From Acinetobacter phage vB_AbaSI_3: DNA of 64,000 bases. This document shows, one piece after another, positions 1 to 64,000 of the stretch (positions are counted from its first letter, which is position 1; the number at the start of each line of letters is the position of its first letter). The stretch lies in sequence record PQ382034.1. The stretch is one strand, 5' to 3'. Both the position numbers and the translations under genes were made by a program. Below the pieces are notes generated by a model. That model searched no databases, was not told where the DNA came from, and was given only the letters and a program-made list of their open reading frames with translations.

Positions 1-1
1 G

Positions 2-2209
2 TTATACTCCTAATGTTTTGATGATGTCATCTGCGATATCGTCACAGATGCCATACGAAGTTTTCAAAATATAGCTGACCATTGGGTGTTTCTTAACAAG
101 GTCTTCTCTAAATTTCTCAAATACTTCTTTTGCTGCATCCATGTTATTATAGTATGAGTTAAGAGATTTGATAAATTCACTTTGTGCCGGAGTTTCATAA
201 TTAACTCGAATATTCCGAGCAAGTTGAATGGTATTGTTGAATTCAATGAATTCTGGAGTATATGCACCTCCTATGGATCCATAAATCTTATGTAGTTTTT
301 TATTACTAAGTAGGTTATCGTGAATCTTGACACCTGTAGAAACATAACAGTATTCATCTACATTAAAATTATCAACTAGTTTTGTGACATTAGCAAAAAT
401 AAATTCAATCATGCATCTCAAATTTTTATTTGCTAGGACTCGTTTATAGATTGCAGGGCGAACAATATAATACTCACTTACTGCAAACGTTTTTGCCAGT
501 GTCTTGATTCGATGAAGATCCACTCCATCTACAAACTTAAATTCTGCACTCAACGATGTAGGATCGTTGTTATAACTACCTATGCACAGCCCGGATAGTT
601 CAGCAATTTCAGTAGAGGTCAAGTACAAATCTTCAGTCTTATAACGTTTAGTGGCATGGTCAAATTTAACAAGTGACGCATTCGGCGAAGCTGGGCGTTT
701 TTCTCGTGGCGTCTTAGGTCTGTTGGCTTTAGCATTTTCTTCCAATTCTTTACGAATAGGCTCAAGCTCAGAAGTAGTCAAGACTTGCACCGTATCACCT
801 TCATAGATGTCTTTAAACACATCGATAAGCTCTATTTCGCCTGGAATATCCTTACGAACTACAATAATTTCAGTGGATGTTTTAGGATATTTTGCATTAG
901 ACGACATCGCAATGGCTCTAATAGTATCCTTAAGTTTCTTAATGGTAAGCCCTTCATCTACTAGAAAAGTTATTTCTGGACGAGAATATTCGACCAATTC
1001 AGAAAGACGGACTTCTGATACTTTGAAACGGCGCCAAACAGAAATATTGTCAACAACTTTTTTAATTTTTGGCGTATATGGGTCTACTGTGTATACTCGT
1101 GCACGGCTTAACATGTTTGTTAATTTTAATGAATTTACCACTTTTACCGAAGAGTAAAGTTTATCGGTATCCATGCCACCTAAAAATTCAATTTTGTCAC
1201 GTTCAATTGCTTGGAACTTTGCTGAAGGCAATTTGTTTAATGCACGAACCAATGGGCGAGCATATTGAATTTTGCGCAAATCATTTAAGTCTTTTTCCAT
1301 CAGGTCATTATTAAGCTTGTTGACCTTTGCACAAATATTTTTGACAGTGAACTCATCCATCTGCAATTGTTCACGTGAAGGTTGCGGCATCAATTCGTTA
1401 ATGTCAAAATGTACATAAACAACAGATGCAGTAGCACGAAGCCATGAGCATTTCATGCCAGGTGTACCATCGAGTGGATAAACAATATTGCCACAAATCG
1501 CATATACTCCTGGTGGATTTGTGTATTGATTTGATGAAGTCAGGAACATTTCAGGATATTGTGTATATGTTTCGTAGTCACACAAGTGTTTAATATCTAA
1601 CGAAGTGCCACGAATTTCAAATGTTGCCGGATCAAATGGCGTCAATATGTATCGGAGTTCAATGTGCCAAATGTCAATATCATCTAATTTAACTGGAACC
1701 GTTACTTCAATGCCGTTTCGATCGCCATCTTCAAATGGTCCTTCAAAAACTTTCATTAATTGAGGTTCGCCATTCGATAAGGCTGCAGTATAAATTCGAA
1801 CTACGCCTTCATGGTATGATGTTACATTAAACGTATCAGTATATGAGAATGGAGATTTAGCACCTAAGCCGAACCCGCCGATCTGATTACCATCTTCAGT
1901 TTTGAGAGACTTAAAGTATTGAGTATAAATTGTAATCATGTCATCATGGCTTAACCCAGGACCAAAATCTCGTACCACAAATCTTGGATCAAGTTCACTT
2001 GGAGCCTTAATGATGAATTTTTCGGACGAATTGACTAAGCGATGCGCATCTAATGCGTTACAAATTACTTCACGAACTACTGCACGAATTTTATTTTTAT
2101 AGATGCCACTTGACAAAATTTGAAAGGCTTTTGCCGATGTGCTGATAGTAAATGTGTGTGCATCAGAGCTATTACCAAGAATTTTTTCATGTTGTTCATT
2201 GAATTTCAT
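2..2209 (-). CDS. rIIA: rIIA protein; N-terminal GHKL/Bergerat-fold ATPase domain; complete (TAA at 2-4)
   Basis: 735 aa. N-terminus aligns with T4 rIIA (ILGN.S, KIRAVVRE, FIIxxP..LDPRFV.RDFGPG, GGFGLG.KSPFSYTDTF.TSYH). GHKL motifs ExxxNAxDA, DxGxG, GxxGxG present. Position and orientation match T4. Confidence 0.9.
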   Translation of the reverse strand: MKFNEQHEKILGNSSDAHTFTISTSAKAFQILSSGIYKNKIRAVVREVICNALDAHRLVNSSEKFIIKAPSELDPRFVVRDFGPGLSHDDMITIYTQYFKSLKTEDGNQIGGFGLGAKSPFSYTDTFNVTSYHEGVVRIYTAALSNGEPQLMKVFEGPFEDGDRNGIEVTVPVKLDDIDIWHIELRYILTPFDPATFEIRGTSLDIKHLCDYETYTQYPEMFLTSSNQYTNPPGVYAICGNIVYPLDGTPGMKCSWLRATASVVYVHFDINELMPQPSREQLQMDEFTVKNICAKVNKLNNDLMEKDLNDLRKIQYARPLVRALNKLPSAKFQAIERDKIEFLGGMDTDKLYSSVKVVNSLKLTNMLSRARVYTVDPYTPKIKKVVDNISVWRRFKVSEVRLSELVEYSRPEITFLVDEGLTIKKLKDTIRAIAMSSNAKYPKTSTEIIVVRKDIPGEIELIDVFKDIYEGDTVQVLTTSELEPIRKELEENAKANRPKTPREKRPASPNASLVKFDHATKRYKTEDLYLTSTEIAELSGLCIGSYNNDPTSLSAEFKFVDGVDLHRIKTLAKTFAVSEYYIVRPAIYKRVLANKNLRCMIEFIFANVTKLVDNFNVDEYCYVSTGVKIHDNLLSNKKLHKIYGSIGGAYTPEFIEFNNTIQLARNIRVNYETPAQSEFIKSLNSYYNNMDAAKEVFEKFREDLVKKHPMVSYILKTSYGICDDIADDIIKTLGV

Positions 2210-2228
2210 TTCAGTTTTCGCCTATAAA

Positions 2229-2429
2229 TTAAAGTACATGTTCATATTGTTTCAATAATTCGACTGAACGACGAATATCTTCATCCGTGTGAACTTCTGC
2301 ATCAATGCGTGCAGCCATTTCTAAATTTAAATTGCGATCAATTGCAGCTTGATGCTCATCAAAGAATCGTTCTTGCGCATGGTGATGATGATCAATTGCA
2401 GTACGTAATTTAATAATATCGATTTTCAT
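2229..2429 (-). CDS. small protein at the rIIA.1 position
   Basis: 66-aa ORF immediately upstream of rIIA on the same strand, as in T4. His-rich. Not recognised by sequence. Confidence 0.4.
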   Translation of the reverse strand: MKIDIIKLRTAIDHHHHAQERFFDEHQAAIDRNLNLEMAARIDAEVHTDEDIRRSVELLKQYEHVL

Positions 2430-2525
2430 TTCAATTTCCTCATCATGATATTTGATTTGATATGACTATTATACCAACAAATTATAGCAAAGTAAACAGT
2501 TTATTCAAAAAGTTTAGATAAAATT

Positions 2526-2547
2526 AAAGGACCCGTAGGTCCTTTTT
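2526..2547 (-). terminator. terminator hairpin
   Basis: AAAGGACC-CGTA-GGTCCTTTTT, followed by a T-run. Confidence 0.5.
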
Positions 2548-2645
2548 GTATTTTTCTTTACGTTCGTATTTTGAACGATCTTTAACAACCTGCATTTTGA
2601 ATGCAGGTGTTCTTACAGCTTTTGCGATCGGATTACGTTTACCTT

Positions 2646-2885
2646 TCATTTTTTCTCCGTGTATGATCTAAATAATCGATATGGGTACAAAATCGCAATG
2701 AGCGAATAAATTAACAAGTGAACTACTAACAGTGCTATCAATCCAACGACTGGCATTTGACAAATAAAATCAGTCTTGTTTGGTCCAAATTTATGATCAT
2801 GATCACCTTCTTCGACATAGGTGCTCCATTTAAATGTGCCGTTTAAATTTGTTTTGATAATATTGAGTAACTTCTTCATTTCCAT
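2646..2885 (-). CDS. hypothetical membrane protein
   Basis: 79 aa with a C-terminal hydrophobic helix. ATGA overlap with the upstream gene stop is possible at 2879. Confidence 0.35.
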   Translation of the reverse strand: MEMKKLLNIIKTNLNGTFKWSTYVEEGDHDHKFGPNKTDFICQMPVVGLIALLVVHLLIYSLIAILYPYRLFRSYTEKK

Positions 2886-4144
2886 AACTCCAAATATTTA
2901 TTCTCTAGATCTTCCGGTACAAAGAAATGGCTTGCAAAAAATGCGTCCATACCTGTAACAAGATTTCGATCTTCTCGAATAGACATACCACATGCTTTGT
3001 CGCCAATTATCCATGAACCTATGATAGGATAATAACCATCATGTGGTTGAATATCATGCCATTGTTGATACATATAGCCCCAGTGATCATATTCAGGCAC
3101 TTTGTGCGATCCGGGTGCTAAATGGCTAAGCTCTTCGCCTGAACAAAATTGTGAACGATAAATATTTGAACCTTCACGTCCATGAATTGCTTTCTTAGCA
3201 TACCGTCCAGATTTCGGACGATGGTTCCCATCAAAGCTTGCTAATAAGTTAGGATGATTAGGGAACATTTGCCATAATTTAACAAGCATGGCTTTGTTTG
3301 AAAGTAACATTTTCCATGCAGGTTCCATCCATCGTGTATTAGTGCAATCAAGAATGTCAGATCCAAATTTCTCTTCAGTCATCCATTCCCAAGGATAAAG
3401 TTTAAAACAATTTTTGATCTCTTGGTCTTGAAGATCAATGAACGATTTAGTTTCTGGACCAGTGCCAATACGTTCTTTCAAAAGGCCAATGTCTTGCATT
3501 TGCAGTTCTTTGACTGATAATCCTGCTCGAAGTGCAGAATCCATCAAATAAACTAAATTGCCAAAGTCTTCATGGCGGAATCCACCACTTGATGCAAAAT
3601 GAACTAATTCGCCAGGTTTAAATCGAGATTGCCATACTTCTTGAAGAGTTTCATCAATAAGATTATATTGAATGCGCAGATCGTCAGGATAATCTCTTCC
3701 ATCAGGAAGTTTCTTCATACCTTCGATATAATTCCATTGTGCAACAGAACACTCAAGAATTGAAACTGGCGTATCGCCATTGTACTCAAACATTTTCAAT
3801 GAATTGTCCGAGCCAAATGCAAGGTCAAAACGTCCATATAATGATTTGTCGCCACGTTTCCATGATTGTTCAATTAATGGAATTGAATTTTCATCCAAGT
3901 TGAAGTATTCAGGGTAATCTCCAGACGTGACCATTTGCTCTACCATTGCACATGACATATCATGAAGTTCTTGTGTTGCGGCTTGAATGCGATCAATTTC
4001 ACTTTCTGACATACCATACACTACACCTTCTTGCCAATACGGTGCACCTTCAGGACCGGATGGAGCATTCCAATAGTTGAAGCCGATTCCCTCTAAAAGC
4101 TCAACATGATTAGGGCGAATTTCGAAATTAGTATGTCGTTTCAT
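2876..4144 (-). CDS. glutathionylspermidine synthetase family protein (YgiC/YjfC-like ATP-grasp amide ligase)
   Basis: 422 aa. Blocks recalled from E. coli YgiC: FKLYPWE.M, EPAWK...SNKA, LW.MFPNHPNLL, IGSW..GD...G.GIREDR. Start context fine. Confidence 0.85.
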   Translation of the reverse strand: MKRHTNFEIRPNHVELLEGIGFNYWNAPSGPEGAPYWQEGVVYGMSESEIDRIQAATQELHDMSCAMVEQMVTSGDYPEYFNLDENSIPLIEQSWKRGDKSLYGRFDLAFGSDNSLKMFEYNGDTPVSILECSVAQWNYIEGMKKLPDGRDYPDDLRIQYNLIDETLQEVWQSRFKPGELVHFASSGGFRHEDFGNLVYLMDSALRAGLSVKELQMQDIGLLKERIGTGPETKSFIDLQDQEIKNCFKLYPWEWMTEEKFGSDILDCTNTRWMEPAWKMLLSNKAMLVKLWQMFPNHPNLLASFDGNHRPKSGRYAKKAIHGREGSNIYRSQFCSGEELSHLAPGSHKVPEYDHWGYMYQQWHDIQPHDGYYPIIGSWIIGDKACGMSIREDRNLVTGMDAFFASHFFVPEDLENKYLELWK

Positions 4145-4207
4145 ATTTTCACTCAGGTTGTAGTGTATAGAAGTATTTTAAACAATATTATTAGCGATGT
4201 AAACTGT

Positions 4208-4492
4208 TTATCTAAATTTAGTATATTCGCAACGATGTTGAGGGATTTTCATATAACGATCGGCTAATGTTAAACTAACATATGTGCCATCAGAATACCA
4301 TGTAATAGAACTATCGTTACCTGTATATGTAACAATTGAATCGCCTAAAAGTGATAAACATTTGAGCGTAACTGTGCCAGCAGGCGTATATCCCTGATTT
4401 GCCTTTGGGCGTTGCATTACAAAAATGCTCAATGCGATAACAATTCCAACAATTAAACAGAATATCATCTGTCTATTATTTAACTTACTCAT
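4208..4492 (-). CDS. hypothetical exported/membrane protein
   Basis: 94 aa with an N-terminal hydrophobic segment after a basic N-terminus. Confidence 0.4.
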   Translation of the reverse strand: MSKLNNRQMIFCLIVGIVIALSIFVMQRPKANQGYTPAGTVTLKCLSLLGDSIVTYTGNDSSITWYSDGTYVSLTLADRYMKIPQHRCEYTKFR

Positions 4493-4504
4493 AAAACCTC
4501 CAAA

Positions 4505-4521
4505 TGGGACCGAAGTCCCAA
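4505..4521 (-). terminator. terminator hairpin
   Basis: TGGGAC-CGAAG-TCCCA. A UUCG loop forms on the coding strand. Confidence 0.45.
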
Positions 4522-4526
4522 ATTAA

Positions 4527-5063
4527 TTAACCACCAGAAGATACAGCACCACCAAAACCACCACGAGACACTGAAGTACTACGTGAGACTGATGTGCTTC
4601 GAGATGTGGCGGCTCGAGCAGATACGGCACGAGATTCTGATGCACGATATGAATTTAAAGTACTACGAGCTGGTGGAACATATGCACTTGAGCCCATTGA
4701 ACGTTGTCGTTCTTTATACGAATTATATGAGCCATTAGACAACATATTGCCAAGCATCATACCCATGGCACCTGCCATTAGCATATCCATACCAGAGAAC
4801 CCAGAATCTGATGCAGCTTTAGATGCGGCAGCAGGATCAGTTTTATGGAGTTCAAGTAATTTTACCCAATCTTCATATGTGCCAGTATAACCTTTTGATT
4901 TAGCTTCTTCATATGATTTGTTAAGTGTATCTGCGACTTGAACAAATGCACCTTCAGGAGTTTGTGCCACACTTTCTGTCACAGCAACAGAATCATCTTT
5001 TGTACATCCGGCTAAAACGAAAGCCGGGACAATAAGCATTGCAATAGATTTTTTAAGTTTCAT
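4527..5063 (-). CDS. putative lipoprotein with Ser/Arg/Gly-rich low-complexity C-terminus
   Basis: Signal peptide plus lipobox (VLAGC). C-terminal SRSTSVSR repeats and a GG-rich tail. Confidence 0.6.
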   Translation of the reverse strand: MKLKKSIAMLIVPAFVLAGCTKDDSVAVTESVAQTPEGAFVQVADTLNKSYEEAKSKGYTGTYEDWVKLLELHKTDPAAASKAASDSGFSGMDMLMAGAMGMMLGNMLSNGSYNSYKERQRSMGSSAYVPPARSTLNSYRASESRAVSARAATSRSTSVSRSTSVSRGGFGGAVSSGG

Positions 5064-5166
5064 AAGTTTGCCTTAGTTGAAATAAACAATTAAACCGCAA
5101 GCCATAATAATTATTCCTATAAGGAATCCAGATGACCAGTTATACTCTGGAAACATAGTATCTCCA

Positions 5167-5508
5167 TTAAATATCAATGTTTGAGTACTGTGCAATGATT
5201 GCAAGTCCTACAGAAATGAAGACCAATCCAACCCAAGCTCCAACATCTAAGTTTTGATTAAGCATTGCTTTAGCTAGAAATGCGGTGGCAATGGCTCCAA
5301 GGCCTGACCACATGACATATAAAATTCCAGCTTGCATATATTTCAATGCAATAACACAAGCAATAAATGATCCGGCATATAATGCAGCACCAATCATCAA
5401 AGGTACAATATTATTAAATCCATCTGCCTTAGCCATATAAATCGTTGAGACAACGTCGGTTACAATGGCAACAAGTAACCATACTACTCCCAACTGAACT
5501 GGCGTCAT
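5167..5508 (-). CDS. SMR-family small multidrug/guanidinium/polyamine efflux protein (EmrE/SugE/MdtIJ-like)
   Basis: 113 aa with four predicted TM helices. Aligns to EmrE: TM1 acidic residue (VTDVVST vs AEVIGTT) and the conserved YxxWSGxG block (YVMWSGLG). Confidence 0.8.
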   Translation of the reverse strand: MTPVQLGVVWLLVAIVTDVVSTIYMAKADGFNNIVPLMIGAALYAGSFIACVIALKYMQAGILYVMWSGLGAIATAFLAKAMLNQNLDVGAWVGLVFISVGLAIIAQYSNIDI

Positions 5509-5864
5509 GCCAGTTCACCTAAAACAGTATATGCTTCGTTAAGCCAGTCTTCACGAGTGATATTGCCATCATCAGGTGCAATTGCAGTAGTGAACAATTT
5601 AATAACTTTCCATGTACGATCAGAATAATACGTGTTAGCCCATTCAGAAAATAAGCATGTATACTCATCAGCATCCTTTCGAATACCGAAAATACGTCGT
5701 AGTGTGCAAGCTTCTCGCTCTTCTCCCCATTCATCCTTTGACCAACCTAGAGTTTTGCCAATAACACAAGTGTTATATTCACCCATGCCAAATACGGTAT
5801 TTTCTGGCAATTGTTTCACTGCTTCGATTGTACGGAGAAGGCCTGTAGTTAAATTGATCTTCAT
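5505..5864 (-). CDS. hypothetical protein
   Basis: 119 aa. Start overlaps the downstream SMR gene start by 4 nt, suggesting translational coupling. Confidence 0.45.
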   Translation of the reverse strand: MKINLTTGLLRTIEAVKQLPENTVFGMGEYNTCVIGKTLGWSKDEWGEEREACTLRRIFGIRKDADEYTCLFSEWANTYYSDRTWKVIKLFTTAIAPDDGNITREDWLNEAYTVLGELA

Positions 5865-5938
5865 ATTAATTTACTCATTTGATTTAAGATAGAACCATTA
5901 TAACAACGGTTCTATCTCATGTAAACATTAAAAATGAA

Positions 5939-6958
5939 TTATTTTTGGATTAAATCCAACCAAATTTCTCGAATTTCAGTGGTAACAATTTTCTGCAATT
6001 CTGCTTTGAATTTTGAAGGTTGCTGAGCTGCATTCAAAGTAAGACCTTCACGTTCGGCTTCTTCAAAAATATCTTTCATTGTAAGACCCATTACTTTGCC
6101 AAAGTCTTTAGTTGTCACTTCACCAATGTGAGAAACAACATTCGAGATACGAGCTTTAGTAACATATTCACTGAATTTGCTCAAGAGTTCTAAGTCTTCA
6201 GGCGGTAACGGAGTAGGGATTTTAGGAAGTTTTGATTTGCCTTTTTCTTTAAACTTGTCAGTTTTATATTTGATCGCAAGGCGAGATCCACCACGCAAGA
6301 ACATTGGACTATTTGGCTTGATGACAAGGCCTTCTGCAACATTATCTTTAGGAGCAGGTTGTGGGTGAACGCTATACATATTTTCCCATGTCAATGATGG
6401 TACGATAGAATCGAATTCAACAGGTAATTTCAAAAGTTGTTCAAGTGTACCACGAGCAATTAATGGAGCGATTTTCAATCCACGATAATCGCAGAATTCT
6501 TGAACTTTATCATCAGCCCACCATCCATGTGAAAACCCTGCATCTGGTGCATCCATATAGATGTCAAATACATAGAATGATTTAGGGCCATAATCAACTT
6601 CTTTCTGGATTCCTTCACCTGCATATTCACCAAAGATTTGCATACTTTTGAATGAAGGCACGTTAGCAACAAGATCACTTTGAATTGCTTCAAATACGTC
6701 AATCAAGTCTTTCATTAGATCTTCATATCCGAAGAATTTTTCAGTTTCACCAATGAATCCTGAACGTTTTGCAGGTTTGATAGAGTCCGCTGTAATGACA
6801 ACCGAGAAGTTTGTGCCGTGAATTTTTTCACGAGCTACAAATTCTGTGTTGACTGAACCTTCACCTAGTGCAATAGCATCAAAACATTGGCGAATGAATT
6901 TATCGTTAGTGTGGTTTTCAAGGCTTGAATATTTAATGAAAGACATATTGTTCTCCAA
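5939..6958 (-). CDS. rnlB: RNA ligase 2 (Rnl2, T4 gp24.1-like)
   Basis: 339 aa. Near-colinear with T4 Rnl2: KYSSLENH, VAREKIHGTNFS (KxHGxN nucleotidyl-transfer motif), FGE.AG.GIQK.VDY, FYVFDI, KDFGKVMGLT. Confidence 0.9.
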   Translation of the reverse strand: MENNMSFIKYSSLENHTNDKFIRQCFDAIALGEGSVNTEFVAREKIHGTNFSVVITADSIKPAKRSGFIGETEKFFGYEDLMKDLIDVFEAIQSDLVANVPSFKSMQIFGEYAGEGIQKEVDYGPKSFYVFDIYMDAPDAGFSHGWWADDKVQEFCDYRGLKIAPLIARGTLEQLLKLPVEFDSIVPSLTWENMYSVHPQPAPKDNVAEGLVIKPNSPMFLRGGSRLAIKYKTDKFKEKGKSKLPKIPTPLPPEDLELLSKFSEYVTKARISNVVSHIGEVTTKDFGKVMGLTMKDIFEEAEREGLTLNAAQQPSKFKAELQKIVTTEIREIWLDLIQK

Positions 6959-6971
6959 AGTATTGGGATTA

Positions 6972-7166
6972 TTAAAGTACTGCGATTGAACGGCTGATTA
7001 AAATAGGACCTACTTTTTTAGGTGTAAGGAAATCGGAATTTGCGAGTTTTTCGAGATATAGAGTTTCCTGTTCTTTAGAAACAATTACAATATCGATAGT
7101 TTCTTGGTGGACTGCAATGTGTCCTGATTCCATGTTTGTTGCTACAACTTCAACCAAGATTTTCAT
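6972..7166 (-). CDS. hypothetical protein
   Basis: 64-aa ORF in the coding chain, coupled (ATGA) to the upstream gene. Confidence 0.35.
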   Translation of the reverse strand: MKILVEVVATNMESGHIAVHQETIDIVIVSKEQETLYLEKLANSDFLTPKKVGPILISRSIAVL

Positions 7167-7522
7167 TCTACTGCTCCAAAAATTGCGGATACTTTTCCAT
7201 CAGAATAGGTATGTAAAATTACTCTGATTCCTGCTAAGCGATTATTTTCTAGAGTGGTTAGATTTGCATCCGAAAGGTGCATGTGTTTAAAAATTCCTTC
7301 ATCAGATGCTTCATCAATTTCACACACTATAAGAGGATTTTTTGCATATCGTTTAATAGATACTTCATCATAATCTAAATCAAGATTTAGCAACTCGTTA
7401 TATGTAGGGAAGCGTTTACGTGCTTCGATGATTAGTTTACGTTCATTAGGTGTCTTTGCCATATTTGCGGCATCGTTAAAGACTTTGACTAAATTGTTGT
7501 AAATCGTTGCAGTGAGTTTCAT
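7163..7522 (-). CDS. hypothetical protein (start trimmed to the ATG at 7522)
   Basis: The ORF-track start at 7600 would overlap gene 39 by 56 nt. The internal ATG at 7522 has a GGAG Shine-Dalgarno 8 nt upstream and begins just past the gene 39 stop. Confidence 0.45.
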   Translation of the reverse strand: MKLTATIYNNLVKVFNDAANMAKTPNERKLIIEARKRFPTYNELLNLDLDYDEVSIKRYAKNPLIVCEIDEASDEGIFKHMHLSDANLTTLENNRLAGIRVILHTYSDGKVSAIFGAVE

Positions 7523-7544
7523 TTCTTTCTCCAAAGGAGTCAGC

Positions 7545-9362
7545 TTACGCTGACATCCAATCTTTACGAAGTTGTGCATCATTACCAAATAGCATTTCAA
7601 ATTGTGCCTTCCAATTTTCAGGAAGTTTAACTACATCGAAATGTGGTTCACGAATAACTTTTTCATACTCTTCCATCTCCAAGCTTCCGAGACCCTTGAT
7701 GTAACGGAAACTATAGCCTTTAAGATTAGGTTTGTCTGCTTCATATTCATCAATTGTGTAGTACCATTTTTGGTCTTTGCCTTTCTGACAAATTGCAACA
7801 GGAGTTTTGACAAACTTGATTCGTCCTTGTTCAAACAATTCAGGCCAATTACTAAAGAATGCTAATAACGATGGATAGATCGAGCCAGTCCCGTCGACAT
7901 CGGCATCCGTCATAATTGCAATATTTCGATAATTTAGATTTTCTGCAGGTTCACCAATAGTTAATCCAGTGATTGCACAAATATCGAAAATTTCTTTGTT
8001 CTTGAGCATTTCTGCAGGTGTCATACCCCATGTATTCATTACTTTACCGCGTAATGGATAACCGCCATGAAGTTCACGATCACGAGTTGAAATTAAATAA
8101 CCAATCGCAGAATCACCTTCTGTTAAAAATAATGTTGTCTCAACTGTGTCATCACCGTATTTGTTAGCTTTAATATGTTTTGCAACTTTTGCCTTTGCAG
8201 CTTTCTTTGCAGCACGAGTGTTTGCAGCCTTTTCGGCAGCTAATAACTTTGCAAGAACTGCTTCAATGATAGGCATCAAAATAGATTCATTTGCAATAAG
8301 CATCCGAGACAATTTCTTGATGTCAATATCAATATGAGCTTTCACTTCACCCCATGGAGAAGTTAATCGTTCTTTTGTTTGTGAGTCAAATCGCATGTTT
8401 GGCATGTTCTTAATGAATAATAACATTGTCAAACATTCTTTGATACGTGCTTTATTGACTTCAACTTTATGGCGTCGTTTGATTTGCGGAATCAATTCAT
8501 TTGCCAATTCATCGATCACATAATCAATATGAGAACCACCAACCTTTGTGTGGATTGCATTGACAAATGACAGGTGTCTGAATCCATCATCTGAACGCCC
8601 AATAGCTAATTGAACGTTGTCCGTTTCCATGATGATTGCGTCTTCATCATACATTTTAGCGTATTTTTTGAAGTTTCCAAGTACTCGAACATTGTTGAAT
8701 TTGAATTGGATGTCTGGGTAAATAACTGCTAAGATTTGTAGACGATCCTCTACAATTTGTTCGATCGTGCTATCTATACCATCACAATCAAGCAATGAGA
8801 AATCCGGTACAAATGATACTTCAGTACCTTGTTTTCCACCTGCTTTTGTTTTCCAATCAATGTTTGACATGTTGTCTGAACATTTAACAACGATAGTATT
8901 TTCACCGTCACATGTTGTACCAATGAATTCTTTAGAGAAAATATTCGTTAATGAACTACCAACACCATTGAGACCTGCAGTTTTACGAGTTGCATCATCG
9001 CCAAAGTTGCCTCCGGCTTTAGTTCGAGTCCAACAAGCTACAGCACCAGGTAGTTGAGTGCCTTCTGGGGTAGTAATCATTGCCTGCGGAATACCACGAC
9101 CATTGTCTTTAACTGTAATTTGATTGCCTGAAATTTTGACTTCAATTTTATTTGCAAATGCAAAATCAGTTCGAATTGCTTCATCTAATGAATTATCAAT
9201 AATCTCATCAATAATTTTGACTAAAGCCGGAACATATTTAAGTGTTTGAAATTTGCCAAACAAAAACCGATCATGGTTTTCTGATGTTGTAGAACCAACA
9301 TACATGCCTGGACGCTTTAACACATGTTCACGATCAGATAACATTTTAATTTCAGTGCTCAT
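7545..9362 (-). CDS. 39: DNA topoisomerase II large subunit gp39 (GyrB-like ATPase + Toprim), fused 39+60 form
   Basis: 605 aa. LSDREHVLKRPGMYVGS, GHKL and Toprim blocks, and the Ala/Lys-rich linker typical of phage gp39. The length matches the fused form found where gene 60 is not separate. Confidence 0.95.
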   Translation of the reverse strand: MSTEIKMLSDREHVLKRPGMYVGSTTSENHDRFLFGKFQTLKYVPALVKIIDEIIDNSLDEAIRTDFAFANKIEVKISGNQITVKDNGRGIPQAMITTPEGTQLPGAVACWTRTKAGGNFGDDATRKTAGLNGVGSSLTNIFSKEFIGTTCDGENTIVVKCSDNMSNIDWKTKAGGKQGTEVSFVPDFSLLDCDGIDSTIEQIVEDRLQILAVIYPDIQFKFNNVRVLGNFKKYAKMYDEDAIIMETDNVQLAIGRSDDGFRHLSFVNAIHTKVGGSHIDYVIDELANELIPQIKRRHKVEVNKARIKECLTMLLFIKNMPNMRFDSQTKERLTSPWGEVKAHIDIDIKKLSRMLIANESILMPIIEAVLAKLLAAEKAANTRAAKKAAKAKVAKHIKANKYGDDTVETTLFLTEGDSAIGYLISTRDRELHGGYPLRGKVMNTWGMTPAEMLKNKEIFDICAITGLTIGEPAENLNYRNIAIMTDADVDGTGSIYPSLLAFFSNWPELFEQGRIKFVKTPVAICQKGKDQKWYYTIDEYEADKPNLKGYSFRYIKGLGSLEMEEYEKVIREPHFDVVKLPENWKAQFEMLFGNDAQLRKDWMSA

Positions 9363-9392
9363 CGCAACTCCAACGTAATTAGGTTATTGAAA

Positions 9393-9417
9393 ATTATAAT
9401 TCAATAATGTTAAAGCA
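9393..9417 (-). promoter_or_regulatory. T4 middle-promoter-like element upstream of gene 39 (MotA box TGCTTTA, 12-nt spacer, -10 TATAAT)
   Basis: Minus strand reads cTTTGCTTTAacattattgaatTATAATtttcaataacc. The 39 start lies 31 nt downstream. Confidence 0.55.
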
Positions 9418-9437
9418 AAGGGAGCTAATGCTCCCTT
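9418..9437 (-). terminator. terminator hairpin downstream of the endolysin gene
   Basis: AAAGGGAGC-TAAT-GCTCCCTTAAA. Confidence 0.5.
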
Positions 9438-9440
9438 AAA

Positions 9441-10007
9441 TTATTGTTCAAAGTACTTCTTCTCGGCTTTACGTCTATTTGTTAGACCTGGAATAACTTG
9501 TAAGACACCTTTAACTCTGCCCTTATTCCATACCAAGAACTGATCTGCTGCACCTGCATAATCCTTCGCATTCAACTTCTTCAACAATGTTGACCCAGCG
9601 AATGCGGTTTCACCAATATTGTATACTAATGAGACTAATGCATCAAATTGTGTCTGTTTTAAAGGAACAGTCACAAGTTTATTAACAGCTCTGACGAATT
9701 TTTGGAGATCGTTCTTCATATACGCTTTAGCTTGAGCTTCAGTGCAAGTATCGCCTTTCTTAACAGCAACGCCATTAGGGTAACGAGTTGTCCCGTATCC
9801 GATAGTCCAAACACCCACACTATCAAGATAAGCCGAAGTTCTAAGCCCCTCAAATTGTCTGATCAAATCAACGCCAAGATCTGAAATATTTACTTCACTC
9901 GGCGCTAATGTATTGTTGATTACTTTATTAAGTTCATCGACTTGAGCTTGTGTCAATTTTCCGCCAGCTATTTCACGAGCTGCATCAAAAAATGGCTTAA
10001 CATCCAT
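9441..10007 (-). CDS. e: endolysin, GH24 lysozyme (T4 e / lambda R-like) with N-terminal extension
   Basis: 188 aa. Catalytic-region signature FEGLRTSAYLDSVGVWTIGYGTT, preceded by an extra N-terminal segment of roughly 45 aa. Confidence 0.9.
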   Translation of the reverse strand: MDVKPFFDAAREIAGGKLTQAQVDELNKVINNTLAPSEVNISDLGVDLIRQFEGLRTSAYLDSVGVWTIGYGTTRYPNGVAVKKGDTCTEAQAKAYMKNDLQKFVRAVNKLVTVPLKQTQFDALVSLVYNIGETAFAGSTLLKKLNAKDYAGAADQFLVWNKGRVKGVLQVIPGLTNRRKAEKKYFEQ

Positions 10008-10046
10008 AATACTTTCCCGTAGTTAAAGAAAGTATTTATGATATGT

Positions 10047-10490
10047 TTATGCTATAGCTGAATAAGCTCCTTCAATTGCCAATCTTTGATGTAATCGTGG
10101 AAATTGAATAATGTTGTCAGGAATAGCAGATGCAGAACTATGCGGACGAATTATCGGTATCTGAGCTTCAGCCGCTACCGGTGCAATAGGTGCAAAATAT
10201 TTAATGCATTCTGCTCGAATATAACACTCTTCTACACGCATGCCATTAATGCTCGCAGCGTAAACATTACCTATACCTGAACGATGAACACTTAGTGTTC
10301 GACTTTGGTCGCCTGAATTAAGTAGTTTCATCATCAACGAAAAATAATGTCCTGGTAATTCCACATTACCCTCTTTAGTTTTGAGATCCTCTGTTGATAG
10401 ACCTTTAGAATCTATCAACAAATATTCTACACCTGTTTCAAAACCTTTCATCGTGTTCTCCTTAAACTTCTTTGAAAATTCGAGTGCCAT
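10047..10490 (-). CDS. hypothetical protein
   Basis: 147 aa, no recognisable motifs. Confidence 0.45.
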   Translation of the reverse strand: MALEFSKKFKENTMKGFETGVEYLLIDSKGLSTEDLKTKEGNVELPGHYFSLMMKLLNSGDQSRTLSVHRSGIGNVYAASINGMRVEECYIRAECIKYFAPIAPVAAEAQIPIIRPHSSASAIPDNIIQFPRLHQRLAIEGAYSAIA

Positions 10491-10704
10491 TTGCAGTAAT
10501 TTCTTTGATTGCTACGAAATCGATTTCGTTGTCTTTGATGACGAAAAGAACTTGATTGGTTTCAAGATGATTGTGAAAATGTTTCTCAACAACAGTTAAT
10601 TCAGGGTTAGTGAGAATTGCATCAAATTCAGCTTGAGAGATAGCAGTTGTATTTGCAGGTTTAGGCATTTTATTAACTTTTGCGATAAGAGCTTGTTTGT
10701 TCAT
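10462..10704 (-). CDS. hypothetical protein
   Basis: 80 aa, preceded by an early-promoter-like motif at about 10715-10770. Confidence 0.4.
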   Translation of the reverse strand: MNKQALIAKVNKMPKPANTTAISQAEFDAILTNPELTVVEKHFHNHLETNQVLFVIKDNEIDFVAIKEITANGTRIFKEV

Positions 10705-10798
10705 GATAATTTCCTCAATTTGATTAATGATTTGATATGACTATTATAACAACAATGGCCCAAGATGTAAACATCCAAGGCCATATATTTTTGATTTT

Positions 10799-11458
10799 TT
10801 ACACTGTAAATGGGTCAATATCTTCAGGTGCAGGAATTTCTTCTAACTGCAATGCGTATCGCTGTGCCATTTTGAGCATGATAACATCTTTTGCGCAGTC
10901 ATGAATTGAGTCGTGATGCACAAAGCCATCAAGAATTCCTTTACGCAAAGGCGTCTTGCTCATTCCACGAACTAATGAATACGCTTCAATTGCAGTTCGA
11001 ATGTCACGTTGACAATGGAATTTGATAGGCTCAAGCTTATCTGTGTCAGTCGTTTTAAATGTTTGACGAATCATATCAACAAAGATAGGAAAGTCAAAAG
11101 ACATGCCTCTGCACCATCCTTGTGATTTCCATTGATTGATTCCATTCTCTTTCAAGAATGCCAAAATCTGCGTAACTGCTTCTTCAACTGTGACATCATC
11201 TGGCGAAGGCAATAGATTCTTTTTAGCCTCTGGCGATTGTTCCATCCACCACTTTACAGTTGAAGGAGTAGTTGATCGTACGCCCTTTTGAGATTCAAGA
11301 TTGAGTTTAAATCGTTTGCCATTTTTGATGAGTTCATCTAAAGGCTGCATGACTTTAGGGTCTGGATCAAAAATGAGAATTGACACATCTACTACAATAC
11401 AATCAGGCTTGTTGCCTAAAGTTTCTAAGTCAATAATAAAATCGTTATACTTCGCCAT
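10799..11458 (-). CDS. dexA: exonuclease A (DexA, DEDDh 3'-5' exonuclease)
   Basis: 219 aa. Colinear with T4 DexA: FIIDFET.G, DL.VI.FDP.P.V...FDELV, SQKG.R, WKSQGWCRGMSFDFPI, RDIRT, HDSIHDCAKD. Confidence 0.9.
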   Translation of the reverse strand: MAKYNDFIIDLETLGNKPDCIVVDVSILIFDPDPKVMQPLDELIKNGKRFKLNLESQKGVRSTTPSTVKWWMEQSPEAKKNLLPSPDDVTVEEAVTQILAFLKENGINQWKSQGWCRGMSFDFPIFVDMIRQTFKTTDTDKLEPIKFHCQRDIRTAIEAYSLVRGMSKTPLRKGILDGFVHHDSIHDCAKDVIMLKMAQRYALQLEEIPAPEDIDPFTV

Positions 11459-11804
11459 TGATATACACCCAATCAGTAATTAAAGTTCTAATGTCTGCAA
11501 GAATTTGCATATCGACATCGATATGTGTTATAGATTTAGAGCAAACGTAACCAGTATGTTCGTTTGCCCAATTTGCAATATCTAAACCTGTTCTTCGTAA
11601 ACGTTCAAGATGCCCTTTAATTTTGAAATGCAAGGAATCTTCTGTGATACCTTCACCATAACGATTACACAATACAGCCTGTGATGCCACATCCTTTCTA
11701 AATGTGTATTCAGAAAATGTTTTAACATCTATTGCACTCAAACTACCGTACAATGCATTTAACATTTCTACTGGTACGCTTAATGTTCCTTTGCTATTAG
11801 CCAT
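11445..11804 (-). CDS. hypothetical protein
   Basis: 119 aa. Confidence 0.45.
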   Translation of the reverse strand: MANSKGTLSVPVEMLNALYGSLSAIDVKTFSEYTFRKDVASQAVLCNRYGEGITEDSLHFKIKGHLERLRRTGLDIANWANEHTGYVCSKSITHIDVDMQILADIRTLITDWVYINGEV

Positions 11805-12126
11805 TTTGCTTCGCCCTTATTTTCAATACATCATGCAAAACGACTACTTCATTGTACTGGCTCAATGCAGATTCAGGAACATATACTTTAATAGGATCAT
11901 CTACGATTTCATTGACCATACGAGCATTATTGATCTTTTGTGATAGCGATTTGCTAAATTGATCAACCCATTGGTAAACACGAACACCCATGCTGATGCA
12001 TTGACTGTTATAATAAGATTCGCCTTTAAGTCTAATGATTGAGTCACGGACTTCTTCAATGTAATCGAGCAGTTGGACAGCTGCTTTAACTGTTAGTGCT
12101 ATATCAGGTTGCATATTAAAACTCAC
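11797..12126 (-). CDS. hypothetical protein
   Basis: 109 aa. Confidence 0.4.
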   Translation of the reverse strand: MSFNMQPDIALTVKAAVQLLDYIEEVRDSIIRLKGESYYNSQCISMGVRVYQWVDQFSKSLSQKINNARMVNEIVDDPIKVYVPESALSQYNEVVVLHDVLKIRAKQNG

Positions 12127-12268
12127 CGGTAAGTGGAATCCAAGTACATCAAATACAAAATCATTAATTGTTTGATTTGTTGCACATTTGGATCATTCAT
12201 TTGTTCTTGATTCAGAGATTCAAACAACTTTGAATCAAGCTCTTCACTATATTCATCGTATGTCTTCA

Positions 12269-12511
12269 TTATACCACAGCTTTAATAGAAGATTGATGCG
12301 CTAAAACAATAGAATTGATGTCCATTGCTAATGCAAATGGAATTGTAACCGTTGAAGTAGGTTCACAGTGCATTAATGTCGAGTGAAGATTAAAGAATGG
12401 CTGAAATGCATAAAATGTATTTCTAGCAAAATCGTTTGCGTCTAAGCCGCTATCAATAACATGTCGAATCAATTCCATCAACCTAATCAAATCTTTCGCG
12501 GTTAAATTCAT
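12269..12511 (-). CDS. hypothetical protein
   Basis: 80 aa. Confidence 0.4.
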   Translation of the reverse strand: MNLTAKDLIRLMELIRHVIDSGLDANDFARNTFYAFQPFFNLHSTLMHCEPTSTVTIPFALAMDINSIVLAHQSSIKAVV

Positions 12512-12522
12512 TTTTCATTTCC

Positions 12523-13881
12523 TTAAACGAAGTAAACGTTATGTTTAGCACGAGTTGCACCAACATAAAGGAGTTGTTGTGCTAATGCCGGATCAGCGCG
12601 ATGGATACATGGCGTGAACAAAAACACATTATCTAAAGTTGAACCTTGAGATTTGTGAATAGTTCCACATGGCAACGGCTTGACCTTATGAAACTGAGCC
12701 TTTAAATCCCACCATCCTTTCCAATTTGGTCGTTTGTCTCTGGCATTTTTAAATTCGCTTGCAGACTTTGACATGAAATATTGGAACTTGTTAAGTTCTT
12801 GTTCATCATGAATCACTTTGATCATATCAACTGCATCTGAGTCTACACCTCGAATTTCGAGTTCCCAGACTTTAATCGAGTCTGAACCTTTAAAGCCCTT
12901 GATGAATAAGTTGACATATTTTTCACGACAGTTAATAATTCTTACTAGTTCACCATTATTGAAAATAACTTCAGTAAATGTTTTGCCTTCAAATGTATGA
13001 CTTCGCATCAATGGCTCTTGCATAACTAAGACTTCATCTTTGATGTAAGGCACAGTAGTCTGATATAACTTTTTACGAATAATGTTATTCAAATCATTAA
13101 CCGATTTATTAGTGAATGCTAACATTCGATTATCGAATAAGTCATCAGGATCTTTGACGATTTCAAAGTACTTTGTTAAAAACGCAGCTACTGATCCGCC
13201 ATTAGATCGAACCATTGAATGAACACCTTGCCCATCCACAAGATTCTCACGAATCCAACCGCCTTTACGAATTTCTGTTGCAACTTCGATAATTGGAGCA
13301 TTTGAGCGCATAACTTCAGTCAATGAAACTTGTTGAAACTTGTCATTGAAGAAGAACGCAGAAAGTTCTGGTGTGGTAGAGTTAGGAGCTACAGGACGGA
13401 TCTGCGCTATATCGCCTAAGCCGATAATTGTACACCATGGCGGAATAGATGCCATTAAAATTCTGAATAATTCTCGATCATACATCGAAACTTCATCACA
13501 GATTAAAACACGACAATCTGACAAATCTGGATCGTCTGATTGCTGAAAGACTGTAGAATCTTCGTATGTGGTAGGATTAATCTTTAACAATGAATGAATT
13601 GTTGATGCTTCCATACCTGAAAGTTTTGCTAAAACTTTCTTTGCTTGGTGTGTAGGAGCTGCAAGCATTACACCCTTTTCACCACTCGAAATCAAATGAT
13701 TGATCAAAAAGCGTGTAAGTGTAGTTTTACCTGTACCTGCAGGCCCATTGATTGTAATATGTGGCTTTACTTCACATGATGAAGTCGTTGCCATCATAGA
13801 TTTAGTTGAAATGACTTTGATTACTGCATCAAATGCGGCTCGTTGTCCTTCATTTAAATCTTCTAACTTCAAATCATTCAT
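12523..13881 (-). CDS. dda: Dda SF1B DNA helicase
   Basis: 452 aa. LNEGQ..AF, Walker A GPAGTGKTT, motif II (LICDEVSM), and C-terminal T4-Dda-like blocks (TIHKSQGST, FV..TRAK). Confidence 0.9.
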   Translation of the reverse strand: MNDLKLEDLNEGQRAAFDAVIKVISTKSMMATTSSCEVKPHITINGPAGTGKTTLTRFLINHLISSGEKGVMLAAPTHQAKKVLAKLSGMEASTIHSLLKINPTTYEDSTVFQQSDDPDLSDCRVLICDEVSMYDRELFRILMASIPPWCTIIGLGDIAQIRPVAPNSTTPELSAFFFNDKFQQVSLTEVMRSNAPIIEVATEIRKGGWIRENLVDGQGVHSMVRSNGGSVAAFLTKYFEIVKDPDDLFDNRMLAFTNKSVNDLNNIIRKKLYQTTVPYIKDEVLVMQEPLMRSHTFEGKTFTEVIFNNGELVRIINCREKYVNLFIKGFKGSDSIKVWELEIRGVDSDAVDMIKVIHDEQELNKFQYFMSKSASEFKNARDKRPNWKGWWDLKAQFHKVKPLPCGTIHKSQGSTLDNVFLFTPCIHRADPALAQQLLYVGATRAKHNVYFV

Positions 13882-13922
13882 AATCTTTAAACCATAAACA
13901 TTTTCTAATATTATAAACTATG

Positions 13923-14219
13923 TCAAGCTACTTTAACTTGCTTAACAAACATAGTCTTTAATTGCCGAGTCATGAGCTCACGAGCATAAGCCGGCACTTC
14001 AGGACGTTCAATTTCTTTGACAGTTTTGATGCCAAATAGCTTGCGTTCAGCTTTGAACTCTTTAGTCGGGTTCAAGATATTAGTGATTTTATCTGCGTAT
14101 TCTCGCATGCCTAAAGTTGCAGAGCGTTCATTTGGAAATATTTTGATGACACCTAATTCTGATAGTGCTTCATCAAATCCATCTTTGTCTTTATAAAATA
14201 CCGCATAGCCACTAATCAT
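13923..14219 (-). CDS. hypothetical protein
   Basis: 98 aa. Confidence 0.4.
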   Translation of the reverse strand: MISGYAVFYKDKDGFDEALSELGVIKIFPNERSATLGMREYADKITNILNPTKEFKAERKLFGIKTVKEIERPEVPAYARELMTRQLKTMFVKQVKVA

Positions 14220-14581
14220 TTTGAATCTCCAAATTGCTCTACACCCTTTAATGTAACTTTGAAGTGCTCACGAATTTGTTCTTCAACTTGCTTACGGCAT
14301 TCAGATAAAACCATGTCTTCGATGGTCGATCGTTTTTTGGTCAACCAGCCGTCATCTCTATTGATTATGCCGTTAAGGTATTGTTGGATGATTGCATTTA
14401 CTTGTTTTTCGATGAATCTCTCAAGATTATATGCTGCAAACAATTTGTGTACTCGAGATTCAACTTGTTCTTTGAGAACCTCTCGATATAGTTGTAACAT
14501 ATCATCTTTATTAATTCCATTGCCTGCAATGAGATTTTTGATATGACGTTTTACAGTTTCAATGTTAAATTCCTCAGTCAT
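14216..14581 (-). CDS. hypothetical protein
   Basis: 121 aa, ATGA-coupled. Confidence 0.4.
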   Translation of the reverse strand: MTEEFNIETVKRHIKNLIAGNGINKDDMLQLYREVLKEQVESRVHKLFAAYNLERFIEKQVNAIIQQYLNGIINRDDGWLTKKRSTIEDMVLSECRKQVEEQIREHFKVTLKGVEQFGDSK

Positions 14582-14582
14582 G

Positions 14583-15005
14583 TTACTCTCCCAACATTTC
14601 GTTTACTTTGATGAATAGATCGCCAGTCTTTCCACCATTTTTATCAGGGTGAATAGCAAATCTAATTCGTTTAAGTTCTGCCATAGAAAACTCATCTTTT
14701 CCTACAGGCTTTTGATCCCTTTTGAGAATATCTTCAAAGTTTGCCTTTGAAGTAAACTCTCTAGCTTTCAGTTTTACAACAAGCTCATATTCCTTTAGAA
14801 GCTTGTTGTAATCATCCACATTCATGTTATGTTTCTTTTCTAAGCGAAGATACAGATCCTTGAGCCTATTTCTATTGTTGACTACATCATTGTAGTCGTA
14901 CACAAGCTCTTTGTACTTTCTATGAAATATTGTGTATTGGTTGTAGAAGTGCAAGAAGCCTGCATATCCACCCATCATCAACAGAAAAATTACTAAGAAG
15001 TCCAT
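14583..15005 (-). CDS. membrane-anchored J-domain protein (DjlA/Rki-like co-chaperone candidate)
   Basis: N-terminal TM helix (FLVIFLLMMGGYAGFL). The C-terminal 35 aa match J-domain helix II-HPD-helix III (ELKRIRFAIHPDKNGG...FIKVNEM). Start moved to the ATG at 15005, which has a GAGGAAA Shine-Dalgarno 7 nt upstream. Confidence 0.6.
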   Translation of the reverse strand: MDFLVIFLLMMGGYAGFLHFYNQYTIFHRKYKELVYDYNDVVNNRNRLKDLYLRLEKKHNMNVDDYNKLLKEYELVVKLKAREFTSKANFEDILKRDQKPVGKDEFSMAELKRIRFAIHPDKNGGKTGDLFIKVNEMLGE

Positions 15006-15015
15006 TCTAATTTCC

Positions 15016-15969
15016 TCAGATCTTGTTAATAAGACAATTATAACCAACTTTATGTTTAAGCAACTTATATGTTGGTGTACTTAAAGGTAATCCTAATTTG
15101 ATGCGTGCTTTATCACCATCTGATAAGTTTTCAAACTTGATTAATGCAGGCTTGATGATAGTTTTGAGTCTATGCATATTGTAATAGATTTTTTCTAATT
15201 CGTTTTTCAATCTACTGATAGCATTTTCATGATATGAAATTTCATTAGTTGCGGCTTTAAACTCGATCGGTTTAAGATTAAGTGTTTCACCATTACTTGT
15301 TGCACAATTTTTGTAGAACTTGTTCAACGCTTTAGCCGATGCAAGTAAAGCCGATTTCAGCGACTCTGCCTTTTCAGTATGCACAGTTAAAAGACGATTA
15401 ATCTTTTTAGCTTTAGCTTTTCCTACAGGTTGTCCATTTTTTGCGATCAATGTAGCTTCAGTTTCTCTAATTAATGCAATACGACGTTCATACGAAGCTT
15501 TAGTGTTTTCATGAACTTCTAATAACTTTTTCCAGCGTGGCAGATGCTTAGGATGAATCTTAGGCTTATTGTACTCTTTGTTCACTGCATCTTTGAGTGC
15601 ATTAGCTGCAGTAATAGTACCTATTGCAATAGAATGAAATATTACTTCTGCTTCTTTGGTAATAGCCATTGAATTCAATTCATTAATACGAGCATCGATT
15701 GTAGCAGAAGTTAGATCACTGCGTAAAGTGTTTAATTCACGTCGTACCGGAATAACATTACCGTCAATATAGCCAATGGTATTATCAATACGTTCTAATG
15801 ACATAGACGCGGTTTCATTTTCTTCAAAGGGCACACCGGAATATGCGCATAGTGTTTGATGTTTAATATTAGCAAATGTAGACAATGACATATCAAATTT
15901 GATACCACGTAATTTAGCATTCTTAGCTTTGTTTACGAAACATTCCGCAATTTTGATGTTAGAGATCAT
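15016..15969 (-). CDS. hypothetical protein with degenerate HNH-like N-terminus and coiled-coil body
   Basis: 317 aa. The N-terminus (C.YSG...SLERIDN..GYIDGNV) resembles an HNH/EndoVII-type beta-beta-alpha motif that lacks the His and Cys ligands. Confidence 0.5.
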   Translation of the reverse strand: MISNIKIAECFVNKAKNAKLRGIKFDMSLSTFANIKHQTLCAYSGVPFEENETASMSLERIDNTIGYIDGNVIPVRRELNTLRSDLTSATIDARINELNSMAITKEAEVIFHSIAIGTITAANALKDAVNKEYNKPKIHPKHLPRWKKLLEVHENTKASYERRIALIRETEATLIAKNGQPVGKAKAKKINRLLTVHTEKAESLKSALLASAKALNKFYKNCATSNGETLNLKPIEFKAATNEISYHENAISRLKNELEKIYYNMHRLKTIIKPALIKFENLSDGDKARIKLGLPLSTPTYKLLKHKVGYNCLINKI

Positions 15970-16153
15970 TTCGATGCTCCTTTTGTCATTGATGAACGTT
16001 CACAAAGATAGATAATTGCAAGAGTAGCAAAGAATGCCAAAATAAAAATTGAAAATGTCATATTAATTTACTCATTTAGTTGATAGGACTATAGTATCAA
16101 ACTATGCCTTAGATGTAAATAGCCTGTGTGATTAAATTTTGATCATGTAAATG

Positions 16154-16279
16154 TAAAGCACGCGTGCTTTACAAAATTTTGATGGTATAATGGTTCTACC
16201 GGTTCACCGCTCTAATTATATCTGCCGTTCGGTACAGAATAGCTGCTGCGCAGCCGGCGCACAGCGCCGAAATTAGATG
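16154..16279 (+). repeat. 126-bp GC-rich repeat element, copy 1 (inverted partner at 47533-47660); carries a palindromic TAAAGCAC..GTGCTTTA MotA-box-like motif plus an extended -10 TGgTATAAT
   Basis: The reverse complement of 47533-47660 matches 16154-16279 nearly perfectly. Only the centre of the palindrome differs (gc vs tcgt). Confidence 0.9.
16165..16191 (+). promoter_or_regulatory. middle-promoter-like motif inside repeat copy 1 (TGCTTTA N14 TATAAT), plus strand
   Basis: TGCTTTA at 16165-16171 and TATAAT at 16186-16191, preceded by TG (extended -10). Spacing is 14 nt where T4 middle promoters usually have about 12. Confidence 0.4.
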
Positions 16280-16334
16280 TTTTAATTGTTTAGTTGTTTT
16301 TGATATATCTCGACTGATATTTTTGGACAAAAAT

Positions 16335-16356
16335 AAAGGAGCCATTTGGCTCCTTT
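16335..16356 (-). terminator. intrinsic terminator hairpin after the macrodomain gene
   Basis: AAAGGAGCC-ATTT-GGCTCCTTT stem-loop. On the minus strand it is followed by TTTATTTTTG. Confidence 0.6.
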
Positions 16357-16358
16357 AG

Positions 16359-16802
16359 TTATATGTACAATACATAAATGTTCACGTCTGGCGTTACTTC
16401 GTTAATTATTTCTGCGATCTTCTCCCAGGTTCCACCTGCAATACCGGCGCCAATTTTAGGAATTCCTACTGATTTGCCGGCATATTTTTCATTGATTACA
16501 GTAAATGCCTTTCTGATGCTATCATATAAAACATGTTCAGGACATTTGCCAGGTCTGAATTGAGTATACGCATTAATGATGTCGCCGTTAACAATTTTGG
16601 CGATGCTCACATCGCCGAGCTTGCTCCAATCACCATATTCAGTTTTCTTGTCTGCTTCTAATGCAACAGGAAATGTCTTGCTAATAGAACCTGCAACTCC
16701 GGCTCCCATTGTATGGAAACAGTTGCAACCATGGGCTATCGCATCAAAATCATTATGTTGGAATGCTTCAAGCAAATCACAATATACATATTGCCTAATC
16801 AT
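16359..16802 (-). CDS. macrodomain protein, TARG1/DarG-like (ADP-ribose-removing hydrolase candidate)
   Basis: 147 aa. AIAHGCNC.HTMGAGVAG and VGIPKIGAGIAGG correspond to the TARG1/OARD1 signature blocks (HC.S.DCRMGAGIA and MPRIGCGLD). Confidence 0.8.
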   Translation of the reverse strand: MIRQYVYCDLLEAFQHNDFDAIAHGCNCFHTMGAGVAGSISKTFPVALEADKKTEYGDWSKLGDVSIAKIVNGDIINAYTQFRPGKCPEHVLYDSIRKAFTVINEKYAGKSVGIPKIGAGIAGGTWEKIAEIINEVTPDVNIYVLYI

Positions 16803-16822
16803 TATTACCTCGGGTTAGATTA

Positions 16823-17011
16823 TTAAACGCCTAATGTTAAAGCACTTAATACTTTAGAGAATAAAGCCATTGCAGTTTCAGGCTCTACTGCTCCAGTTAA
16901 AGTGCCAACTGCTGCAGCGATAGCAGCTAATGCAATTGCTGCAAGACTCATTGTTGCCTTTGGGTTTTTCTTAAAGTTATCGCTAACTTTGCCTTTGAGT
17001 TCAGTCTTCAT
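16823..17011 (-). CDS. hypothetical small hydrophobic protein
   Basis: 62 aa, Ala-rich with a predicted TM helix. Confidence 0.35.
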   Translation of the reverse strand: MKTELKGKVSDNFKKNPKATMSLAAIALAAIAAAVGTLTGAVEPETAMALFSKVLSALTLGV

Positions 17012-17192
17012 GTTGTTCCTTATATGCTTTAGTAGCCTCTTCGACTGTCATACCATCCAAAATATTGAGACAGATTCCAAGATCAGTATGCTCTTCAGTA
17101 TCATATGCATGAACTGCATCTAACAGGTCTTGAGAATTACTGATTGTGGTAGCCAAGAAGCTTACTTGTTGTTTAGTTAGTGTTAGTGACAT
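17001..17192 (-). CDS. hypothetical acidic protein
   Basis: 63 aa. Confidence 0.35.
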   Translation of the reverse strand: MSLTLTKQQVSFLATTISNSQDLLDAVHAYDTEEHTDLGICLNILDGMTVEEATKAYKEQHED

Positions 17193-17292
17193 ATCTGTCT
17201 CCTAAAATATTTATTAACAGATTAATTACTAATCTATGCTTTACATCAAAAGTTATAAATAAAATTAAAAAAGCCTTTAAAATGCACCCGCC

Positions 17293-17640
17293 TTAATACA
17301 GGATTAAACTATTGACAATAACCTCTTCTGGTGTCATTCGTGTCATTCTGCCTCTAGAAATTTCACGTAAACGTAATAGTGCAACGCCTTGTCGATCCAT
17401 TTCATGCTCAATAGAGTTCAATCGACGCTGCAGGCTTTGTGCATCAAATCTCATAGTTTTCAATTTCTTTAATGCACTTTCAGCCAAATTAGGTGTTGGT
17501 GAAACGCGAATAATGGCCTTTTGAAGATCAAAAATTCGTGTTTCTAAACTATCGATTTGAGCTCTTAATGCTTGTGCACGTTTCTTGTTGAGTTTGATTT
17601 TGTACATTAAAGTGTTTTTGAGTTGATTAATTTCCATCAC
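17293..17640 (-). CDS. hypothetical coiled-coil protein
   Basis: 115 aa. Confidence 0.4.
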   Translation of the reverse strand: MMEINQLKNTLMYKIKLNKKRAQALRAQIDSLETRIFDLQKAIIRVSPTPNLAESALKKLKTMRFDAQSLQRRLNSIEHEMDRQGVALLRLREISRGRMTRMTPEEVIVNSLILY

Positions 17641-17831
17641 ATTGTGTCCTTAATAATTCGCCATGCTAGTGCCCATGTGCTAAATGTAGTTAATGCAAAT
17701 ACTGCTAATGCGGTATCATTAGGAAATGATCCAGTCATAGCTATGTAAATTTGAGCTATATGAATTGTTAGCCATGATCCACCGCACAAAGCAAATACAG
17801 CGGCTAATGCAATCATCGATTTCATACTCAT
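17637..17831 (-). CDS. hypothetical membrane protein (start trimmed to 17831, ATGA-coupled)
   Basis: The track ORF 17637-17918 overlaps the upstream gene in another frame. The ATG at 17831 overlaps the upstream TGA (ATGA). Two predicted TM helices. Confidence 0.4.
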   Translation of the reverse strand: MSMKSMIALAAVFALCGGSWLTIHIAQIYIAMTGSFPNDTALAVFALTTFSTWALAWRIIKDTM

Positions 17832-18295
17832 ACAGTCACCGATTCTTTGTGCGTATCTTGTTCTACGTTTAAAACGAGATATGTTTGATGAACACCATAG
17901 GGCTTCCAACCTCTGCATTGGCCAAAACCTTTTAGCCTATAGCCCATTGAACCACGAGCTCTGTACATCTTAATATACTTTTCTTTAAGCAAACGTTGCA
18001 ATGCAGGAGATCGTTGTAAATTTACACAATGCTCACGATTGATAGGCAATCTGACGTATTCGCCTTCAACTTGCTGTTTAAAGAACTCTTTATAGTATTT
18101 GTACTGATCGGCATCAGAAATTCCGCCGCCAATAAGCTTTAAAATTTGCATACGTGCTAATCGTTTTGCTTCATATGCGACAAATCGTTCTTCAATTTGT
18201 GGATTCTTTGCACGTACACGATCTTCAAGATTTCCAAACGTTAAAAGTTCTTGATGCTTAAGATCACTTAGTATTTCTGCCAAACTGCTCATCAA
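17828..18295 (-). CDS. hypothetical protein
   Basis: 155 aa. Confidence 0.45.
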   Translation of the reverse strand: MMSSLAEILSDLKHQELLTFGNLEDRVRAKNPQIEERFVAYEAKRLARMQILKLIGGGISDADQYKYYKEFFKQQVEGEYVRLPINREHCVNLQRSPALQRLLKEKYIKMYRARGSMGYRLKGFGQCRGWKPYGVHQTYLVLNVEQDTHKESVTV

Positions 18296-18470
18296 GCAAC
18301 TCCGTAAATTTATCTGCTACCTTAACAACATTTTGAAGGTAATACTTTTCGCCAAATAGTAATGGCGTTTCCAATTTAGCCTTGATAGCTTGTAAGCCAC
18401 CAAGCGCTTTAACCAATTTTACATGCGTGTGGTATTGATATTCGATACCATTAATAGTTAATACAAACAT
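18264..18470 (-). CDS. hypothetical protein
   Basis: 68 aa. Confidence 0.35.
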   Translation of the reverse strand: MFVLTINGIEYQYHTHVKLVKALGGLQAIKAKLETPLLFGEKYYLQNVVKVADKFTELLDEQFGRNTK

Positions 18471-18676
18471 TAGAGCTCCGAGTTTTCATCTACACAAAGT
18501 AATCCGAACCAAACAACAATTACGAATATCACGTAGAATGTTAATGGCAACGCTTCAGGTAAAGGTCCAATAAGTACCTTTAATGGAATTATAACTATTA
18601 CAGTCAAAAGTATTGCTACAATAGCAGACAAAAATGCACAAGTAACCATGTATGGGAATGTAAGCTGCCATTTCAT
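18470..18676 (-). CDS. hypothetical membrane protein
   Basis: 68 aa with two hydrophobic helices. Confidence 0.4.
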   Translation of the reverse strand: MKWQLTFPYMVTCAFLSAIVAILLTVIVIIPLKVLIGPLPEALPLTFYVIFVIVVWFGLLCVDENSEL

Positions 18677-19005
18677 GCTAAATTCTCCAACAATTTACGT
18701 TCATCGATACATCGTTGGCATTTAGTGCAATCAGAAGTTATGCCATGTTTAGAACGTTCGATGCCTTGAAGGTCCATTTCTTCGATAGCTGCTGCAATAG
18801 CATAGTATTGTACAACAAGTGGAAATCTATGACTTGATAACACTTCACTACATGTAAATTTACCTCTAAACAAAATATTTGTATGAAGGCCATCAGATTG
18901 TTGGATATCTCGGATGTAACCGCGAACGAGCAGAGTTGCATGAAGCTCGTCATAACGTTGACCAAGGAAACGTCGAAGAGCGATAAATTTAGGTTTATTT
19001 TGCAT
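18673..19005 (-). CDS. hypothetical protein with C-terminal Cys cluster
   Basis: 110 aa, ATGA-coupled to the next gene. Preferred over the overlapping frame 18738-19019. Confidence 0.4.
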   Translation of the reverse strand: MQNKPKFIALRRFLGQRYDELHATLLVRGYIRDIQQSDGLHTNILFRGKFTCSEVLSSHRFPLVVQYYAIAAAIEEMDLQGIERSKHGITSDCTKCQRCIDERKLLENLA

Positions 19006-19071
19006 GATATTTTACTCATTAATTTCTGATAATGCCATTATACTACATAATGGCACATGTGTAAATAGGTT

Positions 19072-19545
19072 TTATTTTAAAAAGAATGGAATATCACGAC
19101 CAGTCCATTTTGCCATATGCGCCTTTTCGTTTTTGTAAAGTGTACGATATTCTGCGATTGCATTTGTATGAAGAATACGACCCGGCATTACTGCTACAAA
19201 TGGAGTTAATTTATTTGCACCAAGTGGAATTTTATCGATATTGTCGATTAAGGCAGGGATCAAGCGTGAACTAGCATGAACTTTGCCATAGCGATATGTA
19301 TATTCACTAAGTAACTCGATAACTAAGTCAAGGAGAAACTCATAGTTTTGGCGAGATTGCATTGCCCATACAACGCATGGGTGATTTTTATGAGTTGCTT
19401 TATAAAGAATTTCCTGATCACAGCCGTTTAAACGAGAAACAGTAGAAAGAATTTGACAATATTCGACACACATTTTAACAACATGTTTGTCACAATGATA
19501 TTGTGCAGATTTAGCTGGATTTGTGTCAAAATGAAAAATATTCAT
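19072..19545 (-). CDS. hypothetical protein
   Basis: 157 aa, preceded by an early-promoter stem-loop motif at about 19585-19620. Confidence 0.5.
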   Translation of the reverse strand: MNIFHFDTNPAKSAQYHCDKHVVKMCVEYCQILSTVSRLNGCDQEILYKATHKNHPCVVWAMQSRQNYEFLLDLVIELLSEYTYRYGKVHASSRLIPALIDNIDKIPLGANKLTPFVAVMPGRILHTNAIAEYRTLYKNEKAHMAKWTGRDIPFFLK

Positions 19546-19661
19546 AATGTTTACTCAATGTAGATTAGATCTGATAGATGTATTATACTAAAATAAAAAG
19601 CATGTGTAAACAGTTTTACTAATTATTTTTACTACAATGGAGCCGTAAGGCTCCATTTTTG

Positions 19662-19868
19662 TTATGCTATTTCAATTTTGGAAATATCGAAGTATGAATA
19701 TTCCCAGCATCCACCATTTTCATCAGTACACCAAACCATTGATTTAGGAGGCATATGTCCTGGAGGTGGTGTAATTTCCTCTTCAATAGGCTTGTAGAAA
19801 TAAAATTCACCGTCAAAAACTGTAACAACTGTTGTGCCTTCAGGAAGTTTAGTAGAAAATGCTTTCAT
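19662..19868 (-). CDS. hypothetical protein
   Basis: 68 aa. Confidence 0.35.
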   Translation of the reverse strand: MKAFSTKLPEGTTVVTVFDGEFYFYKPIEEEITPPPGHMPPKSMVWCTDENGGCWEYSYFDISKIEIA

Positions 19869-19894
19869 AACAATACTCTTGGTGAATTAGATTT

Positions 19895-19925
19895 GATAGA
19901 GCTATTATAATATAGCCCTATCATG
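19895..19925 (-). promoter_or_regulatory. T4-type early promoter within a palindrome (PeSL-like): GTTTACA N17 TATAAT on the minus strand
   Basis: Minus strand reads TGTTTACAtcatgatagggctatatTATAATagctctatc. The -10 sits inside the inverted repeat GATAGAGC...GCCCTATC. Confidence 0.6.
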
Positions 19926-19936
19926 ATGTAAACAGA

Positions 19937-20296
19937 TTATTTCATGAAATATGAAATAGTGTCCCCATCCACATAAACCGCTTCACCTTGGCTAGCGATA
20001 AAATCTTTTGCATCATCTAACCATTCAAATCCTTCTTGATTCATTACTTCTCTAATGAAGATTACTGAACCTGAAGATGAATATCTAACTACCATATAGT
20101 ACCAGCCTTTCTCATAGATTTCATCATTATCAACAACTCGGTACACTGCGAAGCCATCAAGATCACAAGTTTGATCAATGTTATATGAAATTTTATTAAC
20201 TGAGAAAGCTACAACCGATTGAATTTCAACGTTAGGAAACTCTGCACAAATTGCAGATTTAAGAGCAGAAATTGAAGGAGAAGTAAATTGTTTCAT
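19937..20296 (-). CDS. hypothetical protein
   Basis: 119 aa. Confidence 0.4.
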   Translation of the reverse strand: MKQFTSPSISALKSAICAEFPNVEIQSVVAFSVNKISYNIDQTCDLDGFAVYRVVDNDEIYEKGWYYMVVRYSSSGSVIFIREVMNQEGFEWLDDAKDFIASQGEAVYVDGDTISYFMK

Positions 20297-20345
20297 TGCG
20301 ATTTCCTCATGTTGTTTATCGATTTGATAGTTGTATTATACCACA

Positions 20346-20370
20346 AAAGGTGCACGTTGTACACCTTTTT
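20346..20370 (-). terminator. intrinsic terminator hairpin
   Basis: AAAGGTGCAC-GTT-GTACACCTTTTT. Confidence 0.45.
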
Positions 20371-20389
20371 ATGAAATTATTTAAAAAAT

Positions 20390-20824
20390 TTAATCAAAAT
20401 AGTCTTCATCATCTTCATCTGAATCTTCATCGGCAGTAAAGATTACAAGTTCGGATGTCTCATCCGCGAATGTGAACATGCCATTGTAATATGACACATA
20501 AAGAACTTCATCAGTAAATATTGTTGCATGTTTATCTGCAACTAAACGATTTACTTCTTCCATGTTGCATAATTCCAATGGAACTGCACCAATCATGCCT
20601 GAATCTACTGGAAATTTGAGAGAACTATTTGATGAATAGTATCCATCGCCATAAGCAGTATGATGTGCCCAAACTTGGTTACCTGCGATTTCGTATACAC
20701 CATCTACAACGCCATCAGCAATTAGAGCTTCATAATGCTCATCAAGCATTACATAACATGGATCACAAACTACATATGAATTACGTTTAAGTTGCATTTT
20801 AATTTCCTCATTTACGAATATCAA
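20390..20824 (-). CDS. hypothetical protein with poly-acidic C-terminus
   Basis: 144 aa ending DEDSDEDDEDYFD. Confidence 0.4.
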   Translation of the reverse strand: MIFVNEEIKMQLKRNSYVVCDPCYVMLDEHYEALIADGVVDGVYEIAGNQVWAHHTAYGDGYYSSNSSLKFPVDSGMIGAVPLELCNMEEVNRLVADKHATIFTDEVLYVSYYNGMFTFADETSELVIFTADEDSDEDDEDYFD

Positions 20825-21056
20825 AAATTACTTTAACTTCGAGTTCTTGTTCTTCAAGAGATTCAATAGAATCTTCAGGTGTAAAGCCATAGTTTGACAA
20901 CCATTGCTTATCGTATTTAGGCTGAATACATTCATCTGCATCATAAGTCTGGATATTGCCTTCTGCATCAAAGTATGAATAAAGGCCTTCAGATTCAACT
21001 GCGATAATTAAAACTGTACCTTTAGGGCGAGTATTGATAATTTGTTCGAAGTTCAT
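20808..21056 (-). CDS. hypothetical protein
   Basis: 82 aa. Confidence 0.35.
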   Translation of the reverse strand: MNFEQIINTRPKGTVLIIAVESEGLYSYFDAEGNIQTYDADECIQPKYDKQWLSNYGFTPEDSIESLEEQELEVKVIFDIRK

Positions 21057-21094
21057 TGCTTTGTACCTTTATCCATATTTGATTTGATAAGACT

Positions 21095-21124
21095 ATTATA
21101 CCATAGCCTTATCACAATGTAAAC
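21095..21124 (-). promoter_or_regulatory. early promoter within a palindrome (PeSL-like)
   Basis: Minus strand reads GTTTACattgtgataaggctatggTATAATagtcttatc. The -10 sits inside the inverted repeat GATAAGAC/GCCTTATC. Confidence 0.55.
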
Positions 21125-21130
21125 TATTTT

Positions 21131-21484
21131 TTAATAAATTTTGAATGCTTCAGTGTTTTCGTGCAAATACTTGATTGCTTCTTCAAGAGTATCACAGATC
21201 CCGTCTTCATATGGTTCATCATCAATAGTAATATCCATTGTGCTTGTATCAACCGAAGAGCACCAAATAACATATTGCTGTGCATCTAAATTAGCATCAA
21301 AAAGCGAATAAACTGTTGCAATGCGAAGTTCCCAGCCATCTTGGCGGCCATTTTCTGTTAAAGGATTAGGCTTAGCAGAAAGAACAAATGTGTTTTTGTG
21401 GACGAAGTTACCATCAAGGATGTTAAAATCTGCAAGGAATTGATTGATAATCTGTTGTAAAGAAGGCAATTGGATGTTTAACAT
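21131..21484 (-). CDS. hypothetical protein
   Basis: 117 aa. Confidence 0.4.
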   Translation of the reverse strand: MLNIQLPSLQQIINQFLADFNILDGNFVHKNTFVLSAKPNPLTENGRQDGWELRIATVYSLFDANLDAQQYVIWCSSVDTSTMDITIDDEPYEDGICDTLEEAIKYLHENTEAFKIY

Positions 21485-21559
21485 GATATTTTCCTCAATT
21501 TCAAATAAAGATATTTTATTTGATAGAGCTATTGTATAATATCCTTAAAGCAAAGTAAA

Positions 21560-21991
21560 CTAAATTTTGAAATTATATTTGCTTTGGTACTCAACAATTA
21601 CTGAGTAGTGTCCTTTAGGGTTCAAATACGACAGTCGTTCACACTCTTCAATAGCTCGAATGTGATCATCAAAACTACCTCGTGTTTCATAGTCACCGCC
21701 ATAATAGTGTTCTACTACAACAAACTTGATATCTGAAAATACTTTAGGGCCTGGATCCGGTACTTCAGTAAAATAGATCATATGTTCAGGGCTAATAACA
21801 AGCCGTTTGTCTTGTTCAGGATTACGTCTGAAAGCAATGATCTCTCGATCTTGCAAATCCGTAATGGTACCATTGTCTTGAATTTTAATGTAAGGATTAT
21901 TTTTGATAAAGTGGTATTTGTAATTGTCATACACGTAGTTTTGTTGTGCTAAGTCATATAGCTCGGGATCAACTTTGTACCATTTAGCCAT
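21560..21991 (-). CDS. hypothetical protein (start trimmed to the ATG at 21991)
   Basis: GAGGAAA Shine-Dalgarno 7 nt upstream of MAKWYKV. The track start at 22051 is a weak TTG-type start. Confidence 0.45.
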   Translation of the reverse strand: MAKWYKVDPELYDLAQQNYVYDNYKYHFIKNNPYIKIQDNGTITDLQDREIIAFRRNPEQDKRLVISPEHMIYFTEVPDPGPKVFSDIKFVVVEHYYGGDYETRGSFDDHIRAIEECERLSYLNPKGHYSVIVEYQSKYNFKI

Positions 21992-22058
21992 GATAATTTC
22001 CTCTTTAGATGAATGTATTGTATTACAAAATTTTAGACATGTAAACCACAAAAGGCAC

Positions 22059-22568
22059 TTAAGTGCCTTTTGAACGTAAAAATTCTTTGAGTTCTCCGAT
22101 AACCTTCACATGTCCAGCCTTTGAACCGAGATTGAAAATAGGAATATCATAATCAATAGCAATTCGAAGAGCCATTGCGGTTCCACCTTCAAGTTTGCCG
22201 TCAGGTGTCCAGCAGATAATGAAATCGACTGGCTCATCTAAACTATCACCTAAAGTAATTTGAGCATTTCTGCCATGCATTTTGCGTGCAGAAAAACTAC
22301 AAGCTTCCCAATTAGGATGATATTTAGCAGCAAAATCAATATGGCGTTGCTTTAAAGCAGGTGTATCAGATGTGTAATTATTGTAGCCTTGCCATGGCAA
22401 CCAAAGTACAGTTGAATTAGGTGCACCATCAATAAATGCTTTATCTGCACCTAATGCGCCACCAGTATGACAAACATGTCCGAGAATATCGAGCTCTTTT
22501 GCAAGTTGGCGCATAATTGCAAGAATATCCATAGGCGTTCTACGAGATCCGATGCCGGCGTATTTCAT
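22059..22568 (-). CDS. SLOG-superfamily protein, DprA/Smf-like Rossmann domain
   Basis: 169 aa. GIGSRRTP, then about 25 aa later HTGGALGADKAF, and a C-terminal GGTAMA. This matches the DprA/Smf pattern GSR...SGxAxGxDxxAH. Confidence 0.6.
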   Translation of the reverse strand: MKYAGIGSRRTPMDILAIMRQLAKELDILGHVCHTGGALGADKAFIDGAPNSTVLWLPWQGYNNYTSDTPALKQRHIDFAAKYHPNWEACSFSARKMHGRNAQITLGDSLDEPVDFIICWTPDGKLEGGTAMALRIAIDYDIPIFNLGSKAGHVKVIGELKEFLRSKGT

Positions 22569-22577
22569 AGGAAGTCC

Positions 22578-22913
22578 TCAAATAACTACATTAGGTAAAA
22601 CGACGTCATATGTTTTGTCAAAAATTTCAGGTTTACACGGGTAATATTCACCATTTACTCCTTGAATGATGTAGTCATTAAGTGAAGCAGTCATTGTGCC
22701 TTCAAGTGTTTCGATAGAGAGTCCAGATTCCATGACTCGGACATACATTGCGTTAAAGTTTGCAGCCGTATTAGGATCAATTACAACATCTAATCCCATA
22801 AACAAGAGAACGTTTTCAAGAGATTCAGGTGTACCAAGCCATTGGACTGCATAAACTTCAACTGGTTTCTTTCGAGCTAGAATTTTAGTCATATTTAACC
22901 TCAAAAAGGGCAC
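22578..22913 (-). CDS. hypothetical protein
   Basis: 111 aa. Confidence 0.4.
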   Translation of the reverse strand: MPFLRLNMTKILARKKPVEVYAVQWLGTPESLENVLLFMGLDVVIDPNTAANFNAMYVRVMESGLSIETLEGTMTASLNDYIIQGVNGEYYPCKPEIFDKTYDVVLPNVVI

Positions 22914-22930
22914 AATGTGCCCTTTGTTTT
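22900..22930 (-). terminator. intrinsic terminator hairpin
   Basis: AAAGGGCAC-AAT-GTGCCCTTTG flanked by A/T runs on both strands. Confidence 0.5.
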
Positions 22931-22936
22931 AATTGA

Positions 22937-23074
22937 TTAAGCTGCGTTAACACGAGCTATACGGGCAAATGCAAGTTTAAGAGAAAGCTTTTGTGTAGCT
23001 CGCGGATCACGTAATTTGCCAACTTTAGAGGTTGCAAATACTGGAGTTTCGTTTTTAGCTTTAGCCTTTGACAT
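22937..23074 (-). CDS. small basic protein (45 aa), absent from the ORF track
   Basis: MSKAKAKNETPVFATSKVGKLRDPRATQKLSLKLAFARIARVNAA. GAGGAAA Shine-Dalgarno 7 nt upstream of the ATG at 23074, and the terminator hairpin follows directly. Confidence 0.35.
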   Translation of the reverse strand: MSKAKAKNETPVFATSKVGKLRDPRATQKLSLKLAFARIARVNAA

Positions 23075-23097
23075 GATAATTTCCTCTGTAAGATTAA

Positions 23098-23685
23098 TCA
23101 AATAGATTTATTTGATAAGGCAATTATATCACATACCTTATTTGAAGTAAACTGCTTTTCTTCATTATCCAATTTTTGTTCAATCGCGATAATGGCATGA
23201 ACCCATTTCTTATAAACGAGTGCACGGCTAATTTTTGATAAACGGCTGATTCGCCATCCTTGATGAATGTAATCCTTTACATCAGATTTGAGTACAATCA
23301 TTTCAGTGTACGAGTCATCAGTTCCTTTGAAAATTTCAACGTATTCACGTTTAGGTTCCCAGAACTTTGGTAAGAGGTCTGTAACGTGGTCAAAGTCAAT
23401 AAACGATTTTCTTGCTTCATCTTTGATCATTGCTTCTTCTAAATCGTCGAAGAGGTTAGGTGACATAGGTTGTACAGAACAAACATCTCCAACAATTTTA
23501 TCAGTTTCACGATTTATATACATATCGCGTACTCTATTTTTAGCCCAGTTTCTACGTTTAGTTCTAGACATACCAGAAGGCATTTTGTGCCCTTCTTGAC
23601 CAATAAGATCTGCCAATCGTTGAATACTGATGCCGAGGTGATGTTGCTCAGGATTTTCATCCTGAGCTATTTGATTAGTAACCAT
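23098..23685 (-). CDS. hypothetical protein
   Basis: About 195 aa from the ATG at 23685 (the track start is TTG at 23700). The gene 56 stop overlaps it. Confidence 0.45.
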   Translation of the reverse strand: MVTNQIAQDENPEQHHLGISIQRLADLIGQEGHKMPSGMSRTKRRNWAKNRVRDMYINRETDKIVGDVCSVQPMSPNLFDDLEEAMIKDEARKSFIDFDHVTDLLPKFWEPKREYVEIFKGTDDSYTEMIVLKSDVKDYIHQGWRISRLSKISRALVYKKWVHAIIAIEQKLDNEEKQFTSNKVCDIIALSNKSI

Positions 23686-24193
23686 TGTTTTGGCGTTCAA
23701 AGTTTTCTTTATTTTTTAAGTAATACAATTCGAACATTTCTTCGGCTCGAATACCTAAAGCATTTGCCATGTTGAGAACGAAATGCATGATATCGATGAA
23801 CTCGAATTTAATTTCAAGTTGATCTTCAGGGCTCAAGTCGCTGATTAAAGTATTACGCATTTCTAGGTTTTTAGAACGCCATGCCTTCCAAACGCTTGAT
23901 GCGGCATTTTCACCATTTGACATACCACCGAGAGATGTGAGCAATTCACGAAACTCATCATCAATAGAATCCTTTTGAGCACGCATCCAATCAACTACTT
24001 TACCAGCAGTGTCTAAATTGCGAGGATCTTGGTTCATTTCAGGTTTATCTTGTGCTAAACGAATCTGCAGACTATTTTGCATATCAAGCATTGTATCGAG
24101 GTACTGTTCGCCATTAAACCGTAAATCTTCTGCAACTTGACGAGCTGCATCGATACCATCAACTAAGTGACTGCATTGATTAAAGTGTGCCAT
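23675..24193 (-). CDS. 56: dCTP pyrophosphatase gp56 (MazG-like dCTPase/dUTPase)
   Basis: Colinear with T4 gp56: MAHFN.C.HL..G.D, VMLDMQ..LQIRLA, LETAG.VV.WMR.QKD.IDDEFRELLTSLG, SPEDQLEIKFE..DI.HFVLNM, LYYLKNKENF.RQ. Start set at 24193 with a GGAG Shine-Dalgarno. Confidence 0.9.
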   Translation of the reverse strand: MAHFNQCSHLVDGIDAARQVAEDLRFNGEQYLDTMLDMQNSLQIRLAQDKPEMNQDPRNLDTAGKVVDWMRAQKDSIDDEFRELLTSLGGMSNGENAASSVWKAWRSKNLEMRNTLISDLSPEDQLEIKFEFIDIMHFVLNMANALGIRAEEMFELYYLKNKENFERQNNGY

Positions 24194-24261
24194 GTGTATT
24201 TCTCCAAATGTATGGGTAAAGTTGATAAGGTAATTATAACAAAAAGTTTTTAAAGCGTGTT

Positions 24262-24897
24262 TCAATTGCGCATCATGTCTAAATAACGCTCAAACGCAAC
24301 AGAGTTCCAAGGTTGTTCAGGATTGCTGTCACGAATAGCTTTCATTGCTTCTGCAGATTTGATCAATTCTTCTGGAGTAAAGTAGTAGAACAACTGAGAC
24401 CATTTGCTTTGGAACTCATTTTCAATTTGGCGATCAATCTGTTCTTTAAATCGATCTTCAAAGAGTTTCAAGATTTGTTCTTTAGTGCCATGCCAAAATA
24501 ACTCTTCTGGAATTAGGCTTATGTTCCAAGTTTCAGGATCGCCTCTGTAGTCATCCCAAGAGTCTTGTACTTCAACTAATTGTAAATTTACGACCTTGTC
24601 AGATTTCTGGATTTGCGAGAAGCCTGCTTGTTTTTCAATATTTTCTGGACGAAGGTAGAATTCACTAGTTTGGTTTGGTACATAGTCAGGATTGTCAACC
24701 CAATATGTATTTTCAAATGGAATTACATCAAGATGAAAACCACGGTATGATTGCACAAAATGAGGCACTGGGTACTCATCAAGTTCAGCATGTTTTGTTA
24801 ATTCAGCAATAGCTTCAATTGCCAAATCAATAAATGTACGAGCACGAGCTTGAATCTCTTTATTTGCTTGTTCTTTAACTTCAAATGGAGTCATCAT
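24262..24897 (-). CDS. hypothetical protein, paralog A
   Basis: 211 aa. It shares N-terminal and central blocks with the 25223-25843 product (E..ANKEI..RA..FI..A..AI.EL, TGF, and W.ENP.Y.P...T). Confidence 0.5.
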   Translation of the reverse strand: MMTPFEVKEQANKEIQARARTFIDLAIEAIAELTKHAELDEYPVPHFVQSYRGFHLDVIPFENTYWVDNPDYVPNQTSEFYLRPENIEKQAGFSQIQKSDKVVNLQLVEVQDSWDDYRGDPETWNISLIPEELFWHGTKEQILKLFEDRFKEQIDRQIENEFQSKWSQLFYYFTPEELIKSAEAMKAIRDSNPEQPWNSVAFERYLDMMRN

Positions 24898-25232
24898 GCA
24901 GCACCTTTAAGTGAAATGTAAACATAAGTTTTTGCGATGTTAGTACTAGCGACCAAAATTTCAGGGTACTTGAATTCAAACTCGCATTCAGCTTTGTCAT
25001 CAATTAAGTTGACTGATGAAAAGCCCTCAAATGATGGAAAATACCCTAAATCAATGAATCGATCTGCAAAGTTTTTAGGAAGATCCTTTATTGGAACTCG
25101 AAATTCAAATGCACTATAGTTGTAGTATTCGCCATCATCAGAATAATTTGTTGTCAAATTAACAAGATTCAAATCCACAGGCTTAAACTTAATAGTACTA
25201 GAGTCTGATGCAAATTCAACCATTATTTGCAT
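24894..25232 (-). CDS. hypothetical protein
   Basis: 112 aa. Confidence 0.4.
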   Translation of the reverse strand: MQIMVEFASDSSTIKFKPVDLNLVNLTTNYSDDGEYYNYSAFEFRVPIKDLPKNFADRFIDLGYFPSFEGFSSVNLIDDKAECEFEFKYPEILVASTNIAKTYVYISLKGAA

Positions 25233-25843
25233 TTTTTAGTTACTCCTAATGCAATAAGAATAGCCTCTTCTCGTTCACCCCATTTGAGGTTTTCTTGATC
25301 AATTTGTTCAATTACATCTGCTGCACGACGTAACAATTCAGGTTTCATAGTAGTCAATGGCAAATGTGCTTCTCGTTCTTCGATGTAATGAATATGATCT
25401 GCTTCGTCCTTGAATCTTTCTTTGATATATGCGGTGATTTCTTCATCAGTGCCATTCAAAAATAGTTCCATCGGTACTTGATTAAGTACCCATTGTTCTT
25501 GATCTTCAAGATCAGGTGCATATTCATCCCAGGCGTCATATGTTGCAGTACAAACAATATTTACTTCTGGTACTTCTACATGGATACGATGAAAACCTGT
25601 CTGCTTTTCGCGATTTTCTGGCGTATCTGGTGCTTTAGGATCATAGTGTGGATTTTCAGGCCAAGTAGATGTAATATGGTCATATACATGAATTACGTAT
25701 CCATTGCCTTGAAATTTACGAGGCACATCAATTGTTTCACCACCTGGAAGTTCCATGATTGCATTTTGAGCAGTTTGAATGAATTCCCAGGCTCGCTCTT
25801 CAATTTCTTTGTTTACTGCTGTACGACGTTCGAACATGTTCAT
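25223..25843 (-). CDS. hypothetical protein, paralog B
   Basis: 206 aa. Similar to the 24262-24897 product. Confidence 0.5.
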   Translation of the reverse strand: MNMFERRTAVNKEIEERAWEFIQTAQNAIMELPGGETIDVPRKFQGNGYVIHVYDHITSTWPENPHYDPKAPDTPENREKQTGFHRIHVEVPEVNIVCTATYDAWDEYAPDLEDQEQWVLNQVPMELFLNGTDEEITAYIKERFKDEADHIHYIEEREAHLPLTTMKPELLRRAADVIEQIDQENLKWGEREEAILIALGVTKKCK

Positions 25844-26166
25844 AGCATTTCTACCTCAATACCGGTTAATTGAATTCCAAAATGTACAAGAAGCTGCCAT
25901 GATGTAGCAATTACAAAACCAATTGTGGCATCGCCAATTACATACATTGAAGCCATTGTACACAAGAAAGTCCAGATGCCAAGAATAACCGGCTCATATT
26001 GCTTTTTACAATATGACATCCATGAGTATGTAACAATACTGAACATCACAAAGAATAATGCAAGTTCCAGTGCCAATAAATTTATTGCAGTGCTTGCAGC
26101 GATAAATACTGCAAGCGAAATTATTGCACCAATCATGTTTTTGATTGGGTGTCCTTTCATTACCAC
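25840..26166 (-). CDS. hypothetical membrane protein
   Basis: 108 aa with 3-4 predicted TM helices. Confidence 0.45.
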   Translation of the reverse strand: MVMKGHPIKNMIGAIISLAVFIAASTAINLLALELALFFVMFSIVTYSWMSYCKKQYEPVILGIWTFLCTMASMYVIGDATIGFVIATSWQLLVHFGIQLTGIEVEML

Positions 26167-26597
26167 TGCTCCTTACCTGTATAGTGACGGAATCGCCAAG
26201 GAGTTTCACGTGCTAACTGTTCAACAGCTTGTTCCATTATCTCTGCCCATCGCTGCTCATGAAATGTTTGCAACTCGTATGTATAAGGCATTTGACGTAC
26301 TTGGCCAATGTATGTACGAATACGTTGAATCACCAAGCCATAATTTCGTTGCTCGTTTGTTATATAGAACTCAATCTTGTCTAATGATTCAATGTGATTT
26401 TCAACTGAAACTTTACGACGATCTATGATTTTTGCAAGATCATAATCTTTTGCTGAAAGAGCATCATTGACACTACGTTCTAGACTTAAAAATACGAGCT
26501 TTTGAGCAATGCGTAATGCACGAATTTGATTACGAATAACTCGTAGACTACGTGCTTTAGCACGTAGTGATTGTTCGATAGCATATGGAAAACTCAT
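26160..26597 (-). CDS. hypothetical protein
   Basis: 145 aa. Confidence 0.45.
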   Translation of the reverse strand: MSFPYAIEQSLRAKARSLRVIRNQIRALRIAQKLVFLSLERSVNDALSAKDYDLAKIIDRRKVSVENHIESLDKIEFYITNEQRNYGLVIQRIRTYIGQVRQMPYTYELQTFHEQRWAEIMEQAVEQLARETPWRFRHYTGKEQW

Positions 26598-26602
26598 GAT
26601 AA

Positions 26603-26935
26603 TTATCCTTTAATCATTTCAACTTTAAGAATGCGTTTGATGTCCCCATTACGCGTTTCGATAATGAGTGGAGAATGCAACGTTACTGATGCAGAATCCA
26701 TGATTTTATCTGCAATTTCAAGAGACGTAATAATCGGAGCATCTGTGAATTCTGTAGCCCAGATAAATGCTCGGTTGACTTCGCCAAAGCGAGGTCTGTT
26801 GTCAGTAGTAGAAACTAATATGTTTTCATAACTAAGAACTTCAACTTCATCGCTAGAACGCCATGGCAAGATTTTATCAAGCATAGTAGGAGTTTTAACT
26901 GTATATTGAGATTGTGTAATTTTAACTATAACCAT
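26603..26935 (-). CDS. hypothetical protein
   Basis: 110 aa. Confidence 0.4.
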   Translation of the reverse strand: MVIVKITQSQYTVKTPTMLDKILPWRSSDEVEVLSYENILVSTTDNRPRFGEVNRAFIWATEFTDAPIITSLEIADKIMDSASVTLHSPLIIETRNGDIKRILKVEMIKG

Positions 26936-26970
26936 GATGTTCTACTCACTGTAGTATATTTGATAGGACC

Positions 26971-27000
26971 ATTATATCAATAGTCCTATCAAAAGTAAAC
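26971..27000 (-). promoter_or_regulatory. early promoter within a 33-bp palindrome (PeSL-like)
   Basis: Minus strand reads GTTTACttttgataggactattgaTATAATggtcctatcaa. The palindrome is TTGATAGGAC..GTCCTATCAA. Confidence 0.55.
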
Positions 27001-27002
27001 AG

Positions 27003-27485
27003 TTATTTTTGCAATTGTTTGTATTTTTGTGCCATAGCAAGAGAAATAAATTTAGCCGACATTTCTGCTATTTCCTGATTTGTCTTACCTGCTTCAGATA
27101 GTTTTTCGTAGTTTGAGATGATGACATGAATCAAACCATGATCTGTCATTGTAAAGTCTTTAAGGAACTTTAATGCTTTAGCGGTATTTGCAGCCTCAAT
27201 AATATCGAGAGATGCTTTATGCCACATGTCAATAGTTGACTCATCACATGATAAGATTTTAGCGCGATCTGCCTCAAATGAAATTCGAGGATTTACATCA
27301 CTGTAATTGTACAGGTTTACCATGACCAGGTTATCATCAGTTCGATGCTCCGTGAAGTCAAGATATGAGATATCAGAATGGCTAATGATTTTATAGATGT
27401 CATTAGATTCAAACATATCAAACAGAGTTTTAGCGATTTCATCTATCGCTGCTTTAGATTCTTTAAAGGTACTTAATACGTCCAT
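27003..27485 (-). CDS. hypothetical protein
   Basis: 160 aa. Confidence 0.45.
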   Translation of the reverse strand: MDVLSTFKESKAAIDEIAKTLFDMFESNDIYKIISHSDISYLDFTEHRTDDNLVMVNLYNYSDVNPRISFEADRAKILSCDESTIDMWHKASLDIIEAANTAKALKFLKDFTMTDHGLIHVIISNYEKLSEAGKTNQEIAEMSAKFISLAMAQKYKQLQK

Positions 27486-27850
27486 CAGATTACTCCGGCA
27501 ATCATTAGTTCATAAAGTTGATCGTCACTATAGTGGCTCCACATAGGACCAAGTGTGTTGTTTGTTTCGGCATTAATGTGCTCATACAGAACATCAAAGG
27601 TTTCGCTCAATTCAGCGATTTCATGTTCAAGCATAGAATTCGGCCTGAGTGACGTCGACCAGTCACAAAACGCTTGTCTGTATTGGGCTTGTAAAACTGC
27701 TGCAGCTTTACGTAATAATGCTGCACTTCTGGGTTTCCATGGATTATCGCCATAGAGTGACGATAATTCAGGTTCAAGGCGATTCATGTTATCTAGTAAC
27801 TCGCTTATGATACTATGGTGTCGTTCTGTGTCATGCATTTTGTACCTCAA
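27485..27850 (-). CDS. hypothetical protein
   Basis: 121 aa. Confidence 0.4.
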   Translation of the reverse strand: MRYKMHDTERHHSIISELLDNMNRLEPELSSLYGDNPWKPRSAALLRKAAAVLQAQYRQAFCDWSTSLRPNSMLEHEIAELSETFDVLYEHINAETNNTLGPMWSHYSDDQLYELMIAGVI

Positions 27851-28875
27851 ATTTTACAGAATTGTGTCATACGAACCTGAGCCATTAATCCTGACTCAGA
27901 GTTTTGTAAAATGTATTCTTGGATATCCGATGCTTTTGCACCTTCTTTTACAATCATGTCATTCACATCTTTAGATTGCCATGGAGCATTATCCCAGAAA
28001 CAAACACGTTCGCCAGCATCAATAAGTTTCTTCATACGTTTAATGGTATCGGGATGGCGGCATTCATTGTCGAGGACCCAAATACGTTTTTCTGGGTATG
28101 GCACTTGATCAAGACTCAATGAGCCGCCAGTAATGGCAAGAGCGTTTTCCAGAAATAAGCTATCAATAGGCCCTTCCATAACAAACACAAAATCTTTAGA
28201 TTCATCAATTGTGTCCTGTCCATACACCTTAGATGCATGTTCATGTGCCTTGATTGTCATGTATTTGATGTTTGAAGGCTTTAGTGCACGCCCTTGAATC
28301 GATTCGATTTCGCCTTTCTTATTGAAGATTGGTATCACCAATCGATATTCGGGTTTAGGTGTTTCAAATGTACCAGGTTTGATAGAATTACATAGATCTT
28401 GCCATTGAGCAGTGAACCATAAACGATTCCACTTTTCTTTTGGAATAGCGCGATCACTAACATATTTTACAATAGGGTGACTATCAGGCAATGTATCTAT
28501 TCTAGTAGAATAATTTAATTTTTCGATTACCTTAAATGTAGCGGTGAGTTTTTCTGATACTTCAACCTGTTTAGGGCGTTCAGTTGAATTACCATTCTCT
28601 TTAAAAATTTCCATCATATATTCACGATGTAGTTCTTCATCTTGGTCTTGTAAAAATTTATCGAATCTTGCGCTATAATCGCAGTTAAAGCAGTGGACCC
28701 AGGCAGCATTATTATGATGGTAATACCAAAATCGAGCTTTTGATGAATCCTTTTGGGAGTCACCGCATATCATACACGAACAGTTTATCTTTAGCGGCAT
28801 GCCAGGAATCAATTTGTAATTTCGTTCATATGATAATAAACGAATGGCATAATCGTTGTCGATCCAAGAGCTCAT
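27847..28875 (-). CDS. 61: DNA primase gp61
   Basis: Colinear with T4 gp61: WIDN..A.R, zinc ribbon C.C/C..C with KAR.WYY, HPI(V)KYV, WF..W, RLVIPI.N, GRALK, GPIDSLF.EN..AITGG, WVLDNE.RHPDTIKRM.KL.DAGERV.FWD..PW.SKDVNDMI.KEGA. Start moved to the ATG at 28875 (GAGAGGAA Shine-Dalgarno), giving 342 aa. Confidence 0.92.
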   Translation of the reverse strand: MSSWIDNDYAIRLLSYERNYKLIPGMPLKINCSCMICGDSQKDSSKARFWYYHHNNAAWVHCFNCDYSARFDKFLQDQDEELHREYMMEIFKENGNSTERPKQVEVSEKLTATFKVIEKLNYSTRIDTLPDSHPIVKYVSDRAIPKEKWNRLWFTAQWQDLCNSIKPGTFETPKPEYRLVIPIFNKKGEIESIQGRALKPSNIKYMTIKAHEHASKVYGQDTIDESKDFVFVMEGPIDSLFLENALAITGGSLSLDQVPYPEKRIWVLDNECRHPDTIKRMKKLIDAGERVCFWDNAPWQSKDVNDMIVKEGAKASDIQEYILQNSESGLMAQVRMTQFCKI

Positions 28876-28922
28876 AATATTCCTCTCATAAAACAAATGG
28901 AACCAATTGGTTCCATTATATA

Positions 28923-29399
28923 CTATTCCGCATAGTAAGTTTCTGCTAAACTCTTTCTCTTTTTGTTGATTGTTTGAGGACCTGCATTTACAACAGCTCC
29001 CGTAGTTGTACCTGAAGCAATATTTGTAGGATTACCTTCTGCATCTCCTGCAACCATATCTTCAAAAAGAGGACTAAGTTCAGATTCAATTAACTGTATC
29101 TCTGATTCAGTTAATCCAAATCGAGATCCAATTGCTGCTAATGAACTTGTCAATGTAGTCCAAGTAGTTGCGCCTGGAACTCTTGACAAATTGCGTTTAA
29201 GAGCTCGTACTGCACCGTGAAATGGCGTATATGAATTCTTTTCTTCATCAGTTTGAGGACGTTTAATTACGTTACCCTTTTCGTCAATAACACCTGTTTC
29301 AAAAGCTTTCCATTCTTTAAAATCCTTTTGGACCAGACGGATGAAACGTAGTGCGTAGGCACTATCGACAACTGTTTTTGCTGCACCTGCTATACTCAT
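28923..29399 (-). CDS. hypothetical protein
   Basis: 158 aa. Confidence 0.45.
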   Translation of the reverse strand: MSIAGAAKTVVDSAYALRFIRLVQKDFKEWKAFETGVIDEKGNVIKRPQTDEEKNSYTPFHGAVRALKRNLSRVPGATTWTTLTSSLAAIGSRFGLTESEIQLIESELSPLFEDMVAGDAEGNPTNIASGTTTGAVVNAGPQTINKKRKSLAETYYAE

Positions 29400-29421
29400 A
29401 TTAGTCTCCTTATTTCACTAT

Positions 29422-29769
29422 TTATGAGTTGTATGTTGCGTACTTTCGTTCTGCGGCTCTCCAAAACAGTTTGGCCTCTTCAACCGACTTCATGTTTTCT
29501 TCTGTGAAGCCTTGGAACTTTAGATCAGATCCTTTATGCCCAAAGAATCGCAAAAACATTATTGCACCAAACAGTGCATTTTCAATACATTCATGCTCAG
29601 TAAGTTTATGCCCATTTTTGTTAGTTTGAAAGCATTGGTATTCTAAGTTGTTGCCAAAAGGCTCGTCAACATCAAGGCGAGTAGCTCGTAAAAAGAACTG
29701 GACATTGCCAGAACTTTCTACTACACGTATGATTTTGACCACTACATTTTCGATTTTAGGTGTACTCAT
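29422..29769 (-). CDS. hypothetical protein
   Basis: 115 aa. Confidence 0.4.
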   Translation of the reverse strand: MSTPKIENVVVKIIRVVESSGNVQFFLRATRLDVDEPFGNNLEYQCFQTNKNGHKLTEHECIENALFGAIMFLRFFGHKGSDLKFQGFTEENMKSVEEAKLFWRAAERKYATYNS

Positions 29770-30194
29770 TTTCCGTAATTCTCAATCCAGTTAGTGACAT
29801 GCTCATAACGTTCTTCATCTGAAGCAAGATATTGAGCCCATAAGAATACATCTTTACGCCAGAGTTCCATGTAAAGCTCTGAGTCATCTTGATACTCGAC
29901 TACAGGCATAGTAGCGTCTTCATAAACAATAGGTTCATTACCAAATACACGAAATAACAGTTCTTGATCTATACAACGATTCTTTTTGTTGTAGAGCTGA
30001 TGGCCAATTGCATTTGCACGTGCTGTATGCCCTTGTTTGACTAGCCAATCTTTCCAGTCTTCCCAATCAACACAATCATGTAGATAATAATCCATGAAGC
30101 ATTCTTGGGCAAATGCTTCCCATTCGATGATTTTGAATGCGAGTTCGTTTACTTTATTACTCATCTTCGAGGCTCCGAGCGTATGCTTTAGCAA
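29766..30194 (-). CDS. hypothetical protein
   Basis: 142 aa, Trp-rich. Confidence 0.45.
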   Translation of the reverse strand: MLKHTLGASKMSNKVNELAFKIIEWEAFAQECFMDYYLHDCVDWEDWKDWLVKQGHTARANAIGHQLYNKKNRCIDQELLFRVFGNEPIVYEDATMPVVEYQDDSELYMELWRKDVFLWAQYLASDEERYEHVTNWIENYGK

Positions 30195-30531
30195 CAGTTT
30201 CGATTTTTTCGAGTTGAGTAATTATATACTCAATAAACTCTAAACGCCGTGGATTTGTCCACACTAGGCGATATGATGAATTATATTCTTGTTTGCCTGC
30301 GATAGGATATGCTATGTTACCTTCATAGATTAAGGGCCATGATTTAATAATGCTAATGATGTCAATATTAATATGTGGTAATGCATCTAAATATGCTACA
30401 TTACACACACCCGAAATTGTAATGCTTGTGCCAAATCGTGATTTGAGAGCAACAAGGTCTCCAAAATGATCTTTCATGTAATGAAGACGTTGAATAGTCT
30501 CTTGTAAAATTGCTAATTGATCAGGTTTCAT
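30157..30531 (-). CDS. hypothetical protein
   Basis: 124 aa. Confidence 0.4.
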   Translation of the reverse strand: MKPDQLAILQETIQRLHYMKDHFGDLVALKSRFGTSITISGVCNVAYLDALPHINIDIISIIKSWPLIYEGNIAYPIAGKQEYNSSYRLVWTNPRRLEFIEYIITQLEKIETVAKAYARSLEDE

Positions 30532-31037
30532 CCTAATGGCTCCAATGTACCAGTTTCAGCAAACTTCTTACATTCCGCTAAAGCGAATTCAAGAAACTTC
30601 CAACGTTTCTCATTAAGCCAGAATGTTGGATAGAATTCACCTTCACTATCAAAACATTCTTCGTCAAATTCATCGCCTGTATTTACCGGAAACTGTGACC
30701 ACAACGATTCACTTTCACCTGTAGGATTTGCCATAGCATATTTAATGCAAATATAGCTTTTAAACGTTGACGGGCAGTTATATGGCACTGGATCAATTTC
30801 TACGCCATAATCAATCGTTCTGATGTATGACAATAGCCCAAAGAAGTTACCACACGTAGCGCGTAATGTAGTAAAAATTGTTTCATGAGGATGATTCGTT
30901 GTATTGTGGAACATCGTAAATTCATACTTCTTTAAAACACGCAACGCATCGATAATTTCAGTTTTACGTTCGAGCGCATGTGTAATGTTCTCAATAGTTT
31001 GAGTCAAATATGTTTTGTGTTCATCAGTTAAGCTCAT
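30528..31037 (-). CDS. hypothetical protein
   Basis: 169 aa. Confidence 0.45.
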   Translation of the reverse strand: MSLTDEHKTYLTQTIENITHALERKTEIIDALRVLKKYEFTMFHNTTNHPHETIFTTLRATCGNFFGLLSYIRTIDYGVEIDPVPYNCPSTFKSYICIKYAMANPTGESESLWSQFPVNTGDEFDEECFDSEGEFYPTFWLNEKRWKFLEFALAECKKFAETGTLEPLG

Positions 31038-31191
31038 AATGATATACTCATTGGATTACAGTGCTATTATACTATAAGCTGCCTACAAAGTAAACAGCTT
31101 ATTTATCAAAAGTTAGAATAATTACACGTTTTACAAATTTGATGGTGTTCATGCCATTTGCTGCCAAAAATGCGATCGATAAATTTTTCAT

Positions 31192-31506
31192 TTAAATTTC
31201 CTCAACGAATGCCCATGATGCATGCCATACTGTAGCACCTTTAGTATCGTTCATACATACTGCATCTTCTGGCATTACTACTCGGTATAAAACTGGTTCT
31301 CCACCAATCGATTTCGAAGCTCTGCCTGCGTATACTTTTGCTAAGCCGATATCTTCTGTAAAGAAAACTCGATTTAGATTTTTGTTTCTGCCTTTTTCTG
31401 AAAGGATCCCAGAAACATTAGGCGGAATTAACATGTGCTTGATACCTGCTGCAGTACAACTTCCATGATAGAAAACTTTTTGTACTTCAGGAAACAGATT
31501 AACCAT
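31192..31506 (-). CDS. small ADP-ribosyltransferase-fold protein (H-Y-E clade / Tpt1-KptA NAD-binding-lobe-like)
   Basis: 104 aa. VFYHGS then a Gly-rich helix, like the PARP 'HGS' block and the Tpt1 'LYHGT' block. VFFTEDIGLAKVYAGRASKSIGGEPVLYRV parallels KptA [28 protein letters not shown]. The assignment is tentative. Confidence 0.4.
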   Translation of the reverse strand: MVNLFPEVQKVFYHGSCTAAGIKHMLIPPNVSGILSEKGRNKNLNRVFFTEDIGLAKVYAGRASKSIGGEPVLYRVVMPEDAVCMNDTKGATVWHASWAFVEEI

Positions 31507-31580
31507 GTTAGTTCCGATAAGTTATTTGATAGAGCTATTATACCACAAAAGGGAACCAGTGTAAACTGATTCCCTTAACT

Positions 31581-31736
31581 TTAAACTAAATTAAAGTGAC
31601 GAACGAGATGTTCAATAACAATGTACCATGATACTGGCGGAATAAAGATCGACGCAGCGGTCCACCAAAACCCTTTAGCTAAAACAATACCAGTGATGTA
31701 CACTGCAAATGCAACAAGGCCAACTAATGCTCTCAT
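31581..31736 (-). CDS. small membrane protein (51 aa)
   Basis: The track ORF 31581-31898 overlaps the upstream gene in another frame. The internal ATG at 31736 has a GAGGT Shine-Dalgarno and lies 8 nt past the upstream stop. Two predicted TM helices. Confidence 0.3.
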   Translation of the reverse strand: MRALVGLVAFAVYITGIVLAKGFWWTAASIFIPPVSWYIVIEHLVRHFNLV

Positions 31737-31743
31737 AATTACC

Positions 31744-32697
31744 TCAGGCAGGTTTGTATGGTAAAATTTTACCAGATTGTAAAGCGAATTTAAATTTATC
31801 CACGTATGATGAATCATACATACGTACAACAATGTGATAGTTCTCCCAAGCAAATTCTCTGAACCATCCACTTGTGATAGAGGTGCAGACCTTTTCAAGG
31901 GCTATCAAAAATGACTCTTTAGGGTCAACTTTAAAATTTGTTGGAATTTGTGAACGTTCTAATGCCAGGACGTAAGTTTCTTCGAGAACACCCAGCAATT
32001 GTGTTGTCAAATCCTGTTTAAAGAATAGATCTCGAGAACAATTTACTTCAGCATCGCCATCCATGTAAAATGTATACGCAGGGCGTTCAAGGAGTTTTAC
32101 TGCTTCATGTATAGAATCATGATCATAGATGTAATCAAAATTTGATGTAAAGAATTCATCTTTACGGACATTAAGCATAGGGTGCCCATAATCATATGTC
32201 TCTTTAGCACGTCGTTGTAACCATGCTGGATCATGAGGAATTGCACCAATTGCTGGGCTTCGCAAATTCCGAATTGTGTTCATAGTCTTCAAGAAATGTG
32301 GTGAATTCTTGAGAAAGCGATGAGACAATTTAAGTGAGTACAACATATTTATTGTTGCAATAGTACATGGAATTGAGCCGACGTTAACACTATCACGAAT
32401 AGTCCAAGAACTTTCTACCAGTTCATACGTGGTGCAATTTTTAGACATCGGATACGTGACTTCAAAGATTTGCCCGTTGATTCGATAGGCGCGAGTGTGA
32501 GTATTGAACTTCTTCGATTTTGCATCAAATATTAATTCGGCCAACTCTGCATTGTGTTTAAGAGTTTCAATGACTTCATTTGCATGCTTTTCATCAATGC
32601 AAATCATATCAATGTCTTTAGGTTTTAAGTTGTTAGGAATTTTCATGCGCTCTAAATGTTGAGCTAAAGCATACGAACCAATAATCAATGGTCTCAT
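31744..32697 (-). CDS. nucleotidyltransferase-fold protein (minimal Pol-beta-like NTase motif, GS...DxD)
   Basis: 317 aa. N-terminal IIGSYAL...(20)...KDIDMIC resembles the hG[GS]...[DE]h[DE]h NTase core. The C-terminal region is helical with an R-x6-H motif. Family not resolved. Confidence 0.45.
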   Translation of the reverse strand: MRPLIIGSYALAQHLERMKIPNNLKPKDIDMICIDEKHANEVIETLKHNAELAELIFDAKSKKFNTHTRAYRINGQIFEVTYPMSKNCTTYELVESSWTIRDSVNVGSIPCTIATINMLYSLKLSHRFLKNSPHFLKTMNTIRNLRSPAIGAIPHDPAWLQRRAKETYDYGHPMLNVRKDEFFTSNFDYIYDHDSIHEAVKLLERPAYTFYMDGDAEVNCSRDLFFKQDLTTQLLGVLEETYVLALERSQIPTNFKVDPKESFLIALEKVCTSITSGWFREFAWENYHIVVRMYDSSYVDKFKFALQSGKILPYKPA

Positions 32698-32928
32698 TTC
32701 ATACCTCTACTATTTACAGCGTGTTTGATTTCTAATTGCATTTGATTAAAAATGAATGACAGCTGGATATCAGCTTTAGATGCATTAGGATCATCACGAA
32801 CAGATTTGACAACCTGCTTGAGGGCTTTACGAGCCTTAATTATCAATTCAATATCTTTATCTTTCATAACAATTTACTCTTTAAGGTAATAGAGCTATTA
32901 TATCAAAACAAACAGCTCTATGTAAATA

Positions 32929-33249
32929 TCACGAATAATATTTTTTGCATGCAGTATAAATGCGATCAAGCCATTTCTCTTCAGTCATTTCGCCTTCATC
33001 GAACATCGTCGGATCATAGCCATAATTGAGATATCGAACCCAAGCCATCATTGGGATTTGATTATCGATTACTTCGTAGATATTACGACAATACTCGTCA
33101 AAATAGTAATACAACTGTTTCGCTTCAAGCTGAAATGCTATGCTTTTGAAGTTGCCATTGTACTTTCGATAAAGCATTGTAAACACAGTGTTAGCGAATT
33201 CTGCACGTGGATCTGTAGGTTTGTCATAAAAATCATAATACATCAACAA
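32929..33249 (-). CDS. hypothetical protein
   Basis: 106 aa, Tyr-rich. Confidence 0.4.
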   Translation of the reverse strand: MLMYYDFYDKPTDPRAEFANTVFTMLYRKYNGNFKSIAFQLEAKQLYYYFDEYCRNIYEVIDNQIPMMAWVRYLNYGYDPTMFDEGEMTEEKWLDRIYTACKKYYS

Positions 33250-33482
33250 GACTCCGAGCTATTATACCATGTGATTTCAGTTGTGCCATGACTTTGAGTG
33301 ATGTCAAAATTCATGAAGTGTAACTCATGTTCTTCGATAATTTCGCCTACATGTTCAGCTAGTGTACGAACAGTGGCAAGAATTTCTTTTACACGAATTT
33401 CTGCAGTGAGCCGAGCTAAACGTTTAGCCTCTTTTTCATCTTCACGACGTTGCTTGACAACTAATGCGCCTTGTTTACTCAT
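33243..33482 (-). CDS. hypothetical protein
   Basis: 79 aa. Confidence 0.35.
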   Translation of the reverse strand: MSKQGALVVKQRREDEKEAKRLARLTAEIRVKEILATVRTLAEHVGEIIEEHELHFMNFDITQSHGTTEITWYNSSESC

Positions 33483-33734
33483 TTAACTCTCCGAATTCGA
33501 CCAATTGCTGTTATGCCACACTTGTTCAATGACGCCATATCCATTGTTAGATGTAATAGAGAAATCTAAACGTTCTTCAATTGAAACTCGTTCGGCTTCA
33601 TCTAATAAGTCTTGAATGCTGTTGACAAGTTCTTGTAAATATTGCTTACTTTTGCTCATAATGGCACCTTTAACATGTTTCCGATGATGGCGACCATGAA
33701 GAAGTCGAACCGTAATAGCGACCACCCATGCCAT
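33483..33734 (-). CDS. hypothetical protein
   Basis: 83 aa. Confidence 0.35.
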   Translation of the reverse strand: MAWVVAITVRLLHGRHHRKHVKGAIMSKSKQYLQELVNSIQDLLDEAERVSIEERLDFSITSNNGYGVIEQVWHNSNWSNSES

Positions 33735-33861
33735 ATGCGGGTTGAATATAAAAATTTAACTCATGCTTGTCAGCAAAAGCCTCGGCTTCATGAATAGCAG
33801 CATAGATTTTCTTACGCAATGCTTCCATATGTTCATCGATTTGGTCTTCAGACGTTCCCAT
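33670..33861 (-). CDS. hypothetical protein
   Basis: 63 aa, overlaps the downstream ORF. The start is uncertain. Confidence 0.3.
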   Translation of the reverse strand: MGTSEDQIDEHMEALRKKIYAAIHEAEAFADKHELNFYIQPAYGMGGRYYGSTSSWSPSSETC

Positions 33862-33888
33862 GTGTTTATCCTTAAAAGGTAATAGGAC

Positions 33889-33919
33889 TATTATAACATA
33901 GTCCTATGATGCTGTAAAC
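33889..33919 (-). promoter_or_regulatory. early promoter within a palindrome (PeSL-like)
   Basis: Minus strand reads GTTTACAgcatcataggactatgtTATAATagtcctat. The palindrome is ATAGGACTA..TAGTCCTAT. Confidence 0.55.
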
Positions 33920-33923
33920 CACT

Positions 33924-35420
33924 TTAGAAATTTAATTGTGCTGCAAGATCTTCAAGTTCAGATCGTGATGCTGCAGAAATTCGATGTACTTTTTCTAGTT
34001 CTTCACGATTAGACAATTTGATTGACTCTTCTGTGATAGGAATATTCTCCTTTGCATCAACACATGCTTTAATAATGATGTCATCAGTCATCATTTCGCC
34101 AGGAATAACTGGTGCACTTGGACCATCCGCTTCATACCAACGCTGATTACCTTTCTTAACACATAACGTGAATTTGTTATTGATTGACTTGTCGCCATAA
34201 CGAGATTTAATTTGTTTCATTAGCTGAACACCTTGTGCTGCAAGCTCTTCAGTTTCAATTGCAGCTAAAATGAAGTCAGCAGTATGGCTCAAGCCTGCAG
34301 ATTCTGCAATATCGCTCATGGTAATATCGGAGTTATCCCAACCGCCACGAGTTGTTTGAGCAGCAGTCCAAATTGGGACTCCTTCTTCAACCGCTAATGC
34401 ACGTAGTTCTTCAGCGATTGCTTTAACGAGTGTATATGAATTTTCGCTAAACACCTTAATTCGAGATGATGCACAAATACCCAAGTAATCGACAACAATA
34501 ACATCTGGCTTAAATCCTTTCTTGAGTTTGAGTTCATTCAATAACGCTTTAAATGTTAATGCATGCGCACCACCAATAGGATATTGTTTGATGTACAATT
34601 GTCCTAAAACATTTGCTCGTCTCCAACGTTCCATACGAGCTTTATATTCAGGGTAACTAACATGTCCATCATCTAAGTCATCCATTGAGATATCTAGCAA
34701 ATTTGCATCAATACGTTTTGCAACAACTTCTTCTGCCATCTCCATTGAGATATAAAGAACATTTTTACCAGATTGCAAATAGTCGGCAGTTAATGAACAT
34801 AGCCCTAAAGATTTACCAACATTGACACCTGCTAAAATGATGTTAAGTGTTCCAATTTCTACACCGCCTTTAGTGATTTTTCCAAGTATAGAAAGTTTGA
34901 ATGGAATCTTACGTGCTTTGTTCTGATATGATAACCAACGAGATTCATAGTCATCCATCCAGTTATGCCCAATAGATGAATCAAAGCATACTGCTAATGC
35001 CTCTTTCATGATATCTGGGATTGCACCTACATCAGGCAATCGTTTATCTCGTTGGTTTATGGGTTTATCAGCATTGTTCTGAATTTGAACAATTTTTACA
35101 GTGGCATTATATATCGCACGTTTTTTGATAAACGCTTCTGTTTCTGGTACTAACCAATCAATAGATTCCTTTTCAGTTTTAAGATTGTTTAATAAAGTAG
35201 TTGTGCCGTTGAAGTCTACTTCGTTTAAACTTGAATTGTTGACAACCAAGTCTAATGCTACTTTTGATGGAACTCCATGGTATGCATCTACATGCTTCTT
35301 AATAGAGTTATAGAGAATTCTTGCTGGTCCTTTGTCAAAATATTCCTCTTTGAGATATGGCCATACTTTGCCAAAATACTCTTGATTCGAGATCAATTGT
35401 CCTAAAATAATATCAATCAT
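33924..35420 (-). CDS. 41: replicative DNA helicase gp41 (DnaB-like)
   Basis: 498 aa. Colinear with T4 gp41 from the N-terminus (IILS.LI.DQ.YF.KVWPY...EYF) through the Walker A (GVNVGKSLGLCSL) and C-terminal RecA-fold blocks. Confidence 0.95.
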   Translation of the reverse strand: MIDIILGQLISNQEYFGKVWPYLKEEYFDKGPARILYNSIKKHVDAYHGVPSKVALDLVVNNSSLNEVDFNGTTTLLNNLKTEKESIDWLVPETEAFIKKRAIYNATVKIVQIQNNADKPINQRDKRLPDVGAIPDIMKEALAVCFDSSIGHNWMDDYESRWLSYQNKARKIPFKLSILGKITKGGVEIGTLNIILAGVNVGKSLGLCSLTADYLQSGKNVLYISMEMAEEVVAKRIDANLLDISMDDLDDGHVSYPEYKARMERWRRANVLGQLYIKQYPIGGAHALTFKALLNELKLKKGFKPDVIVVDYLGICASSRIKVFSENSYTLVKAIAEELRALAVEEGVPIWTAAQTTRGGWDNSDITMSDIAESAGLSHTADFILAAIETEELAAQGVQLMKQIKSRYGDKSINNKFTLCVKKGNQRWYEADGPSAPVIPGEMMTDDIIIKACVDAKENIPITEESIKLSNREELEKVHRISAASRSELEDLAAQLNF

Positions 35421-35470
35421 GTGAACACCTTAATTAACTAAATCAATTATATCATCATCTCATAGAAGCA

Positions 35471-35490
35471 ATAGGCCCGAAGGCCTATTT
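35471..35490 (-). terminator. terminator hairpin
   Basis: AATAGGCC-CGAAG-GCCTATTT. A UUCG loop forms on the minus strand. Confidence 0.5.
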
Positions 35491-35791
35491 AAAAACTGAA
35501 CGGTTTCTTACGTTTAGAGAAGTTCACAATCATTTCTTTTAGAATATATTCGATATGTGGAATCAACTCTGCCTTACGATCTTCACTTGGAGTACTGAAG
35601 CCATATGTTACTCCATTGCCAGAAATTTGGAATTCTGTAATGTAAACAATATGATCTGTACCATCTTCAAGCTTAATTAGGAGTTCATGTTTTACATCTT
35701 TCATTGCATCCTTAATAATACTTAAAGACTTTTCATATAAAGCGCCTGATGGGCCTTTATCATCTTCTTGAATTGCTTCAACTTGTTCCAT
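35489..35791 (-). CDS. hypothetical protein at the gene 40 position
   Basis: 100 aa between gene 41 and the glycosyltransferases. Not recognised by sequence. Confidence 0.4.
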   Translation of the reverse strand: MEQVEAIQEDDKGPSGALYEKSLSIIKDAMKDVKHELLIKLEDGTDHIVYITEFQISGNGVTYGFSTPSEDRKAELIPHIEYILKEMIVNFSKRKKPFSF

Positions 35792-35794
35792 ATG

Positions 35795-36913
35795 TTACTC
35801 CAATAATGCCTTTTCCCACATCGCGTACACACGAGATGGATTGTATTGTTCATATAATGCATTAGCACGTGCAACACGTTGTTCATATGTGTCTTCGAAC
35901 TCATTTAATGCTTTAGAATATGCGGCAATAATATCATTAGTTGACATACCTTCTTCAATCCAAACAACTTTAGTTAATGGATCATGTTCAAGTGTTGCAT
36001 GGCTATAACCACGTTTGATGAGTTGAAGTACAGGCACACCTTTCTCAATAGCTTCCAATGAACCGTGTTCAATAGTGCCTGTGTCATGACAAGTGTTAAC
36101 AAGGACTAGCGCTTCGGCTAATGTTGCCTGGATAGTTGCACGCGGAACATCAATATGTACAAAAGGCTCTTTGAGATATTTCTTAGGTGGTGCCCATTGA
36201 CTTGGCAGGAATGCAGCAATTTTATGATGAGATTTACTCATTGCTTCTAAAGCTACATTTGTCTTTCTGAATTTCAAATCATAGCGCTGTGCTGAAACTA
36301 CAACACCATTAGAAGGCAGCACTTTAGGGCGATTTTCGATTAATGTAGCCGGGAAGAAATTATCTGAGATGATGTCATGCTCTTGCCAATAATCAAAATC
36401 AATTGCACCTTTAGCAACTTTGATATTCATTTTTGAATACACTTGTGCTGTAAGGTCTTTAAATGTTTGAGTTGGCACAAGATTCTTGCCGCCATTTTGG
36501 TGAATAAAAACAGCAGTACGCCAAATTGAAACAAGTGTTCGAATACTAGGATCGAGTGGCGTTGCTAAAAGGTTTCGAATTTTAGGTCCTAACCCGAGTT
36601 TGATCAAGCCATTGATAACACCTTTTGCACCTTCAACAGTAACAACTACATCATATTTTGAATGGTCCAATTGTGAAATTTTGTCAATGATTTTGTTACC
36701 GTGTTTGATAGTGTACTTGTCTACAATTGGGTAGTCAATAGATATTGCATTGACTTTATATGGGCCAAAGTTTTCATCACCGAACGCCATGTAATCGATT
36801 TCATGGTGCTTACTCATTGTTTTGATGAAATTCAATTGAACTGATTCTAAGCCACCAGAAATATAATCAGCATTAAAAGTAATAAATCGACATGGAATGT
36901 ATAAAATTTTCAT
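35795..36913 (-). CDS. GT-B fold glycosyltransferase, paralog 1 (candidate hmC-DNA glycosyltransferase)
   Basis: 372 aa. C-terminal E...G.PV-type motif (NTCHDTGTIEHGSLEAIEKGVPVLQL). About 45% identical to the neighbouring paralog. Located between genes 41 and 42, where T4 has beta-gt. Confidence 0.7.
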   Translation of the reverse strand: MKILYIPCRFITFNADYISGGLESVQLNFIKTMSKHHEIDYMAFGDENFGPYKVNAISIDYPIVDKYTIKHGNKIIDKISQLDHSKYDVVVTVEGAKGVINGLIKLGLGPKIRNLLATPLDPSIRTLVSIWRTAVFIHQNGGKNLVPTQTFKDLTAQVYSKMNIKVAKGAIDFDYWQEHDIISDNFFPATLIENRPKVLPSNGVVVSAQRYDLKFRKTNVALEAMSKSHHKIAAFLPSQWAPPKKYLKEPFVHIDVPRATIQATLAEALVLVNTCHDTGTIEHGSLEAIEKGVPVLQLIKRGYSHATLEHDPLTKVVWIEEGMSTNDIIAAYSKALNEFEDTYEQRVARANALYEQYNPSRVYAMWEKALLE

Positions 36914-36947
36914 GTTTCATCTCAAAGAAAGTGTAGTAGTATTTATG

Positions 36948-36965
36948 GAGCCCGAAGGCTCCAGT
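36948..36965 (-). terminator. hairpin between the two GT genes
   Basis: GGAGCC-CGAAG-GCTCC. Confidence 0.4.
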
Positions 36966-36972
36966 TTCAAAG

Positions 36973-38094
36973 TTATTTTAAAACATTTTCCCAGAGTTTG
37001 AAATATGCTTCTTCGTTAAATTTGTTGTAAAGATATTCAGCCCGAGCAACACGTTGTTCATATGTATCTTCAAACTCATTTAATGCTTTAGCATACATCT
37101 CGATTAATTCTTGAGTACTTGTGCCTTCTTCAAATTCAACTCGAACAGTATTAGGGTCGTACTCAAATGTAGCATGGTTGTATCCTTTTTGAATGAGTTG
37201 AAGTACTGGCGTACCTTGAGAAATAGCTTCAAGCGATCCATTTTCTACTGTACCAGTGTTGTGGCACGTATTGACAAGAAGTTTGGCAGTTGAAATTTCT
37301 TTTTGTATGGTTTGGCGTTTGGCATCGATAATGACCCAGTGATCTTTCTCCAGCCATTTTTTGCCAGGTGCCCATTTCGATGGACAGAATGCGATCTTAG
37401 GCCCATCAAATAAATCCATTGCACCGAATGCAACATTAGATTTTCTGAATGCATTGTCAAACCGTTGGGCTTGTACAATATGCCCTTCAGAATGAAGGAC
37501 TTCAGGTTTATTTGCAATCAAAATCGGCGGATAAAATTCATCTGCAATAATATCATGCTTTTGCCAATAATCAAAATCAATGACTTCTGCAGCAATACGT
37601 TCATTCATTTTAGAATAAACCTTTGCAGCTAAATCTTTAAATGTTTGAGTAGGAACGATATTCTTTCCGCCAAGTTTATGGACCATTACTGCATTGTTCC
37701 AGCATTGTACGATACCACGAACTGATGGGTCAAGTGGAGTAGCAAGAATATTACGAACCTTTGAAATTTGTCCGAGCTCTGCTAATGTATTAAGAACCAT
37801 TTTACTGCCTTCAATGATCACAATAGCATCGTACTGGTCCCAGTCTGTGATTTCTTGAAGTTTGTACTTGATTTTATATGCATGTGCGGTAGTGAACTTT
37901 GCGCCAATAGGTTTATCAATTGATAATTCGTTAACTTTAACACTGCCGAAGTTTTCGTCGCCAAATGAAACGTAATCGATATCATGCACTTTTGACAAGT
38001 TGACAATAAAATTATACTGAACCGCTTCAAGACCGCCAGCAACACGATCAATATCAAATGGCACTGAACGGCAAGGTAAGTATAAAATTTTCAT
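36973..38094 (-). CDS. GT-B fold glycosyltransferase, paralog 2
   Basis: Start trimmed to the ATG at 38094 (GGAG Shine-Dalgarno, 1 nt after the upstream TAA). It then begins MKILYLPCR like paralog 1 (MKILYIPCR). Motif NTCHNTGTVENGSLEAISQGTPVLQL. Confidence 0.7.
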   Translation of the reverse strand: MKILYLPCRSVPFDIDRVAGGLEAVQYNFIVNLSKVHDIDYVSFGDENFGSVKVNELSIDKPIGAKFTTAHAYKIKYKLQEITDWDQYDAIVIIEGSKMVLNTLAELGQISKVRNILATPLDPSVRGIVQCWNNAVMVHKLGGKNIVPTQTFKDLAAKVYSKMNERIAAEVIDFDYWQKHDIIADEFYPPILIANKPEVLHSEGHIVQAQRFDNAFRKSNVAFGAMDLFDGPKIAFCPSKWAPGKKWLEKDHWVIIDAKRQTIQKEISTAKLLVNTCHNTGTVENGSLEAISQGTPVLQLIQKGYNHATFEYDPNTVRVEFEEGTSTQELIEMYAKALNEFEDTYEQRVARAEYLYNKFNEEAYFKLWENVLK

Positions 38095-38095
38095 A

Positions 38096-38638
38096 TTATG
38101 CTCCAATAAAATTTTCAAGGGTTAAATCATAAACAACATCAGTAAATGATTTAGCTTCATTAATATTGTTGTGTACATCATGATCGAGGATTTTATATGG
38201 AGTTATATTAAATTCATCATATACTTCATTAAACCGATCCACAATTGCATTGAATTGATCTTCACTTACTGTAATTAAATCATCAGTAAAGCTATCTACA
38301 AGTTTGTTTCGTGTTAGCCCAATAACCAAGACTTCATTGTTTTGAATGAAACGTCTGAAATCTTCTTTGAAGATTTCAACTGGCTTTCCACGAAGAACAC
38401 TTTCATATACAATGTTACTTAAACCGCCTCGATCCAAAACATAGGTTTTACTGTTATCGACATAATTTAACATTGTTTCAAAAATTGCGACTTCATTTCG
38501 AGTTAGACAAGTGAAACGTCCTTCACTTGTCCTTTTCGGAAATTCCATCAAGGTTACATCAAAATGACGAGTAAGATTGCTAATCAAAGTTGTCTTACCA
38601 GCATTATCAGGCCCTTCTACAAGAATTATTTTTGCCAT
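38096..38638 (-). CDS. P-loop nucleotide/nucleoside kinase (dNK/TMPK-like)
   Basis: 180 aa. Walker A VEGPDNAGKTT at the N-terminus. Size and layout resemble a deoxynucleoside/dNMP kinase. Confidence 0.65.
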   Translation of the reverse strand: MAKIILVEGPDNAGKTTLISNLTRHFDVTLMEFPKRTSEGRFTCLTRNEVAIFETMLNYVDNSKTYVLDRGGLSNIVYESVLRGKPVEIFKEDFRRFIQNNEVLVIGLTRNKLVDSFTDDLITVSEDQFNAIVDRFNEVYDEFNITPYKILDHDVHNNINEAKSFTDVVYDLTLENFIGA

Positions 38639-39570
38639 ACATCTTCACCAGGTTGAATAACTACTTCATCATATGAAGGCATTATATACTCACTAATGAT
38701 GTTAGCATCAAAATAAATCAATTCACCTAACCCGGGATGAAACACATTTTGTGGATTTTCGTTGTAGATAATTGTCGGACGCTGAGACAACGTAATGTAA
38801 TACGCGATCTTTGACATTTTAACATCCATGATGGTTACATCTGGATATAGCTCGGCAATCTGATCTTTAAAATCGACATATGTGTCATTTGGATCTGTGA
38901 TAATGAGCATATTACCAGTTTCTGCACAATCTTTTACAACATCCATGAATCTATAACATTTGTCAGAGAGTCTGAATGGAAAGAATACAATATTAGAACC
39001 CATGTGCTGAGTGTCATCGATATTTTTAATATATCGTGCAATGACATCAGGATTGACTACCTTTTGAGTCATCACAATTTTATCTGCATCGATTCCATGA
39101 GCAATAAATTCTGCTCGTTGAGATTCATTCAATACAAATACTTTAATAGATTGCCGTGCAGTTTCAAGATCAGATTCCCACCATTTATCAATGTATGGAC
39201 GATCTAATCCAGGAACTTTGGAAATATTTGCATTGAAAATAAATTCATGAACTCCATTATAACCAGTGACATCAGTTATTAATACGTCGATGTTGTTTAT
39301 TCGCATAATTTCATCAACATTAGATTCATTCCAATACCAGAACCATTGGCGAGTTTCTTCAGCATTAGTACCATAATGAAATTGTACAAAGTTGAAATCT
39401 GGAAATAAGAATTCTAATTCAGATTTGTCTGAAATGTTGAATGGTACAGCAATCAAATCACCTTTCTGTGCACGATGTAGATGCAACTGAAAGTTGCCGT
39501 CTTTGAGGACGGCATACTTTCTAGTTTCATATGATCGCATCGAAAAAATTGGTACAATCATTCTAGCCAT
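38626..39570 (-). CDS. hypothetical protein in the modification operon
   Basis: 314 aa with no recognised motifs. Flanked by gene 42 and the kinase. Confidence 0.45.
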   Translation of the reverse strand: MARMIVPIFSMRSYETRKYAVLKDGNFQLHLHRAQKGDLIAVPFNISDKSELEFLFPDFNFVQFHYGTNAEETRQWFWYWNESNVDEIMRINNIDVLITDVTGYNGVHEFIFNANISKVPGLDRPYIDKWWESDLETARQSIKVFVLNESQRAEFIAHGIDADKIVMTQKVVNPDVIARYIKNIDDTQHMGSNIVFFPFRLSDKCYRFMDVVKDCAETGNMLIITDPNDTYVDFKDQIAELYPDVTIMDVKMSKIAYYITLSQRPTIIYNENPQNVFHPGLGELIYFDANIISEYIMPSYDEVVIQPGEDVWQK

Positions 39571-39575
39571 ATCAT

Positions 39576-40283
39576 TTATCCTAAAAAGTTCTTAACGTAA
39601 TCCAAATCACGTTCAAATACATGTGCAGATACAATTGAGTGTGCATAAGTGCCAAGTCCTACACCACATTCTTTAGCAACATGTTCCATGAATCGATGCA
39701 TAAGATAAAAATCTAATTGCATTACCACTGCACAGTTTTGACTACGCATATGAGTATGCATGTACAAACGTCCTTCACGAATATAAAAGGTAATAGAATC
39801 TGTACATGGATATTCTAAAGTTTCATCTGAATCTAAAAGAACTTGGTCTTGCTCCTGAAGAATTTGGAAAACTACTCGTCGTGAGTTTGGTTTTTCTTTA
39901 AGTTCTTTAATAAGAGCTGGCATTTGGGCGGCGATTCGTGGCCCGTAGAAGGTGTTGAAATTCGAAGGAAGAGTATCCGTCTTCGGCTTTGCAATGAACT
40001 TCGCGACATTTGGATACTCCTTAAACGCTTGTTCCGCATCTGTGCCACCTTGAATCATGAATTCCCAGAATTTTTCTGCATAACCATAATCAATACGATT
40101 GATACGTTTGTCTTTAAATGTTGCACCAACATCTGGAAGTGCTACCTCTAAAAGAATTGATCCGATTTCACGACATTTGCCGATACGAGAATCCGTGACA
40201 AATTCAGGTTCAGTAATCACTAGATAATTGAGGCGTTTGAATGCTTCTTCAAATGTGCTAGCTAAAATATACTTTGTCATCAA
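39576..40283 (-). CDS. 42: dCMP hydroxymethylase gp42 (thymidylate-synthase fold)
   Basis: 235 aa. NSRRVVFQI (T4 DSRRGIMIY), CTDSITFYIREGRLYMHTHMRSQN (T4 CTNTVQYLIRDKKINAVVNMRSND), and C-terminal S.HVF (T4 SLHVY). Confidence 0.85.
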   Translation of the reverse strand: MMTKYILASTFEEAFKRLNYLVITEPEFVTDSRIGKCREIGSILLEVALPDVGATFKDKRINRIDYGYAEKFWEFMIQGGTDAEQAFKEYPNVAKFIAKPKTDTLPSNFNTFYGPRIAAQMPALIKELKEKPNSRRVVFQILQEQDQVLLDSDETLEYPCTDSITFYIREGRLYMHTHMRSQNCAVVMQLDFYLMHRFMEHVAKECGVGLGTYAHSIVSAHVFERDLDYVKNFLG

Positions 40284-40675
40284 TTCACCTCTGGGACATA
40301 TGGTTGTTTAGATAATAATTCATTGTTACGAAAAGCATCTTTGAATTCTTTAGGGTTCAACGCCTTATCATCAATGATCCAGTCATAAACCGGCTTATGA
40401 GTTATTAAGTGGTGATATTTCAATCCGATTTTCTTGAGATTTTTTATTAAAGGTGGCAAGATAATCGAATCAATTAATTCTGGGCCTACTGACTTCATGC
40501 CTCTGGCTGTGAACAGCGTGATTGTATGCCCTTGATCATATAACGAATTAATAGTATCAACCATCTGTTGGTCTGGAACGAAATTCTCATAATCTCGATT
40601 ATCATTCCAGACAGTAATGGTGTTATCGATATCTATGCAAAAATGTTTTGCACCAGTCATTAAAGTTTCTCCCAA
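40280..40675 (-). CDS. HAD-superfamily phosphatase
   Basis: 131 aa. Motif I CIDIDNTIT (DxDxT). ATGA-coupled to gene 42. Confidence 0.7.
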   Translation of the reverse strand: MGETLMTGAKHFCIDIDNTITVWNDNRDYENFVPDQQMVDTINSLYDQGHTITLFTARGMKSVGPELIDSIILPPLIKNLKKIGLKYHHLITHKPVYDWIIDDKALNPKEFKDAFRNNELLSKQPYVPEVN

Positions 40676-42321
40676 TGCATACCATCAATGAATTTATTTG
40701 GACGATATTTTTCACCGGTTTCTAAATCAATTAAGAGCCATTTATCAGGATTTTTGGTTGTCAATGTAGCGCTGACTAATCCTGTGTCATACGCTACTGA
40801 ACCATCCTGAAGACGTCGTCCCATGTGACTAAGTGTTTTCGATAACAAATACATGCCATAGTAGTATGCACTTACAGCTTTAAGTGGATTGTTTTTGAAA
40901 TATCCCGCAAGCGCGATCCAAATAACAGCAACCCATAAATGATGATACTCATTAAATGGTTCTGCATCAACATTTGTCAAGCCTAATGGCTCAATATTCA
41001 CAATAGCTGAATCGCCATCAATCGATAATCCACCCCACATAGGATCCGCATTAAATTTATCATAACCAGTTAATGCATAAAATACTTTAGCTTCATCATA
41101 AATTCGTGGACCATAAATTTTTGTTTTGCCAAAGTATCCACGTGGATCAATCAAACGAACTTTGCCTTTATCATCTAACATCAAGTTACTAAAGTTCGGG
41201 TCGCCATGAATAATATAGTAATCTTTGTCAGAGGCTTCATACATTAAATGGGCGTATGCTTGTTCAAGCATAGTTTCTAAACGTCCAATTTTATGATGAT
41301 TCACATATTGAATATTGCCAAATGATTGTATTAGTCCTTTAATTTCATTACAACGAGCTAAAACTTTATCGACGACTTCATAACGATAGTCTTCAGCGAT
41401 TTGTTCACGCGATGTGAATTCATTCATTTTAGGGAACTTAAGTGTTTCAAGAATTTCTGTGAGCATTTCTGGTTTATATGCCTCAAACATTGGAACACCT
41501 TTAATTCGTTCCATTTTAAAAGACGTATATTCACCAAAATCACGTCGATCAATGATTTTTGGCACCGCATCACTTTCTACACTATCGTACCATGCAAGTT
41601 CTTCACGTTGAAGTTCTCGCCCCTTTTCATTCAATGCAGTTTTATACACAACATCATTTGCTATTGTAATTGAATTAAATTCTCGATTTAATTCACGGTG
41701 ACGATGTGCGTGTTGGAGTTTTGGTTTATCACCAAGATCAATAAGATTAATCAATTCTTCTTGATACATATTTTTTGCATCAAGCAATTCTACAAAATCA
41801 CGTCCTTTGAAGAATTCGTTCGCTTCATCTTTATCATCAAAGTTACTAATAAAGAAATCTTTAAATTGATAGATGCCGACAACATTACCACCTGTACCAC
41901 CAGTTTCAGTTAATGTTTTGCCATCAAAATTATATCGGCATTCATCACCAAATGTATAAACCGAATTGCTATTCCATGAGAATGCATCAAATTGTGGAAT
42001 GACATCACACCAATTGAATACTACATTATGCAGATTGATCAAATGAGAAATTCGAGAAATTGCATAAGCCGAGCCATAAGCTTCATCAACAGTTTCAACA
42101 ATTATGTCTAACTTGAAAACCTTTGCATACTCACGTACTTGTTCTGCAAATTTGCTATGTACAACCACAATAATTTCATCTGCACCTAATTTTTTGTAGA
42201 TGCCATGCAAATGATGTAGAATTGTATGCTGTTTGTAGTTCACCAAAACTTTAGGAATATGATGTGTGATAGGATACAAACGAGTAGCTAAGCCTGCACC
42301 TAAAATAACCGCTTTTTTCAT
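40660..42321 (-). CDS. bifunctional sugar-1-phosphate nucleotidyltransferase (N-terminal) / APH-choline-kinase-fold sugar kinase (C-terminal)
   Basis: 553 aa. N-terminal ILGAGLATRLYPIT..PK.LV matches the NDP-sugar pyrophosphorylase G.G.R(L) signature. C-terminal HGDPNFSNLML....VRLIDP matches Brenner kinase motif HxDxxxxN...D. Confidence 0.75.
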   Translation of the reverse strand: MKKAVILGAGLATRLYPITHHIPKVLVNYKQHTILHHLHGIYKKLGADEIIVVVHSKFAEQVREYAKVFKLDIIVETVDEAYGSAYAISRISHLINLHNVVFNWCDVIPQFDAFSWNSNSVYTFGDECRYNFDGKTLTETGGTGGNVVGIYQFKDFFISNFDDKDEANEFFKGRDFVELLDAKNMYQEELINLIDLGDKPKLQHAHRHRELNREFNSITIANDVVYKTALNEKGRELQREELAWYDSVESDAVPKIIDRRDFGEYTSFKMERIKGVPMFEAYKPEMLTEILETLKFPKMNEFTSREQIAEDYRYEVVDKVLARCNEIKGLIQSFGNIQYVNHHKIGRLETMLEQAYAHLMYEASDKDYYIIHGDPNFSNLMLDDKGKVRLIDPRGYFGKTKIYGPRIYDEAKVFYALTGYDKFNADPMWGGLSIDGDSAIVNIEPLGLTNVDAEPFNEYHHLWVAVIWIALAGYFKNNPLKAVSAYYYGMYLLSKTLSHMGRRLQDGSVAYDTGLVSATLTTKNPDKWLLIDLETGEKYRPNKFIDGMHWEKL

Positions 42322-42388
42322 AATTAAAAATCCTAAAAGAGTTGTGATACAACTTATAATATCACAACTCTCAATTAAAGTACAATGC

Positions 42389-43018
42389 TTATTTAGATTC
42401 TGCTCTGAGCATAGCTCCTAATGAGCCACCAGGATGGTAAGAATAAAAGTCTTCGCGGGTGAATTGTAAATAATCTGAAAGTGTTACGCCGATAGTGTCA
42501 AGTAGTGTTAATAGAACCGTGGTGCTGGTAGTTGGTGCCAATTGATTGACATCACACTCTACAATATTCGGTACACCGAATTCCATATCAAATGGTGCTT
42601 TTTGCTCTTCAGTTAATTGGCTATTGCAGTGCAACAAGATTTGAAGAACATTAGGACGAATAGTCTTCAAATGACGTGCCATATATTGCATTTCTTCTGT
42701 TTTACCAGAACGCGAAACATGGATAACTACGTCATCATGTCCGATAAATCCTGCATCGCCATGAGAATAATGACATGTATTTAAGTACATAGACGGGATG
42801 CCAAGGCTCGCAAATGATTCTGATGCTTTAGTGGCCAAGTTTGAGTTTTTGCCGACGCCAGTAATCATAATACGTTGTCGATAATTTGATGCTGCCACAG
42901 GCTTCAAAATTTCAAGTAACTTTTCATATTTCACTTGATTTTCTGCAATAAAATCGCCTAGTATTTTAAGCGCCTGTTGTTGAGCCGCTACTACATCTAA
43001 TGCTAATTTGATACTCAT
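42389..43018 (-). CDS. SIS-domain sugar-phosphate isomerase, KdsD/GutQ (arabinose-5-phosphate isomerase)-like, without CBS domains
   Basis: 209 aa. GVGKNSNLATKASESFASLGIPSMYLNTCHYSHGDAGFIGHDDVVIHVSRSGKTEE aligns with E. coli KdsD [56 protein letters not shown]. Confidence 0.8.
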   Translation of the reverse strand: MSIKLALDVVAAQQQALKILGDFIAENQVKYEKLLEILKPVAASNYRQRIMITGVGKNSNLATKASESFASLGIPSMYLNTCHYSHGDAGFIGHDDVVIHVSRSGKTEEMQYMARHLKTIRPNVLQILLHCNSQLTEEQKAPFDMEFGVPNIVECDVNQLAPTTSTTVLLTLLDTIGVTLSDYLQFTREDFYSYHPGGSLGAMLRAESK

Positions 43019-43053
43019 AATGTTTACCTCTAAATTATGGAACTATTATATCA

Positions 43054-43377
43054 TCAATCTTTCAAAATTGATCTGCTTATAGAAAAGTGAATTTTGGCAG
43101 GTTCATAATGGCGCCCTTGTTCAAATTCTCTAGTGAAACGAATTGAGAGTTGTGTTTTATTCATTCGAACAAAATTTGTATCGATGTACTCAAACAACTC
43201 TTTTATTGCACTTGCACTTTTTTCGCCGTTGAAGTATACATGAGTCCACATCTCATTATCAGGCGAGCTGATAATTCGATCTTTAAGAATGTGCTCAGCT
43301 TCAGTTACAATAGCTTCAGCTTCTGCATGGTTGATGAAACGTGGAGTCTCGCTCAATAATTTTTTAAAGTTAATCAT
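43054..43377 (-). CDS. hypothetical protein
   Basis: 107 aa. Confidence 0.4.
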   Translation of the reverse strand: MINFKKLLSETPRFINHAEAEAIVTEAEHILKDRIISSPDNEMWTHVYFNGEKSASAIKELFEYIDTNFVRMNKTQLSIRFTREFEQGRHYEPAKIHFSISRSILKD

Positions 43378-43829
43378 TAGTACAAGTTCTCCGAATAAAG
43401 AGTTCCGCCTTTAGATGTGTCACCACCTACACGACAAACAATTTGCTGTTGCTCTGCCGCAATTTTCCAAGCTTCTTGGCGATCAACAAATCGATGTTTA
43501 TTTGTTAAGAAGCCTTGTACTTCTGTTTCACGGTATAGGATTGTTTCACCGCTATTGTGTCCAACAAATGACGAATACATCACATCACATGCGTGGCGAA
43601 CACCTGCAATTACAACTTTGTTTCCATTGTGATCTGTGTACTGGTTTGCAGCACAAACAATACGTTCAGGTACAATATGTGTTCGGCCTTCAGGTAATTT
43701 GTTAATATCATATTTAGGCAAATCAGTCAATTCTTCACATTTCTGTTGCCATGCCATGTTTGCATGTGCCAAATGATTAACTTCAAATTCATGTACCTGT
43801 TTTAATTTTGAAACTTCTGCTTCAGACAT
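43377..43829 (-). CDS. hypothetical protein
   Basis: 150 aa. Conserved-looking core (IVCAANQYTDHNGNKVVIAGVRHACDVMY) with no family assignment. Confidence 0.45.
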   Translation of the reverse strand: MSEAEVSKLKQVHEFEVNHLAHANMAWQQKCEELTDLPKYDINKLPEGRTHIVPERIVCAANQYTDHNGNKVVIAGVRHACDVMYSSFVGHNSGETILYRETEVQGFLTNKHRFVDRQEAWKIAAEQQQIVCRVGGDTSKGGTLYSENLY

Positions 43830-43830
43830 T

Positions 43831-44184
43831 TTATTTGACTCCCATGCATGTATCTAATAATGTACGATAGTGTTTTGAATTAAGATAGCCAAACCGGAAA
43901 ACAGTCTCATCGATTGCCATTTGGCGACAAATCTGAACTGCGATAACTTCTGGTGAAATTTGTGGTTTGTTTCGTAGTTGTTCCATTACAGGACGCTCAC
44001 GTTCTACTGCATCATCAATATGTGTCTGAAGCATCTTGCGATGATTTTGCATATCTTCTTCTAAATCAATTCGACGTTGTTGATCAGCTAAACATCGTTT
44101 GTCCCATCCTTTGCACATTTGTATATCTTCAGCAAAAGATAAACTTGGAATAGCTAATGCTAGTGCAATCAATACAAATTTCAT
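43831..44184 (-). CDS. hypothetical secreted protein
   Basis: 117 aa with an N-terminal signal peptide (LALAIPSLSFA-ED). Confidence 0.45.
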   Translation of the reverse strand: MKFVLIALALAIPSLSFAEDIQMCKGWDKRCLADQQRRIDLEEDMQNHRKMLQTHIDDAVERERPVMEQLRNKPQISPEVIAVQICRQMAIDETVFRFGYLNSKHYRTLLDTCMGVK

Positions 44185-44477
44185 TACATTGCTCCTAATA
44201 AGCTTGCTATAATTGCAAGGTCACCGACACCTGCTATAGCAACAATTAGTAATAAGACTAATGCAAATGCGATAGATTTTAAAGTATTCATCACACCGAT
44301 CGATATTGCAGCTATGATAAATGCAATGAATGTTGTTACGCCCATTGTAACGAAGCCAAGTAAGTTTAGAATAACTACAAGGACTGTAATCGCAGTAGAA
44401 CTCTTATAGAATACTACCATTGCAATAGGAAATATTGACAAAAATAACGCTACGATACTTCCAACTAAGAGACTCAT
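44184..44477 (-). CDS. hypothetical polytopic membrane protein at the imm position
   Basis: 97 aa, about three TM helices. It sits between genes 42 and 43, where T4 carries imm. Confidence 0.45.
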   Translation of the reverse strand: MSLLVGSIVALFLSIFPIAMVVFYKSSTAITVLVVILNLLGFVTMGVTTFIAFIIAAISIGVMNTLKSIAFALVLLLIVAIAGVGDLAIIASLLGAM

Positions 44478-44785
44478 GAGGCGTCTCCTTTAAGTAAAAT
44501 TAACTCGGTTGTAGTATAGTTAAGTTGATCAATAGCGATACAAGTATCTTCCCATTGTTTAACAACATCCTGAACTTCAGCAATGACTTCGTAGTCAGTT
44601 CCTGGATAGTTGTCCCAATCTTCTGCACGTCGGATCGGTTCATCACTAAATGCGGTAATAGTTCCATCTTTGTCGACTGCTACATGAGCAGCCCATTCTG
44701 GTAAGTATACTGTTACAGGACCAGTTTTTTCAGAACCTGAGATTAGTGTAACATTTAACGCATGTGGATAGTAAGTAATTTTCAT
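44474..44785 (-). CDS. hypothetical protein
   Basis: 103 aa. Confidence 0.4.
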   Translation of the reverse strand: MKITYYPHALNVTLISGSEKTGPVTVYLPEWAAHVAVDKDGTITAFSDEPIRRAEDWDNYPGTDYEVIAEVQDVVKQWEDTCIAIDQLNYTTTELILLKGDAS

Positions 44786-44837
44786 GACGATTTCCTCATT
44801 AGGAATAATTATTTGATAGAGCTATTATAATACCACA

Positions 44838-44870
44838 AAAGGCAAAAGTAAATAAAAACTTTTGCCTTTT
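44838..44870 (-). terminator. terminator hairpin (12-bp stem)
   Basis: AAAGGCAAAAGT-aaataaaa-ACTTTTGCCTTT. Confidence 0.45.
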
Positions 44871-44875
44871 GATAA

Positions 44876-45175
44876 TTAACCGAAACGCCTTGTAAGATGT
44901 TCAACCATATTGTCTGCAATAGATGCAGCTGATGAAGAAACTCCATCGCATCCACGAAGGACACCGCTATTTGGCAGATATGCCAATGCACAAGCCTTCC
45001 AGAATTCACGCTTCTCTAATTCTGTGATTGCGGGAATAGGTGTACTAAAAAGCTGGTATTCGCGAGCTTCATCTACCGATACAGTAGTTTTACATTTAGT
45101 ACAACGAACTTTAGGTGGACTACTTAGCAATACTGCGTCGAAATTAAATTCATGATTGCATAATAAACTGTTCAT
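44876..45175 (-). CDS. hypothetical protein with zinc-ribbon-like Cys pairs
   Basis: 99 aa. CNH...CTKC, and C..C-like spacing near the C-terminus. Confidence 0.4.
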   Translation of the reverse strand: MNSLLCNHEFNFDAVLLSSPPKVRCTKCKTTVSVDEAREYQLFSTPIPAITELEKREFWKACALAYLPNSGVLRGCDGVSSSAASIADNMVEHLTRRFG

Positions 45176-45208
45176 AACTTACCTCTAGAGGGCATAGAGC
45201 CCTCGGTT

Positions 45209-46381
45209 TTAAAAGTCAAATAAATCTTCTAATGAAGAACGTTTTTCTGCTTGCATACCTGCAGATTCACACATACCTTCCAAAGGTTTCTTATATGTTT
45301 TTGTAAACAATGACATAACGTCAACATGTTTTAAAACATCTTCACGAATTTCTTTAGGAAGTTCGTTGCCTGATGGCCATGCAATAACTTTGTCGCCAAA
45401 TGGATTTCCAGGTTTCAAAGGCAAGATCATAACTTTATCACCTTCACTAATATCCGGTAAGTTATCGAATGCCTTAATTGCACGTCGATACGTCAAAACA
45501 CCACGAATATGACTAGGACATTTCAATCCAGGGAAGCCATTATCATCATATTTTGCAATGTTATTTGCAGTTCTTACACCTGCAATAACTTTGTAATCAA
45601 GATTTCTAAATTCATTTTCAAATTTCTTGAAATAGTCTTGAAGTGGCTTTTCACCTTCTTGAAGCATGATTCGAATACTTTCTAATAATGCATCTTTAAC
45701 CGCTTTAGGTGTAGATGATTGTTGAGTTTCCATGCCCATGATTTTCAAGTATGGCTCTTTAAAACGAGTACCTTCCATGTCATACACATTTAATGCATAA
45801 CGTTTCTTAGCTCGCCAGAATCCGCCGATGCCGTTAGAACCAAGTGGTGGGCATGCAATAGCTTCACGATCCATGAACATTAATTGCTCATAGTTGTTAA
45901 GATATTCGCACAGTTCTTGGAAGCCTGCATTAATAACCGGTTCGATTTTCTTTGAACCTACTGCATCCAAGAAGTCAACTAATTTTTCAGTTGATGCAAA
46001 TTTTTCAATGCCAACTTTATCAATGAGTGGACTCAATTCAATATACAATGAATCTGTATCACCATAAATTACATACGGATGATTAGTTGTTCCACACATT
46101 TCATTAAGGTATGCATTAATTTTTCGTTCTGTCCATTGAAGGACCAATTGTCCGAAAATAGTAATCGCTTCTGCATTACGAAGATCGTAAAATCTAAAGT
46201 AGATATTGCCGAGTGCCCCATATAATGAGTTAATGAGCAACTTCCGATTAATTTGATTCGTATCACACAAAACAATATAATTTTCACATTCATGCTCAAG
46301 TTCAAGCAATTCTTCTTGTGAAAGTGTTTTGAGATATTCGATTTCGGATTCAGTTAAGTCACGACTAAAATCTAATTTCAT
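45209..46381 (-). CDS. 43: DNA polymerase gp43, C-terminal cistron (43B: fingers/motif B, motif C, thumb)
   Basis: 390 aa. Colinear with T4 gp43 residues about 520-898: NRKLLINSLYGALGN (motif B), YGDTDS (motif C), MDREAI, PLGS.G.GGFW.AKKRYALNVYDME, KIMGMETQQSSTPKAV, and C-terminal SLEDLFDF. Confidence 0.92.
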   Translation of the reverse strand: MKLDFSRDLTESEIEYLKTLSQEELLELEHECENYIVLCDTNQINRKLLINSLYGALGNIYFRFYDLRNAEAITIFGQLVLQWTERKINAYLNEMCGTTNHPYVIYGDTDSLYIELSPLIDKVGIEKFASTEKLVDFLDAVGSKKIEPVINAGFQELCEYLNNYEQLMFMDREAIACPPLGSNGIGGFWRAKKRYALNVYDMEGTRFKEPYLKIMGMETQQSSTPKAVKDALLESIRIMLQEGEKPLQDYFKKFENEFRNLDYKVIAGVRTANNIAKYDDNGFPGLKCPSHIRGVLTYRRAIKAFDNLPDISEGDKVMILPLKPGNPFGDKVIAWPSGNELPKEIREDVLKHVDVMSLFTKTYKKPLEGMCESAGMQAEKRSSLEDLFDF

Positions 46382-46677
46382 ATAAACTCCAAATTGATGG
46401 GATTATTCTATAACATCATAATCAACTGACACTATAGCTTTAATTGTTAGTTCCTTTGAACAGGATTCGCAATTGACTTTGAATTCTTCATCAGCATGTC
46501 TCCAATGCTCAAAGTAATCAGACGTGTCAAGTTCAGAATTGCAGTGTGGGCAGTATATTTCAAACATTTCTGTGCCTCAAAAGGGATATGACAATTATAT
46601 CATATCCCTTATCAAAAGCTTAACTATAATTCAGATTGTATAATGTAATACGAATCACTTTAGGCGTACGTTTATAT

Positions 46678-46896
46678 TCAAAACATCGCATTGATAACTT
46701 CGGTGCCGGCAATTACAGGATTTTTAAACATGATACAACCTGTAACAAATCCGGCTAAAAACAACACCGGAATACAGATTAATAGGGCTACAAAAACTCG
46801 ATACCACAAGCTAACGTATTCACCAATTGATTCACAATTTTCATTTGCTACTTTAATTTGTTCGAAGATATTCATAGGCCTAACTCCCACAGGCAT
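46678..46896 (-). CDS. hypothetical membrane protein (inside the gene 43 insertion)
   Basis: 72 aa with one or two TM helices. Confidence 0.35.
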   Translation of the reverse strand: MPVGVRPMNIFEQIKVANENCESIGEYVSLWYRVFVALLICIPVLFLAGFVTGCIMFKNPVIAGTEVINAMF

Positions 46897-47189
46897 TGGT
46901 TTAATAACTGATTGATTGAACGTTCGTTATGTATAGATTCATTAAGAAGCTGAGCTATAACACGATAATCTGTTTCACTATTGCATCGAGCGTTAAGAAT
47001 TGTTTGTGCATTTGTGCGACACATATCAAACGTTTTGAAGAAACTGTCATAACGAGGCAAACGAATTGCATTTAACACATTAGGTTTCCAAACAACATTG
47101 AACTTGCCATTGACTTCATCAATAAAGAACAACATAGTTTCAATAGATTGAGTATATGTGTACTCTTCGGCCGATGTATAAACTCTCAT
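46872..47189 (-). CDS. hypothetical protein (inside the gene 43 insertion)
   Basis: 105 aa. Confidence 0.4.
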   Translation of the reverse strand: MRVYTSAEEYTYTQSIETMLFFIDEVNGKFNVVWKPNVLNAIRLPRYDSFFKTFDMCRTNAQTILNARCNSETDYRVIAQLLNESIHNERSINQLLNQCLWELGL

Positions 47190-47500
47190 CGACTTACCTC
47201 CATATCAAAATCTACAAATTTAGCTCTACATTCCTGATAGACACTATGCATTAAATCTAACACTCCATAATTGAATTGAGAATTTTCTGATTTCCCAAGC
47301 AGAGCTCGGGAGCGTGCCGCTATTTCTGAATTTATAAATTCTAGAACTTCTTTACCTTGTGGATATCGTAGCATCTTAGGCACGAATTGTGCGTCAATAG
47401 TAATATTACATCTGCCTCTTAACACAGTAGCTATAAATGGATAATATTCTATCCAATGCTCGCCTGTCGAGCTTGATATTACTCTATTTTGTCCATACAT
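47186..47500 (-). CDS. hypothetical protein (inside the gene 43 insertion); start trimmed to the ATG at 47500
   Basis: The track start is TTG at 47530. The ATG at 47500 has a GAGGT Shine-Dalgarno. It lies directly downstream of the promoter face of repeat copy 2. Confidence 0.4.
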   Translation of the reverse strand: MYGQNRVISSSTGEHWIEYYPFIATVLRGRCNITIDAQFVPKMLRYPQGKEVLEFINSEIAARSRALLGKSENSQFNYGVLDLMHSVYQECRAKFVDFDMEVSR

Positions 47501-47532
47501 AATAACCTCGTAATATATCAAATTAATCAAAT

Positions 47533-47660
47533 CATCTAATTTCGGCGCTGTGCGCCGGCTGCGCAGCAGCTATTCTGTACCGAACGGCAGATATAATTAG
47601 AGCGGTGAACCGGTAGAACCATTATACCATCAAAATTTTGTAAAGCACTCGTGTGCTTTA
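47533..47660 (-). repeat. 126-bp GC-rich repeat element, copy 2 (inverted relative to copy 1 at 16154-16279)
   Basis: Reverse complement equals copy 1 except at the palindrome centre. Here the TGCTTTA N14 TATAAT motif faces leftward into the ORF at 47186-47500. Confidence 0.9.
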
Positions 47661-47695
47661 TGAATATAGATCATTTTATGAACACTCAAACCAAA

Positions 47696-47923
47696 TCATA
47701 ACAATTCTTGGATTCTTCTAGATTTATACTGCATAAGTTCGGTACGTGTCATTCCTGAAGTGTCCTGTTCACACTGCGTGTTAACTGTTTTAATCATAAT
47801 GAGGGTATTATGATTTATATTATCTATAGGAAGTTGTCGCCGGTGTGTGTCTGGCGTAACTATTCTGCATGGATATTGCTTTGCGATATCTCTAATACTT
47901 TCATAATATTGCTTAAGTGGCAT
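47696..47923 (-). CDS. hypothetical protein (inside the gene 43 insertion)
   Basis: 75 aa. Confidence 0.35.
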   Translation of the reverse strand: MPLKQYYESIRDIAKQYPCRIVTPDTHRRQLPIDNINHNTLIMIKTVNTQCEQDTSGMTRTELMQYKSRRIQELL

Positions 47924-47994
47924 ATCAAATCTCCATAGATTTTAGAATAATTATATCATAATCAAAAAGCAAAGTAAATATTTTAGACAAAAAT

Positions 47995-48016
47995 AAAGGA
48001 CCCATTTGGGTCCTTT
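47995..48016 (-). terminator. terminator hairpin, structural homolog of the hairpin at 16335-16356
   Basis: AAAGGACCC-ATTT-GGGTCCTTT. It has the same flanks (gacaaaaataAAGG...CCTTTag) as the 16335 copy, with compensatory stem changes. Confidence 0.55.
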
Positions 48017-48029
48017 AGATAAAATGAAA

Positions 48030-48386
48030 TTATACAACGCTATACATTGTAACCGCAATAGGTAGAATTTCATTTGTCAATGTATTAAGACTGCCTCCAG
48101 TGATAGGAGTACCTTGGAAACGATGAACGATACGTTCAATTTCAACAACTTTTCGTTTATTAGTTTCTCGATCACGTGGATCAATTACCAATTTGATATT
48201 ATCATCTTTAAATTCCAGTGCAAGGATCCCAAGAGTAATTTTTGCATCTAACGAACGTGTAGAACGAGTATCAATTACTGGAGCTGCTGTGTTAAATTGT
48301 AATTTAGATTGCTGGATCATAATATCTCTACGTACTTTGTAAGTTGATAGGATTATTATATCAATAACCCTATCACATGTAAACAA
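48030..48386 (-). CDS. hypothetical protein (inside the gene 43 insertion)
   Basis: 118 aa. The start may be the internal Met (MIQQSKL...). Confidence 0.4.
   Translation of the reverse strand: MFTCDRVIDIIILSTYKVRRDIMIQQSKLQFNTAAPVIDTRSTRSLDAKITLGILALEFKDDNIKLVIDPRDRETNKRKVVEIERIVHRFQGTPITGGSLNTLTNEILPIAVTMYSVV
48355..48384 (-). promoter_or_regulatory. early promoter within a palindrome (PeSL-like)
   Basis: Minus strand reads GTTTACatgtgatagggttattgaTATAATaatcctatc. The palindrome is GATAGGAT..ACCCTATC. Confidence 0.55.
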
Positions 48387-48387
48387 A

Positions 48388-49896
48388 TTATTTCATTAAT
48401 TTTTTAATCACTTCGGCATTACGTTTTGCAGCCATCATTTTCTTCTTCCATTCTTTACGTTGGAAGAACACTTTAGTAATTTCTTGTGGAATGATACCTT
48501 GCTTTGTCTTCGAATACATCATACCACTTGGCGAGCATGAGAATTCATTTGAAGGGCTCGGCGCAATCTTATTAATGAAATCGCTAAGTTTAGGCGGCGC
48601 AAATTGTCCTGCAATTGTTTCTGGGCTAATGTTTACTTGGCGAATGATTGACGGATACAGAGATGTTACGTCAAACGACAAAACATATTTGTACGCACCA
48701 GGCACAGGGTTTTTAACATATGCGCCTTCATACGGTTGTCGAACATTTGGCTTAGCTTCCGGTAAAACTAAGTGCTCGGCTTTTAATGAGTTGAAGATAA
48801 TTGCATCCCAAGTTTTCACAGGACTCATTACTGTTGCAATATTCATTCGAGCGTAATAGCCCATTGAAATTGACAGGTTGATAAATCCACGTTTTGCGTC
48901 AATTGCTTGTACACAGTACACATCGACAATGTTATATGAAATATAACGCTGGTGGTTTGATTCACGTAATTTGTCGATTGGACCGTCATATTCTAATTTG
49001 TTGATGCCGGCTTCATATTCTGCAATATAATCGAGTTTATATGATGGCTGTGAAGTAAACGCAAACTTTTTATATAAATCCATGTAATCGAGAATCATGA
49101 TTCCAGAAATATTGAAAATTTCTTTATCTCCATACATGTTTTGAATGACTTTTGACGTTACTTTACCAAAAGGACTTAAACGTTTCATGTTCGAGACACC
49201 AAGAACGTTTTTGATACGATTTACAATATATGGAATATCAAATCCTTCAACGTTCCAACCGGTGAAGATGACAGGAGTTTTTTCTTCCCATAAACGAATG
49301 TATTCTAACAGCATTTCCTTTTCTGTTTCGAATGGCATATACACAACTTTATCTAAAATATGTTGTGGAACTTCATCGCCGCCTTCATCAATTGATTTGC
49401 CTGCAAGAACCGGATCCCACTTTGAAACACGTCCACGTTGAGAGTTCAACAAGTCAAACACGTAGTATTTGTCATCAATAGAATCATAGTGTGTAATTGC
49501 ATCAATTTCATATTTTGCAAAGGTCGGATTCGGGAACTCTCCTGCTGTTACCTCGATGTCACAGTTTGCAACACGAATTGCATTTCTGCTATATGTGATG
49601 TCCTTTTTTCCATACACATCAGAAATATATGCAAGTTTGAAGTCATCCATACCTAAAATTTCTACAATTCCACGTGTCTTTTGCATCCAGTCTTTAGCTT
49701 CACGAATGGAGCTAAAACGTTTAGGAATACATGGCTTGCCATAAATGTCTTTATATTTTGATTCAACGCCTTCTTTGGCATGAATGAACAGTGTAGGCTC
49801 ATATGGAATTTCACGAACTTTTTCGACGCCATTTTCCACATAACGCTCTTGAATAAGGTCGCCAGATTGTTCAACTACTAGATAGAAATTATCCAC
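48388..49896 (-). CDS. 43: DNA polymerase gp43, N-terminal cistron (43A: N-terminal domain, 3'-5' exonuclease, palm motif A)
   Basis: 502 aa. Colinear with T4 gp43 residues 1 to about 520: LGMDDFKLAYISD.YG, VANCDIEVT (Exo I), ITHYDSIDD.YYVFDLLNS, IFTGWN.EGFD.PY (Exo II), RYISYNI.DV (Exo III), FDVTSLYPSIIRQVNISPETI (motif A). It ends before motif B. Confidence 0.92.
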   Translation of the reverse strand: MDNFYLVVEQSGDLIQERYVENGVEKVREIPYEPTLFIHAKEGVESKYKDIYGKPCIPKRFSSIREAKDWMQKTRGIVEILGMDDFKLAYISDVYGKKDITYSRNAIRVANCDIEVTAGEFPNPTFAKYEIDAITHYDSIDDKYYVFDLLNSQRGRVSKWDPVLAGKSIDEGGDEVPQHILDKVVYMPFETEKEMLLEYIRLWEEKTPVIFTGWNVEGFDIPYIVNRIKNVLGVSNMKRLSPFGKVTSKVIQNMYGDKEIFNISGIMILDYMDLYKKFAFTSQPSYKLDYIAEYEAGINKLEYDGPIDKLRESNHQRYISYNIVDVYCVQAIDAKRGFINLSISMGYYARMNIATVMSPVKTWDAIIFNSLKAEHLVLPEAKPNVRQPYEGAYVKNPVPGAYKYVLSFDVTSLYPSIIRQVNISPETIAGQFAPPKLSDFINKIAPSPSNEFSCSPSGMMYSKTKQGIIPQEITKVFFQRKEWKKKMMAAKRNAEVIKKLMK

Positions 49897-49939
49897 GTTA
49901 TCTCCTTGGTAGGGTATTTTGTATCATTATAACACCACA

Positions 49940-49966
49940 AAAGAGGAAGCTAACTCCCTCTTTTAT
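49940..49966 (-). terminator. hairpin upstream of gene 43A / downstream of the preceding gene
   Basis: AAAGAGGAAG-ctaa-CTCCCTCTTTT, an imperfect stem. Confidence 0.35.
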
Positions 49967-49972
49967 TTTAAA

Positions 49973-50206
49973 TTACTTAGATTCAACAACTGTAGTCTTT
50001 GTCATTTCTTCGCGAGGTATCCAAGTGTTCTTGCCAGTTTTGACATAACATCCGGTGATAAAACTATATTTGGTTTGACGACCTGTAATAGATTCATAAC
50101 TGTTACATTTAACATAACCACTTACCGTATTGTATGTTAAGCCTACTACAACAATAACACAGACGATAATAACAGAGAATACGAGTTCAGTTAAATTATT
50201 ACTCAT
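49973..50206 (-). CDS. hypothetical membrane protein
   Basis: 77 aa with an N-terminal TM helix. Confidence 0.4.
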   Translation of the reverse strand: MSNNLTELVFSVIIVCVIVVVGLTYNTVSGYVKCNSYESITGRQTKYSFITGCYVKTGKNTWIPREEMTKTTVVESK

Positions 50207-50589
50207 TATGCACCTACGACATATTTTGATTTAAGAGTCCACTCAGCTTTCTGTGCAGCTTTGATAACACGGAAATTGTTAGTAACTTCAATTTCAGGTG
50301 GGACATATTCAACCTCAATAAGTCCCCATGCTTCAAGTGTCTTAGCGATAGAAACGGTACGTTGAACATCTTCATCACTAATATTAACTACTTTACCATC
50401 GAGGCGCATCATATCTTTAAAATGAACGATGTACATTTGATCAGCGCCAGTTTGCGGAGACTGCTTCTTCAAAATATGGCAGGATTGATAAAGTACTTTA
50501 TCTCGTTGGTTAGCGATACCCATACGAGTCAAAGTTTCTTTAACTTTAAGAAAATTTTCTGGGTGTACCAATTTAATAGGGATCATCAT
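50206..50589 (-). CDS. regA: translational repressor RegA
   Basis: 127 aa. FLKVKETLTRMGIAN..DKVLYQSCHIL.K, YIVHFK.M.R.DG, WGLIE, TNNFRV colinear with T4 RegA. Confidence 0.9.
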   Translation of the reverse strand: MMIPIKLVHPENFLKVKETLTRMGIANQRDKVLYQSCHILKKQSPQTGADQMYIVHFKDMMRLDGKVVNISDEDVQRTVSIAKTLEAWGLIEVEYVPPEIEVTNNFRVIKAAQKAEWTLKSKYVVGA

Positions 50590-51155
50590 AGCTGCTTCAA
50601 CTCTTTAATTTCTTTAGGATTTTTAGTGATAGATTTAAGGAATTCATCTGTTGCTAACGCTTTAGCCTCTCTAAGAACTGTTTGCAATTTGCCTTTTCGT
50701 TCAAGCAATTGACGATAGTCGTAGGCAACCTGTGAATTCACTTTATAGTAAGCCATAAGAAGCTTGAGTATGTATTGATCTTTAATACTTTCATCTAACT
50801 TTAGCGATTTAGAAAATCGTCGTCCATACGGAATAAGGTTCATCAAATAATTATGATGCGCTTGATCTGGCAATGAACTTAACATTAAATTAGCATTGTA
50901 CACAGTAGTCAAGCAATCCATATGCTGGCTTAACATATTATCAATCATGAATTTTGAATAGCTTTCAAATTGACTGACATTCAATTCACCCTTTACAGAG
51001 TTGATGTTATTAAGAATCACAAAGAGTTCATTTTCAGGTTTCTCTTTATATTCTTCAATAAGTTTTTTAACCGTGTCCCAGTCTTTATTAGCCCAGGCTG
51101 CCTGATGTGGATTTAGAACTTCCTCATCATCGTCAAATAAACATATCATGCTCAT
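50586..51155 (-). CDS. 62: clamp-loader subunit gp62
   Basis: 189 aa immediately downstream of gene 44 and upstream of regA, as in T4. Size matches the 187 aa of T4 gp62. Confidence 0.8.
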   Translation of the reverse strand: MSMICLFDDDEEVLNPHQAAWANKDWDTVKKLIEEYKEKPENELFVILNNINSVKGELNVSQFESYSKFMIDNMLSQHMDCLTTVYNANLMLSSLPDQAHHNYLMNLIPYGRRFSKSLKLDESIKDQYILKLLMAYYKVNSQVAYDYRQLLERKGKLQTVLREAKALATDEFLKSITKNPKEIKELKQL

Positions 51156-51216
51156 TTTAATTTACTCACTTAAATTTTAAGGCTATTATATCACATAATA
51201 GCCTAAATTGATAACC

Positions 51217-52197
51217 TTATTTTACCCATTTCATCTCTTTGAGGAGTTGAACAAATAAGTACATCAAATGAATTTCTGGATTTGCTGCAATCCCATGCAT
51301 TTGATTGTTTTCACCTACAAGTTCATATAAACGAAGAACCGAAACACGATCTACGCGGGTGTATAACTCATCAATAAGTTTCTCAATGAATACTGCATAA
51401 TCCGGTGCATATTTCTTTGCAAGCTTGCGAAGTTCTGCAAATTCACCTTTTTGTCCATTTGCTCCTAACGCAGTTATAACATCATCAATCGAACTTCGAG
51501 ATTCCATGACCATAGACAGAATGCCTTGATCAATAATACCATTTGTTGAATAGTGGTCTAAATCACTAATTGTTTTACGAAAATCTGGGAAGTTTTTCTT
51601 GACTAATGCTGCAATAACGGTCGGAGTTTCGACTTTAATATTTTCATTTTTGCAGATTTCAATGCAACGAACTACCATTTGACGCATCATATTTGTTACG
51701 TCTTCACCTATCGGTGCACCGAACTTAATGACCTTTGCACGAGATTTTATTGGGCGAGAAATGCCATCGAGATTGTTTGCGGTAATAATCACAGAACAAT
51801 TCTTTGCATAAGCTTCCATGAATGAACGCAAGTATCGTTGTGCTTCAGCTAATTGAGGTCTATCAAACTCATCAAGAATAATGACTTTTGGCTTACCTTC
51901 AATTGATTTTGATGTTGCAAACCGAGTTAATTCATTTTTGACAAAATCGATGCCAATACCTGAACCATTGACAAAAATATATTCTGCACCAATGTCATTA
52001 CACAATGCCATAGCTACGGTAGTTTTACCAGTCCCAGGAGAATTTGATTGAAGGACTAAATGTGGCAGTTTGCCTTTAGCCACTAATCCTTTGAAAATAT
52101 CTTTATCTGCTTGAGGTAAAATACATTCATCCAAAGTAGTTGGACGATATTTTAATTCAAACATGTGTTCACGTTCATTAACTGATAAAGCTGTCAT
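51217..52197 (-). CDS. 44: clamp-loader ATPase gp44 (RFC-like AAA+)
   Basis: 326 aa. KYRP..L.E, P-loop SPGTGKTT, DEFD (Walker B), and the arginine-finger region. Confidence 0.92.
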   Translation of the reverse strand: MTALSVNEREHMFELKYRPTTLDECILPQADKDIFKGLVAKGKLPHLVLQSNSPGTGKTTVAMALCNDIGAEYIFVNGSGIGIDFVKNELTRFATSKSIEGKPKVIILDEFDRPQLAEAQRYLRSFMEAYAKNCSVIITANNLDGISRPIKSRAKVIKFGAPIGEDVTNMMRQMVVRCIEICKNENIKVETPTVIAALVKKNFPDFRKTISDLDHYSTNGIIDQGILSMVMESRSSIDDVITALGANGQKGEFAELRKLAKKYAPDYAVFIEKLIDELYTRVDRVSVLRLYELVGENNQMHGIAANPEIHLMYLFVQLLKEMKWVK

Positions 52198-52227
52198 AAT
52201 ATTTCTCTCTAATTCAATTCAAAGGAT

Positions 52228-52243
52228 TGGGCCCGAAGGCCCA
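52228..52243 (-). terminator. hairpin between genes 45 and 44
   Basis: TGGGCC-CGAAG-GCCCA. A UUCG loop forms on the coding strand. Confidence 0.4.
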
Positions 52244-52248
52244 TACAA

Positions 52249-52938
52249 TTAAAAGTTATGTGTAGACCCATCTTCTACTGAAAGTACATAACTTGATTGA
52301 GTGCCAGCAAATTTAACTGCAAACTTTTCACCAACAGCCCATAGCTTAACTCTATAATCATCTGGCAATAATTTCATGTTTTGAATATGAAGAATGAATT
52401 TGAATTCTTTATCACCAGTATAATCTGCAACATCGAATGTTGATAATGGCTTTTCAAAATTAGGATCAATTTCTTTGTTGTATGTTTTGAATACAACTTT
52501 GCCATTTGCATTTTCGATTGTTAGAGTGGTTGCACCGAGTCCGTGAGAGATTTTCATCAATTGTTTGTAATCGTCACCGCTAAGATCAAATTCAACTGAT
52601 GCTTCTGGGAATTTAATCGCTTTCTTTGGATAAACAATTGCTGATGGATCTGCTGCTGGCCATGTAATAACTGAACGTTTGCCTTTAATAAGAATTTCAT
52701 CGCCGTTTGATGTGATTTCTGAATCTTCACCCGATAGAGATAAAATACCTAAGAATGCATTCAAATCATAAATTGCAACGTTAAATTCAATTTCTTCACC
52801 TGGAGGCAATGTAGTTTCACCATAAGTTGCACCGGATGCAGAACGGGTCATTACAAAATCGCCGGCTTGAAAGTAAATTCCTGAGTTAATTGTTGCAAAG
52901 TTTTTAAGGATTGACACAAACTGTTTAGAAAATTTCAT
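52249..52938 (-). CDS. 45: sliding clamp gp45
   Basis: 229 aa. LKNFATINSGI, FWPAADPS, and C-terminal STHDF/STHNF colinear with T4 gp45 (228 aa). Confidence 0.92.
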   Translation of the reverse strand: MKFSKQFVSILKNFATINSGIYFQAGDFVMTRSASGATYGETTLPPGEEIEFNVAIYDLNAFLGILSLSGEDSEITSNGDEILIKGKRSVITWPAADPSAIVYPKKAIKFPEASVEFDLSGDDYKQLMKISHGLGATTLTIENANGKVVFKTYNKEIDPNFEKPLSTFDVADYTGDKEFKFILHIQNMKLLPDDYRVKLWAVGEKFAVKFAGTQSSYVLSVEDGSTHNF

Positions 52939-52976
52939 AATTACCTCTTAATTGTCTTTAAAATTATATCACATCA

Positions 52977-53351
52977 TTATGCTTTAGCTTGTGCTTCACG
53001 TTGTGCAAAACGTTCAATAAAGATTTGAGCAGCTTGGATAAGTAATTCATCTGGGTCTTGGCAATATGCATCTTCAAGGCGTTTCACACCATCGATTCGA
53101 ACTTCTTTAGCACCTTGTTCACCGGCACGTTTATTTGCATTGGCCATCATATTGACCCAGATTTCATTAACTTCTTTATCAAATGAAACATATAGCTGGC
53201 GTTTGACTTCGCCTGGGAAATGTGAGAACTTAGCTTTAACTTCGTCTGGCATTTGTAAAGACCATGCTTTACGAATACGATTATCAGCTGATTCACCACG
53301 AGAATGTTTAGGTTGCAAGTCATTAACCGTAATTTCTTTAAAATTTAACAT
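52977..53351 (-). CDS. rpbA: RNA polymerase-binding protein RpbA (by position and size)
   Basis: 124 aa directly downstream of gene 45, as in T4. Sequence recognition is weak. Confidence 0.55.
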   Translation of the reverse strand: MLNFKEITVNDLQPKHSRGESADNRIRKAWSLQMPDEVKAKFSHFPGEVKRQLYVSFDKEVNEIWVNMMANANKRAGEQGAKEVRIDGVKRLEDAYCQDPDELLIQAAQIFIERFAQREAQAKA

Positions 53352-53385
53352 AATGTATTACCTTGTATCATTTGATGAATGTATT

Positions 53386-53622
53386 TTAAATCAAATTATT
53401 GAAAGCACCAATAATTTGATTTTGGTTGTGTGGATCATATGTATTTTCAATAACAGTCCACGCCGGGCTCCGATTGGACATGATTTTCATACGCGTAGTT
53501 TCATCAGGAAATGCCTGAACTAGCTGTGCTTCTGTGACAACTAGTTCAGCGCCTGTGTATAGATTAATCAATGTCCATGTAGGAATTTCAGGATATGTTA
53601 TTATATCACTAAATGGTTCCAT
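53386..53622 (-). CDS. hypothetical protein
   Basis: 78 aa. Confidence 0.35.
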   Translation of the reverse strand: MEPFSDIITYPEIPTWTLINLYTGAELVVTEAQLVQAFPDETTRMKIMSNRSPAWTVIENTYDPHNQNQIIGAFNNLI

Positions 53623-53631
53623 TGTACACCT

Positions 53632-53832
53632 TTAATTTACACAAATTACTCGTTGACCACATTCATCGAATGCTTCTTCTATAGGATCCCACTTGCAAAC
53701 TGATGGTCTGAAGTGGACTTCTTTAACTACATTGCCTTCGTCATCCGATGCCGAAACTATTTTGCAATTCAATAATTCGGGGTCATTTTTAACAAGTCTA
53801 TTTAGATGGTTCAAATATTGCTTAAGATTCAT
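53632..53832 (-). CDS. hypothetical protein
   Basis: 66 aa. Confidence 0.35.
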   Translation of the reverse strand: MNLKQYLNHLNRLVKNDPELLNCKIVSASDDEGNVVKEVHFRPSVCKWDPIEEAFDECGQRVICVN

Positions 53833-54026
53833 ATGCCTTTAATCTCTTCATACGGATTTTTGTCTTGCGGATGACACTCAATAAAGAGTTCCCAGTGTTG
53901 TCTAACTTTATGCATCCACTTTTCATAATCACCTAGATTGCGATCGTTAAAATCATGTATGGCTCCATCTAGACAATATAGCATATCTTCTAGAACTTCT
54001 TGGCATTCAGGTGTTAACTTTTTCAT
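53829..54026 (-). CDS. hypothetical protein
   Basis: 65 aa, ATGA-coupled to gene 46. Confidence 0.35.
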   Translation of the reverse strand: MKKLTPECQEVLEDMLYCLDGAIHDFNDRNLGDYEKWMHKVRQHWELFIECHPQDKNPYEEIKGI

Positions 54027-55708
54027 GATACCTCCATTACAGTAAAACGTCCAACTTTCTTCATTTGAAGATGTTGCCCATAATCTTGCGGGTTATGATC
54101 TCGATGGCTGATAATAAACACATTTGAATCAGGCATATTATTCAAGATAGTAGTGACAGATTTTGTGGCGGATGCATCGAAGGCACCGTCAAAGATTTCA
54201 TCTAAAAAGAGGCATGAGATTTTGATGCCAGATATTTTTTCGGCAATATCTCGCCATGTAAACATCAATGCCAGATCAATTCGTCCTTTTTCACCTTGCG
54301 AGAATGATGCGTATGAAAAATCTTCTCGACCACGAGATTTAATAGTTTCAGAAAATTCTTCATTTAATGTGAACGAATAGTCTGCTTCCATCATCGCCAA
54401 ATACGAATTGATTTGTTTGTTGAAAATAGGGATGTATTTTTTGATGATGGACCCTTTAATGCCAGAATCTTTTAACATTTCAGTGATGACTGTTCGACGT
54501 TGCTTGTCAATGACAAGTGCACTTTTTCGTTGAATCACATCAGACAATTCATCTTTGAGGCGTTGAACTTCAGATGTGTTGTCTACAAAATCCTTTTTGG
54601 CTTCTTCAAGCGCGGCATTGACTTTTTTAATACGTTCTATTTGTTGAAGCGCTAATTGGCGATTAGTTGCAATTTTATTTTCTAAGCCACGTATAACTTC
54701 TTTGGCATTCAAATATGCAACCTTACGATCATGTATCTCTTTGTGGATTTCCTTGAGGCGCTCAAGTTCTGCACTGAGTGTGAGTTTAGAGTCTTCGATT
54801 TTTTCCACTAATGAGTTGTCTGAAAGCAATTGAAGGCATGTAGGACATGATCCGCCGCCTTCATACAATTTCAATACGCGTAAGGTCGAATTGAGTTCAC
54901 TTTCAGCTTGAACGATAGCTCGATGAGAATTATGAGACTCTTCACTCGGGTCATCGCCTAGTTCTATGGCTAAAATTTGCTCATTGTACGATTGATTTTG
55001 TGCTTTAATCTTGTCTACTTCGGCCACAGCTTCATCTTTCATAGCTTCCAAACGAGTGATGTTATCACCAGATAGTTTTTGCTGACGCTCATTCGCTGCA
55101 ATAAGAGTTTGAATTTGTGTTTGAAGATGCGTAATTGTCAATTCGGTTTTCGATAATTCAGCATTAATGTTACGAATTTCATCCTTATTGAGCTTGTCCA
55201 TGTCAGCAAGAATTGACACTTCTAATAGGTCTTCAACAAGTTTACGGCGAGCACCAGTAGATAGGCTCATAAATGGTGTGTAACCTGCAGTACCGAGAAC
55301 TACAACCTGCTTGTATGAGTTATAGTTCATCCCAATCATTTCTTCAAATTCGCTTTGGAAATCTTTAGCGCTTGCTGCAACATCGAGCGGCTTACCATCT
55401 TTATATACTTCGAAGATATTTGGCTTGATGCCACGTTTGATGTAATATTCATGATTGTTGTACTCTAATAACAATTTAACCAATAGGCCCTTTTTGTTAG
55501 TTGAGTTAAGTAATTGTCCCTTTTTGATGTCACGAAATGGTTTACCAAACAATGCAAATGTAATGGCCTCGAGAAGTGTAGACTTCCCTCCGCCATTTGG
55601 ACCTGTGATAAGAGTTTTATGAACCTTATCCAATTGAATGAATATTGAATTGTCACCGACCGACATAATATTACAATATTCAATTTCTTTAAGTTTAAAC
55701 GTTTTCAT
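54023..55708 (-). CDS. 46: recombination endonuclease subunit gp46 (Rad50/SbcC-like ABC ATPase)
   Basis: 561 aa. N-terminal Walker A GPNGGGKST, a long coiled coil with a CPTC zinc hook, a C-terminal signature motif, and Walker B/D-loop (CLFLDEIFDG). Confidence 0.92.
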   Translation of the reverse strand: MKTFKLKEIEYCNIMSVGDNSIFIQLDKVHKTLITGPNGGGKSTLLEAITFALFGKPFRDIKKGQLLNSTNKKGLLVKLLLEYNNHEYYIKRGIKPNIFEVYKDGKPLDVAASAKDFQSEFEEMIGMNYNSYKQVVVLGTAGYTPFMSLSTGARRKLVEDLLEVSILADMDKLNKDEIRNINAELSKTELTITHLQTQIQTLIAANERQQKLSGDNITRLEAMKDEAVAEVDKIKAQNQSYNEQILAIELGDDPSEESHNSHRAIVQAESELNSTLRVLKLYEGGGSCPTCLQLLSDNSLVEKIEDSKLTLSAELERLKEIHKEIHDRKVAYLNAKEVIRGLENKIATNRQLALQQIERIKKVNAALEEAKKDFVDNTSEVQRLKDELSDVIQRKSALVIDKQRRTVITEMLKDSGIKGSIIKKYIPIFNKQINSYLAMMEADYSFTLNEEFSETIKSRGREDFSYASFSQGEKGRIDLALMFTWRDIAEKISGIKISCLFLDEIFDGAFDASATKSVTTILNNMPDSNVFIISHRDHNPQDYGQHLQMKKVGRFTVMEVS

Positions 55709-56322
55709 TTAAGACCCTTTGGTATAGCGTATGCACCTGAATGAATGTCTAAGTATATAGAACGTGTAGCGCTCTGTATTTCAGGTGACACTGAGCCTGA
55801 AATAGAGTCATAAATTGATGCATAGTAATGTTTTCTTGCTTTAATTATATCACGAATCTGATAAAGCGAGATAGGTTTATAGTCGGTGTTTTCTAACGAT
55901 GTATTGACATAACGACAATCATCTAAAGTGGCAAAATGAACATGACCATGGATATTAATCTTTCCACGTAGTTCTGTCGGATGTAGTGGTGCATGAGACA
56001 ACCAAAACTCTTTGTACTTACGCAATGCTGCTACTTCATCAAATGTTTCACAAAGTTGTTGCATTGTCAAATTATCGGTGTCATGATTTCCACAAATAAG
56101 AATCTTTTTGCCTGGCCATTTAGCGATTTGACGTGCACGTTCCAATGAAAATACTGCATCGCCTGTAAAGTAACAGACATCTCGTTTTGTTACTGCGTTA
56201 TAGTATTCACGCTCAACATGTTCGAAATGGTCTTGTTCGTCACGAAATTGAGTGCGATATTTTGCGATAGCTTTATGTCCTGCATGCAAGTCGCCATAAA
56301 ATAATACGTTAGCCATTACCAT
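55705..56322 (-). CDS. calcineurin-like metallophosphoesterase
   Basis: 205 aa. Phosphoesterase motifs GDLHAG, GD(AVF), GNHD, and HGHVH. Confidence 0.75.
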   Translation of the reverse strand: MVMANVLFYGDLHAGHKAIAKYRTQFRDEQDHFEHVEREYYNAVTKRDVCYFTGDAVFSLERARQIAKWPGKKILICGNHDTDNLTMQQLCETFDEVAALRKYKEFWLSHAPLHPTELRGKINIHGHVHFATLDDCRYVNTSLENTDYKPISLYQIRDIIKARKHYYASIYDSISGSVSPEIQSATRSIYLDIHSGAYAIPKGLK

Positions 56323-56573
56323 TCTCCAGGTGGAAGTTCTTCACCGATATTTGCATCTATAACTGAATCGACTGCTGCCTCTACTTGATGAGGATATAAA
56401 CGCATTGAACGCCCAGTCTCTTCGCATGTAATTGTAAGTTGTCCGACTTTGCCTCCTTTACGAGTAACAAGATATTCAATCTTGAATCGAGCAGGATATT
56501 CAGATGCTAGATTAAACATAATGTGTTTTGTCTTTGGTTTCTCGTTGACCAATAGAACATTTTTCAATTTCAT
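56316..56573 (-). CDS. hypothetical protein
   Basis: 85 aa. Confidence 0.4.
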   Translation of the reverse strand: MKLKNVLLVNEKPKTKHIMFNLASEYPARFKIEYLVTRKGGKVGQLTITCEETGRSMRLYPHQVEAAVDSVIDANIGEELPPGEW

Positions 56574-57580
56574 TTTGAAGCCTCCAGATATAACAATTTT
56601 GACATATCTTTGATTGCAGCTGCATCTTCGGATGTTAAGTCTTCAATCGATTCAACATATTCATCGATAAGTTCAGATAATGACTTTACTTCAGTTGTGT
56701 CTTCCTCTTCAATAACTGCACTTGTATCTACTCGGTTGACCACTTTAAGTTCATGAACTACATTTTCTAATGCAGTTTCAAATGCAGCTAATTGTTTATC
56801 TACTTTAGTGACATACAATCTAACTGATAGATTTTTATAGATTTCAGGATTTATTTGGGTAGGATAATCGATACGTCTGTGCCACATAGTATTGTTCTGA
56901 ATGAATTTTGATTCTTCAGTATCTGAATCAAATTCCCAGAATCCACGTGGATCATTTTCATCACCTGCTGTCAGTGACCATGGTGTCCCGATATATGTTA
57001 CATTTTTATTTTCAGAAATTGTATGGAAATGCCCAGACCAAACACGCTTATATGACTTCAAGAAATCAGGTTCTTCACCATGAGATTCCATACCTTTGTA
57101 GAAATAGAACCCATTGAGTTCAAAATGCCCCATGCAATATTTCGATTTAGATGCCTTAATAAATTTTAAAATTTCTTCTCGATTCTCTTCACAGATCCAA
57201 GGCACCATATCAATCTCTACGCCTAAATCTATAGTTGTAGGAGAACTAATGACTGTGAAATTTTCAAATTGTGTCAATAATTCGTCACATGCATTAGGGA
57301 AGATAGTATTTTTAAATGTTGCATCATGGTTACCGACAATAACATAAACTTTAATGCCAGCATTAAGAATCTCTTGGCAAATTTTTCTGTTGAAATTCAT
57401 TGTCTTATGTGTGATTGCCTTACGAACATCAAACCAATCGCCAGCCTGCAACCAAGTTGTTATTCCTCTAGATTTAGAGTAATCAATGGCCTGTCTAATT
57501 CCTTGCAATTGGATATTCTGGATCCATGGATCATCTTGACGAACACCAATATGCAAGTCTCCTAATTTCAAAAATTTCAT
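56570..57580 (-). CDS. 47: recombination endonuclease subunit gp47 (Mre11/SbcD-like nuclease)
   Basis: 336 aa. Colinear with T4 gp47: LGD.H.GV..DD.WI..IQ..GI.QAI.YSK..GITTW.Q.GD.FDVRKAITHKTM.F, IVGNHD, W.C.EN..EIL, GHFHTISE, GTPW.LTAGDENDPRGFW.FD. Confidence 0.92.
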   Translation of the reverse strand: MKFLKLGDLHIGVRQDDPWIQNIQLQGIRQAIDYSKSRGITTWLQAGDWFDVRKAITHKTMNFNRKICQEILNAGIKVYVIVGNHDATFKNTIFPNACDELLTQFENFTVISSPTTIDLGVEIDMVPWICEENREEILKFIKASKSKYCMGHFELNGFYFYKGMESHGEEPDFLKSYKRVWSGHFHTISENKNVTYIGTPWSLTAGDENDPRGFWEFDSDTEESKFIQNNTMWHRRIDYPTQINPEIYKNLSVRLYVTKVDKQLAAFETALENVVHELKVVNRVDTSAVIEEEDTTEVKSLSELIDEYVESIEDLTSEDAAAIKDMSKLLYLEASK

Positions 57581-57642
57581 ATGAATACCTTATCTAATCT
57601 ATGGATCTATTATATATCATATAGCATGCATAGTAAACAACA

Positions 57643-57660
57643 AAGGGACCGAAGTCCCTT
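57643..57660 (-). terminator. terminator hairpin
   Basis: AAGGGAC-CGAAG-GTCCCTT. Confidence 0.45.
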
Positions 57661-57663
57661 AAA

Positions 57664-58026
57664 TTATTTTTGTTCTAGTTTAGCGGCTTTGTGAGCTATA
57701 TCCAACATCGCTTCGCGAGAAGAGTTCCACATTGCAAGAATTAATTCATCATTATATGGCTGACGATAGAACTTACGAAGTTTTTTAATTGCATAAGAAT
57801 ACCCAGTGAAATTATTTGTAATTAGACATTCACCTGCATGTTTTTTGAGGCGTTCTAATTCCTTTTTGTTACGTTTAATTAATTTCTGCGCACGTTTTTG
57901 TGCTTGAGCTTCAATGCGTCTCTGAATTTTCTCTGCATCATATTCATCTATAACTGAGCCTAAGAATTCGTCATCATGTTCAACAGTTTCAGATTCGATA
58001 AATAGCTGTTCGATATTAGCTTCCAT
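57664..58026 (-). CDS. hypothetical protein
   Basis: 120 aa, Lys/Arg-rich and helical. Confidence 0.4.
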   Translation of the reverse strand: MEANIEQLFIESETVEHDDEFLGSVIDEYDAEKIQRRIEAQAQKRAQKLIKRNKKELERLKKHAGECLITNNFTGYSYAIKKLRKFYRQPYNDELILAMWNSSREAMLDIAHKAAKLEQK

Positions 58027-58163
58027 AGCTTTATCCTTGATTGAGTGTTAAGTAAAGACCGGAATCTTGTACATCAAATAAGTATTCAGATTCCGGGTCA
58101 ATTTCAAATAATTCAGATTCAGAGCTGAAAAAATCTTTCTCTTCATTCAATAAGTGCGTTAAA

Positions 58164-58706
58164 TCAAGTATTCTCTCCATACAAAAAGTCCAGTGCATCA
58201 GTGTCTTCGACCTTTGGTCTTTCTTTTGGCTGTGCCTTTGTCGAAGCTTCATATTGTGTCATCTTATCGTAAATGTCCTGAATAAAGCCTTCATCTGCAA
58301 TAGATGCCATTTCAGGATCACGAGAATCATACACGTTGTTAATAAAGTAGCTGTATTTTACCGCAGTTTGTTTGCGTTCTTTTTTGATACGCTGAATAAA
58401 TGCATTAAAACAAGCCATAGTGATATATGCATGAGGATTATCGTATTTTGTCTCATCAAAATTGATGAGTCCTTTAATTGCAGCCTCTACACCATCACCA
58501 ATCATTTCTTCTTTCCAGGCTGGCGTATAGCCAGAAAAGTTAAAACGTTTTGATAGACCTCTTGAAATAAGAAGTATTGCTCTTCCAATAGTATCATTTT
58601 GTTTGACAATTGTACCAGCGGCTCTACACTCTTCCTTCCAAGAACATATAGCTTCATACAATTCTTTGTTATTCACATAGTTGTGCTTAACTTGTGTATT
58701 ACTCAT
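58164..58706 (-). CDS. 55: late-transcription sigma factor gp55
   Basis: 180 aa. Colinear with T4 gp55: [97 protein letters not shown]. Confidence 0.9.
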
Positions 58707-58760
58707 TAAAATCTCTCCTAAGTAAGCTCAAATATTTGATGAAGCATACTTTAATATTTA

Positions 58761-59132
58761 TCAACTCGGTAAAGTGTCTAATGGCGAAAATTCCACAACG
58801 CGAAATAACAAGTCTTCAAAATATTTGACAATGCGGTCATGGTCTTTGCCAGATGCATGTATTAATTCATTTGAATCATTATCAAACACATATACATCTA
58901 AAATTTCGTTTTTGTCATACAAAATAGAACCGATTTTTTCGCCATTGGCATCAAATATTAGTGCTCGAACATAACTGTTTGACAAGTCTAAGTCAATGTA
59001 TCCTAACGGATATGTTTCTACTTTTACACGTCTGAAAATCCAAAAACCTCGCTCTACTAAACGAGTTCCATTGACAGTATACATCCCGCTTATTTTTGGA
59101 AATAAGTGAAAAACGTTTTTAAGAACTTTCAT
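58761..59132 (-). CDS. hypothetical protein
   Basis: 123 aa. Confidence 0.4.
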   Translation of the reverse strand: MKVLKNVFHLFPKISGMYTVNGTRLVERGFWIFRRVKVETYPLGYIDLDLSNSYVRALIFDANGEKIGSILYDKNEILDVYVFDNDSNELIHASGKDHDRIVKYFEDLLFRVVEFSPLDTLPS

Positions 59133-59190
59133 ACCTATGCCTATAAAATTTCATTTAGAATTATTATACTACACTCAGTGATATAGCAAA

Positions 59191-59208
59191 GGGACCTTGC
59201 GGTCCCTT
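59191..59208 (-). terminator. hairpin at the nrdH-like gene 3' end
   Basis: AGGGACC-TTGC-GGTCCCT. Confidence 0.35.
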
Positions 59209-59491
59209 AAAATGTATCATAACCTAATTGCAGAAGATAGTTCTTAAGCTCTTTGATCTTAACACGTGTCCCATCTATGAAAATATATGGCATGAATAAT
59301 TTTGACACTGTGATCTTTGTCTTTAACTCCGCATACAATTCATCATCGATCTTTGGAATACCATCTACAATTTTTACAATACGCTTGAATGTATAAGGCA
59401 AACCTGCCTCATTAAAGGTTTTCTTTGCACTTTCACAGCCTGCACATCGAAACGTTTCTTCTTCAATACCGTAAATTTCAATATTCATCAC
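59207..59491 (-). CDS. nrdH: glutaredoxin-like protein (NrdH-like)
   Basis: 94 aa. N-terminal CxxC (CAGC) after a beta-strand (IEIYG), at the position of T4 nrdH. Confidence 0.6.
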   Translation of the reverse strand: MMNIEIYGIEEETFRCAGCESAKKTFNEAGLPYTFKRIVKIVDGIPKIDDELYAELKTKITVSKLFMPYIFIDGTRVKIKELKNYLLQLGYDTF

Positions 59492-59732
59492 GATTAAATC
59501 CGCTATAATAAATGAAGTTGTAGATTTCTACTAAATCAAATCCGCTTATATTGAGCTCACATAACGCTACTTCAATATCTCTCATTGATATATCACGATC
59601 TGTTGGCATATCGACGCAATGTTTATAACCATTGCTCCATGTTTCAAAGTGTACTAAATCTTCTTGCGCAATAATATACAATCTATCGCCTGTATCGCCT
59701 TCATAATTGATTGAGACTGATGTAACTTTCAT
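59478..59732 (-). CDS. hypothetical protein
   Basis: 84 aa. Confidence 0.35.
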   Translation of the reverse strand: MKVTSVSINYEGDTGDRLYIIAQEDLVHFETWSNGYKHCVDMPTDRDISMRDIEVALCELNISGFDLVEIYNFIYYSGFNRDEY

Positions 59733-60211
59733 TGCTTATCCTTTAAGAATAGTCTGAGAGCCTTTTTAAACAAGGGTACTCGTTTTGCCTTAGTGCATTT
59801 TGCCGGGAATTCTAAACCTATTGATGCTGCAAGATTATCCATGCCATCAAGATCAAGTTTAGAAAAGTACTTGGTTAAATCATTGATATAAGCAGGGTGA
59901 GTGTTGTGCTCGGATAAATCTTTTTTGTAATATTCAGACAACGTCATAAAATATTCAGAGATGTCAACACCTTTGGATTTCAATCCTGAAGTATCAAATT
60001 TATGTTTGAGTTGTCCTTCTAATGCATTACAATAATTGCATAAGAGAGCACGTACTTTGCCTGCATTTGGACCATGTAATGTATGGTCATGGTCTAGATG
60101 ATTAGATTTTATATCTGGAGAAAGAGCTCTTCGGCATAATGGGCATATTCCATTTTGTGCATGATACAATCTAATCTTTTCTTCTTCAAATTTTTTGCCG
60201 ATTAATAACAT
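59729..60211 (-). CDS. 49: endonuclease VII gp49 (Holliday-junction resolvase)
   Basis: 160 aa. Colinear with T4 gp49: MLL.GK...EK...Y.AQNG.C..C.R.L.PD...NHLDHDH.L.GP.AGKVR.LLCN.CNA.EGQ.KHKF..SGLK. Confidence 0.9.
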   Translation of the reverse strand: MLLIGKKFEEEKIRLYHAQNGICPLCRRALSPDIKSNHLDHDHTLHGPNAGKVRALLCNYCNALEGQLKHKFDTSGLKSKGVDISEYFMTLSEYYKKDLSEHNTHPAYINDLTKYFSKLDLDGMDNLAASIGLEFPAKCTKAKRVPLFKKALRLFLKDKQ

Positions 60212-60243
60212 ACTATCACCTCAGTAGATGATAGTATTTATTG

Positions 60244-60519
60244 TCAGCCAATCACGCGATATGAATCATCAGCGTCTAAGATACACCAATAATCCTTTAG
60301 TTCTTCAACAGTCGAAATGTCAATAATTTCACCCGTTTCAGTATTTTTTAGCTTATCGATTCCCCAGATGTCATCGATTAAAATTGTGACACTTTCAACT
60401 GTATAGGGAATTCCAGGCTTTAATTCTGGGAAATATTGTGCAATAAAAACATTATCTTCGAAATATTTTTTGTTGATAATGACAGTATTGCCTATACTAG
60501 GCTTCACTCGAATCGGCAT
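60244..60519 (-). CDS. hypothetical protein
   Basis: 91 aa. Confidence 0.35.
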   Translation of the reverse strand: MPIRVKPSIGNTVIINKKYFEDNVFIAQYFPELKPGIPYTVESVTILIDDIWGIDKLKNTETGEIIDISTVEELKDYWCILDADDSYRVIG

Positions 60520-60796
60520 TTAGCACCTCATATTCTTGCGGATTGGATGTAGTAATGAATGCCCACCATTTTGCCTTTGGCTGCTCATTTTCTGGAAGTC
60601 GATGAACTTCGTGGACATTAAACTTTTCTGATGTTTCGACACAAATCATCTCAATAACGCCAGATATTTCTCCAAGATTTCTGATGCAAGTAGCTCTATA
60701 TGATTTACCCAGAGATAGCTCTGGGTAATGTATTAAGAAATCATCAGATGTATTGAAGAAATGGTCTGTCAATTTAAAAACCATTCCAGTTTGCAT
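60497..60796 (-). CDS. hypothetical protein
   Basis: 99 aa. Confidence 0.35.
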   Translation of the reverse strand: MQTGMVFKLTDHFFNTSDDFLIHYPELSLGKSYRATCIRNLGEISGVIEMICVETSEKFNVHEVHRLPENEQPKAKWWAFITTSNPQEYEVLNADSSEA

Positions 60797-60797
60797 A

Positions 60798-61124
60798 TTA
60801 CACCTTTACAAAGAAATGTGAAGTGAAGTTAGTGAAGAATGCCCAGAAGTCTTCATCCAATGGATTAATTTCAAATACTACACCAGTAGATAAAGCTTTG
60901 AGTGCAACACATCCTTTAGTCATATCTAAAAGTTCAGTGAATTCATCTTCTGCAGGAGTTTCACGAACTTTTTCAATAACAAAAATACTATGTTTACTCA
61001 ATTCTGGAGTTTTCTTAATTAAAGGCTTGATGTGGCGAAGACCTTCAGGAGTGAATGAAATTTTATCGCCTTCAGCAAAATCAACAGGGTTCAAATATGT
61101 AGTATTCATTTCAATTTCCTTCAA
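60798..61124 (-). CDS. hypothetical protein
   Basis: 108 aa. Confidence 0.4.
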   Translation of the reverse strand: MKEIEMNTTYLNPVDFAEGDKISFTPEGLRHIKPLIKKTPELSKHSIFVIEKVRETPAEDEFTELLDMTKGCVALKALSTGVVFEINPLDEDFWAFFTNFTSHFFVKV

Positions 61125-61151
61125 TTAATAACAACTTAGGTATTTTAAACC

Positions 61152-61430
61152 TTATTTCGATAAAGCAATGTCTTGGCGAAGCTCATGGAACCCACCAATA
61201 AGTGTTTCACCTTTAAAAATAACAGGTAATGAGATTCCAGCAGGAGAGGTTTTACCGAGTTTTGCTAACAAGCTATGAAATTCTGGAGTCCATATCGGTC
61301 CATTTTCATTTATACCAGATGCAATACTAATAAATTTGAACTCTTTGCCTTTTGCCGTACATAAACGTTTTGCACTATCGCAATTGATACATTTTTGAAC
61401 TTCAGGCAAATAACCATAAATCGTGTACAT
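61152..61430 (-). CDS. nrdC: phage thioredoxin/glutaredoxin NrdC
   Basis: 92 aa. YGY..........C..C.NAKRL.T.K...F.FI.I, LL.KLG, LP..F...G..IGGF..LR colinear with T4 NrdC. Confidence 0.8.
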   Translation of the reverse strand: MYTIYGYLPEVQKCINCDSAKRLCTAKGKEFKFISIASGINENGPIWTPEFHSLLAKLGKTSPAGISLPVIFKGETLIGGFHELRQDIALSK

Positions 61431-61519
61431 TTTGTTTCCTCTGTTAAATACGATAATTAATCTATCGTATTTATTTTATGAGGCTATTATATACAATAAC
61501 CTCATGTTTGTAAATACTT

Positions 61520-62104
61520 TTAAATTAAATTTACAGCCTTTGCAATTGCATATGAAATTCGTGGCATAGCAATACCTGTTCCAAAATATACAACCTTGCC
61601 TTCATGTGTTCGCTTGCCATAGGACCCAAGTTCGACACCTTTATATTCAATATCTAAACCCTGCGGCGTATCAACAACTATTGCGTCTTTGAGTCCTTCT
61701 TGTCTAAAAAATGCTAAAGCATCGGTCACGACTGTTCGTTCAAATGACACTAACTCGAGTTTAAGAAAGATTTCTAAGTGTGAATCATCAATTACTCTTT
61801 CATTTCGTTGACAAGGCGTAAGCATCATAAACTTGCCTTCAGATGGGACAGGTACACCGGCTTGAGCATATTTAGTCATCATATCATAAAATGACTGTTC
61901 TGCACTTCCAACGTAAAAATTGTCCTCATCATGCGCCATAGGTACAGCACCTTCAGGGATAGTTTTGTTAATTGCTTGTATGCTGACACACTGTGCAGCT
62001 GAAATAGGCTTATAGCCTAGCTTTTTATAAAACTCTATAGCGCGTAATAACTGTGGTAGATTAATTTCAAATCTTGGGTCAATTGTTAGATGTCGTTCAA
62101 ACAT
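61520..62104 (-). CDS. hypothetical protein
   Basis: 194 aa. Unassigned. Confidence 0.45.
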   Translation of the reverse strand: MFERHLTIDPRFEINLPQLLRAIEFYKKLGYKPISAAQCVSIQAINKTIPEGAVPMAHDEDNFYVGSAEQSFYDMMTKYAQAGVPVPSEGKFMMLTPCQRNERVIDDSHLEIFLKLELVSFERTVVTDALAFFRQEGLKDAIVVDTPQGLDIEYKGVELGSYGKRTHEGKVVYFGTGIAMPRISYAIAKAVNLI

Positions 62105-62709
62105 TCAAGTGCCTCTGCAATTTTGTCAGTATTTCCTAATTTGGTAAGACGTTCAGTTCGGGTGAATTTCACAAGTGTGCCCTTTGTTGCCACCCAATGA
62201 TATGAATCATTACGATGAAATAACTGACCTGGCTTCTTGTGCATTTTCGTTTGTGGTACATAGATTTCACCGCGAATGACTTCGCCTACTGTAGTGAATC
62301 CTTTAATATCACTTTCGGATACCACAGGCAAGCTAGTAGAGTTTTCAGTGAAAATAATATAGTAAGTGTTGTAGTCGACCCAAATCTTTACTTGGTCGAT
62401 GCCATCAACAAAACTTGTTGCATTTTCGAGTAAATATTTCTTCCATCCAGCGGTTGAACCAAATGATGGTCTGCCATTAGCTTCAAATGCGCCTTTAGTA
62501 GTTTCAGACATTATGTCTAAATCTTTTAATGAGACACCTAACTGGTTTGCCTGATATTTTAATGCACCATACAAATCTGATAACTCAACTTGTGCCATTA
62601 TGCGGTTGTCTGAGGCAAGAGCGTCAATAAACTCTTGAGCTTCTTCAATGAGTTTGTATGCACTTGAGTGCATACTTTTCTTTATGTCAGCAACATGGTA
62701 CCCAGCCAT
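62086..62709 (-). CDS. hypothetical protein with N-terminal MazG-like (all-alpha NTP pyrophosphohydrolase) motif
   Basis: 207 aa. LIEEAQEF...ELSDLYGAL resembles the MazG EExxE/ELxDL helices. The C-terminal domain is unknown. Confidence 0.4.
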   Translation of the reverse strand: MAGYHVADIKKSMHSSAYKLIEEAQEFIDALASDNRIMAQVELSDLYGALKYQANQLGVSLKDLDIMSETTKGAFEANGRPSFGSTAGWKKYLLENATSFVDGIDQVKIWVDYNTYYIIFTENSTSLPVVSESDIKGFTTVGEVIRGEIYVPQTKMHKKPGQLFHRNDSYHWVATKGTLVKFTRTERLTKLGNTDKIAEALECLNDI

Positions 62710-63407
62710 TATTTGAACTCCTTCACAATTTTTCCACCATATTGTGCAAATTGACTACGATATTCATACCCATTGTCTTCCCATTTGTGTTTTTCAGGAT
62801 TCCACATTTTGAATGGCTTTTGCGTAGTATCATATACTGCAACCTGATCTTTAGATGAATCTTCTTCATCCATAAAATGTACGGCTACCGTTGCACGTTC
62901 AAGCTGTTTTTTAATTTTTTGATTTTCCCAATAGCCTGGATTGCTATAGAGTGTTTCTTCTGAAGATATTGGGCGCATTGTAATGCTATCAATAGTGTGG
63001 ATGCCAAATTCACCGAATGGCAGATTGTCATCAAGTGCCTCTTTAACCCGAAGAATAGCTTCATATGCCTTTTCATCGCCGTGTTTTTCAATAAACTCGT
63101 GGCCATTAGGATCGATGCCAAACAATGTAATGAAGACCCATGTAGATGTTTCTATGGCCGCACTAACATCATCAAATTCACTTCGCGTCCATGTGTGAGT
63201 AGTTTTTCGTGGCAAATGTAATGAACTTGCTAACGCGTTGATCAATTCCATAAAATTGACTGCACGACTACCTTTGAATACTTCATTAGGTTCAAAGATC
63301 CGATTTGGGAATTCAGGATTAATTCGATGCTCAATATTAATCATATCAGCGTCGTTTTCATCGCCTTCAATTTTAAGAATATGTGTAGGTGCTGCAATAT
63401 TTGCCAT
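62709..63407 (-). CDS. hypothetical protein
   Basis: 232 aa. Confidence 0.45.
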   Translation of the reverse strand: MANIAAPTHILKIEGDENDADMINIEHRINPEFPNRIFEPNEVFKGSRAVNFMELINALASSLHLPRKTTHTWTRSEFDDVSAAIETSTWVFITLFGIDPNGHEFIEKHGDEKAYEAILRVKEALDDNLPFGEFGIHTIDSITMRPISSEETLYSNPGYWENQKIKKQLERATVAVHFMDEEDSSKDQVAVYDTTQKPFKMWNPEKHKWEDNGYEYRSQFAQYGGKIVKEFK

Positions 63408-63436
63408 GACGATTCTCCAAAGGAATATGTGTTTAA

Positions 63437-63754
63437 TTATACTATATTATCAGGTGTTTGTAAACTAAAATGTTTAATAAAACCTCGAATTGTATCTCGC
63501 ATTGCATTTTCACGTTCGCGATTTGAGGCACAAACTTTCAAGTACTCATGGTTCATACTAATAACTTGTGCAGCATCTTCTACCGTGTCATATACACCTA
63601 ACACTGCAGACTTCCAATATTTTGATTGGCGAGATCCGATTTGAACGTCAATTGAATCATCGGCTTCATCTACCACTTTGTATGCCTTGTCTAGCATAAA
63701 ATTAGGACTAGAATTATAGGCGATTATAACATATTTTCCGACTAAGCTAGACAT
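63437..63754 (-). CDS. hypothetical protein
   Basis: 105 aa. Confidence 0.4.
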   Translation of the reverse strand: MSSLVGKYVIIAYNSSPNFMLDKAYKVVDEADDSIDVQIGSRQSKYWKSAVLGVYDTVEDAAQVISMNHEYLKVCASNRERENAMRDTIRGFIKHFSLQTPDNIV

Positions 63755-63999
63755 TTTGATTTCTCCGTACGATATTTTGCAATTTCTTCTGCAACAGCTA
63801 AGGCTACATCAGAACGCATCGGTCTAACCTCTAGATACGTTGAATATGAGCCTATAACTATTTCATATTCAAGAAGAACTTCGCCGTTTAAAATATAACG
63901 AGTTATATTTGGCTTGTTAATTTGTTGCTGAGAATGTACTTCAACATTACAAGGGTATCCTTCAGTGTTCAAAATGAATTTAATTATTGCATTAGACAC
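63742..63999 (-). CDS. hypothetical protein (start at the window edge, GTG, or truncated)
   Basis: 85 aa. The first codon is GTG at 63997-63999, so the true start may lie beyond the window. Confidence 0.3.
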   Translation of the reverse strand: MSNAIIKFILNTEGYPCNVEVHSQQQINKPNITRYILNGEVLLEYEIVIGSYSTYLEVRPMRSDVALAVAEEIAKYRTEKSKCLA

Positions 64000-64000
64000 A

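Follow-up and report, generated by a model that had tools for sequence, protein, structure and literature searches.

The DNA analysed here (the window) is a stretch of 64,000 nucleotides from Acinetobacter phage vB_AbaSI_3 (PQ382034.1), a T4-like Lazarusvirus which is 96-98% identical to AM101 and MD-2021a. Between rIIA/rIIA.1 (2-2429) on one flank and RnlB (5939-6958; RNA_ligase and T4_Rnl2_C matches) on the other, the minus strand holds six open reading frames at 2646-5864, encoding p119, an SMR-family protein, a lipoprotein, p94, a ligase and p79. ORF and Pfam matches confirmed both this layout and the adjoining RNA ligase 2 gene, as they had been placed in the initial annotation. A topoisomerase gene also neighbours the block, and the rIIA-gene 39 interval differs among T4-like phages. 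The genes are real and were previously annotated in relatives, whose GenBank records name them gsp synthase or YgiC, and QacE; their functional roles are predicted. About 37 Lazarusvirus genomes share the block at 96-98% identity, and ZZ1, Acj61 and Acj9 also carry it. All block genes show dN/dS values of 0.03-0.25, which indicates purifying selection, and PHROGs assignments agree with the Pfam family matches.

The unit is bracketed by promoter-like and terminator-like sites. The best promoter-like match, a sigma-70-type TTTACA-17-TATAAT with an extended TG (11/12; 5897..5925, minus strand), lies upstream of p119 within the 75-nt gap after rnlB and, from its sequence and position, is likely the early promoter of the block. 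A second sigma-70-type site, TTTACA-17-TAAAAT (10/12; 4175..4203, minus strand), lies just upstream of the ligase. Both sites are consensus matches only; overall, promoter-like sites are not enriched (23 found versus 18.7±3.7 expected). The 35-nt gap between lipoprotein and p94 contains a GGGAC-UUCG-GUCCC tetraloop hairpin (4506..4519, minus strand). The last gene of the unit encodes a basic DUF7230 protein of 41 aa (2524..2649, minus strand; PF23876 at 1e-12), the stop of which is overlapped by a terminator-like hairpin (2526-2545); this gene lies downstream of the ligase in all Twarogvirinae phages examined, Ac42 included.

The ligase (422 aa; 2876..4144, minus strand) is assigned by Pfam, PHROGs and structure matches to the stand-alone ATP-grasp acid-amine ligases of the YgiC/YjfC (GSP_synth) type. 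It matches PF03738 over its full length (3e-107) and phrog_6215 at 1e-152, and its best solved relatives are E. coli YgiC (7uk8, 3e-69) and YjfC (7uk6, 9e-56), which bears out the full-length YgiC/YjfC likeness originally proposed. None of the residues invariant across GspS, YgiC, YjfC and phage homologues has been lost, as R105, D107, K117, E120, N122, D124, E131, K248, E253, E274, N283, K284, K318, R323, N327, R390 and D392 are all retained. The protein has no hydrophobic segment and is cytoplasmic with a complete set of active-site residues, and its dN/dS of 0.03 with respect to ZZ1 marks the strongest selection in the block.

The initial annotation had favoured a glutathione or thiol reading, in which a glutathionylspermidine or other thiol-polyamine conjugate would alter host redox and polyamine pools while the SMR protein exported the conjugate or spermidine. 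In GspS (Gss) the C-terminal Gly carboxylate is activated and transferred to a polyamine amine. The phage ligase belongs to the same GSP_synth family and is predicted to be co-transcribed with the SMR gene; its ATP-grasp synthetase fold and its catalytic core, with an invariant Arg/Asp/Glu/Asn/Lys set, also occur in GspS and trypanothione synthetase. The phage protein is, however, nearer to YgiC (37% identity over the full length) and YjfC (33%) than to GspS (23%), scores 91.6 bits against a GspS equivalog cut-off of 882, and lacks the CHAP amidase domain at the N-terminus, the alignment leaving the first ~200 residues of GspS unmatched. YgiC and YjfC, the closest relatives with a known activity, make no use of glutathione and have no Gsp synthetase activity, being instead peptide–spermidine ligases (Sui 2012 and Pederick 2023, via PMC12506659 and PMC11762307); they use ATP to join spermidine to a peptide carboxylate through an amide bond. 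Moreover, the gene conserved beside the ligase encodes a lipoprotein and no thiol-metabolism enzyme, about 160 other ligase loci are without an SMR gene, and the SMR protein has the acidic residue of an EmrE mutant (Asp14) that shows no proton-coupled export at physiological pH (PMC4664823). On these comparisons glutathionylspermidine is probably not the product of the block, and the scheme as a whole appears improbable.

The lipoprotein (178 aa; 4527..5063, minus strand) is a variant of the DUF1190/YgiB-YjfM family. It matches phrog_13808 and reaches 23.9 bits against PF06693 (cut-off 22), over HMM positions 64-153 only; the four-cysteine N-terminal domain typical of DUF1190, and present in E. 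coli YgiB and YjfM, is missing, while the Met/Gly-rich segment is retained, as is the Arg/Ser-rich tail with its ...SRGGFGGAVSSGG-COOH end. This C-terminal signature is common to YgiB, YjfM and the proteins of Aeromonas phage 44RR, phiRSL1 and Acj61, and the gene has a dN/dS of 0.12. Because the protein has a classical signal peptide and an LAGC lipobox its tail is expected to be periplasmic, and the Met/Gly-rich segment has too little hydrophobicity for a second transmembrane segment.

Conservation of the tail was analysed in 173 ligase loci, drawn from viral contigs and from many phyla; about 140 of these loci have a neighbour with an RGGFG tail, the motif being followed by ~11 small residues and often by GG-COOH. 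Arg precedes GGF in 113 of the 123 distinct tails, 8-14 residues follow the motif in 108, and the last residue is G, S or A in 94% of tails versus 29.5% of background ORFs. Partners ending in GG, an end found in 0.5% of background ORFs, lie upstream of the ligase in 67 of 70 cases; a terminal GG is nevertheless not universal, as S, GS, SS or A closes the sequence in about half of all partners. Orphan DUF1190 lipoproteins, i.e., those without a ligase, were found in more than 130 enterobacterial phage records (138), with the RGGFG…GG end kept.

Judged by gene neighbourhood, it is this DUF1190 lipoprotein, unrecognised in the initial annotation, and not the SMR protein that is the conserved partner of the ligase, and the ligase-SMR pairing there taken as the core of the block was not upheld. 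In E. coli the pair is found as ygiB-ygiC (tolC-ygiBC) and in yjfL-yjfM-yjfC (yjfIJKLMC), which resemble the phage block in ligase family, invariant residues and lack of an amidase, and in the upstream same-strand DUF1190 lipoprotein with its lipobox, Met/Gly-rich segment and R-GGF/Y-G…GG-COOH end. The E. coli pairs abut, whereas p94 separates the phage lipoprotein from its ligase, unlike the tight coupling seen in bacteria; furthermore, the SMR protein replaces DUF350 (YjfL) as the integral-membrane neighbour of the yjf operon, and genes for PspA, DUF2170 and DUF2491 are missing from the phage block. Many bacterial phyla carry the ligase-lipoprotein pair on the chromosome. The pair also recurs in the Aeromonas T4-like phages 44RR2.8t, 31 and 25 and in phage LAh_8, where a DUF1190 lipoprotein (44RR ORF096c, 1.9e-21; LAh_8 protein, 4e-31) again lies upstream of a YgiC-type ligase. 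The Aeromonas T4-like phages have small ORFs between the two genes and a small overlapping ORF after the ligase, and LAh_8 has a small cation channel directly upstream. These modules differ from that of the window in ligase sequence (30-32% identity), in the Cys-rich domain of their lipoproteins, in having no SMR gene and in their genome positions, that of 44RR being near tk/rI with a band-7 lipoprotein nearby. In Ac42 the ligase is kept (66% identity), with lipoprotein and SMR protein undetected nearby.

Many phage lipoproteins act in superinfection exclusion or receptor masking. The lipoprotein of the window could likewise be a stand-alone protein of this kind, with ligase and SMR protein as unrelated accessory genes near rIIA. 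Such a role would suit the wide occurrence of orphan DUF1190 lipoproteins in ligase-free phages, the variability of the rIIA-gene 39 region, and the position of ygiB in the operon of tolC, whose product is a phage receptor (PMC11762307). The same review nevertheless reports that deletion of ygiBC is without effect on TolC (PMC11762307), and the adjacency of ligase and lipoprotein holds in bacteria of different phyla and in several unrelated lineages of phages (Aeromonas T4-likes, LAh_8, phiRSL1 and jumbo contigs). Because of this breadth a chance co-location is very unlikely, and we hold out little prospect for an independent exclusion protein.

The SMR-family protein (113 aa; 5167..5508, minus strand) matches PF00893 at 6.8e-13, has four hydrophobic segments and belongs to an Acinetobacter-specific subfamily. 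Its gene is intact in essentially all phage relatives, with a dN/dS of 0.08 and no sign of the disruption expected of decaying cargo. SMR matches were found in 71 of 50,697 phage records, 56 of the 71 being from Acinetobacter, and the earlier remark that the family is rare in phages was thus fair. Like EmrE/Qac-type pumps and MdtJI the protein has ~110 aa and four transmembrane segments; it aligns without gaps to EmrE (7mgx, 49 bits, versus 22.7 bits for Gdx-Clo) and keeps the equivalents of Tyr40, Tyr60 and Trp63. Its score against the model of MdtI, a spermidine-exporter subunit, is 49.4 bits, about equal to that against the EmrE model, and it falls far under the cut-offs of all NCBIfam SMR models. 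Asp18 sits at the position of the essential EmrE Glu14. All of 13 homologues have this Asp, among them chromosomal Acinetobacter proteins (56-58% identity), and Asp replaces Glu14 across the whole subfamily. Of the EmrE/MdtIJ-like affiliation first suggested, a placement nearer to EmrE/Qac/MdtI than to Gdx is sound, but the protein misses every curated subfamily cut-off by far and has Asp for Glu14. It does not warrant the names 'QacE' and 'EmrE' used in GenBank.

Association of an SMR gene with the ligase is limited to the phage clade of the window and two large contigs. In these unrelated contigs the order SMR-lipoprotein-ligase recurs with SMR proteins which are 42-52% identical and also of the Asp14 type. 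The SMR protein here occupies a slot held elsewhere by DUF350, the third membrane partner near the ligase in 35 of 80 genomes, or by a small K+-channel-like protein, near the ligase in 14 of 80 viral contigs. The nearest cellular relatives are uncharacterised chromosomal Acinetobacter genes beside a weak wHTH ORF, and the SMR gene may be independent cargo here because these homologues are not linked to any ligase.

All of the above suggests that the block is an intact, conserved phage copy of a bacterial two-gene envelope module with an unusual small cation transporter added. We consider it probable that the module has been correctly identified and that its direction is envelope and polyamine rather than glutathione or DNA; that it acts early in infection, as a phage version of YgiB-YgiC/YjfM-YjfC with an envelope and polyamine role, we hold with about even confidence. 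In this scheme the sigma-70-like promoters would drive early transcription of the block as one unit with its small membrane proteins, and the ligase would, in infected cells, join a host polyamine, in Acinetobacter possibly an amine other than spermidine, to the C-terminus of a peptide. The best candidate peptide would be the lipoprotein tail, with RGGFG followed by ~8-14 small residues, the last being Gly, Ser or Ala (GG in this phage). This tail would gain a cationic end before or during export, making the lipoprotein an envelope effector, and the many phages with the lipoprotein alone presumably use host ligases. The Asp14-type SMR protein would handle a small cation tied to the ligase chemistry, i.e., the polyamine or its conjugate. 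The net outcome would be a host envelope stabilised or re-tuned during infection, an effect in keeping with the links that the bacterial operons have with Psp/envelope stress and with tolC; operons of ATP-grasp ligase, DUF350, DUF1190 and K+-channel genes have been linked to PspA and band-7 proteins (PMC11237479). As an analogy only for the proposed tail chemistry, with no homology, the C-terminal Gly-Gly carboxylate of SUMO and ubiquitin is amidated by spermidine in an ATP-dependent reaction (PMC12270671) which uses an E1/E2 thioester, whereas ATP-grasp enzymes use an acyl-phosphate.

Two parts of this scheme are much less secure than the identity of the module. That the lipoprotein tail is the ligase substrate is a tentative proposal, and topology speaks against it, the tail being expected in the periplasm and the ligase in the cytoplasm; transport of a polyamine or conjugate by the SMR protein is, on homology and context, similarly doubtful. 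The ligase may instead make a small, soluble metabolite, a peptide-polyamine or another acid-amine compound, with no protein modified, the lipoprotein, the SMR protein and its DUF350/K+-channel equivalents sensing, binding or moving this metabolite or free polyamines, and the RGGFG tail serving as a binding or regulatory element. Such a product would avoid the topology problem and would agree with the in-vitro activity on peptides reported for YgiC/YjfC (PMC11762307), with the small cations that SMR proteins transport (the MdtI and EmrE scores being about equal here), and with the variable last residue of the tail. It leaves unexplained, however, the tightly limited spacing between RGGFG and the small last residue and the conserved end in lipoprotein-only phages, and no candidate peptide-biosynthesis gene was found in the block with Pfam or PHROGs. 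We regard the soluble metabolite as a minority possibility.

Attachment of a polyamine to a nucleotide or DNA base had also been raised, by general analogy with the amide-forming steps known from phage hypermodification, and was considered here for an amino acid too; RnlB and topoisomerase are nucleic-acid neighbours. Pfam and PHROGs searches found no kinase, glycosylase-like or transferase hypermodification gene in the unit, the conserved partners are all membrane or exported proteins, and the ligase-lipoprotein pair is chromosomal in many non-phage settings. A DNA hypermodification role for the ligase is unlikely, and such a pathway is by far the least credible of the readings considered.

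The remaining ORFs of the block are small. p119 (119 aa, soluble; 5505..5864, minus strand; phrog_21305), the stop of which shares 4 nt (ATGA) with the SMR start, is confined to Lazarus- and Zedzedvirus apart from one weak match in Acj9, has no match in Pfam, NCBIfam or PADLOC, and shows an AF2 pLDDT of 50.3 and a dN/dS of 0.16. p94 (94 aa; 4208..4492, minus strand; phrog_20143) combines a membrane anchor at its N-terminus with a small, beta-rich domain that contains two Cys, and is probably periplasmic as predicted from its sequence. Of the two exported or lipoproteins first described, both are indeed exported or anchored, but p94 has just this anchor and only the DUF1190 protein is a lipoprotein. 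p94 (AF2 pLDDT 62.5, dN/dS 0.07) is a clade-specific core protein found in Lazarus-, Zedzed- and Lasallevirus (two copies in Acj61), Acj9 and one further contig (L099), with matches in only 11 clusters among 1.8 billion representatives; no Pfam match backs the label 'membrane-bound lysozyme inhibitor' that it bears in GenBank. Between SMR and lipoprotein a possible single-TM mini-ORF of 27 aa, MFPEYNWSSGFLIGIIIMACGLIVYFN (5073..5156, minus strand), follows a GGAG Shine-Dalgarno sequence; the ORF list starts it at an upstream TTG. It is unannotated in relatives and restricted to Lazarusvirus (conserved in L001 and L095 only), with no room for it in ZZ1, and its standing as a gene is uncertain. 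Finally, p79 (79 aa; 2646..2885, minus strand), with one C-terminal transmembrane segment, overlaps the ligase stop by 10 nt and appears dispensable because it is missing from Kimel-type Lazarusviruses and from L096; in the Kimel-type genomes the ligase coordinates are displaced by ~228 nt.

The block at 2646-5864 (-) is a phage-specific variant of the YgiBC/YjfMC module in which an ATP-grasp ligase and a DUF1190 lipoprotein are accompanied by a small multidrug-type transporter (SMR) protein with aspartate at the position of EmrE Glu14. The phage is T4-like and belongs to the genus Lazarusvirus (Straboviridae, Twarogvirinae), and over bases 2400-6000 it shares 97.6% identity with MD-2021a and about 96% with AM101, Lazarus, KARL-1 and roughly 30 further phages. 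All genes of the region are carried on the minus strand: rIIA (2-2209) and rIIA.1 (2229-2429) are followed, in ascending coordinates, by the genes for a 41-aa DUF7230 protein (2524-2649), the small protein p79 (2646-2885), the 422-aa ligase (2876-4144), the small protein p94 (4208-4492), the 178-aa lipoprotein (4527-5063), the 113-aa SMR protein (5167-5508) and the small protein p119 (5505-5864), and then by RNA ligase 2 (RnlB; 5939-6958). The block is real, since the coordinates of the initial annotation are exact ORF boundaries and its family assignments were confirmed by Pfam, PHROGs and NCBIfam. In the GenBank relatives the genes are already named 'glutathionylspermidine synthase/YgiC', 'QacE/EmrE' or hypothetical proteins; the block is thus both annotated and conserved and is not new as an observation. 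As it stands the finding is an ordinary, conserved accessory block whose existing annotation is in part misleading, and what makes it useful is the correction of that annotation and a hypothesis, concrete enough to be tested, for two linked bacterial genes that have long gone uncharacterised. It should be noted that the topoisomerase II large subunit (7545-9362 (-)) is one 605-aa ORF, labelled '60plus39' in relatives, and being undivided it indicates a phage with neither the split gene 60/39 arrangement nor the mobA of T4. The interval of T4 between rIIA.1 and 39, with gene 60 and mobA, had served for comparison at the outset.

The ligase matches GSP_synth (PF03738) over its full length (3e-107; 359.5 bits, cut-off 29.3; HMM positions 5-370 of 371), and its closest solved structures are YgiC (7uk8, 3e-69) and YjfC (7uk6, 9e-56), followed by trypanothione synthetase and GspS. 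The N-terminal CHAP-type amidase domain of GspS is absent: approximately the first 200 GspS residues find no counterpart in the 422-aa protein upon alignment with E. coli Gss, and the NCBIfam model PRK10507, with a cut-off of 882 bits, reaches no more than 91.6 and covers residues 266-398 only. The YgiC/YjfC-like subtype without an amidase domain, as first proposed, is borne out by these comparisons, and the GenBank label 'bifunctional … amidase' is wrong. A loss of catalytic residues was looked for and none was found, as the ligase occupies all 30 columns that are invariant among GspS, YgiC, YjfC and seven homologues from phages or bacteria (R105, D107, E120, N122, K248, K284, K318, R323 and R390 among them); by reference to the GspS structures these columns are putatively catalytic (ATP-grasp, Mg/ATP/acyl-phosphate). 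Hydropathy analysis detected no hydrophobic segment in the ligase. The synthesis of glutathionylspermidine, which was the activity originally suggested and which would suit the family match, is in our view improbable because the closest characterised homologues, YgiC and YjfC, are without it. YgiC is described as devoid of Gsp synthetase activity (Sui 2012, in the form in which it is cited in PMC12506659), and E. coli YgiC and YjfC as ATP-dependent peptide–spermidine ligases (Pederick 2023, as cited in PMC11762307); the current RefSeq name of both is 'peptide--spermidine ligase'.

The conserved partner of the ligase is the lipoprotein. Its gene sits 382 nt upstream of the ligase gene on the same strand, with p94 intervening, and in E. 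coli the DUF1190 family is represented by YgiB and YjfM, whose genes lie directly upstream of ygiC and yjfC. A DUF1190-ligase pair recurs in independent lineages of phages, namely in the Aeromonas T4-like phage 44RR2.8t (DUF1190 1.9e-21), in LAh_8 (4e-31), Acj61 and ZZ1 and, with a weak DUF1190 match, in phiRSL1. Analysis of 80 bacterial and 80 viral loci retrieved for their ligase relatives showed that an upstream same-strand ORF ended in Gly-Gly at 74 of the 165 loci with enough upstream sequence, against a background of 0.5% of 8,548 ORFs. Under a relaxed rule, which asked for GG[F/Y]-x within the final 45 residues of an adjacent ORF on the same strand, 142 of 173 loci scored positive; a few of these matches are incidental, which brings the true figure to about 140. 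Of 123 distinct tails, 113 have Arg before GGF and 108 have the motif 8-14 residues from the C-terminus (median 11); 94% finish in G, S or A, as compared to 29.5% of background ORFs. The initial annotation missed the lipoprotein's identity as the DUF1190 partner of the ligase and took ligase and SMR as the core pair; this is the wrong pair, since the link to the SMR is confined to the clade of this phage and two contigs. Operons linked to PspA or band-7 and combining an ATP-grasp ligase with a DUF1190 lipoprotein, DUF350 and a K+ channel are described in PMC11237479, and in the available portions of the literature we found no mention of the C-terminal tail signature.

The match of the window lipoprotein to DUF1190 (PF06693) is marginal at 23.9 bits (cut-off 22) and comprises HMM positions 64-153, the C-terminal half only; the orthologues of Acj61 and ZZ1 score 23.9 and 18.2. 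Pattern and hydropathy point to a signal peptide with a lipobox Cys (LAGC; MKLKKSIAMLIVPAFVLAGC; KD19 peak of 1.58 at residues 3-21). The protein ends in SVSRGGFGGAVSSGG, that is, in an R-G-G-F-G motif and a short tail of small residues, a pattern common to YgiB (TRGGFGES…SRSMGG), YjfM (SRGGYGRSSSARGHWGG), 44RR, RSL1 and the 123 distinct partner tails. The terminal Gly-Gly varies, with S, GS, SS or A at the end of about half of the partners; what is constrained is RGGFG, the length of the tail and the small size of its last residue. The 4-Cys N-terminal domain is missing, the mature window protein having no Cys beyond the lipobox, and at least four Cys are present in YgiB, YjfM, 44RR and the orphan phage copies; the Cys-rich N-terminal domain of DUF1190 has been called 'metal-chelating' in the literature. 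This lipoprotein variant is clade-specific and is shared with two other loci (L009 and L099). Two further features flank its gene: a GGGAC-UUCG-GUCCC tetraloop hairpin (4506-4519 (-)) in the gap to p94, which could be an mRNA-stability or processing element, and, in the interval to the SMR gene, an unannotated putative mini-ORF (5073-5156 (-)) for a hydrophobic 27-aa peptide behind a GGAG ribosome-binding site, which is kept in Lazarusvirus and missing from ZZ1.

A score of 49.4 bits against PF00893 (cut-off 23.7), a length of about 110 aa and four KD hydropathy peaks mark the putative transporter as a bona fide 4-TM member of the SMR family, and on this point the initial annotation was right. 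It is intact at full length in essentially all relatives (dN/dS 0.08), and the disrupted ORF that would have pointed to a decaying gene was therefore not encountered. The question of whether it belongs with Gdx, Qac or MdtIJ receives a partial answer: with 49-57 bits against EmrE/Qac/MdtI it is nearer to these than to Gdx/SugE, which give 25 bits (22.7 for the Gdx-Clo structure), but it falls far short of every curated cut-off, the best NCBIfam scores being 57 of 188 for SMR_qac_int, 50 of 162-226 for EmrE, 49 of 103 for MdtI, 25.5 of 126 for SugE and 20 of 122 for MdtJ. The equivalent of EmrE Glu14 is absent, Asp18 being aligned opposite to it without gaps, and Asp at this position never varies in the subfamily, which extends to chromosomal Acinetobacter homologues (56-58% identity) that have no ligase nearby. 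As E14D-EmrE confers no drug resistance, owing to a pKa below the physiological range (PMC4664823), the 'QacE' label is unsupported, and by analogy with this mutant the coupling of the phage protein is probably unlike that of canonical pumps. Neither 'Bifunctional glutathionylspermidine synthetase/amidase' nor 'QacE quaternary-ammonium resistance' has support as a label. Dozens of Acinetobacter phage genomes, several from therapy candidates, carry annotations of the block that mislead in part, and this matters because 'resistance genes' are flagged in safety screens of therapeutic phages.

The linkage of the SMR to the module is real but narrow. It was found within 5 kb only of ligases at least 51% identical to that of the window, i.e., in four Twarogvirinae lineages, a 381-kb IMG/VR contig (order SMR, p94-like, 195 aa, lipoprotein, ligase) and a 358-kb ENA contig (SMR, lipoprotein and ligase, with overlapping genes). 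At other loci the nearby integral-membrane gene encodes DUF350 (in 35 of the 80 genomes and in about 22 of the 80 viral contigs) or an Ion_trans_2 channel-like protein (14 of 80 viral contigs, LAh_8 among them). A relationship of p119 to the 146-aa ORF ahead of the chromosomal Acinetobacter SMR was considered and dropped, as the two have no similarity; the 146-aa ORF itself gives a weak, sub-threshold wHTH match.

The identities, the intact active site, the conserved adjacency, the tail signature and the selection are observations of this analysis, and the literature supplies the chemistry of a peptide–polyamine ligase; the role that follows is inferred from both. The ligase would amidate a peptide carboxylate with a host polyamine, for which the likeliest candidate substrate may be the lipoprotein's own tail (in synthetic-peptide form, SRSTSVSRGGFGGAVSSGG). 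This would be the most economical choice because the tail ends at a fixed distance from the RGGFG anchor and its last residue is small, like the Gly of glutathione. DUF1190 would then be a ribosomally made substrate whose tail, anchored by RGGFG, is amidated with a polyamine on the free carboxylate of its C-terminal Gly (or Ser/Ala), putting a cationic tether on an envelope lipoprotein. The main polyamine of Acinetobacter is 1,3-diaminopropane, so that the amine need not be spermidine. Two phage routes may be envisaged, one in which the lipoprotein alone relies on host ligases (the more than 130 enterobacterial phage records) and another, that of Acinetobacter and Aeromonas phages, with a full kit including a transporter or channel for cations; the use to the phage would be a host envelope conditioned early in infection. 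We regard the polyamination of the tail as tentative and clearly less likely than not, and the full proposal of an undescribed protein C-terminal polyamination with which the phage conditions the envelope as rather doubtful. The topology speaks against tail polyamination, as an exported lipoprotein would have to meet a cytoplasmic enzyme, and so do the terminal GG, which is not universal, and phage Ac42, near whose ligase neither a lipoprotein nor an SMR was detected. The Met/Gly-rich segment of the lipoprotein was considered as a second TM that might keep the tail cytoplasmic, but its KD hydropathy stays under 1.0 for the window protein and YgiB and rises to 1.33 in 44RR alone, the GAP32 version being polar; the idea is unsupported and the topology problem thus remains. 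A soluble peptide-polyamine product, also made by the ligase, deserves a weight similar to that of tail polyamination, and the hypermodification of DNA by the ligase is very improbable.

The distribution of the lipoprotein in phages was addressed by tblastn with E. coli YgiB, which identified 138 phage records (Klebsiella, Erwinia, Cronobacter, Serratia, Citrobacter and others); the ligase query returned 116, almost all from Acinetobacter and Aeromonas phages. Five orphan copies (phages Moon, Ea35-70, CR3, GAP32 and KpS8) all have RGGFG, then 8-22 residues and a terminal GG before the stop. This suggests that the lipoprotein is the component that phages select for, and the orphan copies could be serviced by YgiC/YjfC of the host. 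For the physiological role of YgiBC/YjfMC the near-universal adjacency of ligase and lipoprotein, the length-constrained end from RGGFG to a small residue, and the many orphan lipoproteins keeping that end provide a lead, and together these three clues yield a hypothesis for this E. coli 'unknome' pair that is specific and that mass spectrometry could test; should it be wrong, the block would be one more phage-borne membrane/polyamine accessory module.

Over 130 records of enterobacterial phages (T4-likes, Vequintavirinae and jumbo phages) hold a YgiB-like DUF1190 protein without a ligase, and in GAP32 the orphan gene is preceded by four paralogues annotated as 3-TM membrane proteins. In LAh_8 (3630-5763) a gene for a 124-aa Ion_trans_2 channel-like protein overlaps the DUF1190 gene, with the ligase next; the latter is annotated as two CDS (gp032 and gp031) and may be frameshifted or split. 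Phage Ac42 (2597-5239) is a natural 'ligase-only' variant, which retains the DUF7230 gene and a ligase of 66% identity and has three unrelated ORFs of 142, 138 and 109 aa, without Pfam matches, where lipoprotein, p94 and SMR stand elsewhere. Acj61 has two tandem p94 paralogues between lipoprotein and ligase (3372-3926) and a 234-aa protein in the place of p119. Several contigs deposited as 'Acinetobacter phage MD-2021a' (CAKLQF020000029.1, CAKLQH020000002.1 and CAKLQF020000002.1/3; 50-305 kb) carry housekeeping genes, mpl, hpt, dsbC and guanine deaminase being examples, and appear to be bacterial host contigs, so that phage counts of SMR and ligase matches are inflated. The notion that the phage carries a ligase only because its host has none was refuted, as an Acinetobacter host contig and several Acinetobacter genomes hold a DUF1190-ligase pair of their own.

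Every gene of the block is under purifying selection (dN/dS). The ligases of the window and ZZ1 share 95% protein identity, with a dN/dS of 0.03, as against 67% for the flanking RnlB. The comparison with ZZ1 is mosaic, with dS of 0.6-0.84 and protein identities of 84-95% for lipoprotein, p94 and ligase, and dS of 1.3-1.45 and identities of 61-85% for SMR, p119, p79 and rnlB. The lower dS of the trio would mean that it was swapped more recently or is under more constraint, and the pattern suggests a later exchange of this core between genera. The p94 protein, a clade-specific part of the core, combines a signal anchor with a small beta domain that holds two Cys, and its family comprises 11 clusters among 1.8 billion representatives by exhaustive HMMER and one cluster by word index. 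p79 is absent from Kimel-type genomes and p119 is limited to two genera. Single-sequence AlphaFold2 gave pLDDT values of 62.5 for p94 and 50.3 for p119, too low for use of the folds, and no block protein matched the PADLOC defence models.

With regard to expression, the best sigma-70-like site of the region (11/12 matches plus an extended TG) is located in the gap ahead of p119, and a second one immediately upstream of the ligase; together with a terminator-like hairpin over the stop of the DUF7230 gene, these consensus matches would fit a single early transcription unit with an internal promoter. The 41-aa product of the latter gene (2524-2649 (-); MKGKRNPIAKAVRTPAFKMQVVKDRSKYERKEKYKKDLRVL) is very basic, with a K/R-rich pattern that may be reminiscent of small ribosome-associated peptides such as ArfA. 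Its gene lies directly downstream of the ligase in all Twarogvirinae phages examined and is kept in Ac42 too, which has neither lipoprotein nor SMR. The hairpin (2526-2545) has a perfect 8-bp stem, AAAGGACC-CGTA-GGTCCTTT, is terminator-like on both strands and stands just ahead of the promoter-like sites of rIIA.1 at 2468-2508.

Follow-up and report, generated by a model that had tools for sequence, protein, structure and literature searches.

A promoter cassette repeated in inverted orientation in Acinetobacter phage vB_AbaSI_3 belongs to a five-copy, T4-type family that may mark replication starts

Why does an Acinetobacter phage carry the same short, GC-rich element twice, in opposite orientations and some 31 kb apart? 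The question arises from a 64,000-nucleotide stretch of phage vB_AbaSI_3 (PQ382034.1; hereafter the window), in which an initial annotation had marked such a pair and suggested that it could invert the segment between its copies or, alternatively, that it was a mobile promoter/leader cassette or a small structured RNA. The near-exact inverted repeat claimed there is real: by letter comparison, positions 16164-16279 on the plus strand and the reverse complement of 47648-47533 agree at all 116 nt, a length that excludes chance, and a repeat search of the window extends the inverted arms to 16159-16300 and 47512-47653 (142 nt, 94% complementary, with 31,211 nt between them). The GC-richness holds as well, at 51% for 16186-16279 and 82% for its two hairpins (16242-16269), against a window average of 36%. 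Copy 1 (plus strand) faces right, towards a terminator and then the 3' end of the macrodomain gene (16359-16802, minus strand), and copy 2 (47533-47648, minus strand), its exact twin over the 116 nt, faces left into an open reading frame of 104 amino acids (47186-47500, minus strand), both as first described.

Copy 1 has the layout of a putative MotA-dependent-type middle promoter, TGCTTTA-N14-TATAAT with a TG extension and no -35. Its MotA-box-like TGCTTTA (16166-16172, plus strand) lies 14 nt 5' of TATAAT, and its extended -10, TGGTATAAT, occupies 16183-16191 on the same strand; in copy 2 the corresponding minus-strand positions are 47646-47640 and 47629-47621. Both elements named in the initial annotation are present. 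Genes for motA and asiA are annotated in relatives; a -35 hexamer is lacking, and a sigma-70 -35/-10 scan of the window does not call the site a promoter. Just 5' of the promoter, TGTAAAGCAC-GC-GTGCTTTACA (16152-16173) forms a palindrome whose right arm includes the TGCTTTA and which a terminator scan of copy 1 also scores as a hairpin with a T-run. The perfect palindrome within it, TAAAGCAC-GC-GTGCTTTA (16155-16172), which had been taken as the start of the element in general, is confined to copy 1: copy 2 reads TAAAGCAC-ACGA-GTGCTTTA, and elsewhere in the family and in the AB1I1M-1 lineage the palindrome is absent or weak.

Downstream, a 30-nt core, TATAATGGTTCTACCGGTTCACCGCTCTAA (16186-16215, plus strand), begins with the -10 hexamer and, judged from spacing only, would contain the transcription start at the A at 16198, with the putative start of copy 2 at 47614 on the minus strand. 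It is followed at 16203-16241 by a pyrimidine-rich arm, an AU-rich AATTATAT, a variable small hairpin and a purine box (..CAGAATAG); in most copies of the family +1 to +25 is pyrimidine-rich (at or below the 5th percentile) and +26 to +50 purine-rich, and the small hairpin recurs in a register that is not constant between lineages. Two GC hairpins come next, GCTGC-TGC-GCAGC (16242-16254; 47570-47558 in copy 2) and CGGCGC-ACA-GCGCCG (16255-16269; 47557-47543 in copy 2), and then an AT-rich stretch (16270-16310) of roughly 9-nt periodic (T)AGATG(T/A)(T/A)T-like units, with an AT fraction of 0.62-0.76 that is at about the 90th percentile of the genome and no higher. A predicted bidirectional intrinsic terminator (16334-16357; direct-repeat twin at 47994-48017) would stop transcription from copy 1 after about 160 nt and also serves as the terminator of the macrodomain gene. 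The open reading frame served by copy 2 has GAGG-N5-ATG (ATG at 47500) behind a leader of about 114 nt and no Pfam match.

The pair in the window is part of something larger. A blastn search matched the element at 259 places in 51 records, and complete relatives carry five copies per genome; the two-copy picture arose because the window spans only 64 kb, and the idea that relatives might hold the element just once is contradicted. In AB-Navy97 copies 1 to 5 lie at 16116 (plus), 46913 (minus), 80243 (plus), 118526 (minus) and 149644 (minus): respectively in the srd/macrodomain spacer, in an insert of about 2 kb that splits gp43, in the gp3/gp2 spacer, downstream of gp25 and upstream of rnh. These five sites and their orientation series (+ - + - -) are identical in three lineages, the divergent AB1I1M-1 included, and copies turned up at all five across several Hadassahvirus genomes. 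The gaps in AB-Navy97 are nearly even (30.8, 33.3, 38.3, 31.1 and 32.0 kb; P for the minimum gap 2.3e-5, by a test on the coefficient of variation (CV) 8.5e-5), as are those of AB1I1M-1 (31-40 kb; P 5.8e-5). Real genes with a Shine-Dalgarno (SD) sequence and ATG follow copies 2 (the 104-residue frame), 4 (DUF2685, of the uvsY.-2 family; uvsY itself is not there) and 5 (rnh). Copies 1 and 3 have no open reading frame downstream, run against their flanking genes in every lineage and each have a downstream terminator-like hairpin. The flanks differ among relatives: Kimel, for instance, has an insertion behind copy 3, and the gp43 inserts diverge. Further scans of IMG/VR yielded only two genomes, both already known, and our literature search found no earlier description of the family.

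What unites the copies is their promoter and the sequence just behind it. TGnTATAAT occurs in every copy of every lineage, and the 30-nt core and the AT-rich periodic stretch are likewise common to all five; so is a MotA-box-like site, in the form TGCTTTA in four of the five AB-Navy97 copies but not in that at rnh. Across the five Lazarusvirus copies and the first two of Hadassahvirus the core is free of mismatches, and Hadassahvirus copies 3-5 have a 1-nt deletion; of the ten Lazarusvirus and Hadassahvirus copies, seven have exactly the same 24 nt behind the -10, while in AB1I1M-1 this stretch has changed in all five copies together. The GC hairpins of the initial annotation exist exactly as given but are an optional module, missing from three of the five paralogs. 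The first of them occurs in copies 1 and 2, as well as in AB-Navy71 copy 5, and is lacking in copies 3 and 4; in every lineage the copies without a gene again carry GC-rich 3' hairpin modules. The element is one of the five members of a family of T4-type middle-promoter cassettes. The members evolve in concert: within a genome paralogs are 0.86-0.91 identical, whereas Lazarusvirus and AB1I1M-1, compared at orthologous sites, reach 0.66. The loop of the second GC hairpin is alike in both copies of a genome (ACA here, TGT in AB-Navy97 and Kimel, TTC in Morttis and AbTZA1), a pattern pointing to recombination between copies 1 and 2 in the form of gene conversion, which on this evidence does occur.

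Comparison with T4 gives one of the five sites a known counterpart. In the T4 RefSeq record oriF lies at 115321 in the minus direction, directly 3' of gene 25, with the uvsY transcript as its primer RNA, and copy 4 is, on synteny and direction, the positional and orientational ortholog of T4 PuvsY, the promoter half of oriF; a PuvsY-type cassette has been kept 3' of gp25 though uvsY itself does not lie there. In Ac42 a short homologous leader separates gp25 from uvsY, copies 1 and 3 have a duplicated -10 hexamer, and no equivalent of copy 2 was detected in the gp43 insert. When the T4 genome was scanned with a profile of the Acinetobacter copies, the best match (E 8e-4) fell on the plus strand of the gene 3/gene 2 spacer, the site of copy 3; below significance came the plus strand of the srd/modA spacer (the site of copy 1, about 5 kb from the annotated oriA) and the oriG promoter, at E 0.22 and 0.5. 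A profile of the transcribed part alone finds no significant match in T4, which leaves the promoter, the first 8 nt or so and synteny as the basis of the homology. A strict MotA box with a perfect TATAAT occurs at exactly five T4 sites, 11.9 (plus), 46.5 (minus), 76.0 (plus), 115.4 (minus; oriF) and 153.0 kb (minus; oriG). Their orientation series is that of the Acinetobacter phages, their fractional positions are similar (0.07, 0.28, 0.45, 0.68 and 0.91, against 0.10, 0.28, 0.49, 0.72 and 0.90 here) and their spacing is even at P of about 1e-3. The correspondence has its limits: copy 2 has no syntenic T4 site, copy 5 lies about 2.2 kb off the position equivalent to oriG, the T4 sites that correspond to copies 1-3 lie 3-12 kb away from oriA, oriC and oriE as mapped, and oriA and oriE are annotated in the minus direction while copies 1 and 3 are plus. 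Four T4 promoters share a start motif, TATAATG(A/G)(A/G/T)TCTAAG(T/C)CC, and no prior description of the antisense promoters at srd/modA and 3/2 was found in the literature.

With one fixed site matching T4 oriF, the family is more likely to mark replication-start promoters than the ends of an invertible segment, and the reading preferred here, held tentatively and at a little less than even confidence, is that the cassettes are origin-type middle promoters making short primer or R-loop transcripts. RNA polymerase modified by MotA/AsiA would at middle times fire a short transcript, at copy 1 the RNA of about 160 nt that runs to the bidirectional terminator, which would stay as an R-loop in the downstream AT-rich stretch and prime the leading strand, as at T4 oriF and oriG. 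Copies 2, 4 and 5 would double as promoters of the next gene, as T4 PuvsY does for uvsY, and five evenly spaced starts would allow quick copying of a 165-kb genome. Within a lineage the copies could be kept identical by gene conversion, by a lineage-specific factor that acts on their first 25 nt, or by the two together. In T4, minimal oriF and oriG are units of about 100 bp consisting of a MotA-dependent promoter and a downstream unwinding element, with an R-loop as primer (PMC3016281; PMC2988021). The cassette resembles them in size, in its MotA-box-type promoter with a sigma-70-like -10 and no -35, in a predicted transcript that serves either as mRNA (T4 uvsY; copies 2, 4 and 5) or as antisense non-coding RNA (T4 oriG; copies 1 and 3), in the exact position and direction of copy 4 and in a number of about five per genome at similar fractional positions.

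It is worth noting, however, that the likeness to T4 is incomplete. Firstly, R-loop formation in T4 is reported to need no specific sequence, and the origins there to have no common motif (PMC3016281) and no need of a specific downstream sequence, whereas some 90 nt are nearly identical in all five cassettes and evolve in concert; that the initial transcribed sequence is so strictly conserved hints at a different or a further role. Secondly, the first 60 nt are GC-containing and hairpin-forming: the AT fraction is 0.40-0.63 over +1 to +60 (0.40-0.50 in copies 1 and 2) and 0.62-0.80 over +61 to +150, against a genome mean of 0.63 and a 90th percentile of 0.725. The first 60 nt are thus not AT-rich and the downstream stretch gets no further than about the 90th percentile, so that no classical unwinding element stands out. 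GC and AT skew give no signal around copies 1 and 2, where the direction of transcription dominates. A structured, promoter-driven transcript that would persist as a hybrid primer also recalls origins of the ColE1 RNA II and mitochondrial light-strand promoter (LSP) type, an analogy cited for T4 (PMC3016281); unlike these, the cassette offers no evidence of RNase H processing sites, G-rich hybrid blocks or an antisense copy-number RNA, and the 5' part of its RNA is pyrimidine-rich.

The strongest alternative, which we judge unlikely though of appreciable weight, is a co-regulated promoter/leader regulon, in which the conserved initial transcribed region and its hairpin would be a binding or pause site for a phage factor controlling elongation, termination or translation; such a factor may act on DNA, on the paused polymerase or on the 5' end of the nascent RNA, and copies 1 and 3 may be its gene-less, antisense members. 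The genes behind copies 2, 4 and 5 suit this reading, as does the homologous unit of Ac42 and T4, which is simply the uvsY leader with its purine box next to the SD sequence. A joint shift of the 24 nt in AB1I1M-1, against their invariance in most other copies, is what co-evolution with a trans-acting factor predicts, and T4 has its own shared start motif. An AT-rich, -10-like stretch at about +17 to +24 and the duplicated -10 of Ac42 resemble, as we read them, sigma-dependent promoter-proximal pause sites. A regulon nevertheless leaves unexplained the even spacing, the conserved orientation series and the retention of two gene-less copies in every lineage; no candidate factor was identified, the element matches no Rfam cis-regulatory family and its folding z-scores are weak.

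The family might instead encode five paralogous small non-coding or 5'-UTR-derived RNAs whose pyrimidine-rich 5' region acts in trans on host or phage targets, a reading that appears improbable. Copies 1 and 3 do have a promoter of their own, a terminator-like hairpin and no open reading frame, the GC-rich 3' hairpins are those that recur in gene-less copies, concerted evolution of the 5' region would suit a shared target, and copy 2 does not conserve the overlapping frame of 49 amino acids found in the annotation of some relatives. Multi-copy small RNA families such as Qrr1-5 combine several paralogs, an identical 5' region, an own promoter and a terminator. In contrast to these, three of the cassettes are mRNA leaders, their even spacing has no small-RNA rationale, and the phage genomes hold no site complementary to the 5' region at up to three mismatches besides the copies themselves. 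Folding is no more stable than that of shuffled sequences (z-scores -1.6, -1.5, -0.8, +0.4, -0.9 and -2.0), minimum free energy (MFE) structures differ among the copies, and covariation is ambiguous. On account of the weak z-scores and unlike structures, no conserved structured RNA is claimed. The alternative offered by the initial annotation, a mobile promoter/leader cassette or a structured small RNA, nevertheless comes close to the result: a non-coding cassette that bears a promoter and some 90-150 transcribed nucleotides, with a predicted fold that is not unusually stable. A helix between the pyrimidine and purine arms does show apparent compensatory changes (CUCU/GGAG, UUCC/GGAA, UCCC/GGGG; CUUCCAUUC/GAAUGGAAG in T4), but the helix changes register from one lineage to another, and base composition alone could account for it.

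Database searches place the element in no known RNA class. Rfam 15 gave zero matches in the window at the gathering threshold, and a permissive scan of Kimel copy 1 none inside the element, two sub-gathering hits (E 1.2 and 5) being centred on the downstream terminator and touching the element's last 11 nt or so; the window search found no tRNA or tmRNA. Matches of the GC-hairpin sequence in bacterial genomes were chance ones in high-GC taxa only, none in Acinetobacter, and are uninformative. A resemblance to CRISPR repeats or RNA anti-CRISPRs (GTTCAC...CTGCCG..., seen by eye) was dropped because a proper repeat stem is missing and the copies differ in this region.

More improbable still is a mobile or selfish cassette of the PeSL/PmSL type, spread and homogenised by recombination, with shuffled modules and no dedicated function. 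PmSLs have a Mot box and a -10, may be followed by an SD sequence and start codon, and serve as recombination substrates (Comeau 2014, PMC4122927; Arbiol 2010, PMC2839356); PeSLs, with a terminator stem-loop 5' of a promoter, occur in tens of copies in hyperplastic regions and at indel boundaries (PMC2839356; PMC4122927). The cassette shares with them a repeated promoter-plus-stem-loop unit, and copy 2 within the gp43 insert, the variable flanks, the evident gene conversion and, at copy 1, an upstream palindrome overlapping the MotA-like box, as in PmSLs (PMC4122927), all fit this reading. There are, however, just five copies, two of them gene-less, at evenly spaced sites and with a conserved transcribed part of 100-150 nt, whereas PeSLs are numerous and clustered; the window's actual PeSL-like family (D1, nine copies) is another sequence. 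Sites and orientations are the same down to 66% element identity, with syntenic spacers in Ac42 and T4, and such constancy across distant lineages argues for ancient, stable placement rather than mobility.

Barely credible, lastly, is the inversion first envisaged, in which copies 1 and 2 would flip the 31-kb segment between them and generate genome isomers: an inverted repeat perfect over 116 nt would permit it, the phage being highly recombinogenic and gene conversion demonstrable between the arms, but 1.5-kb queries spanning each junction (records with less than 80% coverage being divergent or unrelated) found no hybrid junction in the records examined, with every relative aligning across them collinear (48 at copy 1, 37 at copy 2) and no isomer among about 50 assemblies, the orientation is kept in three lineages, and crossovers within a five-copy set of mixed orientations would mostly be deleterious.

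Returning to origin-type promoters, a bolder form of that reading, which we consider doubtful, would make the five cassettes the complete sequence-defined replicator set and T4's five promoters with a Mot box and perfect TATAAT its true initiation sites, including the never-defined oriA, oriC and oriE, with selection acting on how evenly the sites are spaced and how they are oriented, not on gene context, and a lineage-specific factor reading the first 25 nt in the Acinetobacter lineages. The plasmid screens that defined T4 origins reportedly yielded only oriF and oriG. T4 is the textbook system of transcript-primed origins, yet these two alone are sequence-defined; five near-identical, evenly placed cassettes that include an oriF ortholog would offer an easily mutable candidate set for all the origins of a T4-like phage, and the same pattern singles out three further T4 promoters as candidates. 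Should the origin reading prove wrong, the family would still represent an unusual concerted evolution of a promoter together with its initial transcribed sequence, implying a factor that acts at or just after initiation. The relatives infect Acinetobacter baumannii, several of them being therapeutic candidates, and knowledge of their replication starts and strongest middle promoters would be useful for engineering.

The repeated element of Acinetobacter phage vB_AbaSI_3 is real and of more interest than a local duplication: judged by its sequence, it belongs to an ancient family of putative MotA-type promoter cassettes that occupy five evenly spaced sites and evolve in concert, the T4 oriF ortholog among them. 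The initial annotation had described a GC-rich inverted repeat in AT-rich DNA, and sequence comparison bears this out, with 116 nt of exact inverted identity between copy 1 (16164-16279) and copy 2 (47648-47533), fainter similarity reaching 142 nt by repeat search and alignment, and a GC content of 51% in the element and 82% in its two hairpins vs 36% in the window. The palindrome placed at its start (16152-16173) is perfect in copy 1 only. TGCTTTA (16166-16172, +), a TATAAT-type -10 region (TGGTATAAT, 16183-16191, +) and two adjoining GC hairpins (16242-16254 and 16255-16269) are all present as described; there is no -35 hexamer at the element, and a plain sigma-70 scanner therefore misses the promoter site. 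The proposed directions also stand: copy 1 points rightward, facing both the macrodomain gene's 3' end (minus strand) and a bidirectional terminator at 16334-16357, and copy 2 leftward, into a 104-aa ORF (ATG at 47500). A 49-aa ORF opposite copy 1, annotated in some relatives, has no counterpart at copy 2, and the element is therefore regarded as non-coding. The bidirectional terminator, an intrinsic one (AAAGGAGCC-ATTT-GGCTCCTTT), is present as a direct repeat (90%) at 16321-16361, just past copy 1, and at 47981-48021, ~330 bp upstream of copy 2.

The window covers the opening 64 kb of a T4-like Acinetobacter phage whose nearest relatives, AB-Navy97, Stupor and Kimel, are all Lazarusvirus. 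Used as a blastn query, copy 1 matched 259 places in 51 records (~5 per genome), and with about five copies in each relative the possibility of a single occurrence, and hence a local duplication of no consequence, can be set aside. In the AB-Navy97 genome, pieced together from four fetched parts, copies placed by the position of their TATAAT total five: copy 1 at 16116 (+) in the spacer between the srd-like and macrodomain genes, copy 2 at 46913 (-) within a ~2-kb insert splitting DNA polymerase gp43, copy 3 at 80243 (+) in the gp3/gp2 spacer, copy 4 at 118526 (-) directly downstream of gp25, and copy 5 at 149644 (-) upstream of rnh in the rnh/gene 34 spacer. The window's own gp43 (45209-49896, minus strand; C part 45209..46381, N part 48388..49896) is likewise split by a ~2-kb insert, in which copy 2 is accompanied by six small ORFs. 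GenBank relatives label it 'interrupted by intron'; against this, no Rfam intron was found, each half is its own ORF, and the Ac42 annotation gives a split 43A/43B. Common to all five copies is AAAATTTTGATG(G/T)TATAATGGTTCTACCGGTTCACCGCTCTAATTATAT, after which come a small variable hairpin, with a purine box (..GGAGAAGATAG) at its end, and, 3' of that box, an AT-rich stretch of (T)AGATGTAT units at ~9-nt period. Only copies 1 and 2 carry the 27-nt insert that makes up the two GC hairpins; copy 5 of AB-Navy71 has one hairpin. No Lazarusvirus copy departs at any position from the 30-nt core TATAATGGTTCTACCGGTTCACCGCTCTAA, nor do Hadassahvirus copies 1 and 2, and Hadassahvirus copies 3-5 carry a 1-nt deletion relative to it. 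The periodic (T)AGATG(T/A)AT stretch 3' of every copy (window 16270-16310; 30290-30330 of sequence L006; copies 4 and 5 in L007, the sequence whose 17133-18388 is AB-Navy97 117133-118388) yields two-codon mini-ORFs (AUG UUU UAA, AUG AUU UGA, AUG AUA UAG and others), most without a convincing SD; AUG AUA UAG resembles the bar minigenes of lambda. Other repeats occur in the window: family D1, separate from the element family, has nine members (2448, 10723, 19562, 19884, 21075, 21511, 26951, 31517 and 48335), each a T4-early-type promoter, GTTTAC-N17-TATAAT (minus-strand reading), overlapping a stem-loop, and appears akin to the PeSL cassettes known from other T4-like phages; two adjoining paralogous genes of ~1.1 kb, 74-77% identical in DNA and hypothetical in relatives' annotation, lie at 35864-37693 (repeat families D5 and D7).

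A more distant phage, AB1I1M-1, has exactly five copies, their sites and orientations matching those of AB-Navy97. Its transcribed part has diverged to TATAATGGTTCTACCCCCTACCCTTCCAATATTATATTTACTGCCGGAAAAGAATAGG, a lineage-specific version common to 5/5 of its copies; over the 52 nt after the -10, paralogs within a genome are 0.86-0.91 identical and orthologous sites between the two lineages 0.66. The hairpin-2 loop is ACA in both window copies (16261-16263 and 47551-47549); in AB-Navy97 and Kimel both copies have its reverse complement, TGT, and in Morttis and AbTZA1 both have TTC. Being the same within a phage and different between phages, the loop indicates that copies are homogenised by ongoing gene conversion, and its pattern marks gene conversion of very recent date, or else palindrome flipping, in the two inverted paralogs. 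Neighbouring copies in AB-Navy97 are 30.8, 33.3, 38.3, 31.1 and 32.0 kb apart; the AB1I1M-1 gaps are 34.9, 31.3, 39.5, 30.7 and 31.9 kb. Five points placed at random on a circle would have so large a minimum gap with a probability of 2.3e-5 (AB-Navy97) and 5.8e-5 (AB1I1M-1), for a pattern noticed post hoc and in two genomes that, being syntenic, constitute one evolutionary observation.

In T4, minimal oriF and oriG (~100 bp) consist of a MotA-dependent middle promoter (PuvsY, P34i) and an A+T-rich unwinding element, the transcript forming an R-loop that primes the leading strand, and about five origins are active, without a common motif (PMC3016281, PMC2988021); the five copies here, in contrast, share sequence. 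oriF (T4 RefSeq 115321, minus direction) sits directly downstream of gene 25 and uses the uvsY transcript as its primer RNA, and oriG (152947, minus direction) lies antisense inside gene 34. Copy 4 has exactly the position and direction of oriF. The gp25-uvsY spacer of Ac42, more basal in the same subfamily, is TATAATTGGTTCACCAGGTTCCCTCCCATATATTTTCAGGCGGGGAAGATAGATAGGAGTTCTAATG, recognisably the cassette unit again. uvsY stands at the gp25 site in Ac42 and T4; the Lazarus, Hadassah and AB1I1M-1 lineages keep the cassette downstream of gp25 without uvsY at that place, the first gene there (region AB-Navy97 117133-118388) being DUF2685 (uvsY.-2 family), and the next four ORFs have no UvsY Pfam match.

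A profile of the Acinetobacter copies was compared with the whole T4 genome. Ranked among T4 matches, the first (E 8e-4) falls in the gene 3/gene 2 spacer (+) and so agrees with copy 3 in site and orientation; the second (E 1e-3) is a minus-strand match at 53.3 kb; the fourth (E 0.22), in the srd/modA spacer (+), agrees in both respects with copy 1; and the oriG promoter comes fifth (E 0.5). T4 also repeats a start motif of its own, TGGTATAATG(A/G)(A/G/T)TCTAAG(T/C)CC, at 11885+, 53337-, 75988+ and 115383- (NC_000866); complete T4-like contigs in IMG/VR have four such sites each. Two of the four in T4 (srd/modA and gene 3/gene 2 spacers) are plus-strand promoters against all neighbouring genes, and the gene 3/2 copy contains a perfect 9-bp helix, CUUCCAUUC/GAAUGGAAG. 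A stricter objective criterion (TGCTT[TC]A-N11-14, then exact TATAAT) returns exactly five T4 sites, at 11.9+, 46.5-, 76.0+, 115.4- (oriF) and 153.0- (oriG) kb, of which 46453(-) and 153023(-) are additional to the start-motif sites. The orientation series + - + - - is found in both this set and AB-Navy97, at fractional positions of 0.07, 0.28, 0.45, 0.68 and 0.91 in T4 (spacing P about 1e-3) and 0.10, 0.28, 0.49, 0.72 and 0.90 in AB-Navy97. In Ac42 the copy-1, 3, 4 and 5 sites are occupied (0.10, 0.50, 0.71, 0.91), and no copy-2 equivalent was found in its gp43 insert. Ac42 copies 1 and 3 (HM032710, ~16276-16375 and ~83616-83750, both +) have a duplicated -10 hexamer, TATAATGCCTATAATGCC and TACAATGCTTCTACAATGCT; common to both is a 3' module, GTGAAACTCGCGCAGCGATAATCG, that includes a small GC hairpin.

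The top-ranked reading, held tentatively, is that the copies may be origin-type primer promoters. Against it, the likeness to T4 is confined to the promoter and first ~8 nt, no T4 match is obtained with a profile limited to the transcribed part, the initial 60 nt of the transcript lack AT-richness and the later AT-rich stretch reaches only the ~90th percentile; skew analysis around the copies gave no information on an origin. Annotated oriA (T4 RefSeq 16763), oriE (79355) and oriC are 3-12 kb away from the T4 sites that match copies 1-3, and oriA and oriE are annotated in the direction opposite to copies 1 and 3. T4 origins are said to need no specific downstream sequence (PMC3016281); taken with first 24 nt that are invariant and jointly replaced in AB1I1M-1, this suggests a lineage-specific factor acting there on DNA, paused polymerase or nascent RNA, although the invariance could reflect nothing beyond homogenisation.

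Next, and less probable, is a co-regulated promoter/leader regulon: an SD and ATG of real genes follow copies 2, 4 and 5 (the 104-aa ORF, the DUF2685/uvsY.-2 homolog and rnh). Copies 1 and 3 lead to no ORF, run antisense to their neighbours and end at hairpins. That the copies encode an sRNA family is doubtful. The RNA-like strand is pyrimidine-rich at +1..25 and purine-rich at +26..50, and a pyrimidine-arm/purine-arm helix recurs, its register shifting between lineages; no Rfam family matches the element, folding z-scores run from +0.4 to -2.0 with MFE structures unlike between copies, no trans target was found in phage genomes, and the RNA-level evidence is weak. A selfish PmSL-like cassette is improbable. 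Least credible is the 31-kb inversion switch suggested in the initial annotation: cassette orientations are constant across lineages, and with 1.5-kb queries spanning each junction (records of <80% coverage are divergent or unrelated) junctions are collinear in 48 relatives at copy 1 and 37 at copy 2, and no hybrid junction or inversion isomer was seen in the records examined, assemblies that could miss low-frequency population isomers. Recombination between the copies is real, appearing as gene conversion.

No earlier description of the cassette family was found in the literature searched. The transcript-primed T4 origin promoter is a kind already known; its sequence-identical, evenly spaced multi-copy form, together with the matching T4 pattern, appears to be new.

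Follow-up and report, generated by a model that had tools for sequence, protein, structure and literature searches.

Several described systems resemble parts of the locus reported here. Composite terminator-promoter cassettes, designated PeSL and PmSL, are known from T4-type phages (PMC2839356; PMC4122927). The T4 origins oriF and oriG each consist of a MotA-dependent middle promoter and a downstream unwinding element (PMC3016281; PMC2988021), and oriF is driven by the promoter PuvsY (PMC3016281). T4 gene 43, encoding the DNA polymerase, has a middle promoter of its own, P43 (PMC2988021), and the gene 43 operator of T4 and RB69 is one hairpin with a UAAC loop, located about 40 nt ahead of the AUG, to which gp43 binds (PMC3014915). 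A gene 43 that is split into 43A and 43B is reported for the Aeromonas phages 44RR and 25 (Petrov et al. 2010, summarized in PMC2988022).

The locus under consideration is a repeat, copy 2, within the split polymerase gene of Acinetobacter phage vB_AbaSI_3. The window, i.e., the whole stretch of DNA analyzed, comprises 64,000 nucleotides of record PQ382034.1, a T4-like Acinetobacter phage of the genus Lazarusvirus. We consider it probable, at roughly 70%, that copy 2 is a resident member of an old Twarogvirinae family of promoter-leader cassettes and that it restarts transcription towards 43B. Each cassette is built from an upstream A/T-GATC motif, a stem-loop with a MotA-type 3' arm, an extended -10, a nearly invariant start region of ~25 nt, and a variable hairpin part. 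This reading offers an explanation for the expression of the second half of a split replicative polymerase from behind a terminator, in a phage group that includes many therapy candidates against A. baumannii.

The split polymerase gene and its gene cluster

Positions 46300-48500 are 98-99% identical to MD-2021a, PhaR5, phi1_092060, KARL-1, and about 35 other phages, the records of which annotate a "split DNA polymerase" at the site; the genes around it lie on the minus strand. Matches to PHROG 262 on either side of a 2-kb insertion (46382-48387) confirmed that polB is split, at about position 496 of PHROG 262, and that copy 2 lies inside the split gene, as the preliminary description of this DNA had stated. 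The insertion holds six small ORFs, i1 to i6, arranged as follows.

48388-49896, minus strand: polB part 43A, PHROG 262 positions 6-495
48030-48386, minus strand: ORF i1, PHROG 21960, with an early-type promoter (48383->48355) before it
47923->47696, minus strand: ORF i2, behind the early-type promoter TTTACT-17-TATAAT (47978->47950)
47186-47500, minus strand: ORF i3, 104 aa, first gene behind the predicted copy 2 promoter, with GAGG 6 nt before its ATG
46872-47189, minus strand: ORF i4, same orientation as i3
46678-46896, minus strand: ORF i5, same orientation as i3
46403-46567, minus strand: ORF i6, zinc-ribbon-like, same orientation as i3
45209-46381, minus strand: gene 43B, C-terminal half of the PolB polymerase, PHROG 262 positions 498-852

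All six ORFs are present in KARL-1, i1 to i5 in AbTZA1 (Hadassahvirus), and i1, i4, and i5 in Acj9 (Acajnonavirus), the annotation of which names the polymerase halves 43A and 43B. ORFs i4 and i5 are thus kept as far out as Acj9; for i3, identity is 100% in KARL-1 and conservation in AbTZA1 is weak. Since the cluster is common to Hadassahvirus and Acj9, it must be old, and the polymerase split appears to be an old, stable arrangement rather than a recent invasion. No endonuclease domain was found in the gene 43 insertion with Pfam or PHROG.

Copy 2 and its inverted partner

In a blastn comparison of 16000-16500 with 47300-48200, one inverted match was obtained, between 16154-16287 (plus strand) and 47660-47525 (minus strand), with 131 of 136 positions identical. 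These two copies, copy 1 and copy 2, share 114 consecutive identical bases, the sole gap being 2 nt in the loop of the upstream palindrome, and a repeat search extended the match to 142 nt at 94%. Identity of this extent cannot have arisen by chance. The parts of copy 2 are listed below in their order on the minus strand, followed by copy 1.

47669-47680, minus strand: upstream A/T-rich GATC motif AAAATGATC, from an alignment of the upstream regions of 17 family members (family consensus TTAAAAWTTGATCAT, about 45-70 nt before the -10)
47641-47660, minus strand: palindromic stem-loop TAAAGCAC-ACGA-GTGCTTTA, the 3' arm of which is the MotA-type box TGCTTTA (47647->47641)
47621-47629, minus strand: extended -10 TGGTATAAT, 14 nt past the MotA-type box
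47597-47620, minus strand: conserved start region GGTTCTACCGGTTCACCGCTCTAA, predicted to hold the discriminator, the start site, and the first transcribed bases
47574-47591, minus strand: short hairpin UCUG-CCGUUCGGUA-CAGA, which replaces the GGUCGGAG hairpin of short family members
47558-47570, minus strand: GC hairpin GCUGC-UGC-GCAGC with a 3-nt loop
47543-47557, minus strand: GC hairpin CGGCGC-ACA-GCGCCG with a 3-nt loop, adjoining the hairpin at 47558-47570
47501-47542, minus strand: A/U-rich tail of the leader, containing the motifs UUAGAUG and UGAUAUAU as well as the Shine-Dalgarno sequence GAGG (47509->47506)
16154-16287, plus strand: copy 1, a long cassette and an orphan, aimed at a tk.4-like phosphatase gene, with no ORF behind it

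The string TGCTTTA-N14-TGGTATAAT does face the ORF at 47186-47500 on the minus strand, as previously proposed. A transcript start is predicted near A47614, which would give a leader of about 114 nt before ORF i3. The copy 2 palindrome (47641-47660) has the position that characterizes a PmSL stem-loop, directly ahead of the promoter or overlapping it. Copy 1 stands back to back with an early srd promoter and has a palindrome in the like position (16154-16171); the stretch 16152-16173, the equivalent of the copy 2 palindrome, was flagged as terminator-like.

Terminators beside the copies

A likeness between the hairpins near the two copies (16335-16356 and 47995-48016) had been noted earlier and is borne out here: 16321-16361 and 47981-48021 match at 37 of 41 nt, flanks included, with one compensated stem change. 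It had also been proposed that repeat and hairpin moved into the polymerase gene together as an inverted unit and that the hairpin ends the insertion. The hairpin match is direct (plus/plus) and the match between the copies is inverted; copy 1 has its hairpin 33 nt downstream, whereas that of copy 2 is 321 nt upstream, on the far side of ORF 47696-47923. Had the copy 1 unit been inverted, the hairpin would be expected near 47460, on the other strand. Because the hairpins are direct, the element is inverted, and the two lie in a different order at the two sites, repeat and hairpin do not form one inverted unit. Nor is the hairpin the end of the insertion, which continues past it up to 48387; it lies behind the first of the inserted ORFs (48030-48386).

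Both hairpins have a T-run on the minus strand and are placed behind minus-strand genes (the phosphatase gene, 16359-16802, and i1). Bidirectional terminators of the type AAAGGnnCC-loop-GGnnCCTTT occur at at least 8 sites in KARL-1 and at 6 in AbTZA1; three of the KARL-1 sites have a stem identical to that at 16335-16356, and a fourth has the same flank, TTTAATTTTGTCTAAA. Since such sites recur within each of these genomes, both hairpins are generic terminators, an outcome that the preliminary description had itself named as refuting its proposal. They are as follows.

47994-48017, minus strand: intrinsic terminator behind ORF i1, the sole minus-strand terminator-like site in 45100-50000
16334-16357, both strands: bidirectional terminator of the phosphatase gene 16359-16802, which would end the copy 1 transcript at about 150 nt

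A transposable element or MITE was also considered and rejected. The two ends of the similarity, TAAAGCAC... and ...GATATAT, do not form inverted repeats, no duplication of the flanks is seen, and no empty sites were found, the loci being occupied in all genera examined. The idea of a recent transposition into the polymerase gene likewise did not survive comparison of the 43A-43B junction in relatives: AbTZA1 has both loci and the gene cluster, and Acj9 has most of them.

A family of five cassettes

A search of KARL-1 with the element revealed five family loci, and AbTZA1 has the same five in the same orientations. With an nhmmer profile, exactly five matches at E < 1e-20 were obtained in each of these two genomes; the next ones (E > 0.05) are ordinary early promoters. 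The family loci are as follows.

Locus 1, between gene 34 and rnh: faces rnh
Locus 2, directly after gp25
Locus 3, between gp2 and gp3: antisense, orphan
Locus 4, in the polymerase insertion: copy 2
Locus 5, between the phosphatase gene and srd, upstream of srd: antisense, orphan, copy 1

The extended -10 and a start region, GGTTCTAC(C)GGTTCACCGCTCTAA, recur in all five cassettes. The five Lazarusvirus paralogues do not differ from one another in this start region, and three Hadassahvirus copies lack one C. The promoter type is TGCTTTA 14 nt upstream at four loci and GTTTACA-17-TATAAT in the rnh copies. A start region that is held constant under two promoter types points to a constraint in or around the transcript start. 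Conservation is maximal over the first 55 transcribed nt, with 76-93% identity among orthologues and 85-90% among paralogues, compared to 45-75% in the flanks; such strong conservation of the start region is not explained by promoter function alone. Furthermore, two of the five copies lack a gene to drive, and service as a promoter for downstream genes is therefore not the whole function of the family.

Both GC hairpins are found only in the polymerase and srd copies in Lazarusvirus, and their distribution differs in AbTZA1. In the second GC hairpin, both long copies of the window have the loop ACA; KARL-1 and Kimel have TGT in each of their two long copies, AbTZA1 has TTC in each of its two, and the srd copy of Bhz15 also has TTC. 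The loop is thus the same within a genome and varies among genomes, which indicates that the copies evolve in concert, being converted against each other. The identity of the copy 1 and copy 2 leaders has evidently been maintained by gene conversion between inverted copies and not by transposition, as judged from these sequence patterns.

Acj9 has diverged members at four of the five loci. These members combine two types of start with two types of downstream part in mosaic fashion, and two loci have tandem pairs. At the polymerase site of Acj9 the promoter is degenerate; it shares the TAAAGCAC palindrome (TAAAGCACTGGATGCTATCC...CATTATAATAGTTCTGATG) and has only a short leader. The copy 2 promoter is therefore old, and the long GC-rich leader at the polymerase site is a later product of conversion, not an insertion.

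On the 166-kb KARL-1 circle, the cassettes are separated by 32.4, 39.0, 32.0, 29.7, and 33.3 kb. Spacing this even has a probability of 1.3e-4 by the minimum gap and 1.4e-4 by the variance, each a post hoc statistic. The spacing is similar in AbTZA1 and Acj9, which is not independent evidence because synteny is conserved. Taken together, the cassettes appear to be a small, sharply bounded class of prereplicative promoters with a conserved transcribed start and fixed positions.

Kinship with T4 promoters

T4 has homologous promoters at three of the five loci. For the gp25 copy, the positional homologue is PuvsY, which reads ATGCTTCA-N13-TGGTATAAT-GAATCTAAGTCCATCC, compared to TGGTATAATGGTTCTACCGGTTCACC in the gp25 copy; the T4 record places the oriF rep_origin at 115321. 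A diverged member (TATAATTGGTTCACCAGGTTCC...GGCGGGGAAGATAG) lies downstream of gp25 and immediately before uvsY in an Ac42-like genome, and enteric T4-like phages have TATAATGGGTCTATGGGTT ahead of uvsY. Two further T4 promoters have the PuvsY start region (TGGTATAAT-GRRTCTAAGTCCnTYCCA).

-10 at 75988, plus strand: promoter in the spacer of T4 gene 3 and gene 2, antisense to its neighbors
-10 at 11885, plus strand: promoter in the spacer of T4 srd and modA, antisense to its neighbors

Both sit at the loci, and in the sense, of the orphan members of the Acinetobacter phages, and both are absent from the 2010 table of about 60 identified middle promoters (PMC2988021). Two other complete T4-like genomes each have three occurrences of the same -10 and start region pattern. 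A dRNA-seq preprint reports 150 start sites for T4, of which 22 are antisense. The rnh copy lies on the gene 34 side of rnh and faces it, as does T4 P34i, which lies inside gene 34 and is directed towards rnh. The MotA-type box is 14 nt from the -10 here and 12-13 nt in the T4 relatives by the same count; the published rule for T4 is 12 ± 1 (PMC2988021). The phages studied here encode MotA and AsiA, and the MotA dependence of their cassettes is a prediction.

Conservation of the orphan antisense members extends from T4 to the Acinetobacter phages. With T4 oriF as one of its members, the family offers a handle on the specification of T4 origins beyond oriF and oriG and on the possible production of functional antisense or non-coding RNAs by T4-like phages.

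Structure and coding potential of the leader

The preliminary description envisaged a GC-rich, structured 5' leader. The GC-rich part would indeed lie in the leader, but the copy 2 leader (47500-47625) folds no better than shuffled sequences (z = -0.53). For the first 60 nt of the family, RNAalifold returned essentially no consensus structure (-1 kcal/mol, 3 pairs), from few independent sequences. Two hand-drawn helices, UUCACCG/CGGAGAA and AUCU/AGAU, were rejected as mutually exclusive and as resting on too few independent sequences. The GC stems are invariant, and only their loops flip (ACA/TGT; UGC/GCA), as palindromes would; being invariant, the stems carry no information for or against a role as RNA.

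Searches with Rfam 15 gave no match at the gathering score in the whole window and only chance-level matches (E >= 0.26) in 47400-47750, and ARAGORN detected no tRNA or tmRNA. A micro-ORF of 28 codons (ATGGTTCTACCGG...) was discarded, because a 1-nt C deletion shifts its frame in three AbTZA1 copies and its ATG falls within the -10. The 20/21-mer core was not found in bacteria or archaea (one genome per species, 185,579 species). Host origin or mimicry was rejected as well, the core being absent from these genomes and its lone metagenome match (L016), in a GC-rich coding region, being a chance match. The TTAGATG motifs were not accepted as iterons, since the 7-mer occurs about 70 times in KARL-1 and is hence unspecific.

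Proposed role and alternatives

Transcripts from 43A and i1 would stop at 47994-48017. Transcription would restart at the early promoter 47978->47950; in the middle period it would also restart from copy 2, the MotA-type promoter of which has its predicted start near 47614. The copy 2 transcript would then cross i3 to i6 into 43B, supplying the second polymerase subunit. No terminator was found on the minus strand between copy 2 and 43B (45100-50000), and copy 2 is the last promoter before i3 to i6 and 43B and the sole MotA-type one there, which together argue for a middle-period restart serving the second subunit. The early promoter 47978->47950 alone could feed 43B, unless the palindrome at 47641-47660 terminates its transcripts. 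For the role of the leader, a protective 5' structure and R-loop formation are our two top-ranked candidates.

It is possible, though we would not favor it, that the five cassettes act as replication origins or as R-loop primer promoters, in the manner of T4 oriF/oriG, with copy 2 as an origin in the polymerase cluster. The prereplicative transcript would stay hybridized downstream and prime the leading strand, with the GC hairpins of the displaced strand holding the loop open. An equally tentative history goes with this mechanism: the cassettes would descend from a PuvsY/oriF ancestor copied to evenly spaced sites, their likeness kept by gene conversion. Homology of the gp25 copy to PuvsY/oriF in both position and sequence is consistent with such a role, as is the parallel of the rnh copy to P34i/oriG on the gene 34 side, an approximate positional homology. 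Two copies are orphan and antisense, and so serve no mRNA, and T4 has PuvsY-like antisense promoters in the srd-modA and gene 3-gene 2 spacers, where family members lie here; on this account these would be two overlooked T4 members. The near-even spacing would also fit, but its statistic is post hoc and the genomes are not independent. Short members have ~50% GC for 25 nt and then 25-35% GC, like oriG. An unwinding element would be expected within about 50-100 bp downstream, and the short members do fall to 12-35% GC; long copies, however, stay at ~50% GC for 85 nt (45-52% over the first 100 nt) with no A+T-rich unwinding element next to the start. The annotated T4 origins oriA (16763) and oriE (79355) lie 3-5 kb away from the srd-modA and gene 3-gene 2 promoters, copy 2 has no positional homology to a T4 origin, T4 gene 43 being unsplit, and the T4 origins are reported to have no common motif, with R-loop formation there independent of sequence (PMC3016281). 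GC/AT skew was rejected as an origin signal, since it follows only the direction of genes and transcription.

The evident conversion between copies and the mosaic Acj9 members would also suit stretches for recombination, PeSL/PmSL-like, that serve module shuffling or conversion and have the conserved leader as a by-product; PmSLs with a stem-loop, a Mot box, and a -10 are described in phage nt-1 (PMC4122927), and the palindrome ahead of the promoter scores as terminator-like. We regard this as rather unlikely, since there are only five copies, at fixed loci across genera and not beside indels, and conversion leaves unexplained why the start region is identical between genera in which the promoter spacer has diverged; moreover, a crossover between the inverted long copies would invert 31 kb. 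Copy 1 combines, in 150 nt that hold no ORF, a promoter with a conserved 5' part, hairpins, and a terminator, which would suit a gene for a short non-coding or antisense RNA. It is doubtful, however, that the cassettes as a class are such genes, with a common 5' sequence and acting on phage or host targets or silencing the opposed genes: three of the five run directly into genes, and there is neither an Rfam family nor covariation. Equally doubtful is the corollary that the orphan copies give free RNAs, of ~150 nt from copy 1 and directed against gene 2 from the gp2-gp3 copy. The antisense orientation is kept from T4 to the Acinetobacter phages at two loci, and such a family could have been missed, since no T4 trans-acting RNA had been characterized by 2010 (PMC3014915); the fold of copy 1 with its terminator does have z = -3.2, but that score is owed mainly to the terminator hairpin. 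Least probable, and in our view improbable outright, is the earlier suggestion of a translational operator or riboregulator for ORF 47186-47500 that arrived by transposition or recombination of the inverted repeat with its hairpin. The leader does stand before that ORF, its minimum-energy fold pairs AUAUAUUACGAGG (with the Shine-Dalgarno sequence) to CUCUAAUUAUAU of the conserved start, and T4 regulates gene 43 through a leader hairpin (PMC3014915). Against this, that fold is no more stable than those of shuffled sequences and RNAalifold found no consensus in the family, no ORF follows the same leader in copy 1, and the five loci that have the conserved part of the leader in common differ in what lies downstream. 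The loops here, ACA and UGC, flip freely, and that of the T4 gp43 operator is UAAC. The proposed arrival fares no better, given the differing orientation and order of a hairpin that is a generic terminator, the occupation of both loci in three genera, and the lack of terminal inverted repeats and target duplications.

Comparison with known systems

The split gene resembles that of phages 44RR and 25 in that a PolB gene is cut by inserted DNA into two cistrons, the products of which must assemble into a single enzyme. In those phages the inserted DNA is a short spacer that is not translated, to which a homing endonuclease gene and an intron may be added; unlike it, the insert here is 2 kb long and contains six small ORFs, two early-type promoters, a terminator, and a cassette. 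As in the T4 gene 43 operator, leader hairpins lie upstream of a polymerase cistron, but those of copy 2 have ACA and UGC loops and stand before an unrelated small ORF, 1.1 kb upstream of 43B.

Some likeness exists to the boxA elements of lambda nut and rrn, since several copies lie just downstream of early promoters with a hairpin following, and the start region of Lazarusvirus and Hadassahvirus contains CGCUCUAA, compared to CGCUCUUA in the lambda boxA. These phages are not known to have an N-like factor. The boxA likeness was rejected as a family feature because CGCUCUAA is absent from the Acj9 and Ac42-like members.

With T4 oriF and oriG the cassettes have in common a MotA-type promoter with TGGTATAAT, the gp25 copy corresponding to PuvsY and the rnh copy to P34i. 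The members here share sequence, whereas the T4 origins reportedly share little; copy 2 has GC hairpins rather than an A+T-rich unwinding element, and the polymerase locus has no T4 counterpart.

In build the cassettes resemble the PmSLs, which are also repeated intergenic modules of T4-like genomes in which a stem-loop is followed by a promoter with a TGCTT Mot box and a -10, and the copies of which recombine. PeSLs, however, are many, lie in hyperplastic regions, and mark indels, and the cassettes here are five, fixed, and syntenic. In addition, the 3' arm of the stem doubles as the MotA-type box, conservation is greatest over 25-55 nt of transcribed sequence, and two copies face no gene. 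The cassettes thus appear PmSL-like in build and distinct in their number, their fixed positions, their conserved transcribed start, and their kinship with T4 oriF.

Family members around the genome

The five promoter-leader cassettes of the family lie at 33305, 65744, 104702, 136697 and 166422 in KARL-1, and the same loci are occupied in AbTZA1 and Acj9. Their spacing around the genome is nearly even, with gaps of 29.7 to 39.0 kb (P ~1e-4, calculated post hoc). In Acj9, the gp2-gp3 and gp25-uvsY.-2 spacers (85572-85730 and 122900-123070) each hold two tandem members that differ in start type.

The linearization points of the public KARL-1 and AbTZA1 records fall within a family member. About 116 bp of it are present at both ends of the KARL-1 record (1-126 and 166437-166560), and the AbTZA1 record starts inside one; these ends probably represent an assembly break at the inverted repeat.

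Hairpins

Hairpin loops of close relatives are often mutual reverse complements (ATTT/AAAT, ACA/TGT, GCA/TGC) on unchanged stems, as in the following comparisons.

Window 16335-16356, against KARL-1 166369
Window 47543-47557, against KARL-1
gp2-gp3 distal hairpins, KARL-1 and AbTZA1

This pattern suggests loop inversion, which would proceed through template switching at palindromes. The 3' end of gene 2 carries tandem GC hairpins with GCA/TGC loops, whose stems show compensatory changes between genera (CAGTGC/GCACTG versus TTGTGC/GCACAA).

KARL-1 104540-104600, tandem GC hairpins
AbTZA1 ~135960-136030, tandem GC hairpins
Acj9 ~85800-85840, tandem GC hairpins

Surroundings in the window

At 16091-16171, copy 1, the family member at the srd locus, stands back to back with the early srd promoter (16119->16091). 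Since its MotA-type box is palindromic, the box could additionally serve a leftward promoter. At the polymerase insertion, positions 46300-46573, which contain the zinc-ribbon-like ORF i6 directly before 43B (the C-terminal polymerase half), find no match in some 20 genomes of Lazarusvirus, among them DP45, Lazarus and AM101; the 43B-side end of the insertion is variable. Elsewhere, two direct-repeat pairs (74 to 77% identity, ~1175 bp between partners) point to two tandem paralogous genes.

35864-35958 and 37039-37133, pair 1
36425-36515 and 37603-37693, pair 2

Comparison with T4-type promoters

T4 (NC_000866) has two MotA-box/TGGTATAAT promoters with the same start region as PuvsY, which drives oriF. 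Both are antisense, all adjoining genes running opposite, and neither is listed among the identified middle promoters of T4 tabulated in 2010.

-10 at 11885-11890, plus strand, srd-modA spacer
-10 at 75988-75993, plus strand, gene 3-gene 2 spacer

An early-promoter family, GTTTAC-17-TATAAT, has nine copies in the window.

Early-promoter copies, all on the minus strand
2448-2515
10723-10790
19562-19629
19884-19951
21075-21142
21511-21578
26951-27018
31517-31584
48335-48402

In several of them a stem-loop, GATAGnnCC...GGnnCTATC, encloses the -10, and these therefore resemble PeSL, the stem-loop and early-promoter cassettes of T4-type phages.
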